A stretch of DNA of 64,000 bases, taken from an uncultured Chitinophaga sp. (GTDB taxonomy: Bacteria; Bacteroidota; Bacteroidia; UKL13-3). Numbering within the stretch: the stretch's first letter is position 1; the number at the start of each line of letters is the position of its first letter. The position numbers and the translations under genes are program-made. Of this stretch, positions 1 through 64,000 are shown in pieces. The stretch spans positions 952 through 64,951 of the forward strand of contig CAYHCF010000004.1 of NCBI GenBank assembly GCA_964355075.1, given 5' to 3'. Under the pieces are notes generated by a model. It did no database searches. It was given only the letters and a program-made list of their open reading frames with translations, and was not told the origin of the DNA.

Positions 1-1
1 T

Positions 2-361
2 GCGGAACAAGAAATTCCTTTTCTGACAATTCAACCTGATGTTTCGGCAAAGACCAGCAGACAGGATTTTTTCTTTGAGGTCTTAATTACTCATGCCGTT
101 GATACCACCAAACGAAATTTTTATAAAATCGGAGAGTATAAAAGCGTTGAGATTAATTTGAAGAATTATTCTTTCACGACAGTTGAGAACCTTCGAAACG
201 ACATCTTTAACAACAGCGACTTCAACGAAACTATTTTTTGGGAAAAAGAATTATTAAAAGAAAAAAGCTCTGATAATAGTTTCATTTACTTTTTGCTTTT
301 CATTATTGGTTTGGTGACATTTGGATTAGTTTCAAATTCTAAAAGACGGAGAAAAAGATAA
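2..361 (+). CDS. Hypothetical protein, 3' fragment (5' end lies outside the window), C-terminal TM anchor
   Basis: Frame 2 is open from position 2 to the stop at 359-361. The listed ORF 158-361 is only its tail. The C-terminus has one hydrophobic helix (FIYFLLFIIGLVTFGLV) followed by RRRKR. No family recognised. Confidence 0.4.
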   Translation, partial: AEQEIPFLTIQPDVSAKTSRQDFFFEVLITHAVDTTKRNFYKIGEYKSVEINLKNYSFTTVENLRNDIFNNSDFNETIFWEKELLKEKSSDNSFIYFLLFIIGLVTFGLVSNSKRRRKR

Positions 362-403
362 TAACCTTAATATTGTTTGAGTTAATAAAATACCTTTAGC
401 CCC

Positions 404-1861
404 ATGTTCGAACAAACCTTCAAAAATATAGACGATATTCTCCATAAGGATGCCGGGTGTAGCAGTGAGTTGGATTATGTGGAGCAGACTTCCTGGATAC
501 TGTTTCTAAAGTACCTGCAAGACCTGGAGGCTGAAAGGCATACACGGGCAGAACTGGCTGGAAAGGATTATGAATACCTGATCAAGAAAGAATACCGCTG
601 GGAGGTTTGGGCCGCTCCAAAGAATAAAGATGGTAAAATAGACCACAACAAGGCTCCTTCCGGTGATGATTTATTAGACTTCGTTAACCAAAAGTTGTTT
701 CCTTATCTAAAGAAATTTAAAACAGATGCTGCCTCACCGGATTCGCTTGAATACAAAATTGGGGAGGTTTTCAGTGAGTTGAAAAACCGGATTCAGAGTG
801 GTTATAATCTCCGTGAGGTCATTAACCTGATTGACCAGCTCCGGTTTCAAACCCATGCAGAAAAGCATGAAATGAGTCACCTTTATGAGGACAAGATAAA
901 GAACATGGGCAATGCTGGGCGCAACGGTGGTGAGTATTACACGCCCCGTCCGCTGATTAAAACCATTGTGAAGGTGGTTGACCCTGAGTTGGGGCAAACC
1001 ATTTACGATGGTGCAGCCGGGTCCGCAGGCTTCCTTGTGGAGGCTTTTGAATACCTCAAGCATAAATACCCACACCGTTCCACAGCACAGGAAAAAACAC
1101 TTCAGACCAAAACCTTTTACGGCAAGGAAAAGAAATCGCTGGCCTATATCATTGGCATCATGAACCTGATCCTGCATGGTGTGGAGGCACCCAATATCAT
1201 TCATACCAATACGCTGAGCGAGAACCTTGCGGACATTCAACAAAAAGACCGCTATGATGTAATTCTGGCTAATCCTCCTTTTGGCGGTAAGGAAAGAGCC
1301 GAGGTTCAACAGAACTTTCCGGTGAAATCAAGCGAAACGGCATATTTGTTTCTCCTGCATTTTATGAAGATTATGAAAGCCGGAGGCAAGGGTGCTGTGG
1401 TTATAAAGAATACTTTCCTGAGCAATTCAGATACCGCTTCGGTGAGTATTCGCAAAATGTTGTTGGACCAATGCAACCTGCATACTGTACTCGACCTTCC
1501 CGGTGGTACCTTTACCGGTGCCGGAGTAAAAACGGTGGTATTGTTTTTTGAGAAGGGAGCTCCAACCAAGAAGATTTGGTACTATCAGTTGAACCTCGAC
1601 CGCAATCTGGGTAAAACCAATGCCCTGAATGAAAAAGACCTTGCCGACTTCGTCCTCCGTAGCAAAGCGAAGGAGGAGAGTGAAAATTCCTGGAGCATAA
1701 AAGTGGCTTCAATAGACCCAGCCACCTTTGATTTGAGTCCAAAGAATCCCAACAAAAAAGAAGAGGCAGCACTTCGTTCGCCAAAGGATATTCTCAAACA
1801 AATGAAGGCGCTGGATAAAGAAACAGAGGAAGTATTGAACGCTATTATGAAGTTGATATGA
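404..1861 (+). CDS. hsdM: Type I restriction-modification system DNA methyltransferase subunit M (N6-adenine)
   Basis: 485 aa. SAM motif I 'DGAAGSAGFL' and catalytic motif IV 'NPPFGG'. HsdM N-terminal-like 'EQTSWILFLKYL'. The stop overlaps the next start (ATGA at 1858-1861). Confidence 0.95.
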   Translation: MFEQTFKNIDDILHKDAGCSSELDYVEQTSWILFLKYLQDLEAERHTRAELAGKDYEYLIKKEYRWEVWAAPKNKDGKIDHNKAPSGDDLLDFVNQKLFPYLKKFKTDAASPDSLEYKIGEVFSELKNRIQSGYNLREVINLIDQLRFQTHAEKHEMSHLYEDKIKNMGNAGRNGGEYYTPRPLIKTIVKVVDPELGQTIYDGAAGSAGFLVEAFEYLKHKYPHRSTAQEKTLQTKTFYGKEKKSLAYIIGIMNLILHGVEAPNIIHTNTLSENLADIQQKDRYDVILANPPFGGKERAEVQQNFPVKSSETAYLFLLHFMKIMKAGGKGAVVIKNTFLSNSDTASVSIRKMLLDQCNLHTVLDLPGGTFTGAGVKTVVLFFEKGAPTKKIWYYQLNLDRNLGKTNALNEKDLADFVLRSKAKEESENSWSIKVASIDPATFDLSPKNPNKKEEAALRSPKDILKQMKALDKETEEVLNAIMKLI

Positions 1862-2739
1862 AGAAGGGATTATTAATGGAAAATAAAACGGATTTTAAAG
1901 AGGAAATAGTTTTATATCAACTTGATGAAAATACGACACACATAGATGTCAAGGTAGAAAAAGATACCGTTTGGCTCAATCGTCAACAAATTGCTTATTT
2001 GTTTGATAGAGATATAAAAACGATAGGTAAGCATATTGCCAATGTGTTATTAGAAGAATTAGCCGGAGTTTCAGTTGTCGCAAAATTTGCGACAACTGCA
2101 TCTGACGGAAAAACCTACCAAACCGAGCATTATAATCTTGATGTTATTATTTCTGTTGGATACCGGGTAAAATCGCAACGAGGTATTCAGTTCAGAATAT
2201 GGGCAAATAAAGTATTAAAGGACCACCTTCTAAAAGGATATTCTATAAATACGCGTATGAACCGAATGGAAGACAATATGCAAAACCTGATTCACAAGGT
2301 AAATGAAATTGACTTACAAATAAGCACCCACTTAATACCTACTCAGGGTGTGTTTTTCAATGGACAGGTCTTTGATGCTCACCAATTGATTTCTAAAATT
2401 ATTCGCTCAGCCAAAAAATCTATTTTGTTAATTGACAATTATGTGGACGATACAGTATTGGTTCAATTAAGTAAGAAGCAAAAGAATGTGCAGGTAATCA
2501 TCTTTACAAAAAGCATCAGCAAGCAATTGGAATTGGACGTAAAAAAAGCAAACGAGCAGTACCCAAACATACTCATAAAGGAATTTAAAGAAAGCCACGA
2601 CCGCTTCCTAATCATTGATGAGAAGGAAGTCTATCACCTTGGAGCGTCTTTAAAAGACCTCGGTAAAAAATGGTTTGCCTTTTCCAAATTGGAAAAAGAG
2701 TCGGTTACTATTTTGAACGCAATAAAGAAGCTGATATGA
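1858..2739 (+). CDS. RhuM-family protein with a PLD/HKD-like C-terminal half
   Basis: 293 aa. The N-terminal half has the RhuM-type signature (...YNLDVIISVGYRVKSQRGIQFRIWANKVLKDHLLKGY). The C-terminal half (approx nt 2344-2736) reads like a single-HKD PLD module: 'AKKSILLIDNYVDDTVLVQL..VQVIIFT' and 'HDRFLIIDEKEVYHLGASLKDLG'. Translationally coupled to hsdM. Confidence 0.8.
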   Translation: MKKGLLMENKTDFKEEIVLYQLDENTTHIDVKVEKDTVWLNRQQIAYLFDRDIKTIGKHIANVLLEELAGVSVVAKFATTASDGKTYQTEHYNLDVIISVGYRVKSQRGIQFRIWANKVLKDHLLKGYSINTRMNRMEDNMQNLIHKVNEIDLQISTHLIPTQGVFFNGQVFDAHQLISKIIRSAKKSILLIDNYVDDTVLVQLSKKQKNVQVIIFTKSISKQLELDVKKANEQYPNILIKEFKESHDRFLIIDEKEVYHLGASLKDLGKKWFAFSKLEKESVTILNAIKKLI

Positions 2740-3198
2740 GTTTAATGCAAATAAATTTGACCCCAATTATAAACCGAAATTTAGAACCGGTCGCAATTTG
2801 CGACCAGTTTAAAGGGATTAGGAAATTTTCCGTGCAGTCTAATGAAAAGCTTCAAAGATTATTAGAATCCCAATTAAATTCAAACAATGACTGATATGAT
2901 CAAATATCCATCAGCTTTAATTTTCAGATCCTTACTTTTATTGAAAATTTGCTCAAAGATCGTGTAAAACTCATTGTTATTTGTGCGTGCAGTAAGTTCA
3001 GGTCTCATAACACTTGCTGTCTTTTTAAGTATTCCGATAATCTTAGATTCATATTCTGCTTTTTTCATAAACCAAAATTGGGGTTGCATTCAATATTTGC
3101 AAGAAACAAATTAAAACTAAATCCCATTTATAAACTAAACCGAAGTATTTTGCTTATATGAAGACTATTTTTTGATTTTAATTTCTTATATTTGATAA

Positions 3199-3723
3199 GT
3201 GAAGAAACAGAAACAAATATTGGTGGACATTGAAGTTGACAAGCTTACCAACTCCATTGAAAATGCGGTTTCGGGAGACGTTTTTGACACCAATGTTTTT
3301 CAACTAAGTGCTCAGGACACCAAACAAATTAACAAAACTCATTGGCTATTTCAGTGGCAAGGCCAACTAAAACTTAATGACCGAGAGGTATATAAACTCT
3401 TTATCAAGGACAATCCAAAGATCATTCAAGGCCTAATTAGTTTGAGCGACTTCGGCGACCATATTTACATGCACTTAATTGAAAGTGCAAAATTTAACAA
3501 GGGGAAAAACAAATTGTACGCTGGTGTTCCTGGAAATTTAGTAGCATTTGCTTGCAAACTTTCTTTCGAAAAAGAGTATGACGGCTACGTTGCATTTGAT
3601 GCGAAAACGGTTTTAATTAAGCATTACCAAGAGACCCTTTTTGCAACTCATTACAAGGGGACAAAGATGATGATTGAAACCTCTGGGGCCAATAGGTTAA
3701 TTAAACAATATTTTAATAAATAA
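3199..3723 (+). CDS. Hypothetical protein, probable GNAT (acetyltransferase) fold
   Basis: 174 aa, GTG start. The C-terminal two-thirds resembles the GNAT core (HLIESAKFNKG..YAGVPGNLVAFACKLSFEKEYDGYVAFDAK..LIKHY). The canonical R/Q-x-x-G-x-G/A acetyl-CoA loop is not obvious. Confidence 0.5.
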   Translation: MKKQKQILVDIEVDKLTNSIENAVSGDVFDTNVFQLSAQDTKQINKTHWLFQWQGQLKLNDREVYKLFIKDNPKIIQGLISLSDFGDHIYMHLIESAKFNKGKNKLYAGVPGNLVAFACKLSFEKEYDGYVAFDAKTVLIKHYQETLFATHYKGTKMMIETSGANRLIKQYFNK

Positions 3724-3727
3724 TACA

Positions 3728-3922
3728 ATGGGACTAATCAGAGAGCCAAAAAATGTTGACTTTTATGTTCTGGACAAACCGTGGACCGAAGAGGAAAAAA
3801 GAGAGTTCAGTGCATTTATTAAATTGAGGAAAGAACAAAGGAAAAACCGTACTTCAAAATCGCGAACTAAATCCAATCCCATTCTAGGGCCAAGGGCCAA
3901 ATCAAAAAAGGTGATGGCATAA
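3728..3922 (+). CDS. Small basic hypothetical protein
   Basis: 64 aa. Starts 4 nt after the stop of the preceding gene. Structured-looking N-terminal 35 aa, then a Lys/Arg/Ser-rich tail. Confidence 0.45.
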   Translation: MGLIREPKNVDFYVLDKPWTEEEKREFSAFIKLRKEQRKNRTSKSRTKSNPILGPRAKSKKVMA

Positions 3923-4130
3923 AAAAGACAGTTGAGCCTCCGTGTGAAACGCCAACCTTAAACAGGTTGTAATTGCTATGGCTGTTTTGCGATAATTTGG
4001 TGCTTTACATTTCTTGCATTTATTTGTTTGGGGGGCAATGAAGTGGCACCACAACAGCCACAGCAGTTGCACGGAAACCGTTGTGCAGCATGCTAAGGAA
4101 ACCGTTTCGCAAATTAACAATGAGTTTAAA

Positions 4131-4838
4131 ATGGAAAATATCGTAGACAAAATTCGAACTAAATTAAATCAGAGTATTGACGAAAAAACTCAAACGACAA
4201 GTCAAAATTTCTTCAAAGAAAAGATTAAGTTATATGGAGTCAAGGTTCCAACTGTAAACAAGATTAGTAAGGAGTATTTTAAACTGATTGATTTCAAGCC
4301 AAAATCCGAAATATTTGACCTTTGCGAGATTTTATGGCAATCAGGATTTATTGAAGAATCCATCATTGCATGCCATTGGTCATATTATGTTCATAAAAAA
4401 TACGAACCAAAAGACATCCAAATATTTGAGAGATGGATTTGTGAATATGTAAATAATTGGGCTTCATGTGATACGCTTTGTAATCATACAGTTGGCAAAT
4501 TCATTGAGATGTATCCTGAGTATTTATTAAGGTTGAAGGACTTTGCCAAATCAGACAATAGATGGATGCGCCGAGCTTCATCTGTGACTTTGATTATACC
4601 AGCCAGAAAGGGAAAATTTCTCAAAGAAATTTTAGAAATTGCAAATATTTTGCTTTTGGATAAAGATGATTTAGTTCAAAAAGGGTATGGATGGATGTTA
4701 AAAGCTGCTAGTGAAGCAAACCAAAGAGAAATATTTGAATATGTGATTAAAAACAAATCTATTATGCCTCGTACAGCATTACGATACGCAATTGAAAAAA
4801 TGCCAAAAGATTTGAAATATAAGGCTATGGAGAGGTAA
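4131..4838 (+). CDS. DNA alkylation repair protein (AlkD-like HEAT-repeat family)
   Basis: The family-typical N-terminus begins at the in-frame ATG at 4131 (MENIVDKIRTKLN..). Typical blocks: 'NNWASCDTLC', 'SDNRWMRRASSVTLI', 'DDLVQKGYGWMLK'. The 39 codons upstream (4014-4130) look non-coding. Confidence 0.8.
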   Translation: MENIVDKIRTKLNQSIDEKTQTTSQNFFKEKIKLYGVKVPTVNKISKEYFKLIDFKPKSEIFDLCEILWQSGFIEESIIACHWSYYVHKKYEPKDIQIFERWICEYVNNWASCDTLCNHTVGKFIEMYPEYLLRLKDFAKSDNRWMRRASSVTLIIPARKGKFLKEILEIANILLLDKDDLVQKGYGWMLKAASEANQREIFEYVIKNKSIMPRTALRYAIEKMPKDLKYKAMER

Positions 4839-5113
4839 ATTTGCTTCATGACAAGGACAATAATGATAAGTGAAAAGCACGACGGCACACCAAAGGCTAT
4901 AATCAATATGGGTTTCAGTGGTAATTCAAGCGTTCTGCCCCGCTCAAACTTCGGTGTAACTGGACAGGTAAGGGTCCCACAATCCCTACTGCATATAGCC
5001 TCGACCGATGCTGTCAGAGTGTGAAAAAACTAATTCATGAGAGTAAAATATACGGATGGGTATCTTGGAAATTTTGTACTATTGGAATCTAAATGCTATC
5101 ATTTTGAGTTAAT

Positions 5114-5767
5114 TCATGACATGTCAAAATCCCTTACAAACTGATTATACTTCTTTTCGTGCCCGATGGTTGTGGAGGGGCCATGCCCTGAAAATACAGT
5201 GGTTTTGTCGGGCAGGGTATATAGTTTTGTACGGATACTATCGGCTAAAAGATCATAATCGCCCCCGGGTAAATCGGTTCGTCCTATACTTTCTTTAAAC
5301 AAAACATCTCCCGAAATTAATAAATGGGTGGCCTCATGAAAAAAACTTAAGGAGGCAACGGAATGCCCGGGGGTAAACAGAATTTTTAATTTTGTATCGC
5401 CTAAGATCAGGTCATCTCCTTCATCTATAAAAATCCGCTTTTCGGGAATTTGAAAAGAAGGCATCCCAAACATAGCAGCCCAGCGATCCGTATCCTGATA
5501 CGTTTCCATTTCTCCCTCATGCATATGCAGTGGAAGTTTGTATTGATCTACAATAAAACCATTCCCTAAAATATGATCTATATGGCAATGCGTATTTAAC
5601 AATAAGGCAGGTTTCAGCTGATATTCTTTGATGAATCCGGTTAATTGCAATTGTTCATCGGTTTTATAACAACCCGGGTCAATAATGGCGCAGGATAAGG
5701 TTTGATCCCAAATGATATAGGTGTTTTCCTGAAAATCATTAAATACGAAACTCTTGATTTTTAACAT
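5114..5767 (-). CDS. MBL-fold metallo-hydrolase (glyoxalase II-like)
   Basis: 'HCHIDHILG' (HxHxDH), then 'TPGHS' and 'GDVLF'. Start chosen at the MLKIKSFVFNDF.. ATG (5767). An in-frame ATG at 5788 is an alternative. Confidence 0.85.
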   Translation of the reverse strand: MLKIKSFVFNDFQENTYIIWDQTLSCAIIDPGCYKTDEQLQLTGFIKEYQLKPALLLNTHCHIDHILGNGFIVDQYKLPLHMHEGEMETYQDTDRWAAMFGMPSFQIPEKRIFIDEGDDLILGDTKLKILFTPGHSVASLSFFHEATHLLISGDVLFKESIGRTDLPGGDYDLLADSIRTKLYTLPDKTTVFSGHGPSTTIGHEKKYNQFVRDFDMS

Positions 5768-5871
5768 GGGCGCAAAGGTCATAAACAAGGTTCAATTTCT
5801 TTCCTGTTATTTTAAAATATTTTCAACTCAGTCTTTATATTTTCAGTCATTTTTATGGAGATTTCAATTTT

Positions 5872-8800
5872 TTGTTGGTTTCTCATAAAAAAAATCTAAC
5901 TTCTTTGCCATTTTTTCAGCAAATTTGGTGTATTATATTGACTTTGAAAAAGCATATTTTCTATTTCTGTTTCGTTATTGGGTTCCTTTTCTTCGGTTCA
6001 GGAAAATTACGGGCTCAGGGCATCAATACTATTTTTGGACAAAACCGGATGCAGTATGGTCGCTTTGAATGGAGCTTTCTGAGAACCGAAAATTATGATG
6101 CCTTTTTTTATTCGGGAGGAAGAGAACTGGCAAGTTTTTGCGCCAAATTTGCCGAACAAAACCTAAGTTCGATCGAAAAAGCAATTGACCATCGTTTAAG
6201 TGGCCGGATTGAAATCATATGCTATAATACCCTCACCGATTTTAAACAAAGTAATTTTGGACTGGAAGAAGTGGCACTCAATACCGGTGGTTATACCAAT
6301 GTGGTGAATAACAGGGTTTGCATATATTTTAACGGCAATCACGCCGATTTAATCAGGCAATTAAAGGATGGTATTTCTTTGGTTTTGTTAAATGAATTAT
6401 TATACGGCGGATCGCTTCAGGATCGTCTTCAGAATGCAGCATTATTAAATTTGCCACAATGGTATTTGCGGGGTTTAACTTCATTTTTGTCGCAGCCCTG
6501 GGATGTTGATTTGGATAATAGAATGAAGGACTTAATACGTGGTAAAAAGCCCTTTAAGTTTAATCGCTTGTGTCAGAAAGATCCGGTATTTGCCGGGCAT
6601 GCACTCTGGAAATACCTGGCTGATAAGTATGATCCCGATGTGATTGCGAATATGATCTACATAACCCGCCTGACCCGAAATTATGAAAGCGCGTTTATGT
6701 ATGTAACCAATCTTGATTTTAAGGACATTCAAACAGATTTTCTGGAATATTACCAGGGCCTTTACAACCGGGAAGATAACCTCAGAGACTTACCGGGCGA
6801 CCAATTTAAGATCAAACGACGTATTGCGCAATACATTCAGCCGGAAATGAAAGCAAGCCCGAAAGGTAATAATATCGCCTTTACTACGAATAAAAACGGG
6901 AAATTCAAAATTTGGTTGTTAAATACAAAAACGGGCAAAACAAAAAGGATTTATTCGGGAGGTAATAAATATAACCAGTTAATCATTGATCAATCGTTTC
7001 CTTTGTTGGCTTGGCTTGCGGGTGGCGATAAATTAGGTTATGTGTATGAACGCAAGGGGCAGGTTTTTTTACGTATGGTTGATCTGATTAATAAGAAAAA
7101 AGAAACCATTCGCTTCTTAAAATTTGATAAAATAACAGGAATTGATTTTAGCGAAAATGGAAGAACCATCGTATTATCAGCCATCCGAAAAGGCCAAAGT
7201 GATATTTATACCTACGATATTCTCAGTAAAAAGGAACGTCAGCTTACCTCAGATTTTTATGATGATTTGTATCCAAGGTTTGTGGACTATTCTACCAAAA
7301 TAATATTCAGCTCAAACCGAAAACAAGACTCTCTGGGAGTTGCCCTTAAAACGGTTATTGATGAAGATAATAATCTGGATCTTTTTATGTATGACCTGGA
7401 GACCAATAGCCGAAAATTAAAACGCCTTACCCATACACCCGGTTTAAATGAAATTCAACCTATTGATTATAATAAAAAATATTATGCCTACCTGAGCGAA
7501 TATAACGGAATTAAGAATAGGTATGCGGTAAGGCTTGAAGAAGAATATGATTATACCGAACTGCAGGTAAAATATTTTGATAGCAGCTCCAAAGAAACGG
7601 ACATCCTCGTTTATACTGAGGTTCCGGAATGGAAGGGGAATAACTTTGTGTATAAAGGAAAACAAATTAACCTGAACCAACAGGTTGAAAAAATCGATAC
7701 CCTCATTCACAATAAAGACATTGTTTATACGTATCCGCTCACCAATTACAAACGAAATATTTTAGCCCATGATATTTCGGTTCAGGGTAAAATGGTTTAT
7801 GAATTGGTGATGGATGACGGAAAATATTACATCAAGTATTCTCCAATCATAAAAAATGTAGAAGAGGAATCAAAAAATATTGAAACCTATCCGAATATGT
7901 TCAGATTAAAAACCGGGATTGCCAATAAACCATTTGTGTCGGGGCCGGTTGTATTTAAACCGGATAAGGCTAATATGGAAGAGGTGAGTACAGAAACAGA
8001 AGTAAAAATTCCGGTTGATACCAATGCCTTCTTTTTTGTGAATGAGTTTACGGAACCTGATTTTAAAAGACCCCATTTTATCCTGATTCCTAAAACCGGA
8101 ATAAACCCGAATGCGAAAAAGAATATTAAGATAAATGCCCCCCGGTTCTATGATGTAACCTTTTTCACCGATAAGGTAATTACCCAGATTGATAACAGCA
8201 TCATCAATACCTATTATCAACCCATTTCACCCGCAGCGGAACATATGTTTAATCCGGGAATAAATGGTATGTTTAAGTTGGGTATGATTGATTTATTTGA
8301 AGATTATCGTATCGTGGGTGGTGTTCGATTGGCTTTTGACCTTTCGGGTGTTGATTATTTTGCCAGTTTTGAAAACCTGAAAAAGAAATTAGACCAGAAG
8401 TTTGTGTTTTATCGTCAGAGTAAAGGAGGAGGCAGCCCTGAGGGATTAAGTTATAAAAGTCTTTCACATGAGTTCAGGTATATCCTGAAAATTCCTTTTG
8501 ATCCGATAAATAGTTTCCGAATCAGTACGTTTTATCGTCAGGACAGAGAAATTACCAGAACAACTACGGTGGCAACACTCGACTCGGGGGATGTGGTAAA
8601 TAACTGGGTTGGGTTTAAACTCGAATATGTTTTTGATAATACCATTCCCAAAGGATTGAATTTATGGAATGGTACCCGATTTAAGATTTTTTATGAGCAT
8701 TACATGAATGCAAATGATTTTGATGTTCAGCTAAACACCCTTGGTTTTGATTTCAGGCATTACGAAAAAATTCACAGGCAAATAATCTGGGCAACGCGGG

Positions 8801-9336
8801 TAACTGCAAATACTTCGTTTGGGAAGGCCAAAGTCGTTTATTATTTAGGAGGGGTAGAAAACTGGTTACCTCCAAGATTTAATACCCAGATTTCAACGTC
8901 AATGGATCAAAACTATAGTTTTCAGGCTTTGGCATGTAACCTCAGGGGGTTTGATCAAAACATCAGAAATGGTAATTCATTCGCATTAATTAATACGGAA
9001 ATAAGAGTCCCTGTTTTTCAATACGCCTTGAACCGACCCTTGCGAAGTGAGTTTTTAAATAATTTTCAAATAGTACCTTTTTTTGATATCGGTGCTGCCT
9101 GGGTGGGTTCCAACCCGTATAGTGAAAACAATACCTTTAACCAAAAAATATACGAACAAGGTCCGATAAAGGCCAAGGTAATAAATGTCAGAGATCCCAT
9201 TGTAGCCGGTTTTGGAGGAGGTCTGCGAACTAAACTTTTTGGTTATTTTGTTCGGTTCGATACTGCCTGGGGAATTCAGGATTCAGAGGTTGCTTCAAAG
9301 CCTACCTATTATCTCTCACTCAGTTTAGATTTTTAA
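5872..9336 (+). CDS. Large outer-membrane protein: TolB/WD40-like beta-propeller region plus Omp85-like C-terminal barrel
   Basis: 1154 aa. Signal-like 'FYFCFVIGFLFFGSGKLRAQ'. Middle region has TolB-like repeat texture (NKNGKFKIWLLNTKTGK.., SDIYTYDI.., LFMYDLETN..). The C-terminus resembles a surface-antigen barrel (..ALINTEIRVP..PFFDIGAAW..GGGLRTKLFGYFVRFDTAWG) and ends ..LSLDF. The start is uncertain (TTG 5872 or TTG 5938). Confidence 0.7.
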   Translation: MLVSHKKNLTSLPFFQQIWCIILTLKKHIFYFCFVIGFLFFGSGKLRAQGINTIFGQNRMQYGRFEWSFLRTENYDAFFYSGGRELASFCAKFAEQNLSSIEKAIDHRLSGRIEIICYNTLTDFKQSNFGLEEVALNTGGYTNVVNNRVCIYFNGNHADLIRQLKDGISLVLLNELLYGGSLQDRLQNAALLNLPQWYLRGLTSFLSQPWDVDLDNRMKDLIRGKKPFKFNRLCQKDPVFAGHALWKYLADKYDPDVIANMIYITRLTRNYESAFMYVTNLDFKDIQTDFLEYYQGLYNREDNLRDLPGDQFKIKRRIAQYIQPEMKASPKGNNIAFTTNKNGKFKIWLLNTKTGKTKRIYSGGNKYNQLIIDQSFPLLAWLAGGDKLGYVYERKGQVFLRMVDLINKKKETIRFLKFDKITGIDFSENGRTIVLSAIRKGQSDIYTYDILSKKERQLTSDFYDDLYPRFVDYSTKIIFSSNRKQDSLGVALKTVIDEDNNLDLFMYDLETNSRKLKRLTHTPGLNEIQPIDYNKKYYAYLSEYNGIKNRYAVRLEEEYDYTELQVKYFDSSSKETDILVYTEVPEWKGNNFVYKGKQINLNQQVEKIDTLIHNKDIVYTYPLTNYKRNILAHDISVQGKMVYELVMDDGKYYIKYSPIIKNVEEESKNIETYPNMFRLKTGIANKPFVSGPVVFKPDKANMEEVSTETEVKIPVDTNAFFFVNEFTEPDFKRPHFILIPKTGINPNAKKNIKINAPRFYDVTFFTDKVITQIDNSIINTYYQPISPAAEHMFNPGINGMFKLGMIDLFEDYRIVGGVRLAFDLSGVDYFASFENLKKKLDQKFVFYRQSKGGGSPEGLSYKSLSHEFRYILKIPFDPINSFRISTFYRQDREITRTTTVATLDSGDVVNNWVGFKLEYVFDNTIPKGLNLWNGTRFKIFYEHYMNANDFDVQLNTLGFDFRHYEKIHRQIIWATRVTANTSFGKAKVVYYLGGVENWLPPRFNTQISTSMDQNYSFQALACNLRGFDQNIRNGNSFALINTEIRVPVFQYALNRPLRSEFLNNFQIVPFFDIGAAWVGSNPYSENNTFNQKIYEQGPIKAKVINVRDPIVAGFGGGLRTKLFGYFVRFDTAWGIQDSEVASKPTYYLSLSLDF

Positions 9337-9345
9337 ACCGGATAT

Positions 9346-11478
9346 TCAGATTGCCTCATTTTTTTTAAGATAGGCCAAGGCAAGACGAATGATATGAAAA
9401 GGAATTCTCTCATTTAAATACACAAAGAGAGGTGTCAGAATTTTTGATTCTCCTGTAGCTTTCACCGCTTTCCTTACCTCATTTATTTCAGCCATATTGA
9501 TATAGTCATCGAGGTTTTCAATTAAATTTTCCTGATACAATTGCGCAATATGTGAATACACGGAATTTGCCTGAATTCCACGGGTTTCTGCAATTTCCTC
9601 TATACTGAATCCGGCTTGTAACAGGGTTAACGTTTCTTTATAAGTATCTGTTTTCGGTGCTTTCACATCATTTCTTTTCAACCAGCTTTTTATTTCTTTG
9701 GTAAACAGGTTTCCATATTTATGTAATTTAAATTCGCCTACCCCGCTTATCGAAACCATTGCACTGATGAGGGTAGGTTTTTTTTGTGCGATCTCCCTTA
9801 AAGTGGCATCGCTGAAAATTACATAGGCCGGTACATTTTCCTTCTCCGACAACATTTTACGAACGCCCCTTAAATAGTCGAACAATTGATCGCTTAAATC
9901 CGTCGTATCGTCTTTAATCAAATCGCGTTTAACAGCAGGTTTAAAGCTGGGTGCGCTTTCTAAGGCAACCAGATTCATATGCTTTTTGTTATAAATAATT
10001 TCTTTCCCAAATTCACTTACTTTTAAGGTATAGGACTCATCGTAGGCCATTTCTACCAACCCCATGTTAAGCATTTGAAGCAGGTATTGCTGCCAGTCAT
10101 AAAAACTGTTCTCTTTACCCGCGCCAAAGGTTTTTATTTTATCATAGCCTGCTTCCATTATTTCTTTCCGGTGTGAACCTCTTAACACATCAATTAACAT
10201 ATTAATACCTACTTTTTCATCTAACCTGATCAGTGCAGAAAGTGCCTTTTGAATGAGTAAAGTTCCATCCATTTGTATACGCGGATTTTTACAAACATCA
10301 CAATTCATGCAATCGTTGCTTAATGTTTGTCCGAAATAGGCAAGCAGTATTTTTCTACGGCAGATATTGGCTTCTGCGTATTGTTGCATGCGGTTTAATT
10401 TTTCATGATTAAGTTCTTTCTGACCACTGTCATCATTGAATTTTCGCAGCATAATTAAATCACCGATATTATAATAGAGCAAGGTATCGCTGGCCAATCC
10501 ATCTCTGCCGGCTCTGCCGATCTCCTGATAATACCCTTCAATATTTTTAGGCAGATTGCTGTGTATGACAAAACGCACATTGCTTTTGTCTATACCCATG
10601 CCGAATGCGATGGTTGCACAAATAATATTTGTACGGTCATTAATAAAATCTTCCTGGGTGCGGTTTCTTTCTTCCGTTAACATGCCTGCATGGTAGTAGG
10701 AGGCTTTAATTCCGTTCCGGTTTAATTCACCGCTTAACTCTTCCGTCCCTGCACGACTCAAACAATAAATGATTCCACTTTCGTTTTTCCTGTTTTTTAT
10801 AAATTGAATGATCTCTTCAATTTTCTTTTTTTTCTTAACGCCAAATTTCACCTCCAGTGCTAAATTGGGCCGGTCGAAACTTGCCACGAAAATGTTTGGT
10901 TCCTGCAGGCCTAACTGGTTAACAATATCTTTACGCGTAATTTTATCTGCAGTTGCTGTTAAGGCAATAATAGGAACCTCCGGCCAGTTTTTCTTCAAAA
11001 GGCTTAGTTTGGTGTATTCGGGTCTGAAATCGTGTCCCCACTGGCTGATGCAATGGGCTTCGTCAATAGCAATTAAAGAGATATTTAGCTTACTCAAAAA
11101 TGCTTCTGACCCCGAGAGGAGTCTTTCGGGCGAGAGGTAAAGGAGTTTCAATTCATTTTGTTCGCATTGCCTTATTACATCTCCGGCTTCCTGGCCACTT
11201 AATGAACTGTTAAAAAAGGCCGCTTTTATCCCATTTTCACGTAAGGCTTCCACCTGATCTTTCATGAGCGCAATCAGGGGTGAAATAACTATTGTAATGC
11301 CATTTAATAATAAGGCCGGAATCTGAAAACACAATGACTTTCCTCCGCCTGTTGGCATTAATACCAGGGTGTCTTTTTTGTTTAAAACGCCCTGAATGAT
11401 TTGTTCCTGTAAAGGGCGAAAATTTTCATAACCGAAATATTTCTTGAGGATATCTTGTGGCTTAATTGTAGCTTGCAT
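9346..11478 (-). CDS. recQ: ATP-dependent DNA helicase RecQ
   Basis: 710 aa. Walker A 'MPTGGGKS' and DEAH box 'IAIDEAHCISQWGHDFRPEY'. RecQ Zn-binding cysteines (CRRK..C..C..CDVC). HRDC-like region and an extra C-terminal HTH-like tail. Confidence 0.95.
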   Translation of the reverse strand: MQATIKPQDILKKYFGYENFRPLQEQIIQGVLNKKDTLVLMPTGGGKSLCFQIPALLLNGITIVISPLIALMKDQVEALRENGIKAAFFNSSLSGQEAGDVIRQCEQNELKLLYLSPERLLSGSEAFLSKLNISLIAIDEAHCISQWGHDFRPEYTKLSLLKKNWPEVPIIALTATADKITRKDIVNQLGLQEPNIFVASFDRPNLALEVKFGVKKKKKIEEIIQFIKNRKNESGIIYCLSRAGTEELSGELNRNGIKASYYHAGMLTEERNRTQEDFINDRTNIICATIAFGMGIDKSNVRFVIHSNLPKNIEGYYQEIGRAGRDGLASDTLLYYNIGDLIMLRKFNDDSGQKELNHEKLNRMQQYAEANICRRKILLAYFGQTLSNDCMNCDVCKNPRIQMDGTLLIQKALSALIRLDEKVGINMLIDVLRGSHRKEIMEAGYDKIKTFGAGKENSFYDWQQYLLQMLNMGLVEMAYDESYTLKVSEFGKEIIYNKKHMNLVALESAPSFKPAVKRDLIKDDTTDLSDQLFDYLRGVRKMLSEKENVPAYVIFSDATLREIAQKKPTLISAMVSISGVGEFKLHKYGNLFTKEIKSWLKRNDVKAPKTDTYKETLTLLQAGFSIEEIAETRGIQANSVYSHIAQLYQENLIENLDDYINMAEINEVRKAVKATGESKILTPLFVYLNERIPFHIIRLALAYLKKNEAI

Positions 11479-11482
11479 GTTT

Positions 11483-11490
11483 CAAACATA
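11483..11490 (-). promoter_or_regulatory. Candidate Bacteroidota -7 box (TATGTTTG) for recQ
   Basis: The minus strand reads TATGTTTG-aaac-ATG. This is a perfect TAnnTTTG match only 4 nt from the start codon. Confidence 0.3.
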
Positions 11491-11534
11491 CCATTTGATT
11501 TGTAATTGAAATATTTTAGGTTCAAAATTGTCCT

Positions 11535-11873
11535 ATGCCACAGGGATCAGATTTTTTCAAAGATGTTTACGAGGTAACCCGGCTTATTCCTTATGGCCGG
11601 GTAACGAGTTATGGAGCCATCGCGGCTTATTTGGGATCCCGTTCGGGAGCACGTATGGTAGGGTATGCCATGAATGCTGCTCATGGTCAAATCCCCTATG
11701 TGCCCGCCCACCGTGTGGTTAACCGAAATGGATTATTAAGTGGCAAGCATCATTTTGGCGCTGAAAATGAAATGCAGACTTGTCTCGAAAATGAGGGCAT
11801 CCTCGTTGAAAATGACCTGATCAAAAACTTTAAAGAAGTATTTTGGGATCCAAATGAGCATTTGAGTCTTTGA
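11535..11873 (+). CDS. MGMT-family DNA-binding protein lacking the acceptor cysteine (alkyltransferase-like, ATL)
   Basis: 112 aa. 'YGRVTSYGAIA' and 'VPAHRVVNRNG'. The canonical PCHRV cysteine is Ala (codon GCC at 11706-11708). Confidence 0.8.
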   Translation: MPQGSDFFKDVYEVTRLIPYGRVTSYGAIAAYLGSRSGARMVGYAMNAAHGQIPYVPAHRVVNRNGLLSGKHHFGAENEMQTCLENEGILVENDLIKNFKEVFWDPNEHLSL

Positions 11874-11921
11874 ACCTGCTAATAACGTATGAAATTGAGG
11901 ATCAGCTAATAAAAACAAAAT

Positions 11922-12278
11922 ATGAAAAATGGGATCAAAGTAGAAGATTTTAATATCTACCGGGAAAAAATGAATGCAAAAATTTTAGGAGCGGATAATT
12001 TGGTATTGAAACGTTTGTTTAACCTGGATACCCAAACTTACGAAGATGGAGCGCTGCCTTCCGTTACGAAAGAAATGTTGGGTTTGGTGGCAAGTATGGT
12101 ATTGAGGTGTGACGATTGCATCAGGTACCATTTGGGAAAATGTTTCGATTTAGGCGTGAGCACGCAGCAACTTTTTGAAATATTTGCAGTGGCAAATATA
12201 GTAGGTGGAACCATTGTAATTCCACATACCCGTAGGGCTGTAGAGTATTGGGAAGAATTGCAAAAAGAAAAATTATAA
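11922..12278 (+). CDS. Carboxymuconolactone decarboxylase / AhpD-like family protein
   Basis: 118 aa. CxxC-type 'RCDDCIRYH' in an AhpD-like helical context. Confidence 0.75.
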   Translation: MKNGIKVEDFNIYREKMNAKILGADNLVLKRLFNLDTQTYEDGALPSVTKEMLGLVASMVLRCDDCIRYHLGKCFDLGVSTQQLFEIFAVANIVGGTIVIPHTRRAVEYWEELQKEKL

Positions 12279-12342
12279 AGTCTTTTTCGTTTTTTTTGCT
12301 TAGAGATAGTACATTAGTTGCGAAAAGAGCTGCTGAAAATTC

Positions 12343-14820
12343 ATGTTATCAAAAATTAGATTTGTTTTATTTTTAGGATGTATATTATTATTTAGCCCCT
12401 GTTTTACAATCGCTCAGGTTGAAACGGAACAGGATAGTTTAGAGTCCTTATTGCCATTTGCGAATGATCTGCAAAGAGCCGACATATTAATCGGCATTGC
12501 GAACTGCATCAAAAACACGGATACAACCAAGGCAGGTAATTATGCAAGACAAGCCTTCATCTTGTCCAGTAAATATAATTATTGCAAAGGGAAAGCGAAT
12601 GCTTCCATCCTGTTGGGGATACTTCAAAAAATTCATGGCAATTATGTTGAAGCGCTGAAATGTTATTTGTCGGGCCTTGCATTAGGCATTAAATGTAAGG
12701 AACCCGCTTCCGTATCATTTGCTTACCATAGTCTGGGAGTACTATCCTATATTCGGGGTGATTTCGGAAAGGCAATCAGATATTATATTGCTTCTGTTCA
12801 GATATCCGAAAAAATTGGCGACAAAAAGCGCGCTGCAAAAACCTATAATAATATAGGTGCGCTTTATCTTGAATTAAAAGAACTGGAAAAAGCAGAGGAA
12901 TATTTCCAGCTTTCCTTAGATTTATTTAAAGGCAATCGGGATGAAATAAATATTGCCGAAATTGAAAATAACCTTGCCAAAATTTATTTGTTAAAAGGAT
13001 ATGAATTAAAAGCACTTTATCATTTTACCAACGCCCTGGAAGTATTTAGAAAGTCGAGCAGTTCTACTGATATTTCATCGGCACTGAATAATATTGGAAT
13101 GGTTTATCTGAATAGAAAGCAATTCAAAAAATCCTTGCCCTATTTCCTGGAAGCTCATACACTCAATAAAACATACAGAGATGATATGGCTTTGGTTCTG
13201 GGTACCATAAATCTGGCGAGTGCCTATATAAACCTTAATATGAAGGATTCCGCCTTGTTTTATGCCGAATCCGGATTACAAATTGCCCAGAAAATGGAGC
13301 CCTGTGCGCTGAAATCAGAAATGTTTGAAATATTATCGCAGATTTATTTAAAGAAAAATGATTCTATAAAAAGTAAGTTTTATGCAAGTTTAAAACAACA
13401 AACCGATCAACGGTTTATATCGAAAGACCAGAAAAATGAGGTTTCAAGTATTGCCGGCCGATATGAAAATGAACGTAAAGAGACAAAACTAAAATTACTT
13501 GCCAAAGAGAATGAAATTGCCAAGCTAAAAATTATTGAACAGAAATTAGAATTAGAAACTAAAAATTTAATTCTTATCGCATTTTGCATGGTGATCTTCT
13601 TTCTTATGTTATCCATCGGACTGGTCATTTATTTATTGAGCATAAACCGGAAAAAGAAACTATTCGAAATAAGCAGTAAATCAAAAAGCGGATTGTTGCA
13701 ACAGTTGAATCATGAAATCAGAACGCCTTTGAGCGGAATTATAGGGATGAGTCAATTGGCCATTGAAAGCAAAACTTTTATTGAGTTAAAAGAATACCTG
13801 GCTAATATTAAACTTTCCAGTGACGATCTCATGTTTGTGCTAAATAATTTAATCGCCTTTCTTCAGATCGATCGTAAAACCGCCACGCCTGTTTCTTCTC
13901 CCTTCGATTTAATTGAATCTCTGGAGGAGTTATTCCGAAACTACGAATTTCAATGTAAATCAAAAGGCCTGTTATTTAACCAAATGGTTTATCCGGGTAT
14001 TCCTCGTCTGGTTAGCGGGGACAGGCAGAAATTAGTAACGATTATTCAGAATTTTTTAAGTAATGCCGTAAAACACAGTTCAAAAGGGGTTATAAAAATT
14101 GAAGTGAAACAAACTGCCCAACGTATAAAAAATGAAAAGAACCTGAGCACTATTCAATTTATTGTAAGTGATGAAGGTCCCGGGTTAAATGAAAGACAAA
14201 TAAAACAATTATTCAAAGGCAATGCCCGGGTTAATGATAAAAACACGGGATTTGGAATTGGGTTAAAAAATGTGAAAGATTTATCGGATTTAATGAAAGG
14301 TCATATTGAAGTAATTAGTGAACTGGGTGTGGGAAGCAGTTTTATTTTTGAACTTGAATTTGAGGTTTTAATTCAGCCTGCCCTAAAAATGAGTTTGCCG
14401 AATAAAGAATTTTCAAAAATCCAGCCAAATAAATATGTTATTCTTATTGCAGAGGATAATCACCTGAACCAAAAGTTATTAGCTAAAATACTGGAAAAGC
14501 AGGGATATAATTTTGGAATAGCTGAAAATGGGAAAAAGGTGCTGGATCTAATCAGGGAGAGAACATTCGATTTAATTATAATGAATATTAGAATGCCCGA
14601 AATGGACGGTATGGAAGCCTCCTATACAATCAGATCGGATGATGAATTTACGCTGGATAAGGACATCCCCATCATAGCAATAACGGCGAATGACGATGCT
14701 GACGAATTGAAAAAATGCTTCGAAATAGGAATAAACGACTATATAACTAAGCCCTTTAACAAGGAAAGTTTGCTCAAAAAAATCGAAATACAATTGGCAA
14801 AAAAGGCCATTTATTATTGA
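12343..14820 (+). CDS. Hybrid sensor histidine kinase / response regulator with N-terminal TPR sensor region
   Basis: 825 aa. Signal peptide, TPR-like repeats, coiled coil, one TM. H-box 'LNHEIRTPLSG'. ATPase boxes 'VSDEGPGL' and 'GFGIGLKNV'. C-terminal receiver (..DLIIMNIRMPEMDG..ITKP). Confidence 0.9.
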   Translation: MLSKIRFVLFLGCILLFSPCFTIAQVETEQDSLESLLPFANDLQRADILIGIANCIKNTDTTKAGNYARQAFILSSKYNYCKGKANASILLGILQKIHGNYVEALKCYLSGLALGIKCKEPASVSFAYHSLGVLSYIRGDFGKAIRYYIASVQISEKIGDKKRAAKTYNNIGALYLELKELEKAEEYFQLSLDLFKGNRDEINIAEIENNLAKIYLLKGYELKALYHFTNALEVFRKSSSSTDISSALNNIGMVYLNRKQFKKSLPYFLEAHTLNKTYRDDMALVLGTINLASAYINLNMKDSALFYAESGLQIAQKMEPCALKSEMFEILSQIYLKKNDSIKSKFYASLKQQTDQRFISKDQKNEVSSIAGRYENERKETKLKLLAKENEIAKLKIIEQKLELETKNLILIAFCMVIFFLMLSIGLVIYLLSINRKKKLFEISSKSKSGLLQQLNHEIRTPLSGIIGMSQLAIESKTFIELKEYLANIKLSSDDLMFVLNNLIAFLQIDRKTATPVSSPFDLIESLEELFRNYEFQCKSKGLLFNQMVYPGIPRLVSGDRQKLVTIIQNFLSNAVKHSSKGVIKIEVKQTAQRIKNEKNLSTIQFIVSDEGPGLNERQIKQLFKGNARVNDKNTGFGIGLKNVKDLSDLMKGHIEVISELGVGSSFIFELEFEVLIQPALKMSLPNKEFSKIQPNKYVILIAEDNHLNQKLLAKILEKQGYNFGIAENGKKVLDLIRERTFDLIIMNIRMPEMDGMEASYTIRSDDEFTLDKDIPIIAITANDDADELKKCFEIGINDYITKPFNKESLLKKIEIQLAKKAIYY

Positions 14821-14960
14821 TTAATATCACATCTGATTCCATCTCCAGGTTGATTTTCAAATACCTGTTTACGCGTATGAATGCATAAAAGATGATATAT
14901 ATTATTTCCATTCGGAAATTTATATTCTTACAGTATATTCGCACCTCAAATAAAGAAAAT

Positions 14961-15845
14961 ATGTCAGTTTTAGTTGATAAAAACTCAAAGGTAATCGTGC
15001 AGGGTTTTACGGGTAGTGAAGGATCATTTCATGCCCAACAAATGATTGAGTACGGTACCAATCTGGTGGGTGGTGTTACTCCGGGCAAAGGAGGTCAGAC
15101 ACACCTTGATAAACCCGTTTTCAATACAGTGAAAGATGCAGTTGATACGGCAGGTGCCAATGTTTCCATTATTTTTGTGCCCCCTGCCTTTGCAGCTGAT
15201 GCCATCATGGAAGCAGCTGAAGCGGGAATCCGGGTAATCGTTTGCATTACAGAGGGCATTCCGGTAGCTGATATGATTCGTGTGAAAGAATACATTCAAT
15301 CCCGTAATTGTACCCTTATTGGTCCAAATTGCCCTGGCGTTATCACTCCAGGTCAGGCCAAAGTTGGGATTATGCCGGGTTTTGTATTCAAGGAAGGCCG
15401 TGTTGGAATTGTGTCTAAATCAGGAACATTAACCTATGAAGCAGCAGATCAGGTGGTAAAAGCCGGTTTGGGTATTTCAACGGCTATTGGTATTGGTGGT
15501 GATCCGATTATCGGAACTTCAACAAAAGATGCTGTAGAACTATTTATGAACGACCCGGAAACGGATGCCATTGTTATGATTGGTGAAATTGGTGGCAATT
15601 ATGAAGCGGATGCCGCCCGTTGGATCAAAGCAAATGGGAATAAAAAACCGGTAGTTGGTTTCATTGCGGGTCAAACTGCTCCGGCCGGTCGAAGGATGGG
15701 ACATGCCGGCGCCATTATCGGCGGGAAAGACGATACCGCTGCAGCAAAAATGGCCATTATGCGTGAGTGCGGTTTGATGGTTGTTGAATCACCGGCCGAA
15801 ATTGGTTCAGCCATGCTACAGGCCTTAAAAGCGAAAGCGAATTAA
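14961..15845 (+). CDS. sucD: Succinate--CoA ligase subunit alpha
   Basis: '[21 protein letters not shown]' N-terminus and phosphohistidine loop '[12 protein letters not shown]'. The ORF-track extension 14892-14960 was rejected. Confidence 0.95.
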
Positions 15846-15888
15846 GTTAGTTAATTTTGAGAGCATTCAATTAAGGAGCAGAACTCTC

Positions 15889-15925
15889 AGAAGCTGTATA
15901 AAAATAATATTTATAGACAGCTTCT
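15889..15925 (+). terminator. Hairpin downstream of sucD (candidate intrinsic terminator)
   Basis: AGAAGCTGT (15889-15897) pairs with ACAGCTTCT (15917-15925), with AT-rich extension of the stem. The following T tract is weak (TTATT). Confidence 0.45.
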
Positions 15926-15967
15926 TATTGAATAATTATCCTCAGATATTTAATTTAGAAAAATAAT

Positions 15968-16012
15968 TCACACATTTTGTGTGACACATTTTGTGTGATT
16001 TATTTTGTGTGT
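15968..16012 (+). promoter_or_regulatory. Three tandem 14-bp units containing the palindrome TCACAC-ATTTT-GTGTGA
   Basis: CACATTTTGTGTGA occurs at 15971-15984 and 15985-15998, with a degenerate third unit TTTATTTTGTGTGT at 15999-16012. The array ends 26 nt before the ATG of the ATPase gene at 16039. Confidence 0.5.
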
Positions 16013-16038
16013 CCTGAAAATTGTTGTAACATTGCACC

Positions 16039-17187
16039 ATGGGAAACAATTTTAATCCTTTTTTGGTTTCAGGATATAAGGGTTCCGACTATTTTTGTGA
16101 TAGAGACCAAGAAACAAAGCAACTAAGGAATCACATTGCCAATAATAAAAACACAACCCTATTTGCCATCAGAAGAGTTGGCAAAACGGGCCTCTTGCAT
16201 CATGTATTCAATTCTTATTCAAAAAACAATAAAATTGCCTGTATTTATGTTGATATTTTGGGTACCAGAAATATTAAAGAATTTACCAATCAACTTGCCA
16301 CTGCCATTTACAACCGCTTTCCTGAGAATAAAAGTATTGGGAAAAATATAATATCAACAATAAAATTATTACGTCCATTGATAAGTTTTGACGCCTTATC
16401 TGGCAGTCCTGAGTTATCTTTCGAGTTCTCTAATGAAAAGCTATACGAAAAAACAATTTCACAAATATTTACATTTTTAGATAAACAAAACATTCAGGTA
16501 GTATTTGCCATAGATGAATTTCAACAAATTTTGAATTACCCGGAGCAAAATGTTGAGGCCATATTACGTTCACAAATACAACAATTAAACAATACGTTAT
16601 TTGTTTTTTGTGGCAGTAACCAAAAAATGATGCATGAAATTTTCAATAGTGCCAAAAGACCCTTTTTTGCCAGTTGTACCAGTATGCACCTCGATTTCAT
16701 TGATGGCAAATTATACCATGACTTTATTGTAACTCTATTTAAGAGGAATAAGAAATTTATAACTGAAAATGCAGTATCATTTGTGTTGGATTGGACCCGG
16801 AAACATACTTTTTATACCCAGTATTTGTGTAACTATTTATTTGCCATCTATCCTGTCAAAATAGATTTAGAAGACGTTCATAAGGCAATAATAGAAATTT
16901 TCGAGCAGCATGAAAACATTTATTATCAGTACAAAAACCTGCTAACGGCGGCTCAATGGAATTTATTACAGGCAATTGCAAAGGAGGATAAACTCTATAA
17001 TCCACATTCCAAAAAAGTGATTCAAAAATATAAATTAGGTACTTCATCTATGGTCACCAGAGGTATGGATGCTTTGTTAGCAAAAGAATTGATATATTAT
17101 AACGCAGGAATAGCAAATCCATATTATGAAGTGTATGATAAATTTTTGATGCGATGGCTTCAATACAAACACGTGCATCTATCTTAA
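16039..17187 (+). CDS. AAA ATPase (archaeal-type ATPase / DUF234-like)
   Basis: 382 aa. Walker A 'IRRVGKTGLL' and Walker B 'VFAIDEFQ'. C-terminal winged-helix-like region typical of this family. Confidence 0.8.
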   Translation: MGNNFNPFLVSGYKGSDYFCDRDQETKQLRNHIANNKNTTLFAIRRVGKTGLLHHVFNSYSKNNKIACIYVDILGTRNIKEFTNQLATAIYNRFPENKSIGKNIISTIKLLRPLISFDALSGSPELSFEFSNEKLYEKTISQIFTFLDKQNIQVVFAIDEFQQILNYPEQNVEAILRSQIQQLNNTLFVFCGSNQKMMHEIFNSAKRPFFASCTSMHLDFIDGKLYHDFIVTLFKRNKKFITENAVSFVLDWTRKHTFYTQYLCNYLFAIYPVKIDLEDVHKAIIEIFEQHENIYYQYKNLLTAAQWNLLQAIAKEDKLYNPHSKKVIQKYKLGTSSMVTRGMDALLAKELIYYNAGIANPYYEVYDKFLMRWLQYKHVHLS

Positions 17188-17367
17188 TTCTGTATGAAAC
17201 GGTTTCGATTTCTAAATACGAAAGCATGAATGAAAATAATCTATTCAAAGAAGCTGCTGTTAATCCTGGTACCTTTTCCGCATCTGCCAAACGGCAAAAC
17301 CATTGAAACAATGACCTTTAATAATGGATTATACTAAAATAGTTTTCAAAGTCATTAATTTGCAATC

Positions 17368-18984
17368 ATGTTACTTTCTTTATTCTTACTATTTTACGCG
17401 TTTATCCTCAGCCATCTGATTGGGGTTAATGGCTGCGCTATTCTGAATAAATGGTTAGACATTAAACCCTATCATAAACCCCAAACGGGATTAAGTAACC
17501 TTATCGGACTGGCTATAATGAGTCCGTTTATTGCGGTTTACCATTTCTTTTTTAAAATTGATTTTATCCTGCACTTATTTTTTATTGCCTGGGCTTTTGG
17601 TAATATAACCTATTTAAAAAATGAGCTGAAACTGCTTTGGGATGAAGTGGTTCAGGCTAAATATCATTACCTCATTTTGGTGTTGGCGAGTCTGCTGTCT
17701 ATTGCCGTACGCCCGGGTACAGGAGATATTGCCGATTACCATTTGCAGGCAATAAAATGGGCAGAGAATTATCAAAATATTATTGGCCTGGGAAGTTTTA
17801 ACCGCCCCTTAGCTAATAATAACTGGTGGTTTAATATGCAGGCCTTTTTGGGATTTAGCTGGCTGGGCGTACAATCTGTTTATGTGGGCAATGCCTTATT
17901 ATTTATTTGTGCAATACTTATTTTTACTTATGGCAAACCGGTTAACCGGGCGCATACGCTTATTCGTTTTGTTTTTGCTGCATTCACTTTTCTGACGATC
18001 AAAACTGCTTTTATCGGCAGTGTTACCCCCGATATTGTTGTTACCCTTTTTGTTTTTATCATCATCGACTTTTATTTTCGGATATTAGAAAATCCGGAGG
18101 AACAAAAAGCCATTTTATTGATAATGATGCTCCTGATTAGCTGGATTCTAACTGTTAAAGCCACTTCAATACTCTTATTTGTAATTCCTTTGCCTATTAT
18201 CGTTCAGGTCTATTTTAATAAGGAAAATTGGAAAGGTCTTTTTGGGCTGCTTGCTTTGGTTTCGGCTTTTATTATTCCGTGGGTGATGGGTAATGTGATT
18301 GCCTGCGGTTATCTGTTATATCCATTTAACCAAATTGATTTGTTTAACGTGGATTGGAAAGTGCCGGCACATTTTTTCGAATTTGATAAAATGGTAATAA
18401 GCAACTGGGGGAAAATTCCGGAGCAGGATATTTACCTGACTCAAACCTATTCCATTTCACAATGGCTCCCCGTTTGGTTCAGTAAATTAGATTTGTTTAA
18501 TAAATCTTTGGTAATTATTTATTTAATAAGCGTTCCGGTTTTGCTTTTCAGATGCATCAAACAAAGGGAATATCTATGGCCTTTTTTGTTTTTACAACTG
18601 GGGTTTGTTACGATATTCCTGAATGGGCCGCATCTTAGATTTTTGTTTCCCTATATGGTTTCAACATTTGCCCTGTTAATAGGATCAATGGAACGTTTTA
18701 TTAAATTTAAATTGCCTCTTATTGCCTTATGGTCATTGGCTGTTATACTTTGTTTGTTATTGATTTTTAAACTCTATAACAGAAGTGAATTACTTAGCTC
18801 AATTCTTAAACCAAAGCCCTATCCAACGGTGATCCTTGAAGAAAAAAACATCAATAATTTCCCTGTCTATATCACTAAAAATAATAACAGTTGCTGGGAT
18901 CGCTTCCCCTGTTCCTACTATTTTATTGATTCGGTAGCGTTACGCGGACCTGACATTACCAGTGGGTTCAGGATAAAACCTTAA
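17368..18984 (+). CDS. Polytopic membrane protein (O-antigen-polymerase / GT-C-like, family uncertain)
   Basis: 538 aa with more than 10 predicted TM helices. Loop motif 'GDIADYHLQAIKWAENY'. No soluble catalytic domain. Confidence 0.55.
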   Translation: MLLSLFLLFYAFILSHLIGVNGCAILNKWLDIKPYHKPQTGLSNLIGLAIMSPFIAVYHFFFKIDFILHLFFIAWAFGNITYLKNELKLLWDEVVQAKYHYLILVLASLLSIAVRPGTGDIADYHLQAIKWAENYQNIIGLGSFNRPLANNNWWFNMQAFLGFSWLGVQSVYVGNALLFICAILIFTYGKPVNRAHTLIRFVFAAFTFLTIKTAFIGSVTPDIVVTLFVFIIIDFYFRILENPEEQKAILLIMMLLISWILTVKATSILLFVIPLPIIVQVYFNKENWKGLFGLLALVSAFIIPWVMGNVIACGYLLYPFNQIDLFNVDWKVPAHFFEFDKMVISNWGKIPEQDIYLTQTYSISQWLPVWFSKLDLFNKSLVIIYLISVPVLLFRCIKQREYLWPFLFLQLGFVTIFLNGPHLRFLFPYMVSTFALLIGSMERFIKFKLPLIALWSLAVILCLLLIFKLYNRSELLSSILKPKPYPTVILEEKNINNFPVYITKNNNSCWDRFPCSYYFIDSVALRGPDITSGFRIKP

Positions 18985-19081
18985 TTATTAAAAAAAGCTG
19001 TGGTAATGAATCGGGCAGCAGGTTATGAATTATATAATGGAATTATGATATCAGATATCTCCAAATTCCTATCTTCGCTAG

Positions 19082-20428
19082 GTGAAGATACCCTTGGTTT
19101 CGGCAAAGATATTTTGGGCGGTGGCATTGAGCCTGCACGCTTTGTGCTTTGTGCAGGCCTTGCATACCGGTAGTATTTACCTGGTTGATTCCATTGATTA
19201 TTTGTCGCAGGCACTGAATATTTCTGAACATGGGAGCATGTATGCTGCTCCCTGGAATGGTCCTTTCCGGTTTGATTATTTTACTTTCCGGCCTCCTGTT
19301 TATGGCCTTTTCATTTTAATTTGTAAATGGATATACCCAAGTGATTATTGCATTTTATTTTTTCAATCATTCATAAGCCTTAGTACCCTGTATGGTGTGA
19401 TTAAGTTTGCTCAAAATCTCGACCTTAACCTTGGCCGTGTTCGATTCTTTTTGATTTTGGTTTTGATTTTTTATCCATCACAATTGCTTCATTGCAATTT
19501 TATCATGAGTGATATTTTGTTTCAGAGCCTGTTGTTTCTGGCCTTTTATTTTAGTCATCAGTTATGGGTTCAGCCTGCTTACAGATATTCGTTTTTGAGC
19601 GCATTATTTTTTGTACTTGCCATGCTTACTAAACCGGTAGCTTTCTTATTGGGGTTTGTTGTATTTATTGTTCTGGCCATAACGTTTTATAAAAAATTCA
19701 CATATAAAATACTGCTGCCCTTTTTGCTTTTACCTTTAACCTATCATACCTATTGCTCCTATAATAAACAGATCACCGGCTATTACCATTACTCTTCGGT
19801 AACTCCCGTATTTGTTCTGAAGTATATGGCCAAATATACCAATGCCCAGCTTTATGGTGAGCATTATGCTGACTCGGTGCAGGAAGGCATTATGCAAAAA
19901 GTAAATGCACAACAACAATTTTCCGACAGGTACCAGTTAATGAATCAATCAGGAGTGGAAATAATTAAGCAACACAAACTTTTTTTCGCCTGGTTCAATA
20001 TCAAAGGCTGGTTTTCTTTTATGCTGGATCCCGGACGATTTGAATGGGCTCATTTTTTAAATGCCGATGAAGGAAATTATTTAGGATTATACCATGTAAT
20101 CCATACACAGGGCTTGGTAAAAGGTTTGTTTGCCTTTATAAAAACAGCACCCGTTTCCCTCCTACTTATTTTATTGTTAACCTTTTTGTGGAATTTGTTA
20201 ACAGCTGTTTTCCTGGTATTATTTTTTGTAAATAAGAAAGTTCCGTGGCCCATAAAATGCCTGATATTACTGTTTGTGGGAACAATTATCGGATCAACCG
20301 GTGTACTGGGATTATCGCGTTACAGAGTGGCCATTGCACCCTTGCTATGGATTGCGATAATGTATGTTTTTAAAATTTGGATAGCGGCAAAAAAATCTCA
20401 AAACAACACAAGTGAAACTATTCATTGA
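19082..20428 (+). CDS. Polytopic membrane glycosyltransferase-like protein (GT-C fold, ArnT/PMT-like)
   Basis: 448 aa, GTG start. First loop 'YLVDSIDYLSQALNISEHG' resembles the acidic first periplasmic loop of GT-C enzymes. About 11 TM helices. Confidence 0.55.
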   Translation: MKIPLVSAKIFWAVALSLHALCFVQALHTGSIYLVDSIDYLSQALNISEHGSMYAAPWNGPFRFDYFTFRPPVYGLFILICKWIYPSDYCILFFQSFISLSTLYGVIKFAQNLDLNLGRVRFFLILVLIFYPSQLLHCNFIMSDILFQSLLFLAFYFSHQLWVQPAYRYSFLSALFFVLAMLTKPVAFLLGFVVFIVLAITFYKKFTYKILLPFLLLPLTYHTYCSYNKQITGYYHYSSVTPVFVLKYMAKYTNAQLYGEHYADSVQEGIMQKVNAQQQFSDRYQLMNQSGVEIIKQHKLFFAWFNIKGWFSFMLDPGRFEWAHFLNADEGNYLGLYHVIHTQGLVKGLFAFIKTAPVSLLLILLLTFLWNLLTAVFLVLFFVNKKVPWPIKCLILLFVGTIIGSTGVLGLSRYRVAIAPLLWIAIMYVFKIWIAAKKSQNNTSETIH

Positions 20429-21290
20429 AAATCCTTATGCTCCGGTTGAGGAATTGAAATTACCCCTTTTTGATCAGAAGGGAATACAGGTATTTCTGAA
20501 ACGTGAAGATTTATCACATCCCTTTATATCCGGTAATAAATGGCGTAAACTTAAATACCATTTGATTGACGCTACTGAAAATAATAAAAACCATTTGGTA
20601 ACATTTGGAGGAGCTTATAGCAACCATTTATTGGCAGCAGCATCGGCGGGTGCATGCTACCATTTTAAAACTTCCGGTATCGTTCGGGGGGAAAAAGTTG
20701 AGAATCCGGTTTTAAAGTTATGTGAATGGTTTGGTATGAACCTGATTTTTGTGAGCAGAACGGATTACAAAAATAAAGCATTGCTCTGCGAAAAATATTT
20801 TGGCTCAAATCCCGATACCTATTTTATTAGTGAAGGAGGGGCATCTGACTTGGGTGAACAGGGTGTAAGAGAAATTTTAAATGACTTGAACCAATCTTAT
20901 GATGCACTCTTTTGTTCGGTTGGAACCGGATGCACTTTTAAAGGCCTGGTTCAGGGTGTGGTGGAAAGAAATTTGAAAACCGTTGTGTATGGCATTTCGG
21001 TTTTAAAAGGTGCCGAAAGTTTAAATGATTTGATTGAACCGGTGAATGGTAATAAGGCCCGTCTATTTCATCAGTTTCATGAAGGCGGTTATGCCAAAAC
21101 TACACCCGAGTTATTTAAGTTTATCCGACAATTTTCGGCTCAAACAGGAATATTATTGGATCAGGTATATGAAGGTAAAATGATGAATGGTCTTGTTAAG
21201 CTCATTGAAAGTAATGCATTTGAACCAGGCTCAAAAATTCTGGCCTTACACAATGGAGGATTGAGCGGTATGTTGAGTCTGATGTTATAA
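20412..21290 (+). CDS. PLP-dependent 1-aminocyclopropane-1-carboxylate deaminase / D-cysteine desulfhydrase family protein
   Basis: 292 aa. 'KREDLSHPFISGNKWRKL' (PLP lysine context) and 'TFGGAYSNH'. The GTG start overlaps the upstream gene by 17 nt. Confidence 0.85.
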   Translation: MKLFIENPYAPVEELKLPLFDQKGIQVFLKREDLSHPFISGNKWRKLKYHLIDATENNKNHLVTFGGAYSNHLLAAASAGACYHFKTSGIVRGEKVENPVLKLCEWFGMNLIFVSRTDYKNKALLCEKYFGSNPDTYFISEGGASDLGEQGVREILNDLNQSYDALFCSVGTGCTFKGLVQGVVERNLKTVVYGISVLKGAESLNDLIEPVNGNKARLFHQFHEGGYAKTTPELFKFIRQFSAQTGILLDQVYEGKMMNGLVKLIESNAFEPGSKILALHNGGLSGMLSLML

Positions 21291-21325
21291 GAAAGGTTGC
21301 AAATTCAATGAATTTGCAACCTTTC
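21291..21325. terminator. Bidirectional intrinsic terminator hairpin
   Basis: GAAAGGTTGCAAATTCA / TGAATTTGCAACCTTTC is a near-perfect 17-nt inverted repeat between convergent genes. It begins 1 nt after the TAA at 21288-21290. Confidence 0.8.
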
Positions 21326-21344
21326 TTATTATGGAAATCAAAAA

Positions 21345-23345
21345 TTAATTATACAAATTTTTTAAAGCTTCTTCATTCACTCTTACCGGATATTTGTTTC
21401 TTAATTCTACTACCCATTCCAACATTAAATATTCCTGATAATCGCTTGTTACGAGTCCTTTGGCTTCTTTTAGTGTTTTAGCTTCAGGTGGAATAATTCC
21501 TTTTACATAATTGAACTTGTAGGCATCAGCTTCAGTAATATCAACCACACCTTTCGCTGTCCATAATTTAGCGGCAGCAGCATCTGATTGTTCCGACCTG
21601 GTTTCCTTTGCCGATAAACTACCCATCATTTTTTTGTTAATTTTTTTGAACACTTCGTCTTGGGTTTTACCCGAGTTGAATAACTTAACCGCAGTTTCTT
21701 TTGTTTTGGCATCCTTGCAGAAATAGGTGTCATAAACTACCCGCTCTTTCCACATGTATTTGGCTTTGTTGGGCTCATAAAATTTTTCTAATCCCAGCGT
21801 ATCACTCAATGCTTTACTCCAAACTTTTCTATCCGTTAAATCAAATAACAAAATTCCATCGTGGTATTCCTGCATGATATTTCTAAAGTCAGATGATTTT
21901 ATCTCTAAAATACTTTCTTCATAGGCTAAACATTTATCATTTGCCCAATCGTTAAACTGAGTTTTTGCAATCATACCGGCGTTTTCCTTTTCATGCGCTG
22001 CCTGGTTGGCCACTAAAAATGAGGCGAAATCTTTTTGCCCATATGTTTTGGTGCCGACTGTAAACAAAGGTTTGTTCGTCATTTTAGTGCTATCGTATTT
22101 CCAGGAACCTTTTAGGAAACTACTGTCTAATTTACCAATAAATTCATTCAGATTAGCCGGATATTCCTTGTAATTGTTTTCCTTTTTCACGCGGATAATA
22201 ACTGCAGCCTTTGAACTCTCGGCTCTTAAATCCCTACTCACTTTACTTTTAATTACATCCAGGTTATCCTTGTATTCTCCTAAAGGTCTGAAATCAACAA
22301 ATTTTGCAATATGCCAGCCATAATCTGTTGAAAATGGTTTTGAAGTCTCATCCTTTTTCAGGGCAAAACAGACATCTTTAAAATCATCCGGATAGCCGCT
22401 AAGACTTGCAATCCAGTTCATGGTACCCTTATTTCCCTTGCTTCCATCATCTTGTGAATACTTCTCTACAACACTTTCAAAAGGTACTCCTTTTTGTAAT
22501 TCGGCGAAGGCAGAATCAATTTTTTCTTTCGCATTTGCCAATGTTTCTTTACTGGAACCATAACCCGTTCTTAACATAATATGTTGAACCTTAACTTCTC
22601 CACGTGCAGGACGTGTTTCATTAACTTTCATGATGTGGTAACCAAACTGAGTGCGAAAAGGTTGACTGATATCTCCTTTTATTGTTTTGTATGCGGTATT
22701 TTCGAAAGGATAAACCATTTGAAAAACGGTAAACCATCCTAATTTCCCAAAATTTCTTTTAGCCGAAGGATCTTCAGAATAACGTGCAGCCATAGAGTCC
22801 ATCAATTCTCCTTTCAAAATCCTTTTGCGTAAATCGGTAATTTTATTATAAGCAGCTAAAGTATCGGCGGGCGAAGCGTTTTGAGCCACATTAATCAGGA
22901 TATGGGAAGCATTCACTTCCGTTTTCATTCTTTCATAAGCTTCCTGCATTAAACCTTCACTTACTTTTTTATCCGTGAGGTAAGGAGCAGCCAATTGTTT
23001 GCGATACCCGGCTAATTCGGAGATAAAGCTAGGATTTGTATCCAATTGCATAGACATCGCCTCTTTCACCTTCAACTTAAAATTCAAATATAAATTCAGG
23101 TAATCAGTTAATTCTTCCTTCGTCGGATTCGCTTTTTCTTTACGATTTTTATTCAACTGACGGATAAACTCTTCTTTAAAAACCGTATCGGAAGCAATTG
23201 AAAAAATATAAGGAGCCGGTTTTGTGGGTTCAGCATTTGCCTGCGGTTTTGTTGCAACTTTTTTTACAGGTTTTTGGGCATAAACGCCAAAGAAACTGAG
23301 ACAACCTAAAAATCCAAGTAATACAAGGGTTTTCTTCATAATCAT
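21345..23345 (-). CDS. Periplasmic peptidyl-prolyl isomerase (SurA/PpiD-like, parvulin domains)
   Basis: Signal peptide MIMKKTLVLLGFLGCLSFFGVYAQ. Parvulin blocks 'ASHILI' and 'GKLGWFT..FGYHIMKV', then a second block 'VQHIML..MNWI..YGWHIAKF'. Start chosen at an internal ATG (23345). Confidence 0.85.
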   Translation of the reverse strand: MIMKKTLVLLGFLGCLSFFGVYAQKPVKKVATKPQANAEPTKPAPYIFSIASDTVFKEEFIRQLNKNRKEKANPTKEELTDYLNLYLNFKLKVKEAMSMQLDTNPSFISELAGYRKQLAAPYLTDKKVSEGLMQEAYERMKTEVNASHILINVAQNASPADTLAAYNKITDLRKRILKGELMDSMAARYSEDPSAKRNFGKLGWFTVFQMVYPFENTAYKTIKGDISQPFRTQFGYHIMKVNETRPARGEVKVQHIMLRTGYGSSKETLANAKEKIDSAFAELQKGVPFESVVEKYSQDDGSKGNKGTMNWIASLSGYPDDFKDVCFALKKDETSKPFSTDYGWHIAKFVDFRPLGEYKDNLDVIKSKVSRDLRAESSKAAVIIRVKKENNYKEYPANLNEFIGKLDSSFLKGSWKYDSTKMTNKPLFTVGTKTYGQKDFASFLVANQAAHEKENAGMIAKTQFNDWANDKCLAYEESILEIKSSDFRNIMQEYHDGILLFDLTDRKVWSKALSDTLGLEKFYEPNKAKYMWKERVVYDTYFCKDAKTKETAVKLFNSGKTQDEVFKKINKKMMGSLSAKETRSEQSDAAAAKLWTAKGVVDITEADAYKFNYVKGIIPPEAKTLKEAKGLVTSDYQEYLMLEWVVELRNKYPVRVNEEALKNLYN

Positions 23346-23436
23346 ATTTTTTTTAAAGTGTTGCAAAAATAGGAAAAGGAATAATTCATACAAGTATTCT
23401 TATTGGATACTTGAAAAATTATTTTTATTGAAATTT

Positions 23437-24189
23437 TTAACAATTGTGCAGTGTATATATAATTGGTTTTGATGGACTTGCGTCGGTTTCAAGACTTGCA
23501 ATCTGAAGGTTCAAAAGATAAATACCATCCGGTACCGAATCCGGAACATATATCATTTCGCTGATGGTAGCATCTAAACGTGGATTTTCCGGATAGGTCC
23601 AGAAGGCTTTGTGAGCCAACAACTGTCCGTTGTCATTTTCTTTATCAACCGAAGGTAAATCTACCAATAAGTGTTGAATGCCTTCATGAACCAGATGCAT
23701 GCATAAGGCAGGTTCTAAATAACAGGGATTCTGACCCGAATATTGTTGGTTCAGCTTAAATGTCGCATTTGGTAAAGTCCTTATTAATAAGGCAGTTATG
23801 TGACTATTGACTATATTTGGCAGATTTTTTAATTCCAGAATTGAATCCCCATTTGCCTGAATCTGAGGAGTTATGGAAACGAGCTGAGCCATGAAAAAAA
23901 ATTGCGACAAACACTTATTGATGGTAATTTTTTCGCTGGTAATATGGCCGATACACTCTGTATGGGTTCCATTTCCATGCGGATTGATCAGTAAGTTTTC
24001 ACAATTTACGCCTCCCCCCTCTTTTACTGAACCTGTATAATCTCCCAACCTGATTGGCTCAAATAGCGGAGGCGGTATTTGAAAAGCATTAGGATTTTGG
24101 CTTCCACTCTGCATTGGAATTGAAAGATCGATTCCTCGCTTTAAATCAAATTGGTATTTGGCCTCACCTATTTCAAGAATTGCTTTCAT
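23437..24189 (-). CDS. Cyclase-family protein (kynurenine formamidase-like)
   Basis: 250 aa. 'HGNGTHTECIGH' resembles the HxGTHxDxPxH metal motif, with substitutions. Confidence 0.6.
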   Translation of the reverse strand: MKAILEIGEAKYQFDLKRGIDLSIPMQSGSQNPNAFQIPPPLFEPIRLGDYTGSVKEGGGVNCENLLINPHGNGTHTECIGHITSEKITINKCLSQFFFMAQLVSITPQIQANGDSILELKNLPNIVNSHITALLIRTLPNATFKLNQQYSGQNPCYLEPALCMHLVHEGIQHLLVDLPSVDKENDNGQLLAHKAFWTYPENPRLDATISEMIYVPDSVPDGIYLLNLQIASLETDASPSKPIIYTLHNC

Positions 24190-24363
24190 TTTTTTTATTT
24201 CAGCAAATATAGCTTGAGAATTACTTTTCCCTTATCAAAAATGCGACATTAATCTAAAGGAAGCTTAAGCGTTTTTTTTGAGGGTACTTAACCTACTTTT
24301 ACATAGTATTATTTTTTATGAAATAAATTACATTAATTGAGTTAATTTTCGAAAATTTATTGT

Positions 24364-25518
24364 ATGCGGGCATACGAAAAAAAACGTTGGTGGAAAATTT
24401 TTATTCTGGTGGCAGCCATATTCATAGGTTCGGTGTCTCTTTTGTATACACGATACCTGGTGAAATCGCTTGCCATCCAGGAAGACAAAAAGATAATATT
24501 ATGGGCTAATGCCACCCGGCAATTAATAAAAGCTGAAGGGGATATCAATTTTCTATTGGATATTATTAAGGACAATGAAACCATTCCTACCATTTTGGTC
24601 GACCATAATGGAAAGGTAGTTACTACCCGAAATATGGATTCATCAAAATTAAATGATGAAAAATACCTGGCTCAGCAAATAGAATTAATGAAAAAGGAGC
24701 ATGAGCCGATCAAAATTTTATATGATGAAACCAACCAGCGATATAATTATTTGTATTATAAGAACTCAACGGTTTTAGCTCAACTCAAAACTTATCCGTT
24801 TATCCAGTTAGGCCTCATTGCCTTCTTTGCCATTATGAGTTACCTGGCACTTAGCAGCAGCAGAAGAGCCGAGCAAAATCAGGTTTGGGTTGGGATGAGC
24901 AAAGAAACTGCGCATCAATTGGGCACCCCTATTTCATCCTTGCGAGAATGGCATAATCTGTTAAAGGAAGCTGAAAAAGAGCAACAGCTTGATATCCTGA
25001 AAGAAGTTGATTTTGATCTAAAAAGATTGGAATTGATTACAGAAAGATTTTCAAAAATAGGTTCAGAACCGGTATTAAAAGCTGAAAATCTGGATCTGGT
25101 CATTGAAACTTCTTTAGATTATTTAAGGAATCGGGTTTCGAGCAAGGTTAACTTTTCAGTAGAAATCAGAGAGCCTGGAAACTGGGCAATGATTAATATT
25201 CCTTTGTTTGACTGGGTTATTGAAAATATTTGCAAGAATGCCATCGATGCCATGAATGGAACAGGCAACCTTACCATAATATTAAACCATGACTCCGATC
25301 ATGTTTATTTAGATATTAAAGATACCGGCAAAGGGATTCCACGATCCAAATTTAAAACGGTTTTCAAACCGGGTTTTACCACCAAAAAACGCGGCTGGGG
25401 CCTCGGCTTGTCACTTGTTCGTCGTATCATTGTGCAATATCACAAAGGACAAATTTTTGTTCGTCATTCCGAAACCGGCAAGGGAACCACTTTTAGAATT
25501 GTGTTGAGGGCGGAATAA
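24364..25518 (+). CDS. Sensor histidine kinase (two TM helices), no adjacent response regulator
   Basis: 384 aa. H-box 'ETAHQLGTPISSL', N-box 'ENICKNAIDA', G1 'DIKDTGKGI', G2 'GWGLGLSL'. Confidence 0.85.
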   Translation: MRAYEKKRWWKIFILVAAIFIGSVSLLYTRYLVKSLAIQEDKKIILWANATRQLIKAEGDINFLLDIIKDNETIPTILVDHNGKVVTTRNMDSSKLNDEKYLAQQIELMKKEHEPIKILYDETNQRYNYLYYKNSTVLAQLKTYPFIQLGLIAFFAIMSYLALSSSRRAEQNQVWVGMSKETAHQLGTPISSLREWHNLLKEAEKEQQLDILKEVDFDLKRLELITERFSKIGSEPVLKAENLDLVIETSLDYLRNRVSSKVNFSVEIREPGNWAMINIPLFDWVIENICKNAIDAMNGTGNLTIILNHDSDHVYLDIKDTGKGIPRSKFKTVFKPGFTTKKRGWGLGLSLVRRIIVQYHKGQIFVRHSETGKGTTFRIVLRAE

Positions 25519-25562
25519 TTTTGCAGTACCTATAGTATTTCTCATCTTTGCCACCCAATAAT

Positions 25563-25976
25563 ATGCCAAGAATTTTAGCGATAGATTATGGAACCAAAAG
25601 GGTGGGTTTGGCCGTTACTGATCCCCTACAGCTTATTGCCAATACCCTGGCAACCGTAAAAGCGCATGAAATCATTTCCTACCTGAAAACTTATTTAGAG
25701 AAGGAAGAGGTTGACTGTTTTGTAGTTGGAAAGCCCCTGAAAATGGATGGGAGCGATTCTGAATCCGCTCAATTTGTAGAAAAATTTATATCTTTGCTGG
25801 CTAAGACTTTCCCAAACAAACCTATCAAAAGGATTGATGAGCGCTTCACATCGCGCATAGCCCAAAGAAGTTTGTTGGAAATGGGCTTAAAGAAAAAAGA
25901 CAGAAGAAATAAAGGAAATGTGGATCAGGTAAGTGCAGTTTTGATTCTTCAGGCTTATTTAGAAAATAAATTTTAA
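25563..25976 (+). CDS. ruvX: Holliday-junction resolvase-like nuclease RuvX (YqgF)
   Basis: 'MPRILAIDYGTKRVGLAVTD' N-terminus and 'DERFTS' motif. Start at ATG 25563. Confidence 0.9.
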   Translation: MPRILAIDYGTKRVGLAVTDPLQLIANTLATVKAHEIISYLKTYLEKEEVDCFVVGKPLKMDGSDSESAQFVEKFISLLAKTFPNKPIKRIDERFTSRIAQRSLLEMGLKKKDRRNKGNVDQVSAVLILQAYLENKF

Positions 25977-26025
25977 AACTTAAAACGCCCTGATAAAACG
26001 AAACGATAGGGGCACTCTGAAAAAA

Positions 26026-26580
26026 ATGATATTACCAATTGTAGCCTATGGCGATGCCGTTTTACGTAAAGTGGGTGTAATGGTTGATCCCAACTATAAA
26101 GATCTGCCTAAATTGATTCAGAATATGTGGGAAACCATGTATAACGCTCATGGTATTGGACTTGCAGCACCTCAGGTAGCTAAATCCCTTAAATTGTTCA
26201 TCGTTGATACAGCAGCCTTTGAGGATGAAGAAATTCCGCCCATAAAAAAGGTATTTATTAATGCCGAAATTCTGGAAGAATGGGGTGAAGAGTGGGAATA
26301 TGAAGAGGGTTGTCTGAGTATTCCAAAGATAAGAGAAAATGTAAATCGCCTGCCTAATTTGAGATTAAAATACCAAAATGAAAACTTTGAAACCATCATT
26401 GAAGAATTTGATGGAATGACTGCAAGAGTGATTCAACATGAACACGACCACTGTAATGGGATATTGTTTGTAGACCATATCTCTGAACTCAAGAAACGTT
26501 TGCTCAAGAACAAATTGCTAAATGTTTCCAGGGGAGGTGTACAAATTGATTATAAAATGCGTTTCCCTGTAACCCGTTGA
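26026..26580 (+). CDS. def: Peptide deformylase
   Basis: The three Def motifs: 'HGIGLAAPQV', 'EGCLSIP', 'QHEHDH'. Confidence 0.95.
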   Translation: MILPIVAYGDAVLRKVGVMVDPNYKDLPKLIQNMWETMYNAHGIGLAAPQVAKSLKLFIVDTAAFEDEEIPPIKKVFINAEILEEWGEEWEYEEGCLSIPKIRENVNRLPNLRLKYQNENFETIIEEFDGMTARVIQHEHDHCNGILFVDHISELKKRLLKNKLLNVSRGGVQIDYKMRFPVTR

Positions 26581-26711
26581 TTATAAAATGTTTTATGGGA
26601 TTTTTATAAGTACTACTTGCTTAAAATGCAACATTTACCCGAGAAATTTTATGCAAAATCATAGGTGAGTTAGGTAATATTTGCCTTTATTCGCAGCGTA
26701 ATTATTTATTT

Positions 26712-28610
26712 ATGAGTACAAAATTTAAATTAGATTACAGCTTTCCTTCCCTGCATCCTTATTTAAAACATGCTGCCCATAGCCTTAAAACGCCTGACAG
26801 CATCTATTTATTAGAAAAGAAAAAGGATAGTTACCGGGGTATCACCTACTTGCAGGTTATTGAGGAAGCTAATGCCATTTCAGCCTATTTCTTAAATATG
26901 GGTTATCAGAAACAGGAAATGGTAGCATTAATCATAGAAAATTGTCCTGAATATATTGCCTTCGACCAGGGATTGATGCAATTGGGACTGATAAATGTTT
27001 CTATTTATCCCACCCTGTCAGAAAGTGAAGTAGAATATATTATTAATGATTCAGGATCAAGAGCCATTTTGGTTGGAACCCCTTTTCTGTTAAAGAAAAT
27101 CAATAAGATCAAACACAATTGTCCGAAATTAGAAAAGATTATCATTGCCTTCGATACCGATAAGAGAGAAGATGGGGTTCCTACTTATGCTGAAATGATA
27201 GCTGAAGGCAGGATTTTATATGAAAAAAATAAAGAACAGGTTAATGAAAGATGCGATCAGGTTACAAGGGAAGATATTTCCTGTTTGCTTTATACCTCCG
27301 GTACAACCGGCAAGCCGAAAGGTGCCATGCTTACACATGATAATTTTTTAAGCGATATTGAAATGGCCGTGGAGTTAATGTATATCGTAAATAAGGATTA
27401 CCGCTTTCTTTCATTCCTGCCGATGTGCCATGTTTATGAACGAACCGCCACCTACTATTTAAGTACCGTAGTGGGAACTCAAATTGCTTTCGCCCAAAGC
27501 CTGGAAGCCTTATCCAGCAATCTTATTGAAATAAAACCAACTGCAATTTTAACGGTTCCACGCTTGTTGGAACGTATTGAAGAAAGGGTGCGCAAAAAAA
27601 TTACTTCCCAGGGAGGAATGAAATTGATAATCTTCAACTGGGCAATACAGGTGGGAGAAAAAAGAAGATTCTTAAGAGAGGCAGGCAAAACACCTGGCTT
27701 CCTGTTGCAGCTTCAACTTCTGTTTGCCGAAAAAATGGTATATTCTAAAATAAAAGAACACCTAGGTGGAAATATGAAGCTGATGATTTCGGGAGGTGGA
27801 GCCATGCCACAACATGTGGGCGAATTTTTTGGAAATATCGGAGTGATCGTTTGTGAAGGTTATGGCTTAACTGAAACTTCTCCACTCGTTACCGTAAATG
27901 AACCCCATCGTCAGGTTTTTGGAGCTGTTGGCCGGGTTGGCAGATTAAATGAAGTAGCCATTCAAAATCCGGAAACCAAAGAAATAATTACCATTCAAAC
28001 CTACGACTCCTACCATCCTGAATTCGAATGTGGAGAAGGTGAAATTTTGGTGAGAGGCAGAAATGTTATGAAAGGATACTGGAATTTACCCGAAGCCACA
28101 GCCGAAGCAATTGATAAGGATGGTTGGCTGCATACCGGTGATGTAGGTAAATTTTATAAGGGTTATCTCAAAATAACAGATAGGATCAAGAACATCCTTG
28201 TAAATTCTTTTGGAAAAAATATCTATCCTACACCTATTGAAAACACTTACCTGAAATCAAACAAAATTGAACAAATCTTTTTGATTGGCGACCGACAGGA
28301 ATATCTTACAGCGATTATTGTTCCTTCCAAAGAGGAATTAAAAGAAGTTTTTGGACACAAAGATAAATTCTTCGAAGATCCCAATGATTTTATTACGGAT
28401 GAAAACATCAAAAAATGGCTGGATGAAGATCTGCATAAATATGCTACAGAATTGGGCAAATTTGAACGGGTAAAACATTATGTTATCAAACGCCGGCCTT
28501 TTACACTTGAGTCAGGGGAAATGACCCCAACCCACAAGATGAAACGAAAAATTGTTGAGCAAAAATATGCAGATGCTATCCATGGAATGTATTCTGCTAT
28601 TATTGAGTGA
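26712..28610 (+). CDS. Long-chain fatty acid--CoA ligase (AMP-dependent synthetase)
   Basis: 632 aa. 'YTSGTTGKPKGA', 'EGYGLTETS', 'LHTGDVG', and C-terminal 'TPTHKMKRK'. Confidence 0.9.
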   Translation: MSTKFKLDYSFPSLHPYLKHAAHSLKTPDSIYLLEKKKDSYRGITYLQVIEEANAISAYFLNMGYQKQEMVALIIENCPEYIAFDQGLMQLGLINVSIYPTLSESEVEYIINDSGSRAILVGTPFLLKKINKIKHNCPKLEKIIIAFDTDKREDGVPTYAEMIAEGRILYEKNKEQVNERCDQVTREDISCLLYTSGTTGKPKGAMLTHDNFLSDIEMAVELMYIVNKDYRFLSFLPMCHVYERTATYYLSTVVGTQIAFAQSLEALSSNLIEIKPTAILTVPRLLERIEERVRKKITSQGGMKLIIFNWAIQVGEKRRFLREAGKTPGFLLQLQLLFAEKMVYSKIKEHLGGNMKLMISGGGAMPQHVGEFFGNIGVIVCEGYGLTETSPLVTVNEPHRQVFGAVGRVGRLNEVAIQNPETKEIITIQTYDSYHPEFECGEGEILVRGRNVMKGYWNLPEATAEAIDKDGWLHTGDVGKFYKGYLKITDRIKNILVNSFGKNIYPTPIENTYLKSNKIEQIFLIGDRQEYLTAIIVPSKEELKEVFGHKDKFFEDPNDFITDENIKKWLDEDLHKYATELGKFERVKHYVIKRRPFTLESGEMTPTHKMKRKIVEQKYADAIHGMYSAIIE

Positions 28611-28783
28611 GGTAGGTAGGTGGATAGGTAGATAGGCTGTAGGCGATTTGCCAACATCAACAACCTAAAAACAGGAAATTAATGTTGCGTTCAGGTGCAA
28701 TAAAAATAAACCAGTTGAAAAACCACAACTGAAACACATTTTTAAAACAAAAGTTTTTCGTGCGAATGGGAATTCGCTGTTTT

Positions 28784-29932
28784 CTATTTTCTATTTTCCA
28801 CTTCCCATGATAACAAAAACAAATCAAAATTTTCCGGGTGAATGACATCATAATTTGCTTTTGGATATGCTTGTTTAAAAGTATTCGGCAGCTTCACTTT
28901 TGCCTTTGGATTCCATTTAAATTCATAAGCCCGTAATTTCCCGTCGGCTTCTTCTAAATAATCTATTTCTTGCTGTTCCACATTTCTCCAATACCAATTA
29001 TTGCTATAATGTTGGTGGTAAGAAAGGTATTTAATGCGTTCCGAAACCAAAAAATTCTCCCACAAAGCTCCTATATCTGCCCTGTTTTCAATTTGTGAAA
29101 AATTATTGATGAGCGCATTTCGAATGCCGTTGTCATAAAAATAAATCTTCCTGCTTTTTTTGAGTTCAGTACGTAAATTTCGGCTAAACGACCCCAATCT
29201 AAAGATAACATAGGCCTGCTCTAATAAAACAATATACTTCTCAACTGTTTTCGAATCTATGCCGCAAAGTTGCGATAATTCATTGTAGGATACCTGAGAA
29301 CCAACCTGAAACGATAAACCTTGCAATAATTTAATCAAGGCATCCGGGCGTTTTACCTGATCCAAAAGCAAAACATCTTTATACAGATAACTTTCTGCCA
29401 ACTGCTTCAATATTTCCCGTTCCGAACCTATTTGATTGATCACCTCCGGGTAGTATCCATAAATTAAACGATGAGGCAACATTCTTTTTTCCTCCAACAA
29501 GCCATGTTGGTTAACCATCTCTTCAAATGTAATTGGAAACATCAGATACTCCCACTTCCTGCCTGTTAAGGGTTCATTTACTTCATTTGCTAATTCCAAA
29601 GCCGAACTTCCCGTAACAATCAGTTGCACCTCTGGTATTTGATCTGTAATTAACTTTAATCGCAACCCAATATCTTTAATTCTTTGCGCCTCGTCTATTA
29701 TAAGTGTCGTGTTTTCCCCAATTATCGCTTTTAAACGAGTGGCAGAAATGTTGGCAAATACAGACTGAACATCCAATTCATCACCATTAAGCCAAAGCAC
29801 ATTGGAAACATCTTTAAACAAGGATTTAATTAAAGTGGTTTTACCCACTTGCCGTGGCCCAAGCAAAATAATTGCCTTACCGGTTTTTAGCTTTTCAGAA
29901 ATTTTTGCACTTAAGACTCTTGCAATGTTCAT
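28784..29932 (-). CDS. AAA ATPase (AAA_14 + DUF4143-type)
   Basis: 382 aa. Walker A 'GPRQVGKTT' and Walker B 'LIIDEAQ'. C-terminal region typical of DUF4143 (..EIDYLEE..AYEFKW). Confidence 0.85.
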   Translation of the reverse strand: MNIARVLSAKISEKLKTGKAIILLGPRQVGKTTLIKSLFKDVSNVLWLNGDELDVQSVFANISATRLKAIIGENTTLIIDEAQRIKDIGLRLKLITDQIPEVQLIVTGSSALELANEVNEPLTGRKWEYLMFPITFEEMVNQHGLLEEKRMLPHRLIYGYYPEVINQIGSEREILKQLAESYLYKDVLLLDQVKRPDALIKLLQGLSFQVGSQVSYNELSQLCGIDSKTVEKYIVLLEQAYVIFRLGSFSRNLRTELKKSRKIYFYDNGIRNALINNFSQIENRADIGALWENFLVSERIKYLSYHQHYSNNWYWRNVEQQEIDYLEEADGKLRAYEFKWNPKAKVKLPNTFKQAYPKANYDVIHPENFDLFLLSWEVENRK

Positions 29933-29972
29933 CTCCAGGATATTATGAAGCGAAAATAAGCATTTATTTTAA

Positions 29973-30100
29973 CAATCCGCAAAAATTGCCATATTTCTGG
30001 ATTTCAATCCGCAAAAATTGCCATATTTCTGGATTTCAATCCGTAATAATTGCCATATTTAAGGAATTCAATCCATAATAATTGCCATATTTCTGGAAAT
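29973..30100. repeat. Four head-to-tail 32-bp direct repeats (iteron-like)
   Basis: Units at 29973-30004, 30005-30036, 30037-30068 and 30069-30100. Consensus CAATCCGCAAAAATTGCCATATTTCTGGATTT; units 1 and 2 are identical. Unit junctions create the palindrome GGATT-TC-AATCC. The array lies 41 nt upstream of the ATPase start (minus strand). Confidence 0.9.
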
Positions 30101-30161
30101 AAGTAAAAATGAAAATATCAGAATAATTAAATATGCAAACTTTTCCCCTCACTTCATCCTT

Positions 30162-30217
30162 CATACTTCATACTTTATACTTTATACTTTATACTTCATA
30201 CTTTATACTTCATACTT
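30162..30217. repeat. Heptanucleotide microsatellite (YATACTT) x8
   Basis: catactt catactt tatactt tatactt tatactt catactt tatactt catactt. Intergenic, 18 nt beyond the stop of the GNAT gene. Confidence 0.9.
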
Positions 30218-30234
30218 CCCCTACGCCTCCCAGC

Positions 30235-30660
30235 CTACCCCTCTTCCCAAATCATCTTCACATGCTCAATCCCGCCTTCCCAAAAGTTTGGTCCGCTTGG
30301 TTTGAACCCAAATTTAAGGTATAAACCAGCTGCCGAAAGCTGTGCGTGCAGGTATACCCTTTCTGGCTTTGAACCAATTTCTACCAGAATTCTCATGATC
30401 AGGGCCGCTGCAACTCCCTTATATCGGAAATTTTTTACAACAGCGAAACGCTCTAATTTAATACCCTTTTCGGTTGTACGGTAGCGTGCCGTTCCAACAG
30501 GTTTGCCATCTAATAATGCCAAAAAATGGGTTGATTCTTCTTCAAATTCCCATTCAATATCCTCCGGACACCCCTGTTCTACTACAAAAACATCTTTTCT
30601 GATATCCCATGCAACTTGTAAATCCTGAGGATTCGCTATTTGAATTATTTGAATGCTCAT
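30235..30660 (-). CDS. GNAT-family N-acetyltransferase
   Basis: Start at MSIQIIQIANP.. (ATG 30660). 'GKPVGTARYR' and motif A 'FAVVKNFRYKGVAAALI'. Confidence 0.85.
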   Translation of the reverse strand: MSIQIIQIANPQDLQVAWDIRKDVFVVEQGCPEDIEWEFEEESTHFLALLDGKPVGTARYRTTEKGIKLERFAVVKNFRYKGVAAALIMRILVEIGSKPERVYLHAQLSAAGLYLKFGFKPSGPNFWEGGIEHVKMIWEEG

Positions 30661-30688
30661 TTTTGGTATTATTTCTTTTGTAATTGTG

Positions 30689-30696
30689 TATGTTTG
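30689..30696 (+). promoter_or_regulatory. Candidate -7 box TATGTTTG for fbaB
   Basis: Perfect TAnnTTTG, 22 nt upstream of ATG 30719. Confidence 0.4.
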
Positions 30697-30718
30697 CCGC
30701 AGCAAATAAATCAAAATT

Positions 30719-31771
30719 ATGACAAAAATAGCTGAATTATTAGGTGACAAAGCCGAGGCTTTGTTAAATCACCAATGTAAAACCATTTCTAAAAGTCTAT
30801 TGCACTTACCTGGTCCCGATTTTGTTGATCGTGTTGTGATGCAATCAAATCGCAATTCGCAGGTTTTGAAAAGTTTAAATTCAATTTATAACCATGGTCG
30901 CTTGGCTGGAACAGGTTATGTATCCATATTGCCGGTTGATCAGGGAATTGAACACAGTGCCGGGGCTTCTTTTGCTCCAAATCCTGCCTTTTTTGATCCT
31001 GAAAACATTGTAAAATTAGCCATGGAAGGGGGCTGTAATGCAGTTGCTTCTACTTATGGCGTTCTCGCTGCCTGTTCACGTAAATATGCTCACAAAATTC
31101 CTTTCATTGTAAAAATAAACCACAATGAATTTTTAACCTATCCAAATAAATTTGATCAAATTATGTTTGGTTCGGTTGATGAAGCCTGGAATTTAGGTGC
31201 AACTGCCGTTGGTGCTACCATCTATTTTGGCTCAGACGAATCCGGTCGTCAAATTCAGGAAGTAGCACTTGCCTTTGAACGGGCACATGAATTGGGAATG
31301 GCTACCGTTTTGTGGTGCTATCTACGTAATAATGCCTTCAAGAAAGATGGCGTTGATTACCATGCTGCTGCAGATTTAACTGGTCAGGCAAATCATTTAG
31401 GAGTTACCCTGCAGGCCGATATCATCAAACAAAAATTGCCAACAACCAACGGAGGTTATACTGCACTTAACTTTGGCAAAACACATGATAAAGTTTATAC
31501 CGAATTATCATCCAGTCATCCCATTGATTTAACCCGTTATCAGGTTGCCAATTGCTATATGGGGCGTCAGGGTTTAATCAACTCAGGTGGTGAAAGTAAA
31601 GGAGCTACCGATCTGGTTGAAGCAGTTACTACGGCCGTAATTAATAAACGTGCCGGTGGAACAGGCTTGATTTCGGGTCGTAAAGCATTCCAGAAACCCA
31701 TGAAAGATGGAGTTGCTTTATTGAACGCCATTCAGGATGTTTATATGGACGAAAGCGTTACCATCGCATAA
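30719..31771 (+). CDS. fbaB: Class I fructose-bisphosphate aldolase (FbaB type)
   Basis: 350 aa. Closely resembles E. coli FbaB as I remember it over the N-terminal region (MT.IA.LLG..A..LL.H.C.TI....L.LPG.D.VDRV.., '[27 protein letters not shown].(Y/F)FDP.NIV'). Confidence 0.93.
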
Positions 31772-31823
31772 ACAAAATACGATTCCTGTATCGAATTTTC
31801 AAAACAGTGACCTGAAAAAAAAT

Positions 31824-32711
31824 ATGAGCTGGTACAAACGTGTAAAAGAAGGAATTACTACCTTAACCTCTGAAAAAAAATCAGTTCCGGATGGATTATG
31901 GCATAAGTGCAGTAAGTGTAAAAAAACTTTTTTATCGGAAGACCACCAAAAAAATTCTTATGTATGTACAAACTGCTCATACCATGATAAAATAGGCTCT
32001 CACGAATATTTTGAAATACTTTTCGGGTCAGAATTTGACGAGCTTTTTGGAAATATTATGCCCAGCGACCCTTTGAAATTCATCGATACCAAAGAGTATA
32101 GCAAACGCCTGACCGAATCGCAGGAAAATAGTGGCTTAACAGATGCCATGCGGGTTGCTGTTGGTAACCTCGATGAGCAAACCAAATTAGTAGTTGCCTG
32201 CATGGATTTCGGTTTTATTGGTGGAAGTATGGGAAGTGTAGTGGGAGAAAAAATTTCGAGAGCTATTGATTATTCCAGAGAAAATAAAATCCCTTTACTC
32301 ATCATCTCTAAATCGGGTGGTGCACGTATGATGGAAGCTGCATTTTCTTTGATGCAAATGGCCAAAACTTCTGCTAAACTTGCTCTTCTGGGTCAAAGCG
32401 GAGTCCCTTTTATTTCCTTGCTTACGGATCCCACTACCGGTGGTGTTACGGCCAGTTTTGCCATGTTAGGCGATATTAACATGGCTGAACCGGAAGCTTT
32501 AATCGGGTTTGCCGGGCCCAGGGTGATAAGAGAAACCATCGGGAAGGATTTGCCAAAAGGATTCCAAAGTTCAGAATTTGTGCTGGAACATGGTTTTATT
32601 GACTTTATTATTGAGCGACCTCAGCTAAAATCGAAGTTAACGGAATTGCTGAGAATAATGATGAAGAAAGGCATATGCGTGAGCGAATCAGACCTAAATA
32701 AAATTAACTGA
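31824..32711 (+). CDS. accD: Acetyl-CoA carboxylase carboxyltransferase subunit beta
   Basis: N-terminal Zn ribbon 'CSKCKKTF..CTNCSYH' and 'FGFIGGSMGSVVGEK'. Start at MSWYKRV (31824). Confidence 0.95.
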   Translation: MSWYKRVKEGITTLTSEKKSVPDGLWHKCSKCKKTFLSEDHQKNSYVCTNCSYHDKIGSHEYFEILFGSEFDELFGNIMPSDPLKFIDTKEYSKRLTESQENSGLTDAMRVAVGNLDEQTKLVVACMDFGFIGGSMGSVVGEKISRAIDYSRENKIPLLIISKSGGARMMEAAFSLMQMAKTSAKLALLGQSGVPFISLLTDPTTGGVTASFAMLGDINMAEPEALIGFAGPRVIRETIGKDLPKGFQSSEFVLEHGFIDFIIERPQLKSKLTELLRIMMKKGICVSESDLNKIN

Positions 32712-32828
32712 CAAACCAGATAATTGTGCGTATTCCAGAAATTGTTTTCGACTCCGCTCAAACTGACAAACCTTAAAAGCTGCTTATGTTTTAATAACCG
32801 CTTTGAATTTGGTAAATAAATTTATACC

Positions 32829-33515
32829 TTGCCCATAGCTTTGGATCAACAAATAACATCAAGAGAAAAAATTCTTAAAAAGGTTCGCCTGGCTTTGAAT
32901 TACAAATCGAAAAGCAGTTTTCAAAACATCGATTTGGAAAGCAATGTGTTTGCACGTCCCGAAGGAGAAACGCTTGCCGAAGCCTTTATAAAAAAATTTA
33001 CAAGTGCCGCCGGCCAATTTGTTTATTGTGACAACCCATTTGATTGCGTTGACAAACTTCTTGATTTAATTGAACAGAGAAAGTGGAAATATATCTTTAG
33101 CTGGGAAGAAGAAACTCAAAATCTACTTGCGGATAGTGGCATATCCTATTTTGATAAAAAAGATAATCTTGAGAAAATTCAGGTGTCCATAACGGGTTGT
33201 GAATCTTTGTTGGCCATTTCAGGAAGTATTTTAGTGAGCAGTACAAAAAACAGTAGAATTCTCACCATTTGGCCTCCTGTTCATATTGTGATTGCCAGAC
33301 GTTCACAAATTGTATTAGATATTAAGGATTCTATCCAGTTATTACGGAACAAATACGGCCGCGAAATGCCATCTATGATTTCTTTTTTAACGGGTCCAAG
33401 CCGCACAACGAATATCCCTTCTGATGAAATGGAAGGCTTGCCTCCCGTGGTAATTGGAGCTCATGGCCCCATTGAACTCATTTTGTTTTTGATTGACGAC
33501 AGAAAGCATGAGTAG
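32829..33515 (+). CDS. LUD-domain protein (LutC/YkgG-like)
   Basis: 228 aa, TTG start. 'SREKILKKVRLAL' N-terminus and 'LVSSTKNSRILTIWPPVHIVIA' core typical of the family. Confidence 0.6.
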   Translation: MPIALDQQITSREKILKKVRLALNYKSKSSFQNIDLESNVFARPEGETLAEAFIKKFTSAAGQFVYCDNPFDCVDKLLDLIEQRKWKYIFSWEEETQNLLADSGISYFDKKDNLEKIQVSITGCESLLAISGSILVSSTKNSRILTIWPPVHIVIARRSQIVLDIKDSIQLLRNKYGREMPSMISFLTGPSRTTNIPSDEMEGLPPVVIGAHGPIELILFLIDDRKHE

Positions 33516-33540
33516 GCTTTTTTTATAATTTTGAATTCAA

Positions 33541-34284
33541 TTGAAGAAAATATACTTCGCTTCCGATTTTCACCTGGGAATTCCTGACCGGGAAAGTAGT
33601 TTTGACCGCGAAAAAAGAATCGTGAGCTGGTTGAATGAAATCAAAAATGATTGTGCCGAATTATTCATTGTCGGTGATATTTTTGATTTCTGGTTTGAAT
33701 ATAGTCTGGTTGTACCCAAAGGATTTGTTCGTTTACAGGCAGCATTTGCCGGGTTTACCGACGCAGGAATTCCGGTTCATTTCTTCCATGGCAACCACGA
33801 TTTATGGCAGTTCGGCTATTTCGAAAAAGAACTGGGAGTGCAGGTACATAACAAACCCATTATAAGGACGTTTCATGGTAAGCAGTTTTTTATCGGACAT
33901 GGAGATGGATTGGGCCCTGGACAGGCCTGGTTTAAATTTATTTTATCTATTTATCGTAACCGGTTTTTCCAGCATTTGTTCGCTTTTTTTCATCCCAGCA
34001 TAGGTATGCGAATCGCCAATTGGTTCAGCCATCAAAGCAAATTGAAAACCTTTGATGGCAATATTAAATTTTATGATGAAGCGGAATTTCTGGTAAAATT
34101 TTGTAGAAGTGAGTTGGAAAAACAGACCATCCATTATTTTGTTTTCGGACATCGGCATATCCCGCTGATCTATGCACTAAATCCTGCAAGCAATTATGTT
34201 AATTTAGGTGATTGGATTTCCTATAATTCCTATGCAGTATTTGACGGGGCGGAATTAAAACTTGAGACCTATAAAGTATCCTGA
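33541..34284 (+). CDS. lpxH: UDP-2,3-diacylglucosamine diphosphatase
   Basis: Calcineurin-like metallophosphoesterase motifs in LpxH order: 'SDFHLG', 'GDIFDFWFEY', 'GNHD', 'GHGD', 'GHRH'. Confidence 0.85.
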   Translation: MKKIYFASDFHLGIPDRESSFDREKRIVSWLNEIKNDCAELFIVGDIFDFWFEYSLVVPKGFVRLQAAFAGFTDAGIPVHFFHGNHDLWQFGYFEKELGVQVHNKPIIRTFHGKQFFIGHGDGLGPGQAWFKFILSIYRNRFFQHLFAFFHPSIGMRIANWFSHQSKLKTFDGNIKFYDEAEFLVKFCRSELEKQTIHYFVFGHRHIPLIYALNPASNYVNLGDWISYNSYAVFDGAELKLETYKVS

Positions 34285-34290
34285 AATCCT

Positions 34291-35145
34291 ATGAAACATC
34301 GTTCAAAATCTATTAAACTTTTGCTGAATCGAACCGGGAAAATTCTTTTAGTATTATTTGGAATATTATTTTTTTCTTTTCAAAATCCGGATTATTCAAA
34401 CTTCAGACTTCTTGCTACCATTGAGATTTGGGCTAAAGACATGCAATCGGACCGACTGGGTAATGTGTATGTGGTGAGCCGAACCAATCAATTATTCAAG
34501 TATGATTTGAATGGGAAAATTACCAGTAACTTAAATTATGCTTACCTCGGAAATATATCCCACATTGATGCCAGTAATCCTTTCGAACTTTACCTCTTTT
34601 ACAAAGAATTAAATGCGGTAATTTTTCTGGATAATAACCTGGCTTATCGCGGACGAATGAACCTAAGCGATGCGGGTGTAATTCAGGCCGGCACTGCAGC
34701 CAGGAATTACGCAAATGGGATTTGGGTTTTTGACCAGGGGGATTTGCAGCTGAAGAAAATTGAAAGAGACGGAAAAGTTACCCAGGTAAGTGGAAATGTA
34801 CTGAAGTTTGCACAAACCAGGAATCTGGCTCCAAACTATATGTTCGATAATGGCTCAAAGGTTTTTGTAAATGACAGCATGGTAGGAATCCTGGTTTTTG
34901 ATGTATTTGCAAACTATCAAAAAACCATCCCCCTCAAGGGTTTAAAATCGTTTAAAATTTTGGATGATGAGTTGTATTTCCTGCGAAATCATCAATTATT
35001 TGCCTATCATTTAAAAACACTGCAACAAAAATCTATCGTATTACCCGACTCTAATTTTAAAGATTTTAGTATCGAAAAGGAGCAAATTTATTTGCAAAAA
35101 GAGAGTCAAATCTGTATTTATTCCCTCCCTGAGAAAAGCAAGTAA
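34291..35145 (+). CDS. Hypothetical membrane-anchored protein, beta-propeller-like
   Basis: 284 aa. N-terminal TM anchor and beta-rich repeat texture. 6 nt after lpxH and 9 nt before the next gene. Confidence 0.5.
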   Translation: MKHRSKSIKLLLNRTGKILLVLFGILFFSFQNPDYSNFRLLATIEIWAKDMQSDRLGNVYVVSRTNQLFKYDLNGKITSNLNYAYLGNISHIDASNPFELYLFYKELNAVIFLDNNLAYRGRMNLSDAGVIQAGTAARNYANGIWVFDQGDLQLKKIERDGKVTQVSGNVLKFAQTRNLAPNYMFDNGSKVFVNDSMVGILVFDVFANYQKTIPLKGLKSFKILDDELYFLRNHQLFAYHLKTLQQKSIVLPDSNFKDFSIEKEQIYLQKESQICIYSLPEKSK

Positions 35146-35154
35146 TTCCATCGC

Positions 35155-37206
35155 ATGCAACTGCCTAAATATTTCGCTTTTTGGTTTTTTGCCCTGATTT
35201 TAATTTGCTTTCACTTATTTGCTTTCACCGGTCATTTCGGATATGATGACCTGCATTATGCCAAACTTGCCAAAAGGTTTCTGGATGGCCAGATTGATTA
35301 CACAGATCATTACGCCTACCGTTGGACCACCATTACGTACCTCTCCTTGTTCTACCGGTATTTGGGCATCAATGATTTTTCAATTGCCTGTTCTGCTCTA
35401 AGTGTATCCATAGCCACTTTGTATATTAGTTATTTATTGTTGAAAGAACTTGAAACAAAGATCATTTTCTTTTCACTTTCCATTCAGGTATTGGGAAGCT
35501 GGTATTTGTTTTATACCGATAAATTGACTCCGGATATTTATGTGCTATTTTTTGCTACACTTTCCATTTTTTTTATCAGCAGGCAACGCTTTTGCCTGAA
35601 AAAACCATCCACTCTATTAAATGCTGCGGGTTTGGCAATGGCTTTGTGCCTGGGTTTTTTGAGCAAAGAAACCATTCTAATTGCTGTCCCGGCAATTTTA
35701 TTTTTTGCAATCAGCGACTGGATCCAACAGAAGAACCGTTTATTTTGGTTGAGTTCAGCCTCTTTTGGACTACTATTTTTGTCAGCCTATTTTTATTTTA
35801 TCCTAAGAATCACAGGCAGTGTTTTTTCGAGATTTTCAGCCATCCAATCGGGAGCCTATTTTAACCTCTGCAGTTATGATGTTCAGAATAGTATTTTTCT
35901 GATCCGGCGAATCACTTATGAGTTTATTGAATTATTTATCCAAACAGGTGCTGCTATTCCGTTGGTGTTTCTTGTTAGTTATTTATCCAGGAATTCCTTT
36001 CCTTTTTGGAAACCGGAAAATAAACAACAATTTTATGTGGTACTCTGTTTTTTTCTGTTACTGACCGGAAATTTTATGCCCACCAGTCTGAAATCTTATA
36101 GCCCTATATGTCTTGATATTCGCCATTTTCTGATGTTGATGCCTCCATTGGCTATCGTTGCAGGTTTTGGTTTGAAGGAATATTTGTCGGCTGAAAGAAG
36201 TAATTTCTCCATTGTACGCTGGCTGTTTTTGTTGACTGTCATTTCATTTTTCTTCGATTCAAAATATACTTTTACTTTATACATGCCATTTGCAATTTTA
36301 TGGCTGTTACACGGCCTGTCTAAAAACGCATGGATACAAAGAACCTTCATTGTTTTGCTCTTTTTGATCCAGTTACAAGCTGCTTTCGAATGGATTATAT
36401 ATGCAAGAGGATTGAAGTATGAAAACCAAAAGGAGGATATCATTCAGCTACTAAACCGTTATCCAAAAGACACCCTGATAACGGATGAAGTTCAAAAACG
36501 ATTGATTTACTTTTATGAAAAATTCGACTCAGGCAGCTATCATCCCATTCAAACCTATGATCAGGTTGATGCAAAATTCTATACGAATAAAATTATTTAT
36601 TCAAACTGGTATACACAATATTTATCGGGCATGCAAAATGCGAATTTGCCATTGTGGATGCGGCTCAACAATGACAGTAAAAGAATTCTGTTCAGGGATT
36701 CACCGCTCGGAATTGAAGCCTTCCGGTTTTCGAAAATGATTGATTTAAAAACCCTGTTCAAAGATAGTTTTGGCTATGAAGCCCAACAGAAATTCTGGAC
36801 TTTTCATGAAGACTCCAGGGAATCCAAATTTGTATTTTCAGGAAATTATTCCGAAAGAATAAACACCTATTCTGCCACTTTTGAATTTCCGGTAGATTCA
36901 TTTCATTTAAGTGGAACGGGACAGTGGATTATCCGGGCAAGGACTCGCTGCAAAATGAAAGATCATGCCGAAGTAAAATTAGTCGTTGAAATTTCTTCTC
37001 CTGTAAAGAATTTGTTCTGGAAAGGAGAAGATTGTAATCATTTTATGAAAGCATACGGTTTATGGTGGGAAATAAAAAACGAACTGATCCTTAATCAATC
37101 AGATTTTATGCATAAACAGGCAAAAGTAAAAATTTATGTCTGGATGAATTCCAAAACAGAGGTCTTTCTGGATGATTGGCTGGTTGAGGTGGATTCTGCT
37201 CAATAA
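35155..37206 (+). CDS. Membrane glycosyltransferase, GT-C fold (ArnT / GT39/83-like) with C-terminal soluble domain
   Basis: 683 aa. First loop 'GHFGYDDLHYAKLAKRFLDG'. About 11 TM helices, then a roughly 250-aa soluble region. Confidence 0.65.
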   Translation: MQLPKYFAFWFFALILICFHLFAFTGHFGYDDLHYAKLAKRFLDGQIDYTDHYAYRWTTITYLSLFYRYLGINDFSIACSALSVSIATLYISYLLLKELETKIIFFSLSIQVLGSWYLFYTDKLTPDIYVLFFATLSIFFISRQRFCLKKPSTLLNAAGLAMALCLGFLSKETILIAVPAILFFAISDWIQQKNRLFWLSSASFGLLFLSAYFYFILRITGSVFSRFSAIQSGAYFNLCSYDVQNSIFLIRRITYEFIELFIQTGAAIPLVFLVSYLSRNSFPFWKPENKQQFYVVLCFFLLLTGNFMPTSLKSYSPICLDIRHFLMLMPPLAIVAGFGLKEYLSAERSNFSIVRWLFLLTVISFFFDSKYTFTLYMPFAILWLLHGLSKNAWIQRTFIVLLFLIQLQAAFEWIIYARGLKYENQKEDIIQLLNRYPKDTLITDEVQKRLIYFYEKFDSGSYHPIQTYDQVDAKFYTNKIIYSNWYTQYLSGMQNANLPLWMRLNNDSKRILFRDSPLGIEAFRFSKMIDLKTLFKDSFGYEAQQKFWTFHEDSRESKFVFSGNYSERINTYSATFEFPVDSFHLSGTGQWIIRARTRCKMKDHAEVKLVVEISSPVKNLFWKGEDCNHFMKAYGLWWEIKNELILNQSDFMHKQAKVKIYVWMNSKTEVFLDDWLVEVDSAQ

Positions 37207-37323
37207 GGAAAGCAAAAATCCTGTTTTCTCCTTCTTAAACATTCGGTGTTCAACATTCGACTTTCATCATTTCCTGCTTTCTGTATCAAAATTTCTGCTA
37301 TGTGCTTAAAACATAAAACTCCC

Positions 37324-37331
37324 TACCTTTG
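37324..37331 (+). promoter_or_regulatory. Candidate -7 box TACCTTTG for lpd
   Basis: Perfect TAnnTTTG, 26 nt upstream of ATG 37358. Confidence 0.4.
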
Positions 37332-37357
37332 CCCTTCATTAAAAAAACTTATTCAAT

Positions 37358-38752
37358 ATGAAATACGATGTAACCATTATAGGTTCAGGCCCCGGCGGAT
37401 ACGTAGCAGCTATCCGTTGTGCACAGCTGGGATTCAAAACTGCCCTAATCGAAAAATACAATACGCTGGGTGGTACCTGCTTAAATGTTGGCTGTATCCC
37501 TTCAAAAGCCTTGCTCGACAGTTCCGAACACTACCACAATGCTACCCATACCTTCAAAACACATGGTATTGATGTGAACGATATCTCGGTAAATCTCAAG
37601 CAAATGATCGATCGCAAAAATGGCGTAATAAAAGTTACCTGCGATGGCATTGATTTTCTGATGAAAAAAAATAAAATTGATGTGTTTAAAGGCCTTGGTT
37701 CATTTGTAAATAAAAATCTCATTAAAGTAACGGGTGAAAACGAACAACTGGTTGAAACGGATAAAGTAATTATTGCCACAGGCTCAAAACCTTCTGGTTT
37801 ACCTGGATTGCAAATTGATAAAAACCGGATCATCACCTCCACCGAAGCCTTGAACCTGACTGAAGTGCCAAAACATCTGATCATAATTGGTGGCGGAGTA
37901 ATTGGTCTGGAATTGGGTTCGGTTTATGCGCGTTTAGGTTCAAAGGTTTCGGTACTTGAATATACTGCTTCTATTATTCCAACCATGGATGCCACTTTGG
38001 GTAAAGAATTACAACGCAGTTTGCGTAAACTTGGCTTTGCGTTTTTTCTTTCGCATAAGGTAAAATCTGCTGCCGTAAATGGCAATGAAGTAAGTGTAAT
38101 AGCTGATAATGAAAAAGGCGAAGAAATAAGTTTTAGTGGTGATTATTGTTTGGTAAGTGTAGGCAGAAAACCCTTTACCGAAGGTTTGGGATTAGAAAAT
38201 GCGGGTATAAAGCTGGACGAACGGGGCAGGATTGAAACCGACGAGCACCTTGAAACAAATATAAAAGGCATTTATGCTATTGGTGATGTAGTAAAAGGTG
38301 CCATGCTTGCTCATAAAGCAGAAGAAGAAGGTGTTTTTGTTGCCGAAACAATGGCAGGACAAAAACCGCATATCCATTATAACCTGATTCCGGGGGTGGT
38401 TTATACCTGGCCCGAAGTTGCCGGAGTGGGTGCAACTGAGGAAGAACTAAAGAAATCAGGAACCCAATACAAAGTGGGTTCATTCCCCATGCGTGCCTTA
38501 GGCCGGGCACGTGCCAGCATGGACATTGATGGTTTGGTGAAAATTCTGGCCCATGCCGAAACCGATGAGATTCTGGGCGTGCACATGATTGGACCACGCG
38601 TGGCCGATTTAATTGCTGAAGCGGTTGTGGCAATGGAATTTAAAGCCAGTGCCGAAGCGCTTTCACGCATGAGTCATGCGCACCCTACCTATGCTGAAGC
38701 TGTAAAAGAAGCAGCATTGGCAGCAACAGCGAATCGTGCTATACACCTGTAG
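37358..38752 (+). CDS. lpdA: Dihydrolipoyl dehydrogenase
   Basis: 'GSGPGGY', redox-active disulfide 'GGTCLNVGCIPSK', second NAD-binding 'IIGGGVIGLE', C-terminal 'HAHPT'. Confidence 0.95.
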   Translation: MKYDVTIIGSGPGGYVAAIRCAQLGFKTALIEKYNTLGGTCLNVGCIPSKALLDSSEHYHNATHTFKTHGIDVNDISVNLKQMIDRKNGVIKVTCDGIDFLMKKNKIDVFKGLGSFVNKNLIKVTGENEQLVETDKVIIATGSKPSGLPGLQIDKNRIITSTEALNLTEVPKHLIIIGGGVIGLELGSVYARLGSKVSVLEYTASIIPTMDATLGKELQRSLRKLGFAFFLSHKVKSAAVNGNEVSVIADNEKGEEISFSGDYCLVSVGRKPFTEGLGLENAGIKLDERGRIETDEHLETNIKGIYAIGDVVKGAMLAHKAEEEGVFVAETMAGQKPHIHYNLIPGVVYTWPEVAGVGATEEELKKSGTQYKVGSFPMRALGRARASMDIDGLVKILAHAETDEILGVHMIGPRVADLIAEAVVAMEFKASAEALSRMSHAHPTYAEAVKEAALAATANRAIHL

Positions 38753-38798
38753 GTTTTGGAATGTATACGTATACCGGTTAAATCAAAAATAAATCAAT

Positions 38799-39356
38799 AT
38801 GAGAGACCTGATAAAAAGAAATTTAAATGGAAAGAAGGTTTTACTTCTGTTTGCGATTACCAATATCATTTATGCTTTTATGCTGCTTTTTACAATACCT
38901 GATGTGATGGGGTTTTCGGGAGGAATGAAGTTATTGGATATGATGCCAACAGGGTACAATCATGCATATGTTAACTCACTTTTTGCTACATTAGGTGAAA
39001 CCGGAAGAGATGCCTATTTAAAGAATCAAATTCCTGTAGACATGATTTATCCATTACTTTTTGGCCTTTGTTATTGTTTAACCCTTGCCTATTTTCTAAA
39101 CAAACTGGGTAAACTAGAAAGCCCTTTTTTCTACCTTTGTTTTATTCCAGTTTTTGCTGCAGTTTTTGATTATTCAGAGAATATCGGAATCATAACAATG
39201 TTGACTTATTATCCCGATAATTCAAGCTTACAGACACAAATTACAAATGTTTTCTCCATCTTAAAAAGTTCATTTACAATGGTCTTCTTTTTAATCCTGT
39301 TGATTTCATTCATTACATTTGGTTTTAAAAAATATTTTTCTAATATAAATGCCTAA
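38799..39356 (+). CDS. Hypothetical membrane protein
   Basis: 185 aa with 4-5 TM helices. Overlaps the next gene by 8 nt. Confidence 0.5.
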   Translation: MRDLIKRNLNGKKVLLLFAITNIIYAFMLLFTIPDVMGFSGGMKLLDMMPTGYNHAYVNSLFATLGETGRDAYLKNQIPVDMIYPLLFGLCYCLTLAYFLNKLGKLESPFFYLCFIPVFAAVFDYSENIGIITMLTYYPDNSSLQTQITNVFSILKSSFTMVFFLILLISFITFGFKKYFSNINA

Positions 39357-40599
39357 AACAAAATTGTTGAAGTACTTCATCTTAATTATTTCCATATCCG
39401 GTCTTTTTGTTTTTTTCGAACGTTTCCTGCCTGATAAATTAGGTGGAAATTATTCAAAAAAACCATCCGATCTGAATCAGGGATTAAGCCCTAAAGCAAA
39501 GCAATTAATGAACGCTGCTTTTGATGGGCTTGATTCGTCAAGAATACTCGATTATCACACACATGTTGTAGGTGTGGGTGAAGGTAATACCGGGAATTTT
39601 GTGAATGAGGAAATGTTGTCAAATTTTCATTTAGTGAAACATTTTGCATTTAAGGTTTACCTCAGTGCCGCCGGTATTGCGAATTCAAAAAAAGCAGATT
39701 CGGAATATCTACAGCGCTTGCTTGAACTGATCAGAAATATTCCTCATCATGGAAAGTATAATTTACTTGCATTCGACAAAAATTACAACCTGGACGGAAC
39801 TCCAAACCTCAAAAAAACAGAATTTTATGTGCCGAATGAATATGTGTTTTCTTTGGCCGAAAGATATCCTGATCTTTTTAATCCGGTCATGTCGGTTCAT
39901 CCATACCGAAAAGATGCCCTGACGGAATTAGATAAATGGGCTCAAAGAGGAGCTCATTTGGTAAAATGGCTGCCAAATTCCATGAATATTGATCCATCCG
40001 ATGAAAAGTGTAAAGACTTTTATGAAAAGATGAAGGAGCGGAATTTAGTTCTGCTAACCCATGCCGGCCACGAAAAAGCGGTTGAGGCAGAAGACGCCCA
40101 GAAACTGGGAAACCCCCTATTGCTAAAAGCCCCATTAGATGCCGGTATAAAAGTAATTGTTGCGCATTGTGCCGGTTTAGGTGAAGTGGAATGCGTAGAT
40201 AGTTCGGGGAAGTTGGTGATGAGGAAATCTTTTGATTTATTTATGGAGATGATGCGGGATAAAAAATATGAAGGTTTGTTGTTTGGAGATATTTCGGCTA
40301 TGACTCAATTTAACAGATCAGGTGTTCCCTTAACCACCGTTTTGGATAATCCTTCTATTCAGAGTCGCTTAGTTAACGGAAGCGATTATCCCTTACCTGC
40401 AGTTAATATCGTTATCAGAACAAGTTTACTTGAGGATCAAGGCTATATTACGCATAGTGAAAAGCAAGCCTTAAATGAGATTTACAATTACAATCCGCTG
40501 CTTTTCGATTTTGTATTGAAACGCACCTTACGTTCCCCAAAAACCAAAAGGAAATTTTCTGATTCCATTTTTATGGTGAACCCTTTACTGGGATTTTAA
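39349..40599 (+). CDS. Amidohydrolase-family (TIM-barrel metal hydrolase) protein, membrane-anchored
   Basis: 416 aa. N-terminal anchor, 'DYHTHVVG', 'LLTHAGHE', 'VAHCAG'. Confidence 0.6.
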   Translation: MPKTKLLKYFILIISISGLFVFFERFLPDKLGGNYSKKPSDLNQGLSPKAKQLMNAAFDGLDSSRILDYHTHVVGVGEGNTGNFVNEEMLSNFHLVKHFAFKVYLSAAGIANSKKADSEYLQRLLELIRNIPHHGKYNLLAFDKNYNLDGTPNLKKTEFYVPNEYVFSLAERYPDLFNPVMSVHPYRKDALTELDKWAQRGAHLVKWLPNSMNIDPSDEKCKDFYEKMKERNLVLLTHAGHEKAVEAEDAQKLGNPLLLKAPLDAGIKVIVAHCAGLGEVECVDSSGKLVMRKSFDLFMEMMRDKKYEGLLFGDISAMTQFNRSGVPLTTVLDNPSIQSRLVNGSDYPLPAVNIVIRTSLLEDQGYITHSEKQALNEIYNYNPLLFDFVLKRTLRSPKTKRKFSDSIFMVNPLLGF

Positions 40600-40653
40600 C
40601 ACCAAAATATTTTATAATTTTAGACCGGTTTACCTGTTGCGTTTTCCGGAAAC

Positions 40654-40691
40654 AAAAAAGTCGGCTTCGCATATTTACGAGCCGACTTTTT
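40654..40691. terminator. Bidirectional intrinsic terminator
   Basis: A6-GTCGGCTTCG-loop-CGAGCCGAC-T5, between convergent genes. Confidence 0.8.
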
Positions 40692-40709
40692 ATCGAAAGG
40701 TCTATTAAA

Positions 40710-42737
40710 TTATCGAATTACATTTAACTTCTTAACGGCAGTTTTGCCATCAACGTTTAATTCAACAAAATAGAAACCATTTTGCAATTGATCACAATTA
40801 ACGGTTCCGTTTAAACTGCTGATGTTTTGAGTCATTACTTCTTTTCCGTTAATATCTAAAATCCTGATGGTGCCATTGCTGGACGAACCGGTAAAGGTAA
40901 CGCTAAAGCTTGAAGCAGCAGGATTTGGATTAAGGTTCAAACCTAATTCATTGATTTCATTAACTCCCAAAGGCCAGGTAAGACCTGAGGAAACCGATTG
41001 CCATACTGTTTTATCGGCATCATCTTGTAAGAAAACAATCGCAAATAAACTGTTCATATCCTCAACCGAATTTTCGGTGGCTAGGTTAATAACGTTAGCT
41101 GCTTGTCCATCTGAAGGCAAACGATAGTTACCGGGAAATGTATAGGTTTGTGAATAAGGAACCGCTGTACCCGCTGCGAAACTAACGGCAGTACCAGCTG
41201 CATCGGGTAACATCTTTTTGTTTACATTGTAAAATTCAAGCTCCCCATTGGTTTTTTTATTTGCTTTGGTAACGCGTTCAACAATGGAAATACGTAATTT
41301 CATACTGGTATTGGTAAATGACTGAACCGGTGTAACATTTCCGGTAACCGTAACTTGTTTGCCAGTTCTGGAAAAATTAGCAGTTAATGACGCCAAAGAT
41401 GGAATTGCAGCAAATCCGTCAAAAATTGCCTCGGTATAGCTGTTCGCATTATTATTCCAGGCACCGTCAACAGTTAACCAGGGGGCATAAGTAGAACCAT
41501 AATAGCCAAAACGAACCGTATTTTCAGCTGTCATGTATGGGTCGCCTGTACCCGGGAAATGCATTTGATATTTAATTACATTCCAGGATCCCATTTTTAC
41601 ATCCAAAACAGACTTTATCATATCATTCCCCGGTTTACAAGGAGGACAGGTTGAAGAGGTAAATACTTCATGCAATACCACGCGGGGAATAGTTGAGTTT
41701 ACGATTACAAAAGAACCGGTAGCATTATTATTGGATGAATCTCCGTCCATACCTGCATTTGGATTTGAAACCCAAAGTTTAACAGTTGAATTAGCAGCTG
41801 TAGTACCGATATATGGGATATTATGAGTAAAGCTATAAGTACCGCCACTTGAGGCAATGCTTAAGCCCGATAATAACATGGTTACCGTTGCACCATTATC
41901 TACCGAGTAATTTAATTTAAATGAACTTAAACTTTGTGAACCATAATTAGTAACCGATCCTTTAAAATTTAATGGTGAGTTTTTTGCCTGATATTTTGGA
42001 ATATTCAAACTGGTCAATTCAATATCATTGAGTGGTTGAGTTCCTGGTTTGAAGGTATAAACTGCCATGGTGGTATAATCATCGTCAGCAGATGTAGCGT
42101 CAAAATCTGTACTCGGTGCACCGGCTACGGCTAACCCTGATGTCCCGTCAGAATTGTTATACCCGATGGTTCCTGCAATGGCCACACTTCTTTGGTTCGT
42201 TACAATATCAAACCCTTTGCCTTCATAAAACCGGATACCAAAAGATCCCAGGCTCGCTCCCGGCGTTGTAACCGATAACCATTGCACCACATGAATCCGA
42301 TTGGGTGCAGTACCATAAGTCCAGGAGAAAACCTGATCTACCACTCCTCCTCCGGCTGCCAGTTTAAAATTATACCAAAACCCAAATATTGCATTTTTGG
42401 GAGCTGAGGTACTTGGCAAAGTTGTGGCTGTAGTAGGGTTGGCTGTTTCGGTCAGATCAAAAGTTAAGAAACCATTGTCGCTAACTTTATAACTGGTTAC
42501 GGGCGTTCCTAAAAAATTCCACGCAAAGGGTAAAGTCTGGGTTGCCGAATAAGTTTGATCAGAAGGAATTGCCAGAACAGAGGTAGTACCTGTTCCACGA
42601 ACGGCTTTCTTGTAATCATAATTGGTGCCGTTTACAGTCCCAACCAGACCTTTCGATTTTAGGTAAAAATAGCTTTGAGCAGATAAACTGGTTCCTAGAA
42701 TAAGAACAAAAGCTAATGTAAGTAATTGTTTTTTCAT
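40710..42737 (-). CDS. Secreted T9SS cargo protein with an internal thioredoxin/Omp28-like CxxC region
   Basis: 675 aa. Signal peptide. 'HEVFTSSTCPPCKPGN'. C-terminal Por-secretion tail (..NPNPAASSFSV..ILDINGKEV..LQNGFYFVEL..KKLNVIR). Confidence 0.8.
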   Translation of the reverse strand: MKKQLLTLAFVLILGTSLSAQSYFYLKSKGLVGTVNGTNYDYKKAVRGTGTTSVLAIPSDQTYSATQTLPFAWNFLGTPVTSYKVSDNGFLTFDLTETANPTTATTLPSTSAPKNAIFGFWYNFKLAAGGGVVDQVFSWTYGTAPNRIHVVQWLSVTTPGASLGSFGIRFYEGKGFDIVTNQRSVAIAGTIGYNNSDGTSGLAVAGAPSTDFDATSADDDYTTMAVYTFKPGTQPLNDIELTSLNIPKYQAKNSPLNFKGSVTNYGSQSLSSFKLNYSVDNGATVTMLLSGLSIASSGGTYSFTHNIPYIGTTAANSTVKLWVSNPNAGMDGDSSNNNATGSFVIVNSTIPRVVLHEVFTSSTCPPCKPGNDMIKSVLDVKMGSWNVIKYQMHFPGTGDPYMTAENTVRFGYYGSTYAPWLTVDGAWNNNANSYTEAIFDGFAAIPSLASLTANFSRTGKQVTVTGNVTPVQSFTNTSMKLRISIVERVTKANKKTNGELEFYNVNKKMLPDAAGTAVSFAAGTAVPYSQTYTFPGNYRLPSDGQAANVINLATENSVEDMNSLFAIVFLQDDADKTVWQSVSSGLTWPLGVNEINELGLNLNPNPAASSFSVTFTGSSSNGTIRILDINGKEVMTQNISSLNGTVNCDQLQNGFYFVELNVDGKTAVKKLNVIR

Positions 42738-42964
42738 TGTTTATTGTTTTAAAAGTTTTAATAGTTCATACAGAATCAGTTAACAAAGGCTATTACCAAA
42801 GACGAAACCAACTTTATTAAATTAGGGGCAATTTGCAATAAAAATAAATCTTATCCAAATCATTTTTTTTATTGCAAATTAATTTTACCTTTACCTAACT
42901 TATTTATTATGTAGGAATTAGGACTTTGATCGTGAATGTTTTTCGAACAATTAATTTTATTATT

Positions 42965-43336
42965 ATGAAAAATATTTTTTTAACCGGTTTATTTTTGCTT
43001 TGTACGATAGGCGTTCAGGCGCAATGGAAGGGAGAACATGATATTACAACCGCTACACAAACTGTACAGGATATTAACGGGGAAGATGTACAAATAAAGA
43101 AGGCTCCTCAGTTTGTTGGCAGGGTACAGGGAACGGTTGGAACTTCATACTCCAGTGAAGATATTAAAAATATGCCTACCCGAAGCATCAATAAAATTGC
43201 CGGTCTTACTTTGGGTGTAGAAAGTCAGCATGGAGAAACTCCTATTTTTAAAGGTGCTGAAGGCGGAACTGCTTATTATGTCGACGGCATCAGAGTAAGA
43301 TCCGGAAGCATCCGCATGAGTGGATATGACTTTTAG
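42965..43336 (+). CDS. Small secreted protein resembling a stand-alone TonB-dependent-receptor plug segment
   Basis: 123 aa from ATG 42965. Signal peptide MKNIFLTGLFLLCTIGVQAQ. 'SSEDIKNMPTRSINKIAGLTLGV....PIFKGAEGGTAYYVDGIRV' matches the plug-domain pattern. No barrel follows. Confidence 0.55.
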   Translation: MKNIFLTGLFLLCTIGVQAQWKGEHDITTATQTVQDINGEDVQIKKAPQFVGRVQGTVGTSYSSEDIKNMPTRSINKIAGLTLGVESQHGETPIFKGAEGGTAYYVDGIRVRSGSIRMSGYDF

Positions 43337-43420
43337 TTCCATACAGGAAACAATATAATTTTATTCATTCCGATTAAGGTAATCAGGTTATCGGTAAAAG
43401 AAAAGTAAGTGGAAAGGTTA

Positions 43421-43481
43421 TTACCCATTACCGATTACCCATTACCCATTACCAGTTACCGATTACCAAATACCCATTACC
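43421..43481. repeat. Heptanucleotide microsatellite (TTACCNN) x about 8.7
   Basis: ttaccca ttaccga ttaccca ttaccca ttaccag ttaccga ttaccaa ataccca ttacc. An inverted partner GGTAATCAGGTTATCGGTAA lies at 43378-43397. Confidence 0.9.
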
Positions 43482-43556
43482 TTTTCATTATCCCTTTTAC
43501 AAAATAATATTATCTTGTCTGATATCCCCGATTGATGGATATTCGCGCCTCAAATT

Positions 43557-44969
43557 ATGTCAGGAAAGAAAAAAAAAGAACCCCGGTTTTATGAAAATTT
43601 AAGCATTACCCATGCGGGCAGCGAAGGTAAAAGCATTGCTCGTTTAGAGGGTAAAGTAATCATGGTTGATTATGCAGTACCCGGTGATATCATCAACGCA
43701 AAAGTGGTCTATCAAAAAAGAAACTACGAAACGGCAGTCATTACCGAAATCATAAAACCCTCCGCTGATCGAATAGATACTTTTTGCAGTCATTTTGGAA
43801 TGTGTGGTGGCTGTAAATGGCAACAAATGGCATATTCTGCCCAGCTAACCTATAAACAACAACAGGTTTTAGATGCTTTTGAGAGAATTGGAAAATTTCC
43901 TTTTCCTGCACTTGAACCCATTATAGGTTCAGCAAAAATCAAATATTACCGCAATAAACTCGAATTTTCCTTTACCGATCGAAAATGGCTCACTCAGATA
44001 ACGGATATTGGCTCTTTAACCAAAGAAGAAAATGCCGCATTGGGTTACCATATTCCGGGGAAATTTGATAAGGTTTTTGATGTGGAAAATTGTTATTTGA
44101 TGGACCCATTGAATGATGAGATCAGAAACAGCATCAAAGCATTTTGCAAAAAAAACAATTATGATTTTTTTAACTTATACGGGCAAACCGGGTTTATGCG
44201 GAACCTCATCTTACGCAATAACCTGAAAGGCGAATGGATGCTGATTGTGAGCTTTGGCCATGAAGATTCAGAAAAAAGAATAGCATTGCTAAGTCATATT
44301 CAGCAGGCATTTCCACAAATCACATCGCTGCTTTATGTGATTAACGATAAAAGAAATGATACCATACATGATTTGGATGTTCAGGTGTTTTCGGGATCAG
44401 ACTATTTTCTCGAAAGCCTCGAAAATCTGGATTTTAAAATTGGCCCTAAATCCTTTTTTCAAACCAATACCGGTCAGACCTTAAAACTATATGGCAAAAC
44501 CCGGGAATTTGCACAATTAACAGGACAGGAATTGGTTTATGATTTATATACCGGTGTGGGAACCATTGCGCTATTTTTAGCTAAAAATTCAAAAAGAGTG
44601 GTCGGGCTGGAATCTGTTGAACAGGCTATCGCCGATGCAAAAAAGAATGCTGTATGGAACCAAATTGACAATGCTGATTTTTATGCAGGGGATATGAAAG
44701 ATTTGTTGACAACAGCTTTTATTGAAAAAAATGGCAAGCCCGATGTAGTGATTACCGATCCGCCCAGAATGGGAATGCATGAAGATGTGATCAAACAATT
44801 GCTCGAAATAAAACCCAAACGTATTGTTTATGTGAGCTGCAACCCCGCAACTCAGGCGAGAGATATTGCACTCATGAGTGAACAGTATCGGGTAACCCGG
44901 GTTCAGCCGGTTGATATGTTTCCACATACACACCATGTTGAGAATATTGCCTTACTCGAATTGATCTAA
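43557..44969 (+). CDS. rlmD: 23S rRNA (uracil-C5)-methyltransferase RlmD/RumA family
   Basis: TRAM-like N-terminus. Fe-S cysteines 'CSHFGMCGGCKWQ'. SAM motif 'DLYTGVGTIAL', 'DPPRMG', catalytic 'VSCNP'. Confidence 0.9.
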   Translation: MSGKKKKEPRFYENLSITHAGSEGKSIARLEGKVIMVDYAVPGDIINAKVVYQKRNYETAVITEIIKPSADRIDTFCSHFGMCGGCKWQQMAYSAQLTYKQQQVLDAFERIGKFPFPALEPIIGSAKIKYYRNKLEFSFTDRKWLTQITDIGSLTKEENAALGYHIPGKFDKVFDVENCYLMDPLNDEIRNSIKAFCKKNNYDFFNLYGQTGFMRNLILRNNLKGEWMLIVSFGHEDSEKRIALLSHIQQAFPQITSLLYVINDKRNDTIHDLDVQVFSGSDYFLESLENLDFKIGPKSFFQTNTGQTLKLYGKTREFAQLTGQELVYDLYTGVGTIALFLAKNSKRVVGLESVEQAIADAKKNAVWNQIDNADFYAGDMKDLLTTAFIEKNGKPDVVITDPPRMGMHEDVIKQLLEIKPKRIVYVSCNPATQARDIALMSEQYRVTRVQPVDMFPHTHHVENIALLELI

Positions 44970-44982
44970 GAAGTTGCCTGAT

Positions 44983-45360
44983 ATGGAAAACGAAGATATA
45001 ACCAAAAAACTGCTTGAATTACTCAGCGATGACCTTGTTTTTTATAGTGATATGATTAAAGAAGTAGCCTTAGATATGATGAAGGAAGGCTATACCAAAT
45101 TCCCTGTTTTTATTGCACATCAGCACGAAGTTAAAGTGGGAGAACCTATCCTGTTATTTGGTGATTATGCCCGTGATTTCAATATTAATGCAAGCACTTT
45201 AGAAGAATTGATTGAACGCAAATTGGTTTTGCCTGAGCGGGTGGCTGATTTCAAATCCAACTATAAAAATCCGAAAGAATTCATTTGTATTTTATTGATT
45301 ACGGTTATTGGGGCACATTTTATTTATGTGCCCTATAAACAGAAAAAACCCAAATCCTAA
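44983..45360 (+). CDS. Hypothetical protein
   Basis: 125 aa from ATG 44983. 13 nt downstream of rlmD. No motif recognised. Confidence 0.45.
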   Translation: MENEDITKKLLELLSDDLVFYSDMIKEVALDMMKEGYTKFPVFIAHQHEVKVGEPILLFGDYARDFNINASTLEELIERKLVLPERVADFKSNYKNPKEFICILLITVIGAHFIYVPYKQKKPKS

Positions 45361-45392
45361 ATATCATAAAATAAAGGTCTGGAAAAGTGGTA

Positions 45393-45812
45393 TCATTTTA
45401 TTAAAAATGATTGAATGGCTAAATCATAACTATTTAACCCAAAACCTGTTATGACTCCTTTTGCATGTTTCGAAATATAGGATTGCTGCCTGAATTCCTC
45501 TCTGGCAAAAATATTTGTGATATGAACCTCCACAACGGGAGTTTTAATGGAGGCAACTGCATCACCTATTGCCACAGAAGTATGGGTATATCCGCCTGCA
45601 TTTAAAATGATGCCGTCGTAGGAAAAACCAATTTCATGTAAACAATTGATCAATTCCCCTTCAATATTGCTTTGAAAATAATCCAATTCTATTTGAGGAA
45701 ATTGAATTTTTAGTTGTGTAAAATAGTTGTCAAAAGAGATATTCCCGTACTTTTCCGGTTCGCGGGTGCCCAATAAATTGAGATTTGGGCCATTTATTAT
45801 CCTAAGTTTCAT
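45393..45812 (-). CDS. aroQ: Type II 3-dehydroquinate dehydratase
   Basis: 'IINGPNLNLLGTREPEKYG', 'NAGGYTHTSVAI', 'EVHITNIFAREEFR'. Confidence 0.95.
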   Translation of the reverse strand: MKLRIINGPNLNLLGTREPEKYGNISFDNYFTQLKIQFPQIELDYFQSNIEGELINCLHEIGFSYDGIILNAGGYTHTSVAIGDAVASIKTPVVEVHITNIFAREEFRQQSYISKHAKGVITGFGLNSYDLAIQSFLIK

Positions 45813-45845
45813 ACAAAAAGATTTAAAAATTAATAAAATATTCTA

Positions 45846-45853
45846 TATTTTTG
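45846..45853 (+). promoter_or_regulatory. Candidate -7 box TATTTTTG
   Basis: Perfect TAnnTTTG, 20 nt upstream of ATG 45874. Confidence 0.4.
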
Positions 45854-45873
45854 CCGCAAGTAAATATACTCCT

Positions 45874-46551
45874 ATGAAAAAACTATTACTTTATTTTTTT
45901 ATTGTTTGCAGTTTTCAGGCTGTTGTCGCGCAAACTTTCACTATTGTTCCTAAGCTGGCCAAAGGACAAGGTCCTAATAATTCCTTTTTAATCGATGCTT
46001 ACGCAACCTTTACAAATACAGGTTCTGAAACTAATTTCGAATGGAAAATCATTGACCTTGTTGCTCCAATCGGATGGGAATTTGGCATGTGTGACCCCTT
46101 TAATTGTGTATCCTCATTATCCATTGGTTCTGTGGGTCAGTTTACATTAGGAGTTGGTAAAAATGGCGTATTTAAAGGTGATTATACCCCTAATGGCAAA
46201 TCCGGATTAGGAACAGCTAAAGTAATCATTTATCCAAAATCTAACTCGGCATTACAGGATACGCTTGTTTTTCAAATGAACGCCTGGATTACAGGAATGA
46301 AAGAAAATAGTCAAAGCAAAGAATTCACCTATTATCCAAATCCGGTAAAAGACCATTTATTTGTGAAATATATTACCAAAGATGCTATGCAGATTGATAT
46401 TTACAATGTTCTGGGAACAAAAGTAAAAAGCTTTGTTCATAGTGGATTTGAAACAGATGTAAACGTTACGGAGTTGCAAAACGGAATCTATTTCATCCGT
46501 TTTAAAGATGCAAATCAAACTATCTCTAAACCATTTAACAAAACAGAATAG
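45874..46551 (+). CDS. Small secreted T9SS cargo protein
   Basis: Signal peptide MKKLLLYFFIVCSFQAVVAQ. C-terminal sorting domain (YPNPVKDHLFVKY..IDIYNVLGTKV..LQNGIYFIRF). The ORF-track start 45727 overlaps aroQ and was rejected. Confidence 0.8.
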   Translation: MKKLLLYFFIVCSFQAVVAQTFTIVPKLAKGQGPNNSFLIDAYATFTNTGSETNFEWKIIDLVAPIGWEFGMCDPFNCVSSLSIGSVGQFTLGVGKNGVFKGDYTPNGKSGLGTAKVIIYPKSNSALQDTLVFQMNAWITGMKENSQSKEFTYYPNPVKDHLFVKYITKDAMQIDIYNVLGTKVKSFVHSGFETDVNVTELQNGIYFIRFKDANQTISKPFNKTE

Positions 46552-46570
46552 AAATAAACATCAACCTATT

Positions 46571-46613
46571 AAAAAGGCCTGGTCTCATCTTAAGAACGAG
46601 ATCAGGCCTTTTT
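46571..46613. terminator. Bidirectional intrinsic terminator
   Basis: A5-GGCCTGGTCTC-loop-GAGATCAGGCC-T5, between convergent genes. Confidence 0.8.
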
Positions 46614-46630
46614 AGTGATATCGCTATCTT

Positions 46631-48127
46631 TTAAAATCTGTATCCTGCCCCAATGATAAAATTCAATTGGTTGGTGGTATTTACTGCTGAGGCATTGCAT
46701 CCTTCATAGGGAGTAATATAATCTTTCCCAATTCTGTCGCTTACAGCAAAGTCGAAAAAGAAAGCCTTGTTATATATTAATCCAATGCCCGCGCTAATAA
46801 CTTGTTTGGTGCCATCTGTTTTGCTTACCACATTCTCTTTATAAGGACTGCCTAATATGCTGTATCCTGCACGTATACGGATATCATCCGCTTTTATTTC
46901 AACTCCAAAACGGTAGTTATTTGCAATATCATAAATCACTTTATTATTGGAATTTGCAATTGCGAACGTGCTTTGGTCACTGAATCTTCCTTGTGTGAAA
47001 TCCACTCTTTCATAATCCACGGCTAAGATTGCAATTTGCCTTAAGGTGATCGCACCGCTGGCAATTAATCTTCCGGGAGTTACAATTTGATATTTGTAAT
47101 AATCTTCTCTTCCATCAGCTGAATTGGAGCTTCCGGTCGTATATTTCATATCCATTGTGTTTTGGTAATAATCCGTTAAATCTATACGAATAGGAGTATG
47201 ATAGGAAACTCCCATTTTTAAAAAATCGACAGGTCTTAAAATGACTCCAAATTTTCCACCCACACCTGAACCCTCCGTTCTTAAACTCTGATTAATGGTT
47301 ACTGATTTGTATCTGGCAGGAGTAGTGCTGTTGATACTGCTTTTTACAACCGATTCCGTATAGGTATTGTCCGAAGTGAAATCAATATCCTGAATAACCA
47401 CAGAACCCCCGAGGTATAAGAAATTCCCGATATTGAATCCTGCACCGGCATACCATTCGTTTGCACTGCCTTTATTTTGAATAACATTGCCCTGATTTAC
47501 CGTATAAACAGAATCCCCCAATACTTCAAAAATTGATTTATAAGCACTGGGTGATCCGCTATTATCAATTAAAAAAGTCCTCCAGGCCTGCGCGTATGGT
47601 TCGTTATCATAGTCCGCACTGTTCAGGATTGTTGAATCAGTGCCTGCTGCTTTATTTGCAAAATATTGCGCAATAGATTGATTGTTATTATTTCCGGAAT
47701 AAGAGGTAGTGGTTTGAAAATTATTGATACGGTTCATTCCAAATGCAAAACTTGAGCTGACAACCCCGGTTGTTTGATCCTTTCCGGCAGATTGATTCAA
47801 TTTTGTAAAAACCATACCCAAATTTGGAAGGTTTAATATGGTTCTTCCGTCTTTGGTGATATTGCCCTGATAGTTGGCGCTACTCATGGTTGCGGTGATA
47901 GCCAGTGAACCCATAAATTCATTCTTACGGTATAATGCTAATCCTGCAGGGTTAATGGATGCCGAAGTTGGATCTGCTCCAACTGCACCCCAGGCACCTC
48001 CCAGCCCTAATGTTCTGGCTGAACCTATTAATCCCTGATTACTGTATCTGAAAAGATCTTCCTGATTTTGGGCTTGCGCATTTATGATGAAACACGACAC
48101 AACAATCCCAATAAATAGCTTTTTCAT
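46631..48127 (-). CDS. Outer-membrane beta-barrel protein, FadL/OMPP1/TodX-like
   Basis: 498 aa. Signal peptide. N-terminal 'SARTLGLGGAWGAVGADPTSASINPAGLA' as in FadL-family hatch regions. Alternating beta-strand texture. C-terminal '..GAGYRF'. Confidence 0.65.
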   Translation of the reverse strand: MKKLFIGIVVSCFIINAQAQNQEDLFRYSNQGLIGSARTLGLGGAWGAVGADPTSASINPAGLALYRKNEFMGSLAITATMSSANYQGNITKDGRTILNLPNLGMVFTKLNQSAGKDQTTGVVSSSFAFGMNRINNFQTTTSYSGNNNNQSIAQYFANKAAGTDSTILNSADYDNEPYAQAWRTFLIDNSGSPSAYKSIFEVLGDSVYTVNQGNVIQNKGSANEWYAGAGFNIGNFLYLGGSVVIQDIDFTSDNTYTESVVKSSINSTTPARYKSVTINQSLRTEGSGVGGKFGVILRPVDFLKMGVSYHTPIRIDLTDYYQNTMDMKYTTGSSNSADGREDYYKYQIVTPGRLIASGAITLRQIAILAVDYERVDFTQGRFSDQSTFAIANSNNKVIYDIANNYRFGVEIKADDIRIRAGYSILGSPYKENVVSKTDGTKQVISAGIGLIYNKAFFFDFAVSDRIGKDYITPYEGCNASAVNTTNQLNFIIGAGYRF

Positions 48128-48156
48128 ATTATTTTTCTTTAATAAACTTTAATAAA

Positions 48157-49884
48157 TTATCGCGGACGAGACCTTGGGGCTGAACCACCACCACCGCTTC
48201 CGGAAGAACCGCCACTTGAACCGCCCCCACCTGATCTAGGGCTTGGGCTGCTTTGAGATGGGCTGCTGGGCGCACTGTAAGAAGGTTGACTCCTTGATGG
48301 CGCACTGTAAGAGGGTGCGGGGGCATTTTGAGGAGGAGAATAGGACGATCTTGGCACGGGTGCATTGTTATAATTGTTGTTATTAGGTAAACTATTATTT
48401 GAACCCCTATCACCCCGATTTGGTCTTGAATAATCGCCTCTTCCTGATCGATTATTTTCACTTCTTCCAGGTGAATTAACGCCAGGGTTTTCACTGGTAC
48501 TATTGTTATACGACCTTTCCCGTGAAGGTATATAAATCTGCGTTCCGTTTGAACCTTGAATCAGATCACCTCCCGGACGATTTGTGCTTACATTTTCGGG
48601 CTTGGTTCGATCGGAAGGGTTGCTATTAGGCGAAACATAAACCGGTCTTCCGTTTATATCATTTTTTAGTTCTCCTCCCGGGCGATTTGTTGCTACATTT
48701 TCGGGTGGGGTACGATCTGATGGATTAGGTTTGGGTGAAACATAAACCGGTTTCCCATTTAAATCATTTTTTAATTCTCCTCCTGGCTTATCGCTTGAAA
48801 CACTGCCTCCGCTGTTGATATCAGGCCGGTTTGGGCGGTAAGCATTTTCGCTTTCTGTTGGTCTTGCCGGCTTAGAAAAGGCAGGCTGAGCAGGATTACC
48901 CGATTGGTTAACCACATTGGTTCCGCTTTCAACTGTTGGACGGTTGCTATGACCGTCGGGAGTATAATTTCGGGGCTGAGAACCGGCAGGGATGCTTGAA
49001 CCCATGGAGTTTCGGGGACGAAGCATCGGACGATTGGTTACAATATCGTTTCCATTTCCCCAATTATTGTGATGATTGCCACAATCATTATGGTGATAGC
49101 CATTATGGTGATAGCCATTATGGTGATAGCCATAAGGGGAATATCCATAAGGGGAATATCCATAAGGGGAATATCCATAAGGGGAATATCCATAAGGATG
49201 ATACCCATATCCATAACCCCATGGATCATATGCGTATGGATTATACATTCCATATCCATAATAAGGATTATTCCACATTCCATAACCATAACTCATCCCA
49301 TATCCCATTCCATAATTCCACCCGTCATAACTGCTATAGCCAAAACCAATGTTCCAGCCCGGGGCCCAATTATAATAACCCGGACGAACAATAGGATGGT
49401 AAAAACTGGTCCATCCCCAGTTTGAACTCAGGGTATTATAATAGGGATCATCATAGTAATAGGTACGCTCTGACCCAAATCTACGGGCATCTCTGTAATC
49501 ATTTTTTTCCTCTTCAATAACAGCGCCCTGATTTTTATTTGAACCTGAAACTTCAGCTTCTGAATTTCCTGAACTTGTTGTCAATCCTCTTTTTTTGTTC
49601 CATTCATCGTAAGCATTTTGTGCCCCGGCCTGATCGTAACCGGAAGGCTCTTCGCCTGACTTAACCTGGTTGCCGGGCTCATAATTCTGATATGATGAAG
49701 AAGGCCCCTTCCCGGATTTTCCAATCTTTTCAACCTCTTCAATGCTTTGCAGTTTTTTAGCTGCATCACTCCTCGACCAATAGGCATCATCCTCAGTAAT
49801 ACTTGAATTAAAACTTTTATGTGTTCCACAAGCAGTTAATGATAACATTAACAAGCTGAAAAAATATAATTTCATGTTTTTCAT
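48157..49884 (-). CDS. Low-complexity Tyr/Gly/His/Pro/Asn/Ser-rich lipoprotein
   Basis: Start at MKNMKLYFFSLLMLSLTAC (lipobox LTAC). Contains GY/NPY-rich block, (GYSPY)x4, (GYHHN)x3, three ~33-aa NRPGGELKND.NG.PVYVSP repeats and a G/S tail. 29 nt upstream of the barrel gene on the same strand. Confidence 0.7.
   Translation of the reverse strand: MKNMKLYFFSLLMLSLTACGTHKSFNSSITEDDAYWSRSDAAKKLQSIEEVEKIGKSGKGPSSSYQNYEPGNQVKSGEEPSGYDQAGAQNAYDEWNKKRGLTTSSGNSEAEVSGSNKNQGAVIEEEKNDYRDARRFGSERTYYYDDPYYNTLSSNWGWTSFYHPIVRPGYYNWAPGWNIGFGYSSYDGWNYGMGYGMSYGYGMWNNPYYGYGMYNPYAYDPWGYGYGYHPYGYSPYGYSPYGYSPYGYSPYGYHHNGYHHNGYHHNDCGNHHNNWGNGNDIVTNRPMLRPRNSMGSSIPAGSQPRNYTPDGHSNRPTVESGTNVVNQSGNPAQPAFSKPARPTESENAYRPNRPDINSGGSVSSDKPGGELKNDLNGKPVYVSPKPNPSDRTPPENVATNRPGGELKNDINGRPVYVSPNSNPSDRTKPENVSTNRPGGDLIQGSNGTQIYIPSRERSYNNSTSENPGVNSPGRSENNRSGRGDYSRPNRGDRGSNNSLPNNNNYNNAPVPRSSYSPPQNAPAPSYSAPSRSQPSYSAPSSPSQSSPSPRSGGGGSSGGSSGSGGGGSAPRSRPR
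49087..49206 (-). repeat. Perfect in-frame 15-bp tandem repeats inside the lipoprotein gene
   Basis: ATTATGGTGATAGCC x3 (49087-49131), ATAAGGGGAATATCC x4 (49132-49191), and a degenerate eighth unit (49192-49206). Confidence 0.95.
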
Positions 49885-49927
49885 AACTCTAATTTTTAAT
49901 TCGTTAAACAAAGTAACAACTAAAAAG

Positions 49928-49935
49928 TATTTTTG
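49928..49935 (+). promoter_or_regulatory. Candidate -7 box TATTTTTG for proS
   Basis: Perfect TAnnTTTG, 41 nt upstream of ATG 49977. Confidence 0.35.
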
Positions 49936-49976
49936 TCGCTGTTTATTATGTTTCAAATATTATTCCAAACTCATTC

Positions 49977-51452
49977 ATGGAAATTAAAAAGGTAAAACGG
50001 AGCGAAGATTACAGTGCGTGGTACAATAATTTGGTTAAGAATGCTGATCTGGCAGAGCATTCGGAAGTTAAAGGCTGCATGGTTATTAAACCTTATGGCT
50101 ATGCCATATGGGAAAAAATGCAGGCTGAATTAGACAAAAGATTCAAGGAAACTGGACACCAGAACGCATATTTCCCATTATTTATTCCCAAATCGTTTTT
50201 CACAAAAGAGGCCAGTCATGTAGATGGTTTCGCTAAAGAATGCGCGGTGGTTACCCATTATCGTTTAAAAGTTGATGAGGTAACCAAAGAAATTGTGGTT
50301 GATCCGGAGGCAAAATTAGAAGAAGAATTAATTGTTCGTCCTACCAGTGAAACCATCATCTGGAATACTTACCGCTCATGGATTCAAAGTTACCGTGATT
50401 TACCCATTTTGTTGAACCAATGGGCAAATGTGGTAAGATGGGAAATGAGAACCCGACTCTTTTTGCGTACCACTGAATTTCTTTGGCAGGAAGGTCACAC
50501 CGCACATGCCACTGCCGAAGAAGCCATTGTAGAAACCACAAAAATGCTTGATGTTTATGCCAATTTTTCTGAAAACATTTTGGCTATCCCCGTTATAAAA
50601 GGTGTTAAATCAGCAAATGAACGATTTGCAGGTGCAATCGAAACCTATTGTATTGAAGGCTTAATGCAGGATGGAAAAGCGCTTCAAATGGGGACTTCCC
50701 ATTTTTTGGGTCAGAACTTTGCAAAGGCATTTGAGGTAAAATATGTGACCCGGGAAAATACCAAAGAATACGTTTGGGCAACCTCCTGGGGCGTATCAAC
50801 CCGGTTAATGGGTGCGTTAATTATGTGTCACAGCGATGATGAAGGTTTGGTTTTACCGCCCAGATTGGCCCCAATTCAGGTAGTTATTATTCCTATATTC
50901 AGAAAAGATGAAGAAAAAGCTTTGGTTTTACAGAAGGCAGATGAATATTACCAATTATTAATGAAACAGGGTATCCGCGTAAAGCTGGATGATAGAGATT
51001 ATCAATCACCGGGATTTAAATTTGCTGAGCATGAATTAAAAGGGGTTCCGGTTCGTATTGCCATCGGCCCCAGAGATATTCAAAATCAAACGGTTGAAGT
51101 TGCCAGAAGGGATACCAAAGAAAAACAAATCATGAGTGCTGCGGATCTGGAACACAAGATTCCACATTTATTGGAGCAAATTCAAATAAACATATACCAA
51201 CGTGCACTCGATTACCGAAGTGATCACCTGTTTGCTGTAGATACCTGGGAGGAGTTTATGGATGCGCTAGAGAATAAAACAGGATTTGTTAGCGCTCACT
51301 GGGATGGTACTTCTGCTACCGAAGAAAAAATCAAAGAATTATCAAAGGCAACCATTCGTTGCATTCCCTTGAATAATCCTCAGGAAACCGGTAAATGTAT
51401 CTTAACGGGTAATCCTTCCACACAACGGGTTCTCTTTGCAATGGCATACTGA
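49977..51452 (+). CDS. proS: Proline--tRNA ligase (archaeal/eukaryote-like type)
   Basis: 491 aa. '[30 protein letters not shown]' N-terminus, class II motifs ('[16 protein letters not shown]'), and a C-terminal ProRS-C1-like domain ending in Y. Confidence 0.93.
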
Positions 51453-51464
51453 TTTTTTTCGATG

Positions 51465-52229
51465 TTAAACATAACCTTTCATCGTATAAACAATCAAACC
51501 AATCCATTCTTTTATGAGATAAGTCCAGTTTTGTATACCCCCATAAGCGGGTAAAAATGTATTTATGATATGGTCTTTACTTCGTATGGAACGCATATCT
51601 GTTGCGTAGGGAGTTACGTTCATTCCGGTCTTTTTAAAACATTTCAAAGCCCTTCTCATGTGAAATCCTGAAGTGACCAACAAGAATTTTTTATTTCTCC
51701 AATCCGGATCCTTTCTTTCAAGCATCTTCGATGTAAAAGCGGCATTCTCATAGGTATTAATTGATTCCGTTTCTATCCATATGCAGGAATCCGGTATGCC
51801 ACATTTTATTAAAAAGGCTCTCCCCAATTCAGCTTCCGCTTTATAGGTTCCGAAAATGGTATCGGCTCCGGCAGTATATATAATCTTATTAGAGACGCCC
51901 CGTTTAAACAAATCAATGGCCTGCATCATCCGGTCATTCCCATCAGAAAAATTTACCCGTAACTGCCCGTCAATTGTGTAATTGGTAACGAATCCTCCCG
52001 GAATAATCAATCCTTCAAATTTTTCGTTTTTGGAAATGACTATGGGTTCAACCTCATACCAACCCATCACCATTTGACTGATATAGGGATTTGAAAAAAA
52101 GATCAGCAAGCCAAAACCCCACCAGAAGTAATTTTTGATTTTAGTAAGTATAAACAATAAAAACAAAATGATGATCAAACTTACAGGAGCTACGAGAGCG
52201 TATAAAACTTTGGATAAAATATAAAACAT
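51465..52229 (-). CDS. YdcF/DUF218-family (ElyC/SanA-like) membrane-anchored protein
   Basis: Start at MFYILSKVLYAL.. (52229). 'IIPGG', 'LLVTSGFHMRRA'. Confidence 0.8.
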   Translation of the reverse strand: MFYILSKVLYALVAPVSLIIILFLLFILTKIKNYFWWGFGLLIFFSNPYISQMVMGWYEVEPIVISKNEKFEGLIIPGGFVTNYTIDGQLRVNFSDGNDRMMQAIDLFKRGVSNKIIYTAGADTIFGTYKAEAELGRAFLIKCGIPDSCIWIETESINTYENAAFTSKMLERKDPDWRNKKFLLVTSGFHMRRALKCFKKTGMNVTPYATDMRSIRSKDHIINTFLPAYGGIQNWTYLIKEWIGLIVYTMKGYV

Positions 52230-52231
52230 GG

Positions 52232-53218
52232 TTATGGATTGAAATATTGATAATAAAGGCTGCAAATTACAAGAAAAGCAAAAATGAGTTCCTTCAGAAC
52301 TTTCTTTTTATCACTGATAAAAAAATTGGCTAAAATGATGGATACGGCTACCGATAGAAAACACAGACCAAAAACAAAGCTGTGATTTTCTGCAAATACA
52401 CTAATCACACCGAATACCGACATGATAAAAACAACTAACTGAATACGCCTTGTTTTAACTTTATTTCGAAAAAAATTGTTTTGAATATCAAAAGAAGACA
52501 GAAAGAATACAGGAATTATTACGATCCATATCAGACTTTGCTTTAAAGTAATATCAAGTGCGTTAAAGTAATTTTTGTTATAAGAATAGTTAAATGAAGA
52601 AATCAGGTCTTTTAAATGATCGGTAAGATAAAAGATGACTCCTAAAAAATAAATGGGAAGGATAATGCCAATAATTGCTACCAGCCAATATCGAAAATTG
52701 AAAGAGGTCATGTAAAGAACACTGATCAGAATAAAAGGTAGATAGATGATCAAATCGTAGCTTAAAAGCAAACCTATTCCGAGGTATATGCCTGCATCGA
52801 ACACCAATAATAAAGGAATATTCGATTCGTAGAGATAACACAATCTGAATAACAGCAAAATTATAAAGGTATTGGCCAATATCTGCGGCGATAAAAATAA
52901 TTGTTGCGGATACAAGCTGTTCAGTATTACAAAAAAAACAGCCGGAAGAAGGCTTTCCTTATATAATACAGCATGTGAAGCAGTAATATAATTGACCAAT
53001 AATGCCTGAGAAAAAATAATCAGGGTTGATATCATATTTGACCTGAGAGAAAAATCTCCGAAGGAATCAAACCAGGTAAAAACCATACTCGCAATTGGCG
53101 TATTAATTGAAGGTTCAAAATGAAAAGCAACAAAATAAGGAGACATACGCAGGAGGATGGTAAAAACCAATAAGAACAGGATCGGGAAAAGCGAATGGGA
53201 CCGGAATATACTTAACAA
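52232..53218 (-). CDS. Hypothetical polytopic membrane protein
   Basis: 328 aa, TTG start, about 9 TM helices. 2 nt from the downstream gene. Confidence 0.5.
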   Translation of the reverse strand: MLSIFRSHSLFPILFLLVFTILLRMSPYFVAFHFEPSINTPIASMVFTWFDSFGDFSLRSNMISTLIIFSQALLVNYITASHAVLYKESLLPAVFFVILNSLYPQQLFLSPQILANTFIILLLFRLCYLYESNIPLLLVFDAGIYLGIGLLLSYDLIIYLPFILISVLYMTSFNFRYWLVAIIGIILPIYFLGVIFYLTDHLKDLISSFNYSYNKNYFNALDITLKQSLIWIVIIPVFFLSSFDIQNNFFRNKVKTRRIQLVVFIMSVFGVISVFAENHSFVFGLCFLSVAVSIILANFFISDKKKVLKELIFAFLVICSLYYQYFNP

Positions 53219-53228
53219 AATTTTTGAA

Positions 53229-54701
53229 TTAAAAGGTTACACGCATCAAAGTAAACTGTTTGTCACGGATTGTACTTAATATAACACTATTAGCACTGGT
53301 CTGCTTGTATTCGGTTGGAATAATGGTGGCTTCAAAATTACTTGATTTAATAAGGATTTTCCCATCCGACTTACCCAGGTAATTGGTATAATGCAACATA
53401 ATATCACTTTCTTTATCTAAATCACTATTAAAAACAGTATAAACAAAATCAGTGGTTGGAATGGTAATTATGGAAGACAGGTAACCACCATCTCCTACTG
53501 AATTCTGCCTTTTTTTAATCAGATCTGAAAATTGAATCTGTCCTTCTTTATTCAGGGAAATAATACCAACCTCATCATAATTATAAATAATTCTGGTAGC
53601 CGTTTGAGGGAAATTGTTTACGTAATAGGTATAAGTCTGCCGGGTTTGATAATATTTTTCAATGACAAGCATCAAACCTCCATCGCTTCGTGCGATCACT
53701 TTGCGAATATAAAAATCGTTTAAGTCGGGACGCTTCTTATCTAATTTTGCAGCGTTTAATTTTTGCAGTACATTGGGATCCATTAAGCCTGCATAATTTA
53801 GCTCAGCGAGTTGGGTATTCAGGTTAATTCTCTCCACAAAATATCCGGATACTTCATTCCTGTTTTTTGTTGAATAAAATCCAACAACCGAAACCGTTTG
53901 ATTAAAATTGTTCAAAACCATGCCTAATTCCTCTGTAAAAAGAGAATCTTTATCAAGCTGATATTCCATTATTCTGTCATTATTCTGGTAATATCCGAAT
54001 AAGAAGAATTTTCGTGGATCGCCGGAATCATCCTTCCCGGGTTCTTTTGGAAAATCAATCAAAACAAAGGCATCTCCCAAATTACTTAAATCATAACTGG
54101 TCATGAAAACACTCTTTTGAGGATAATTTAATTTAAACTGTTTCCCGTAAATCTGTTGAATTTGATTGTTAAAGCAATATAAATTCAAATGACTCGTATT
54201 GGCATCCTCTCCCCAGGTGAGATACAGGATTCCAATCTTACTTCTATCCGCATTGGTTTTGATCTGAATTTTGCGCTTCTCGATAAATTTGCCTTTTTCA
54301 ATGGAACAAATAATAAACGGACTGCCCATGATTTTAAAATTCTCATCCATTTTTTGCACAAAAAGATCCACTTTCCCCGTCAGGGTATTTCGGGCACTAA
54401 TAAATATAGTTAAGATATTATTTACCAGCAAAACCCGTTCTACCGTTCCGTTTACCGAAAGAGGTAAAGCAATACTTTGTTCCAGGGTAAGATTGGTTCT
54501 GTATTTTTCAAGGATAATATCGTTTGTGAACTCGTTGTCTTTGCAGCGAAGAAGGTAAAGCCAGGAGGTGGTTTCGCCAACGATCTGGGTATAGAGATTT
54601 TTCTGTTTGATCTTTTGAGGGTTTCCCCATTCCACATTTTGTGCCCTGGCCTGAAAGAGCCAAAAACATAAAACAATGAAAAAAAACTTCTTAAATGCCA
54701 T
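53229..54701 (-). CDS. Hypothetical secreted protein
   Basis: Start at MAFKKFFFIVLCFWLFQARAQ (54701). Beta-rich, no motif recognised. Confidence 0.5.
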   Translation of the reverse strand: MAFKKFFFIVLCFWLFQARAQNVEWGNPQKIKQKNLYTQIVGETTSWLYLLRCKDNEFTNDIILEKYRTNLTLEQSIALPLSVNGTVERVLLVNNILTIFISARNTLTGKVDLFVQKMDENFKIMGSPFIICSIEKGKFIEKRKIQIKTNADRSKIGILYLTWGEDANTSHLNLYCFNNQIQQIYGKQFKLNYPQKSVFMTSYDLSNLGDAFVLIDFPKEPGKDDSGDPRKFFLFGYYQNNDRIMEYQLDKDSLFTEELGMVLNNFNQTVSVVGFYSTKNRNEVSGYFVERINLNTQLAELNYAGLMDPNVLQKLNAAKLDKKRPDLNDFYIRKVIARSDGGLMLVIEKYYQTRQTYTYYVNNFPQTATRIIYNYDEVGIISLNKEGQIQFSDLIKKRQNSVGDGGYLSSIITIPTTDFVYTVFNSDLDKESDIMLHYTNYLGKSDGKILIKSSNFEATIIPTEYKQTSANSVILSTIRDKQFTLMRVTF

Positions 54702-54770
54702 TAATTTGCAAATATTTAGAAAAAACGAAGATAATTTTTCTGCGTATTTGTTTGAACACAAATTTATTTA

Positions 54771-55964
54771 ATGACAAGAACCAAACTGATTGATACCGCC
54801 AAAAAACAGGAAATAGCTGTAATGGTGGGCGTGGTAACCCAAAACCAAAAGGTGGAACAAGCCGAAGAATATTTAGATGAATTGGCTTTTTTAGCACATA
54901 CCGCCGGGGCAAAAGTGGTAAATCGTTTCATCCAAAAGCTCAGCTACCCAAACCCACGAACCTTTGTAAATGAAGGAAAACTGGAAGAAATTTCGGAATA
55001 TGTACTTGCCAATGAAATTGATATCGTAATTTTTGATGATGAGTTAAGCCCTTCTCAAATCAGAAACCTGGAAAAAACCTTAAAGTGTAAAATATTGGAT
55101 CGCAGCAACCTGATCCTTGATATTTTTGCTAGTAGAGCTCAAACGGCTCAGGCAAAATTTCAGGTGGAACTGGCTCAGGCGCAATATATGCTGCCGCGTC
55201 TTACCCGCATGTGGACGCACTTGAGCAAGCACAAAGGCGGGATTGGAATGAAAGGGCCGGGAGAAAGTGAGATTGAAACCGACCGCCGCGTATTAAGGGA
55301 AAAAATAACCAAACTCAAAGAACGTCTCGACTTAATTAACAAACAAGCCGAAACCCGGAGAAGAAACAGAGATGAAAAGGTGCGGGTGGCTTTGGTGGGT
55401 TATACCAATGTAGGAAAATCAACTTTAATGAATGTGCTGACCAAAAGCGAAATTTTTGCAGAAGATAAATTATTTGCTACCCTCGACAGTACCGTGAGAA
55501 AAGTAGATTGGCCGGGCTGTAGTTTTTTGTTGAGTGATACAGTTGGCTTCATCCGGAAACTTCCGCATCAGTTAATTGAATGTTTTAAATCAACATTGGA
55601 TGAAATAAGGGAAGCCGATATCCTGCTTCATGTGGTGGATACTGGTCATGCTAAGTTCGAAAACAAGATTCATGTGGTAAGTGAAACCCTGAAAGAGATT
55701 AAAGCACAGGATAAAAGGGTTTTGCTTGTTTTCAACAAAATTGACAAACTTAGCGAACCTTTCATTTTGGATGATGAAACCCTGGAAAGCAAACAAGCCT
55801 ATATCCGGCAATTAAAAAACTCATGGATGGCCAAGGAAAATAATCCGCTTGTTTTTGTTTCGGCTGCTAAGAAGATAAATATAGAAGAGTTGCGGGAGTT
55901 GCTTTCGGTTGAAGTGAATGCAGTTAGGCTGGAAAACAAAAAGAGCTTGCCCACTTTTGGGTGA
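54771..55964 (+). CDS. hflX: GTPase HflX
   Basis: HflX N-terminal domain. G1 'GYTNVGKSTL', G3 'DTVGF', G4 'NKIDK'. Confidence 0.95.
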   Translation: MTRTKLIDTAKKQEIAVMVGVVTQNQKVEQAEEYLDELAFLAHTAGAKVVNRFIQKLSYPNPRTFVNEGKLEEISEYVLANEIDIVIFDDELSPSQIRNLEKTLKCKILDRSNLILDIFASRAQTAQAKFQVELAQAQYMLPRLTRMWTHLSKHKGGIGMKGPGESEIETDRRVLREKITKLKERLDLINKQAETRRRNRDEKVRVALVGYTNVGKSTLMNVLTKSEIFAEDKLFATLDSTVRKVDWPGCSFLLSDTVGFIRKLPHQLIECFKSTLDEIREADILLHVVDTGHAKFENKIHVVSETLKEIKAQDKRVLLVFNKIDKLSEPFILDDETLESKQAYIRQLKNSWMAKENNPLVFVSAAKKINIEELRELLSVEVNAVRLENKKSLPTFG

Positions 55965-56018
55965 TTTTGCATTAAGATTATCTAATTATCGTATAAAACA
56001 GAAAATAACCGGTTCTTG

Positions 56019-56057
56019 TCTCGTCGTGGGACGAGAGAGCGTGTCACTCCGCGTGAC
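56019..56057 (+). other. Two adjacent GC-rich hairpins in an AT-rich spacer
   Basis: TCTCGTC-gtgg-GACGAGA (56019-56036) and GTCAC-tccgc-GTGAC (56043-56057). No T tract follows. Confidence 0.5.
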
Positions 56058-56243
56058 TCTGCTGTCCTAGCTTGCCTCTGAGAAAGGGTTAAATTAATTT
56101 CGGTCATGCGTTCATTTGGGTTAATTGCACAATGATAACTCACTATATTCCACATTGAGCTCTATTTTATCCTTTTACCGGAATAAATTCAGGATAATAT
56201 TAGGCGAACACGCATAAATAATTATTTTCGTGGTTGCACAAAA

Positions 56244-57410
56244 ATGAAACCGGAAGAAAATCAAATAGAATTAAGCATTGTAATGCCTTGTTTAAACGAG
56301 GCCGAAACCATTGAAACCTGTATCCGGAAAGGGATGCAATGGATGAAAGCCAATCAGGTTATTGGAGAAGTGGTTATAGGCGATAATGGAAGCACCGATG
56401 GCTCTCAACAATTGGCTGAGGCTTTGGGTGCCCGTGTGATTGCCGTTTCAAAAAAAGGTTATGGTGCAGCGCTGATGGGTGCCATTGAGGCCGCCAAAGG
56501 TAAATATGTAATCATGGGCGACAGCGATGACAGTTATGATTTTGGTAATTTGACACTTTTTGTGGAGGGTCTCCGGCAGGGAAATGATTTGGTAATGGGC
56601 AATCGCTTTAAAGGCGGGGTTCAACCCGGGGCCATGCCGCTCCTACACCGTTATTTGGGAAATCCTGTTTTGTCATTTTTAGGCCGATTGTTTTTTGATT
56701 GCCCGGTCAGTGATTTTCATTGCGGACTAAGAGGTTTCAAACAAGGAATTGTTGCCAGCCTTGACTTGAAAACCACAGGTATGGAATTTGCCAGTGAAAT
56801 GGTGGTAAAAGCAACCATACAAAAATTAAAAATTGTGGAAGTTCCAACAACGCTCTCAAAAGACGGAAGAACCCGTCCGCCTCACTTACGAACCTGGCGC
56901 GATGGTTGGAGGCATCTTCGCTTCCTGCTGATATGCAGCCCGCGTTGGTTATTTCTAATTCCTGGGATTGTTCTGATGATTGTAGGTTTGACATTAAGTT
57001 TACTGATTATTCGGGGGCCACTTGTAATATTCAATCTATTTTATTTCGATACCAATACCCTGTTATATGCCGGAGCTTTTATCATTGTGGGGTTTCAGGC
57101 AGTAAGTTTTGGAATTTTTACCCGTGCGTATGCGGTTCAATCTGGTCTTTTACCCGAAAAAGTATCCTTAAACAAGGCCTTCAAGATTTTTACCCTGGAG
57201 GCAGGGTTATTAATTGGCCTGTTCATATTTTTTGCAGGCTTATGTGGAACCTTTTATTCACTATATATCTGGGATCAGAGCCATTATGGTCAATTAGATT
57301 ACCCCAAAATATTGCGGATTGTAATACCAAGCGTTGTGGCCATTATTATTGGTGCTCAAACCATGTTATCCAGTTTCTTTTTAAGTGTATTGGGAGTTAA
57401 TAAAAAATAA
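56244..57410 (+). CDS. Family 2 glycosyltransferase with C-terminal TM helices (polyprenyl-phosphate sugar synthase-like: DPM1/GtrB/ArnC type)
   Basis: 'LSIVMPCLNEAETI', 'GDNGSTDGS', DxD 'MGDSDDSYD', then 4 TM helices. Confidence 0.88.
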   Translation: MKPEENQIELSIVMPCLNEAETIETCIRKGMQWMKANQVIGEVVIGDNGSTDGSQQLAEALGARVIAVSKKGYGAALMGAIEAAKGKYVIMGDSDDSYDFGNLTLFVEGLRQGNDLVMGNRFKGGVQPGAMPLLHRYLGNPVLSFLGRLFFDCPVSDFHCGLRGFKQGIVASLDLKTTGMEFASEMVVKATIQKLKIVEVPTTLSKDGRTRPPHLRTWRDGWRHLRFLLICSPRWLFLIPGIVLMIVGLTLSLLIIRGPLVIFNLFYFDTNTLLYAGAFIIVGFQAVSFGIFTRAYAVQSGLLPEKVSLNKAFKIFTLEAGLLIGLFIFFAGLCGTFYSLYIWDQSHYGQLDYPKILRIVIPSVVAIIIGAQTMLSSFFLSVLGVNKK

Positions 57411-57444
57411 GTTTCAGAGACAATAAAAGAATCAGAAAGCAGAA

Positions 57445-58017
57445 ATGGGAATGAAGTTATTAGACCGGTATTTACAAAATGTACGTATAAAAAAAGCTAA
57501 ACAGTATATCCAAAAAAATGATGCCGTTTTGGATATAGGAAGTGTGGATGGGGTGATGTTTGAAAAGTGGAAAGGATATATTGGAAAAAGCATAGGGGTT
57601 GATCCTACACTAAAAGAAAAAACTGAAACAGAATTTTATACCCTGTATCCAGGGTATTTCCCTGAAGCCTGCCCGCAAAATGAAACATTTAACGCCATTA
57701 CCCTATTGGCGGTACTTGAACATATACCTATTTCCCAACAAGAAACTCTGGCTCTAAATTGCCATAAATTCCTGAAACCAAACGGACGGTTAATCATTAC
57801 GGTTCCATCTCCGCAGGTGGATAAGATACTTGACATTTTACTCAAGCTCAGGTTAATTGAAGGCATGAGTCTGGAAGAACATTTTGGTTATAAACCCGAA
57901 CATACCGATCAGATTTTTGCTCCTCCCTTTTTTAAACTCCTCAAAAAACAAACCTTTCAGTTGGGTTTAAATAATTTATTTGTTTTTGAACGCATCGAAC
58001 CCGAAAATCTAAACTAA
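57445..58017 (+). CDS. Class I SAM-dependent methyltransferase
   Basis: Motif I 'VLDIGSVDG', 'LLAVLEHI', 'LKPNGRLIITVP'. Confidence 0.75.
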   Translation: MGMKLLDRYLQNVRIKKAKQYIQKNDAVLDIGSVDGVMFEKWKGYIGKSIGVDPTLKEKTETEFYTLYPGYFPEACPQNETFNAITLLAVLEHIPISQQETLALNCHKFLKPNGRLIITVPSPQVDKILDILLKLRLIEGMSLEEHFGYKPEHTDQIFAPPFFKLLKKQTFQLGLNNLFVFERIEPENLN

Positions 58018-58018
58018 C

Positions 58019-60952
58019 ATGGAACCCAATACCTTATCAGAAAACAGGATCAGCATACTTATAGATGCCCGGAAAGGGGATAAATCTTTTTGGGATGGAT
58101 TGAATACCTTTCTCCAAAAATCAAAACAGGATACCGAAATTCTGTGTCTGGTCAATCAAATCTATAAAGAAAAAACGATTAGCGATTGGGAGCTCAAAAA
58201 CAAGATTCAACAATTTTTGTTTACAGAAAGCAAAACCTTGTCACAAAATTTGGCAAGTGCTTTAGAAAAAGCCTCGGGTTCATTTACCTTGCTTTTATTT
58301 CAGACCTTTTTACCTATCGGTAATTTGGTTCAGACCTTACAAAGCAATAAAAAATCAATTGGGTTAAATACTTTAGTGATTGGTTCACAAAGTATTTTAC
58401 CAAAGGGAAGTAAACTGAGCATTCCTTTTATGAGTAAGGTATATAATTCACTCACACGTTTATTCACTCCAATTGATTTAAGAGATGCCAATAGCGGAGT
58501 GGTATTTGTAAAAACACAAAATTTATCGGTTTTGCTGAACCAAACACTGGTAAGTGCAAATGATTTTTCCCAGTTTTTATATCTCAGCAAAGCAAATCAG
58601 GTAGCTGTTTCGGAATTACCCATTTCACCAGAAAAAAGAGTTCCGGTTCAATGGTGGAAAGCCATCACCCAGCTATTTGGTTTAAGGTTTAATTATTTCG
58701 TGAAGGATGCTTTATGGCAAATAAGACATGCAAAGACTCCCCTGTCTGATGGAAATAATCCGGTGTACCGTCTGGCGTATTTTATCTGTTTTTTATCAGC
58801 AGCGTTTCTCATGCCTTATTTAAGTCAGGATTTTGGAAGTACCTGGGATGAAAAAGCACATAATGATTATTCGCAATTATCGTACAATTACTTTAGCAGT
58901 TTTGGCAGCGATACTGCGGCATTGGCCGAACCAACCAATAGTGCGGATTATGTGAGGCAGGCCTATCGGTTTTATGGTGAACAACTGAATACCATTGCAG
59001 CCTTTGTATATAATTGGGCAGGTACGGGAGTTTATGAAACCAGGCATATGGTAAATTCCTTTTATGGATTAATTGGTTTGATTTTTACCTCGCTCATTGC
59101 GTTTGAGCTTGCAGGTTGGCGGGCGGCAACTCTGGCACTTTTATTTATGTTTTTTAACCCCGGATGGTTGGGACATAGCATGAATAATCCGACTGACATT
59201 CCGTTTGCCACCGGATTTGCCTTTGCAGGTTATTTTATGATCAGGGTGTTGCGATCGCTGCCAAGTCCAAAATTTAGTCACCTTTTTTGGCTGGCTGCCG
59301 GTATCGGAATTGGTTTAGCTTCCAGGGTAGGTGCCTTATTAATAGTTGCCTACTTTGGCTTGTTTTTGGGAATCTACTGGTTAAGTAAATTCAAAGCTAA
59401 AGAAAAGAATATCGGCAAACTGATTATGCCTTACCTGAAAATATTTTTGATTGTAACTGTATTGGGCTATATTTTCGGTATTTTACTTTGGCCATATGGC
59501 ATCAGTAGCCCATTTAAACATCCCATTCAGGCATTTATAAAATCATCAGAAAATGCTTTTTATACCAATAATGTTGAGCTGTTTGAAGGCAAAAGAATGT
59601 ATATGCTAACCAATGCTCCGTGGTATTATGTATTTAAGTTTTTGGGAATTGGGAATCCGCTGTATTTATTGCTTGGATTTTTTGCTTCCCTGCTTCTTTT
59701 TAAACCCATTACGAAAAAAATTGGAATCGGTTATTTTGGGATGCTCGTATTTATGGTAATCTTTCCGATACTCTATGCAGATTACAGCAACTTAAATTAC
59801 TATAATGGCTGGCGTCACTACCTGTTTCTTTTGCCTTTTTTGATTCCTTTGGCAGCTGTTAGTTATGATTATTTATTATCTCAGAAAAAAATGATTGCCA
59901 TTGGATCCGCAATCATTTTGGCTGTTCTTTTTTTGAAACCGACCTATTGGATTGCCCAAAACCATCCCAACGAATATGTATATTTTAACGAATTAGTGGG
60001 TGGTTTTTCGGGTGCATACGGAACTTACGAAACCGATTATTACAGCAATTCATGCAGAGAAGCTGCAGAATGGATTGCAAATAAACATCCGCATGATAGT
60101 TTGGTAATAGGCATTAATAATGAAGTAACCACTGCTGCATACTGGGCACATAAAATTAATCCTCGTTTAAATTTTGTATGGACCCGTGAAAGTGAAGAGC
60201 AAAGGTTGGCCTGGGATTATTTGATTATGACAACGCGTACCTTTTCTCAACACGAACTCTTAACTGGTTCTTTCCCCCCCAAGGGAACAGTATTTACAGT
60301 TGAGGTAGATGGAAAGCCTTTGGCCGCTGTGATTAAGCGTGAAAATTACTACATGCCATTAGGTTATCTGGCTCTGGACAGGCAGAAATTTGATTCCTCT
60401 GTATTTTATTTTGAAAACGCGGTAAGATATGCCCCCAAAGATGAGGAAACCTGGCGTATGTTAGGCTTTTCTCTGATTAACAAATCGCGTTTAGACAGTG
60501 CAGAACAAATGCTGAAGAACGCCATTGAAATTTACCCTGAAAATTTTTCAGCTTACAGTAATCTGGGACTTGTTTTTTTCAACAAAAAAGAATTCCAAAA
60601 GGCTACCGAACAATTTGCCATATCAACAAAGTACAAAGAAAATGTAACTGAAAGTTATTATTACAGTGCACTGGCCTATTTGAATCTGAATGATTATCCG
60701 AATGCCATCAGGCAATTAGAACTTGCGGTAAAGCACAATGCCAATATCCCGGAAGTTTATTATTACCTGGCGAAATGTTATGATGCAACCGGAAATCCTC
60801 AGAAGGCTTCTGATAACTATCAATTAGCCTTATCATTGAATCAGAATTATACACAAGCCTGGGGTGAACTTGGAGCGGTATTTAACAAATTAGGTAAAAA
60901 GGAGGAGGCAAATTATTGCATGCAAAAATACCAGTCGTTAGGAGGAAAATAA
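58019..60952 (+). CDS. Multidomain membrane protein: degenerate GT2-like N-domain + GT-C transmembrane glycosyltransferase core + C-terminal TPR repeats
   Basis: 977 aa, starting 1 nt after the methyltransferase stop. N-terminal 'ISILIDARKGD..' aligns to the GT2 pattern, but no DxD is visible. First loop of the TM core is 'GSTWDEKAHNDY'. About 11 TM helices. The last ~200 aa are TPR-like (..AYSNLGLVFFNKKEFQKA..). Confidence 0.75.
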   Translation: MEPNTLSENRISILIDARKGDKSFWDGLNTFLQKSKQDTEILCLVNQIYKEKTISDWELKNKIQQFLFTESKTLSQNLASALEKASGSFTLLLFQTFLPIGNLVQTLQSNKKSIGLNTLVIGSQSILPKGSKLSIPFMSKVYNSLTRLFTPIDLRDANSGVVFVKTQNLSVLLNQTLVSANDFSQFLYLSKANQVAVSELPISPEKRVPVQWWKAITQLFGLRFNYFVKDALWQIRHAKTPLSDGNNPVYRLAYFICFLSAAFLMPYLSQDFGSTWDEKAHNDYSQLSYNYFSSFGSDTAALAEPTNSADYVRQAYRFYGEQLNTIAAFVYNWAGTGVYETRHMVNSFYGLIGLIFTSLIAFELAGWRAATLALLFMFFNPGWLGHSMNNPTDIPFATGFAFAGYFMIRVLRSLPSPKFSHLFWLAAGIGIGLASRVGALLIVAYFGLFLGIYWLSKFKAKEKNIGKLIMPYLKIFLIVTVLGYIFGILLWPYGISSPFKHPIQAFIKSSENAFYTNNVELFEGKRMYMLTNAPWYYVFKFLGIGNPLYLLLGFFASLLLFKPITKKIGIGYFGMLVFMVIFPILYADYSNLNYYNGWRHYLFLLPFLIPLAAVSYDYLLSQKKMIAIGSAIILAVLFLKPTYWIAQNHPNEYVYFNELVGGFSGAYGTYETDYYSNSCREAAEWIANKHPHDSLVIGINNEVTTAAYWAHKINPRLNFVWTRESEEQRLAWDYLIMTTRTFSQHELLTGSFPPKGTVFTVEVDGKPLAAVIKRENYYMPLGYLALDRQKFDSSVFYFENAVRYAPKDEETWRMLGFSLINKSRLDSAEQMLKNAIEIYPENFSAYSNLGLVFFNKKEFQKATEQFAISTKYKENVTESYYYSALAYLNLNDYPNAIRQLELAVKHNANIPEVYYYLAKCYDATGNPQKASDNYQLALSLNQNYTQAWGELGAVFNKLGKKEEANYCMQKYQSLGGK

Positions 60953-61019
60953 GCTTAAAACGAGGGATTTTAGCCATTTGTTAACAGGGGTTTTAAATCA
61001 TGTCTATTTTATTCAAATG

Positions 61020-61050
61020 GCTGTAACTCTTATTTGATAAGGGTTACAGC
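61020..61050 (+). terminator. Hairpin after the GT operon (candidate terminator)
   Basis: GCTGTAACTCTTAT-ttg-ATAAGGGTTACAGC, followed by A/T-rich sequence. Confidence 0.5.
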
Positions 61051-61151
61051 ATATTATTTACGGCCAATACCTGTTTTTAGGAGGTAATCCACCAATTGCA
61101 ATTTTTATCTACCTGTTTAGAGGAACTAAATACACTGTAGTTTCGTAGTTG

Positions 61152-62324
61152 ATGATACTAATCAACAAGTTTGAACCCATCATATCCATTGATGAAGCAT
61201 TCATGCAATGTGTAAATGAGCACATTCAGCTTTGCAAAATTTATGAATTTATTGACCTTCCTCATCACATCCGGGTAATTGAGCAACAAAACAGCGCTAT
61301 ACTCCGGAATTATTATTCGAACGCGTTGGATCATAATTTACTTGAAATAAAATCGGTAAAGTATCTCATCAATAGAAATCTCAGGGCAAGTAATCTCAAT
61401 GAAAGAGCTGTTGAACAGTACCAGAAAGCCGAACAATTTATCAATGAGCAATTACATGAAAATTTGAGTTTGGCCTTTTTATACCAGATTCAAAAAATAT
61501 TAATTGACGATTTACATCAACATAATAATGAGATCAATTTATTTTCAACTCAAAGTGCCCGCTTGCCTGAAAGGCTTTCGATGGAGACGGAACTTGAATT
61601 GGATAGCCTGTTTGACTTTTTAAATAATGATACCGAATTTCATCCCATCATTCAATCCTGGATACTCCATTTCCACATCATGTCGGTTCCTCTATTCAGC
61701 GAATCAAAAACCAAATTTGCCAACCTTCTTCAGTTTTTCTGGCTACGCAAACATAAAATGGACCTATTTGGTTTATTGAGTATTGAGCATGAAATATATA
61801 TCAACAAAAACGAATATGATGATATCATAAATAAAGTGGTTAATGGTGAGGAGTTAAGTTTAAACAACCAAATATCATTCGGACTTCAATTACACCGGGT
61901 TCAGTTAAAACGCCTAAAGGATTTATTTAAATCCTATTTTCGCCAACAGGTTGATTTTGAAAAATTAAACGCCCGCCAAAAAAATATCATGAATTATGTT
62001 TTTGAGCGTGGATATAAATTAAAAGAAATTGATGATAACATCCTGAATAAACGTCAAAAACTGATTATGTATATTATTCAGCACAGGGGTTTTATTTCCA
62101 CCAAGGAATTAGTGAATGAATTTGATTGCAACCGCAAAACCATACAGCGGGATTTTGCTTTATTGCTCGAAATGGAATTGGTAAAATCCATTGGAGCAGG
62201 TGCGGGATTAAGGTACTGTATTAATCTTCATGAAAAAGGAAATCCGCATCTGGAACAATACCAGGCGGATTTTGTAAAAATGGAGAATTCTTGCGACAAT
62301 ATGCAATTCGAGGAAGACCTATAA
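61152..62324 (+). CDS. Fic-fold protein with degenerate active-site motif fused to a DeoR-type winged HTH
   Basis: The 'HPIIQSWILHFHIMSVPLFSESKTKFANLL' segment sits where Fic proteins carry HPFxxGNGRxxR. The C-terminus 'KRQKLIMYIIQHRGFISTKELVNEFDCNRKTIQRDFALL' is HTH-like. Confidence 0.6.
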   Translation: MILINKFEPIISIDEAFMQCVNEHIQLCKIYEFIDLPHHIRVIEQQNSAILRNYYSNALDHNLLEIKSVKYLINRNLRASNLNERAVEQYQKAEQFINEQLHENLSLAFLYQIQKILIDDLHQHNNEINLFSTQSARLPERLSMETELELDSLFDFLNNDTEFHPIIQSWILHFHIMSVPLFSESKTKFANLLQFFWLRKHKMDLFGLLSIEHEIYINKNEYDDIINKVVNGEELSLNNQISFGLQLHRVQLKRLKDLFKSYFRQQVDFEKLNARQKNIMNYVFERGYKLKEIDDNILNKRQKLIMYIIQHRGFISTKELVNEFDCNRKTIQRDFALLLEMELVKSIGAGAGLRYCINLHEKGNPHLEQYQADFVKMENSCDNMQFEEDL

Positions 62325-62540
62325 TTCGTCTTCGTTGTAAAAATAGTCTTCGCTCGTAGGGTAATCAGGCCAGATTTCATCAATGGTCTCAAACGGCTCC
62401 CCGTCATCTTCTAATTCCTGTAAATTTTCGATCACTTCTAAAGGAGATCCCGAACGAATCGCATAATCAATTAACTCATCTTTGGTTGCAGGCCATGGAG
62501 CATCATCTAAATACGATGCCAGTTCTAAAGTCCAGTACAT
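62319..62540 (-). CDS. DUF2795-like small acidic protein
   Basis: 73 aa. 'WPATKDELIDYAIRSGSPLEVIENLQEL' matches the DUF2795 pattern as I remember it. The 3' end overlaps the convergent Fic-like gene by 6 nt. Confidence 0.65.
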   Translation of the reverse strand: MYWTLELASYLDDAPWPATKDELIDYAIRSGSPLEVIENLQELEDDGEPFETIDEIWPDYPTSEDYFYNEDEL

Positions 62541-62625
62541 AATAGTTTCATTATTTTACGCGAATTTAAAAAAAGGATTCACTTATTAATCAAGTTTTAA
62601 AAAAATTGGTTAATTCTTCTTAAAA

Positions 62626-63690
62626 CTATTGATTATGAGCCAATTCAATTATTCTTTTTCGATTTATTTTACCATTTTCTAACAATGGCCACTCATTAAT
62701 AGCAATAATTCCCTTAGGTATTTGATATTTATCAACCCGCCGGATCAACCTAAAAAGTAGTTTTTGATAATCTTTAAGGTCAGGAATATCATTAAATACA
62801 CAAACACATTTTTGCCCCAATGCGGAATCAGGTACCCAGGAAACAATAAATGATCCCAAATTTAATTTCTCCTCCACAATCAGTTCTTCCATTACAAACT
62901 CAAGTTGTTCGGGATAAATTTTACGGGCTCCGCTATTGATTACAAAATCCGTTCTGCCCTTTACAATAAAGCTTCCATTCTCAAATAATTCCGCCTCATC
63001 ATGCGTATCCAGCCAATCTGCTAAAAAATCCACTTTTACTCGAAGACAATGAGCTGAATTTATTGTTAGCTTACTATTTCCCAAAGGATAAAAATAATTG
63101 GATACGCCAATTTTTCTTAAAGCAATATGTGAAAGGGTTTCAGTCATTCCATAGGTATGGTAACAACACGGGGTGCTAAGTGCCAACCGATTTTCCAGTA
63201 CATTATTAATATGAGTTCCTCCTATCAGTACAAGATTGAAACGGTTAAATGTATTGTAATCAAATTTTGTGTGCAGGAGTTGAAGCGGCACAAAGGAAGC
63301 AAAAGTAAAAGGATGTGATGGTTCAAGTCGTTCCAGAACATCGGTACCGGGATCGATGAGGGTGAGGTCGCAATCTAATTCAATGGCCCGGGCTATCATC
63401 ATGGCACCCCCCACAAATTTTGGATTTAAACACAATAAAATATGATTGCTTTGCTTATTTAATCCTAAGGCTTGTATGGTATTTTGAGCACTTGCCACGA
63501 GCTGCCATTTTTCAAAAACAATGGCTTTTGGATCCCCGGTACTCCCTGAAGTATAAAAAGTAAAAGGCGCCTGATCGATCCATTTCTTCACAAAAGATTG
63601 AACCTCCTTTACAAAAGGTGATGAAAATATTTCTGCCGCAAAAAGAGCTGCCGAATAGGATTTGTTATTGTAATGGATTAAAAAACTCAC
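62626..63690 (-). CDS. Short AMP-binding enzyme (o-succinylbenzoate--CoA ligase-like)
   Basis: 354 aa. 'YTSGSTGDPKAIV', 'YGMTET', C-terminal 'GKINRK'. The size is typical of MenE-like ligases of Bacteroidota. Confidence 0.65.
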   Translation of the reverse strand: MSFLIHYNNKSYSAALFAAEIFSSPFVKEVQSFVKKWIDQAPFTFYTSGSTGDPKAIVFEKWQLVASAQNTIQALGLNKQSNHILLCLNPKFVGGAMMIARAIELDCDLTLIDPGTDVLERLEPSHPFTFASFVPLQLLHTKFDYNTFNRFNLVLIGGTHINNVLENRLALSTPCCYHTYGMTETLSHIALRKIGVSNYFYPLGNSKLTINSAHCLRVKVDFLADWLDTHDEAELFENGSFIVKGRTDFVINSGARKIYPEQLEFVMEELIVEEKLNLGSFIVSWVPDSALGQKCVCVFNDIPDLKDYQKLLFRLIRRVDKYQIPKGIIAINEWPLLENGKINRKRIIELAHNQ

Positions 63691-63765
63691 AGATCAAAGG
63701 TGCTAATTCTAACATGAAATAAACGAATAAATTATTATAAAAGAGACTCAATCAGTCTGCTGAAT

Positions 63766-64000
63766 CTATGGATATTGCTTTAGCCATACCTGTGGATTTT
63801 GGAGAATTCGTTGCTTATAAATTTCAAAATGCAAGCGGGTAGAAGCATCTTCACTATTGGTAGCGACCGTTCCCACGATATCCCTGGCTTCAATCTGTTG
63901 TCCCATTTTTACATTAACAGACACCAATCGGGCATACACTGTGAAATATTCTCCGTGGCATACCATTACCACATTTTCCATACCCGGTATAGCAAAAATG
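63766..64000 (-). CDS. M23-family peptidase, C-terminal fragment (5' end lies outside the window)
   Basis: The frame stays open to the window edge. '..VMVCHGEYFTVYARL..VKMGQQIEARDIVGTV..LHFEIY' is the LytM/M23 core. Confidence 0.8.
   Translation of the reverse strand, partial: IFAIPGMENVVMVCHGEYFTVYARLVSVNVKMGQQIEARDIVGTVATNSEDASTRLHFEIYKQRILQNPQVWLKQYP

What the first reader, a model, noticed from the sequence alone, without database searches (positions are those of the whole stretch)
46631..49884. Extreme low-complexity Tyr/Gly/His/Pro lipoprotein co-transcribed with a FadL-like outer-membrane barrel: candidate surface-polymer or export pair
Seen: the minus-strand gene 48157-49884 has a lipobox signal (..LSLTAC) followed by about 570 aa with essentially no hydrophobic core. 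It contains a GYGMSYGYGMWNNPYYGYGMYNPYAYDPWGYGYGYHPY block, (GYSPY)x4, (GYHHN)x3, three ~33-aa NRPGGELKND.NG.PVYVSP repeats, and an S/P/N-rich tail ending GGGGSSGGSSGSGGGGSAPRSRPR. A 498-aa signal-peptide protein follows 29 nt downstream on the same strand. It has a FadL-type hatch motif (GLGGAWGAVGADPTSASINPAGLA) and ends ..GAGYRF. The pair is insulated by a divergent proS promoter and a strong bidirectional terminator. The lipoprotein has no T9SS C-terminal domain, although T9SS cargo genes sit next door. Inference: a dedicated barrel that exports or anchors an aromatic/Gly-rich, possibly amyloid-, adhesive- or metal-binding (His-rich) surface polymer. This would be conceptually like curli CsgA/CsgG, Fap or SLAM-lipoprotein pairs, but with unrelated parts.
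Basis: partly seen in the sequence, partly recalled or inferred. Interest (0 to 1): 0.7.

Follow-up and report, generated by a model that had tools for sequence, protein, structure and literature searches.

The report
Conserved FadL-like barrel plus disordered lipoprotein
This is a real two-gene operon found across the Bacteroidota, next to the prolyl-tRNA synthetase gene: it encodes an outer-membrane barrel of the FadL superfamily and a floppy lipoprotein rich in tyrosine and glycine, and nobody has worked out what the pair does.

Summary
On the minus strand, a 575-aa lipoprotein gene (48157-49884) lies 29 nt upstream of a 498-aa signal-peptide protein (46631-48127). The pair sits between a divergent proS gene and a strong terminator hairpin.

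The second protein models confidently (pLDDT 89.5) as a FadL-fold barrel with an invariant NPA hatch motif. It falls below the cut-offs of the FadL, PorV/PorQ and BamG models, so it is a separate clade. That clade is large: 3,703 cluster representatives at E<=1e-30.

The lipoprotein has no Pfam or NCBIfam family and is predicted disordered. In 69 of 71 evaluable related loci, spanning Chitinophagales-, Sphingobacteriales-, Cytophagales-, Flavobacteriales- and Bacteroidales-type genomes plus one Melioribacteraceae genome, the barrel gene follows such a lipoprotein. These lipoproteins share a lipobox Cys, a DD(V)Y motif 9-13 residues later, an aromatic/Gly block and a basic tail ending in Arg. 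proS is divergent in 58 loci.

By gene order, Flavobacterium johnsoniae Fjoh_4939/4940/4941 is the same triad. It is expressed and responds to envelope stress, but is uncharacterised.

No family member has the Bacteroidota surface-export signal, and the His-rich patch is not a conserved family feature. The 'surface polymer/metal-binding' reading is therefore weakened. A barrel-docked, periplasm-facing disordered lipoprotein is more likely.

The parts
49977..51452 (+). proS (prolyl-tRNA synthetase), divergent neighbour. It is conserved next to the pair across the phylum.
   Evidence: Pfam tRNA-synt_2b, HGTP_anticodon and ProRS-C_1. proS lies divergently upstream in 58 of 80 related loci.
49885..49976 (.). 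92-nt divergent intergenic region with two conserved boxes that resemble the Bacteroidota -7 promoter element TAnnTTTG, one on each strand.
   Evidence: Sequences compared by eye across 33 loci. The gap is usually 88-106 nt. The promoter role is inferred, not tested.
48157..49884 (-). Gene for a 575-aa intrinsically disordered, low-complexity lipoprotein. It belongs to an unannotated family.
   Evidence: ORF; no Pfam or NCBIfam hit; AF2 pLDDT 41.7; homologous lipoprotein upstream of the barrel in 69 of 71 loci.
49828..49884 (-). Signal peptide and lipobox (residues 1-19, ..LSLTAC). Cys19 is the predicted lipidation site.
   Evidence: Sequence. The Cys column is invariant in alignments A3 and A4.
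49780..49791 (-). DDAY (residues 32-35), the family's DD(V)Y motif. It is the candidate docking segment.
   Evidence: D32 and Y35 are invariant and D33 is at least 90% conserved. The motif lies 9-13 residues after the Cys in 60 of 68 members.
49438..49485 (-). RRF...YYYDDPYY motif (residues 134-149).
   Evidence: Conserved as RRF..YYxDPYY or YNDPYYYN across the family.
49045..49437 (-). Aromatic/Gly low-complexity block (about residues 150-280). It includes GYSPY x4, GYHHN x3 and the single Cys of the mature protein.
   Evidence: Composition by 40-residue window; DNA tandem repeats; Cys residues are confined to relative position 0.4-0.6 across the family.
48529..48792 (-). Three (R/K)PGG(E/D)L..NG.P(V/I)Y(V/I).P repeats (residues 365-452): two clear copies and one degenerate.
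   Evidence: TRF period 105 nt x2.0, 82% match. Weak beta-hairpins in the AF2 model. The motif occurs only in the close clade L002-L030.
48160..48234 (-). Gly/Ser tail ending ...APRSRPR (residues 551-575), the family's basic C-terminus.
   Evidence: The last residue is Arg in 59 of 68 members. At least 2 basic residues occur in the last five in 67 of 68.
48128..48156 (-). 29-nt spacer between the lipoprotein gene and the barrel gene.
   Evidence: The family median gap is 21 nt. No terminator-like site on the coding (minus) strand in the spacer or within either gene; the three terminator-like sites found are all on the opposite (+) strand.
46631..48127 (-). Gene for a 498-aa outer-membrane beta-barrel of the FadL superfamily. 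It belongs to a distinct clade.
   Evidence: AF2 pLDDT 89.5, pTM 0.83. Foldseek E about 1e-16 to BamG, FadL and TodX. Profile search of PDB sequences hits TbuX at 3e-8. 13 of 31 homologues hit PF03349.
47921..48070 (-). N-terminal hatch region (residues 20-69) with the invariant NPA motif (N59-P60-A61, coordinates 47945-47953).
   Evidence: Invariant columns Q20, R38, A45, G50, D52, N59, P60, A61 in 31 sequences; N-terminal alignment.
46570..46614 (.). Bidirectional intrinsic-terminator hairpin shared with the convergent T9SS-CTD gene.
   Evidence: RNA fold -27.9 kcal/mol, z = -5.4, 0 of 200 shuffles as stable.

Best explanation
The two genes are an ancient co-transcribed outer-membrane module.

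The 498-aa protein is a FadL-fold barrel from its own large clade. The 575-aa protein is its cognate lipoprotein, anchored in the outer membrane by Cys19. It lacks the surface-export signal, so it most likely faces the periplasm.

[quoted passage not shown] The rest of the lipoprotein has three conserved zones: an acidic first third, a neutral Tyr/Trp/Gly/Asn block, and a basic Ser/Pro/Arg tail ending in Arg. I infer that this part extends as a disordered chain from the outer membrane into the periplasm.

The pair would then act in envelope homeostasis. The lipoprotein could be a tether, or a hand-over device for hydrophobic molecules that pass through the FadL-type channel. Export of a surface amyloid or a metal-binding polymer is less likely.

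Shown: the genes, the fold, the disorder prediction, the motifs, the synteny and the lack of an export signal. Inferred: the physical complex, the orientation of the lipoprotein and the function.
For: - Operon structure: 29-nt gap, no terminator-like site on the coding strand between or within the two genes (the three sites found are on the opposite strand), strong hairpin after the barrel gene.
- Synteny: the lipoprotein is present upstream of the barrel in 69 of 71 evaluable loci, with a median gap of 21 nt. It is also present at barrels only about 25% identical and in cultured Desertivirga arenae.
- Barrel: confident FadL-fold model and structural hits; invariant NPA hatch. It lies far below the cut-offs of the PorV, PorQ and BamG models, and the window protein does not hit Pfam Toluene_X.
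- Family size: 3,703 representatives at E<=1e-30.
- Lipoprotein: conserved motifs and charge pattern; predicted disorder.
- Orientation: 0 of 68 members have at least 2 acidic residues in positions +1 to +6 after the Cys. The position of the export signal is critical (PMC5080379).
- F. johnsoniae: Fjoh_4939 is proS, Fjoh_4940 is a lipoprotein without export signal or domain, and Fjoh_4941 is a FadL-type barrel. Both proteins are detected in outer-membrane fractions and rise 2.6-fold and 5.6-fold when TamL is depleted (PMC12045153). Their levels also change in the outer-membrane proteome data reported for the lolA1 and lolB1 mutants (PMC11885536).
Against: - No direct evidence of a complex. A multimer prediction could not be run.
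- The barrel's long loops predicted to be extracellular carry conserved motifs (DN...A.AWR..LIDN). That points to a function on the outside: substrate capture, or binding of a surface partner.
- Bacteroidota BamA has an extracellular, disordered Tyr/Gly/Asn-rich loop of similar composition (PMC12578637). Such sequences therefore do occur at the cell surface.
- A dedicated barrel could export its partner without the canonical signal.
- Orthology of Fjoh_4940/4941 rests on gene order and annotation only. I had no sequences for them.
- The AF2 model of the lipoprotein used a single sequence, which tends to under-predict order.
Confidence: 0.45

Rival explanations
1. The barrel exports or anchors the lipoprotein at the cell surface. 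There the aromatic/Gly-rich chain forms an adhesive, amyloid-like or gel-like layer, conceptually like curli or SLAM systems.
For: - Tight phylum-wide pairing.
- FadL-like barrels hold surface proteins in Bacteroidota: BamG-BamH and PorV-cargo.
- Conserved loops on the barrel that are predicted to be extracellular.
- BamA's extracellular EL3 loop has a similar Tyr/Gly/Asn composition.
- The Tyr/Gly-plus-Arg composition resembles self-associating low-complexity domains (from memory, not tested).
Against: - No export signal in any of 68 members, and the signal's position is critical.
- The F. johnsoniae counterpart is classed as periplasm-facing.
- The F. johnsoniae counterpart was not found in vesicles, whereas the barrel was.
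- FadL-fold barrels are plugged by their hatch.
- The His patch is not a conserved family feature.
- No amyloid predictor was run.
Confidence: 0.17
2. The barrel is a genuine FadL-type channel for fatty acids or other hydrophobic molecules. The lipoprotein is only an accessory, or is not functionally tied to the barrel.
For: - Invariant NPA hatch and FadL fold.
- Profile hits to TbuX, a Pseudomonas aeruginosa FadL homologue (3dwo) and CymD.
- Databases name members 'OmpP1/FadL family transporter'.
- The authors of the TamL study read Fjoh_4941 as the FadL homologue, induced when outer-membrane homeostasis fails.
Against: - The window protein misses the Pfam family entirely.
- There are no fatty-acid or hydrocarbon catabolic genes nearby; the neighbours are housekeeping genes.
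- Adjacency in 69 of 71 loci, at barrel identities down to about 25%, is hard to explain without a functional tie.
Confidence: 0.2
3. The pair is a BamG/BamH-like accessory unit of the Bacteroidota BAM machinery.
For: - The best structural hits are BamG chains: 9hiv_F at 6.2e-17, plus 9hjm_F and 9n2d_B.
- BamG2/BamH2 shows that paralogous barrel-lipoprotein operons exist.
- The F. johnsoniae pair is induced on envelope stress.
Against: - The NCBIfam BamG model is hit by only 3 of 31 members, best E 1.7e-9, far under its cut-off.
- BamG chains are not found by the sequence profile in the PDB.
- The barrel is about 100 aa longer than the BamG chains in the PDB hits (390-406 residues).
- BamH is a folded surface lipoprotein with an export signal, whereas this partner is disordered and lacks one.
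- The named BAM subunits of F. johnsoniae do not include Fjoh_4940 or Fjoh_4941, and neither locus tag occurs in that paper's supplements.
Confidence: 0.08

Closest known systems
FadL / TodX / TbuX outer-membrane channels for hydrophobic molecules (Pfam PF03349 Toluene_X)
   Same: The beta-barrel fold: Foldseek E 7e-17 to 1e-13, TM 0.5-0.66. An N-terminal hatch with NPA, here invariant. A C-terminal aromatic signal ending in F. Some homologues reach the Pfam model.
   Different: The window protein does not hit the Pfam model even at E<=1. It is about 70-80 aa longer. It is always paired with a lipoprotein gene and has no catabolic neighbours. Transport has not been tested.
BamG-BamH, and the BamG2-BamH2 operon, of the Bacteroidota BAM complex (PMC12611786, PMC12578637)
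   Same: A FadL-fold barrel that works with a lipoprotein whose lipidated N-terminal tail binds the barrel. BamG is the best structural match. The paralogous pair is encoded as an operon.
   Different: The sequence family differs. BamH is folded, surface-exposed and carries the export signal, whereas this lipoprotein is disordered and has none. There is no evidence of association with BamA.
PorV / PorQ (T9SS FadL-like shuttle and anchor barrels)
   Same: The N-terminal 60 residues resemble PorV/PorQ models: PorV_fam hit by 12 of 31 members and PorVQ2 by 14 of 31; PDB 6h3i_F, residues 1-65. All are protein-binding FadL-like barrels in the same phylum.
   Different: The matches cover only the N-terminus and are far below the cut-offs. 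The structural match to PorV is weak (E 2.5e-5, TM 0.33). The partner has no T9SS C-terminal domain.
Flavobacterium johnsoniae Fjoh_4940 / Fjoh_4941, next to proS Fjoh_4939 (PMC12045153, PMC11885536)
   Same: The same gene triad: proS, then a lipoprotein with no domain and no export signal, then a FadL/TodX-type barrel. This is probably the orthologous pair in a genetically tractable organism.
   Different: It is known only from proteomics tables and one sentence suggesting a functional link. Orthology is inferred from gene order; I could not compare sequences.
Curli CsgA/CsgG, Fap and SLAM-lipoprotein systems
   Same: The idea of a dedicated outer-membrane protein encoded next to its low-complexity or lipoprotein client.
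   Different: None of these appear by name among the 50 best structural matches listed. Nothing here indicates secretion or amyloid formation. The lipoprotein lacks the export signal.

Membership tests
FadL/OmpP1/TodX (PF03349) | FadL-type beta-barrel fold | tested here: met
   AF2 pLDDT 89.5. Foldseek to FadL, TodX, TbuX and CymD gives E 7e-17 to 1e-12 and TM 0.46-0.67. The strand count (14 or 16) could not be settled from the DSSP string alone.
FadL/OmpP1/TodX (PF03349) | N-terminal hatch with a conserved NPA motif | tested here: met
   N59, P60 and A61 are invariant in 31 diverse homologues.
FadL/OmpP1/TodX (PF03349) | Score above the Pfam model's gathering threshold | tested here: not met
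   The window protein has no Toluene_X hit at E<=1. 13 of 31 homologues hit at E<=0.01, best 1.9e-11.
FadL/OmpP1/TodX (PF03349) | Lateral opening (S3 kink) and transport of hydrophobic substrates | not testable with these tools
Transport needs an experiment.
BamG (NCBIfam NF053685) | Match to the BamG sequence model | tested here: not met
   Only 3 of 31 members hit at E<=0.01 (best 1.7e-9). The window protein does not hit.
BamG (NCBIfam NF053685) | Partner is BamH: a folded surface lipoprotein with at least 2 acidic residues within six residues of the Cys | tested here: not met
   The partner is predicted disordered. 0 of 68 members have at least 2 acidic residues in +1 to +6. The criterion is taken from PMC12578637.
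BamG (NCBIfam NF053685) | Conserved N-terminal extension of 10-12 residues relative to FadL | tested here: inconclusive
   The mature N-terminus to NPA is 39 residues here. E. coli FadL has 32, from my memory of its sequence. That gives an extension of about 7, which is intermediate.
BamG (NCBIfam NF053685) | Physical association with BamA | not testable with these tools
   Needs a pull-down. The named BAM subunits of F. johnsoniae do not include Fjoh_4940 or Fjoh_4941, and neither locus tag occurs in that paper's supplements.
PorV/PorQ (NF033709, NF033710, NF033711, NF052325) | Full-length match above the curated cut-off | tested here: not met
   Window protein against PorVQ2: 21.4 bits versus a cut-off of 325, residues 11-69 only. 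PorV_fam is hit by 12 of 31 members, best 5e-11. Foldseek to PorV 8gl6_F gives E 2.5e-5 and TM 0.33.
Bacteroidota surface-exposed lipoproteins (carrying the lipoprotein export signal, LES) | K-(D/E)2-type acidic signal directly after the lipidated Cys, with at least 2 acidic residues in the first six | tested here: not met
   57 of 68 members have 0 and 11 of 68 have 1 acidic residue in +1 to +6. The conserved DD sits 9-13 residues after the Cys. The signal's position is critical (PMC5080379).
T9SS cargo | C-terminal sorting domain (PF18962 or type B) | tested here: not met
   The lipoprotein has no Pfam hit. By contrast, the neighbours at 40710-42737 and 45871-46551 hit Por_Secre_tail.
Curli / Fap / SLAM export systems | Outer-membrane component of CsgG, FapF or SLAM type | tested here: not met
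   The best structural matches are FadL-family barrels, followed by weak matches to porin- and AlgE-type barrels. None of the 50 listed matches is described as CsgG, FapF or SLAM.

The most novel reading that the evidence does not exclude
The lipoprotein family is a membrane-anchored, self-associating disordered protein. Its make-up, a Tyr/Gly-rich block followed by an Arg-rich tail, recalls FUS-type phase-separating domains and resilin-type elastomers. It would be held at the outer membrane by a dedicated FadL-fold barrel and would span the periplasm. There it would act either as an elastic tether from the outer membrane to the cell wall or inner membrane, filling the role of Braun's lipoprotein, which (from my own knowledge, not checked here) Bacteroidota lack, or as a hydrophobic hand-over matrix beneath the channel. 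Its conserved back-to-back promoter with proS would couple its synthesis to growth.
Probability: 0.18. Interest if true: 0.85.

Novelty: new variant of a known kind. Interest (0 to 1): 0.62.

Why it matters
Envelope biology in the Bacteroidota is being rewritten. The BAM complex, Lol, TamL and the T9SS all use FadL-like barrels and lipoproteins in unexpected ways.

This module is as widespread as those systems: thousands of sequence clusters, from Chitinophagales-type to Bacteroidales-type genomes, and one member of the Ignavibacteriota. In F. johnsoniae outer-membrane fractions, the spectral counts of the probable lipoprotein counterpart are similar to those of BamG (about 46 versus 45), and the pair responds to envelope stress. 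Yet the lipoprotein has no family name and the barrel is mislabelled as a fatty-acid transporter.

A conserved, almost fully disordered outer-membrane lipoprotein with a fixed acidic, aromatic, basic layout is unusual in bacteria. Because a probable orthologue exists in a tractable model (Fjoh_4940/4941), the question can be tested directly.

Tried and rejected
- The search for related loci with the diverse barrel alignment A1 failed because no block was conserved enough. The closer alignment A2 worked.
- A profile search of the word-indexed protein database with A1 returned the same 68 proteins as the single sequence and added nothing.
- A profile of the lipoprotein N-termini (A4) returned mostly gene fragments and short calls. 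It did give the cultured example from Desertivirga arenae.
- Pfam and NCBIfam scans of 38 lipoproteins found no family, only stray hits to Mucin, TolA and MPL36 in single members.
- Rfam found nothing credible in 46300-50200. A CRISPR-DR61 match at E 0.034, below the gathering score, lies inside the protein-coding repeats.
- The sigma-70 promoter scan was at background level, 12 found versus 11.5 expected, and is not suited to Bacteroidota.
- The O-glycosylation motif D(S/T)(A/I/L/V/M/T) is not a feature of the family: median count 0 per protein, and 0 in the window protein.
- A conserved barrel Cys that could pair with the lipoprotein's lone Cys was considered and rejected. The barrel's Cys near residue 475 is not conserved in the A2 consensus.
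- Covalent Lpp-style attachment through a C-terminal Lys was considered and rejected. The last residue is Arg in 59 of 68 members and Lys in only 3.
That orthology stays an inference.

Full report

Yes. The minus strand carries an ORF at 48157-49956. Its biologically sensible start is the ATG at 49884, giving MKNMKLYFFSLLMLSLTAC, a 575-aa protein with a signal peptide and a lipobox. The next ORF, 46631-48127, lies 29 nt downstream on the same strand and encodes a 498-aa protein with a signal peptide.

At the DNA level, Tandem Repeats Finder reports 15-nt units (x4.8 and x3.2) and a 105-nt unit (x2.0, 82% match). The '33-aa x3' repeat is therefore two clear copies plus a degenerate third.

The mature lipoprotein is S 14.6, G 13.1, N 11.3, P 10.6, Y 9.4 and R 6.1%, and ILVMF together make only 9.2%. 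A single-sequence AlphaFold2 run gives mean pLDDT 41.7. The only secondary structure is one short helix and weak hairpins in the three repeats.

A hairpin at 46570-46614 folds at -27.9 kcal/mol (z = -5.4). It has an A-run on one side and a U-run on the other, and sits between the barrel gene and a convergent gene. proS is divergent, 92 nt from the lipoprotein start. Two nearby genes carry T9SS C-terminal domains.

One correction: His is 2.2% of the protein, concentrated in one patch of about 25 aa.

**2. The barrel**

The window protein hits no Pfam family. Its only NCBIfam hit is a 21-bit N-terminal match to PorV2, whose cut-off is 325 bits.

With an alignment of 31 homologues, AlphaFold2 gives a confident model: pLDDT 89.5, pTM 0.83.

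In Foldseek against the PDB, the top matches are tied. They are the BamG subunits of the recently solved Bacteroidota BAM complexes (9hiv_F, 9hjm_F, 9n2d_B) and E. coli/Pseudomonas FadL, TodX, TbuX and CymD. All have E about 1e-16 to 1e-12 and TM 0.5-0.66. PorV is much weaker, at 2.5e-5.

A sequence profile finds TbuX (3e-8), a Pseudomonas aeruginosa FadL homologue, 3dwo (2.7e-7), CymD, and only the N-terminus of PorV.

Among the 31 homologues:
- 13 touch Pfam Toluene_X.
- 12 touch the PorV/PorQ family model.
- 14 touch PorV2.
- 3 touch BamG.

All of these scores are far below the curated cut-offs.

The most conserved part is the N-terminal hatch. Q20, R38, A45, G50 and D52 are invariant, and so is the FadL hallmark N59-P60-A61.

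The protein is therefore a FadL-superfamily barrel in a clade of its own. That clade is large. An exhaustive HMM search of 1.84 billion cluster representatives finds 3,703 proteins at E<=1e-30. The best 150 are all full-length, mostly about 470-520 aa, and score at least 440 bits. Where databases name them, they are 'OmpP1/FadL family transporter', 'long-subunit fatty acid transport protein' or 'hypothetical'.

**3. The synteny test**

A scan of one genome per GTDB species returned 80 loci. All are metagenome-assembled genomes labelled Bacteroidota, apart from a few evidently mislabelled records and one Melioribacteraceae genome. The labels include Sphingobacteriales, Chitinophagales, Cytophagaceae, Flavobacteriales, Bacteroidales, Prolixibacteraceae, Lentimicrobiaceae and Salinivirgaceae.

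Nine loci lack usable upstream DNA. In 69 of the remaining 71, the ORF directly upstream on the same strand is a lipobox lipoprotein rich in Y/W, G, N, S and P. Only L029 and L036 lack it. The median distance from the lipoprotein stop codon to the barrel ATG is 21 nt.

The same arrangement holds in three further cases:
- Barrels only about 25% identical, reached through other contigs (L082 and L083).
- The cultured Desertivirga arenae (L081).
- The Melioribacteraceae locus L077, where the partner is shorter (183 aa) but keeps the lipobox, an acidic-aromatic motif, aromatic patches, a Pro-rich stretch and a ...KPRRR end.

**4. The lipoprotein family**

Pfam and NCBIfam contain no model for it. 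Overall identity between members is low, but the architecture is fixed:

(a) A lipobox Cys, invariant in the alignments.
(b) A DD(V/I/A/L)Y motif starting 9-13 residues after the Cys in 60 of 68 members. D32 and Y35 are invariant in the alignments.
(c) An acidic, partly helical linker.
(d) An RRF..YYxDPYY motif, or the related YNDPYYYN.
(e) An aromatic/Gly/Asn low-complexity block, which also holds the only Cys residues of the mature protein. These sit at relative position 0.4-0.6, and 53 of 68 members have at least one.
(f) A basic Ser/Pro/Asn/Arg-rich tail.
(g) A Gly/Ser run ending in basic residues. The last residue is Arg in 59 of 68 members, and at least 2 basic residues occur in the last five in 67 of 68.

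Net charge runs from negative in the first third, through about neutral in the middle, to positive in the last third, in every member examined.

His is 0.4% at the family median. Small His patches recur sporadically (window, L031, L070, L082) but are not a family trait. The RPGG(D/E)L hairpin repeats occur only in the window's own clade.

**5. Where does the lipoprotein sit?**

Bacteroidota send lipoproteins to the cell surface by means of an acidic export signal directly after the Cys. Its position is critical (PMC5080379). [quoted passage not shown]

None of the 68 family members meets this criterion: 57 have no acidic residue there and 11 have one. By the general pathway, the protein should stay on the periplasmic face of the outer membrane. 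This is a prediction, and a dedicated barrel could override it.

**6. A model-organism counterpart**

In F. johnsoniae proteomics tables, three adjacent genes match the window's triad (PMC12045153 supplement):
- Fjoh_4939 is proline-tRNA ligase.
- Fjoh_4940 is an SPII 'periplasm-facing lipoprotein' with no domain and unknown function.
- Fjoh_4941 is an 'OMPP1/FadL/TodX' beta-barrel.

Both envelope proteins are detected in outer-membrane fractions. Spectral counts for Fjoh_4940 are about 46, similar to the 45 for BamG (Fjoh_1412). On TamL depletion they rise 2.6-fold and 5.6-fold. The authors remark that the proximity of the genes 'might indicate a functional link'.

In the outer-membrane proteome data reported for the lolA1 and lolB1 mutants, Fjoh_4940 falls to 0.5 and Fjoh_4941 rises to 2.7 (PMC11885536 supplement). 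No other paper in the library mentions either locus tag, and neither occurs in the BAM structure paper's supplements.

I could not fetch the sequences, so the orthology rests on gene order and annotation.

**7. Mechanism**

Shown:
- An ancient operon.
- A FadL-fold barrel with an intact hatch motif.
- A disordered, tripartite lipoprotein without the export signal.
- Probable expression and an envelope-stress response in a model species.

Inferred: the two proteins form a complex. The best precedent is BamG-BamH. [quoted passage not shown] By analogy, the invariant Cys-to-DD(V)Y segment is the likely docking piece.

The rest of the chain has 300-700 disordered residues, an aromatic 'sticky' middle and a basic end. 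That is long enough to reach the cell wall or the inner membrane. I therefore favour a periplasm-facing tether, or a hand-over device linked to a hydrophobic-molecule channel, with a role in envelope homeostasis (confidence about 0.45 for the package).

Rivals:
- A plain FadL transporter with an accessory or unrelated neighbour (0.20).
- A BAM accessory paralogue (0.08).

Two points favour a surface role. The barrel's long loops that are predicted to be extracellular carry conserved motifs. Bacteroidota BamA also has an extracellular, disordered Tyr/Gly/Asn-rich loop.

**8. Novelty**

FadL-fold barrels that partner with lipoproteins are a known kind in this phylum. This clade, its disordered partner family and the phylum-wide linkage to proS do not appear in Pfam, in NCBIfam or in the searchable literature, apart from one passing remark. 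I rate it a new variant of a known kind, with interest 0.62.

The resemblance of the composition to FUS-type or resilin-type sequences comes from my memory. It is a lead, not a test.

Noticed in passing
window 49885-49976, and the equivalent spacers in L001-L080: proS lies divergently next to the lipoprotein gene in 58 of 80 loci, with a spacer of nearly constant length (usually 88-106 nt). The spacer has a phylum-wide box, TGG(A/T)AT...(T)ATTTG, beside the proS start. In close relatives it also has CAAAAATACTTTTTAGTTGTTACTTTGT. Both resemble the Bacteroidota -7 promoter element, on opposite strands, which suggests overlapping divergent promoters.
   Followed up: partly
window 48936-49425 (+) and 49038-49289 (-): Long ORFs in other frames and on the other strand across the repeat region (152, 118 and 83 aa; for example ...HYGDSHYGDSHYGDSHKGNIHKGNIHKGNI...). 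They are by-products of the tandem repeats in the lipoprotein gene, not genes.
   Followed up: partly
lipoproteins of the window (residue 268) and of L001-L080: Cys residues in the mature protein occur almost only at the end of the aromatic block (relative position 0.4-0.6). 31 of 68 members have exactly one. Others have CxxC-like pairs such as CWSC, CWNC and CYSCYGC. This could mean disulfide-linked dimers or metal binding.
   Followed up: partly
window residues about 254-274 of the lipoprotein; L082:2658-3974; L031; L070: Short His-rich patches recur sporadically at the same place, the end of the aromatic block, in a few distant members (for example YHYHHHHPHRPPYHRPPHHNRPPHHNPPY in L082). 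The family median for His is only 0.4%.
   Followed up: partly
literature: Bacteroidota BamA extracellular loop 3 (PMC12578637): BamA of Bacteroidota has a conserved, disordered, extracellular Tyr/Gly/Asn-rich loop of unknown function. Its composition is similar to the lipoprotein's aromatic block.
   Followed up: no
L077:5442-5990 (Melioribacteraceae MAG): Outside the Bacteroidota, the barrel is preceded by a much shorter (183 aa) lipoprotein that is not low-complexity. It keeps the N-terminal acidic-aromatic motif, a Pro-rich stretch and a KPRRR end, and may resemble the ancestral form. proS is not adjacent there.
   Followed up: no
window 45727-46551 (+) and 45393-45812 (-): The longest ORF for the T9SS-CTD protein (TTG at 45727) overlaps the start of the aroQ gene by 86 nt. 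The ATG at 45871, followed by a signal peptide (MKKLLLYFFIV...), is the more likely start.
   Followed up: no
window 40710-42737 (-) and 45871-46551 (+): Two T9SS cargo proteins (Por_Secre_tail; the first has a weak CARDB match) flank a housekeeping block of an rlmD-like methyltransferase, a 128-aa protein of unknown function and aroQ. This block is conserved next to the pair only in about 22-24 close relatives.
   Followed up: partly
window 48367-48401 (-): Weak Rfam match to CRISPR-DR61 (29.6 bits against a gathering score of 38, E 0.034) inside the lipoprotein coding sequence. There is no array, so it is most likely a chance match.
   Followed up: no
L029 and L036: The only two evaluable loci where a barrel of this clade has no lipoprotein gene upstream and no proS. 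They may be paralogues or relocated copies, and could serve as natural 'barrel alone' cases.
   Followed up: no
window 51465-54761 (-): Downstream of proS lie a DUF218 (YdcF-like) protein, a DUF6427 membrane protein and a 510-aa protein with no Pfam hit. Their conservation was not examined.
   Followed up: no
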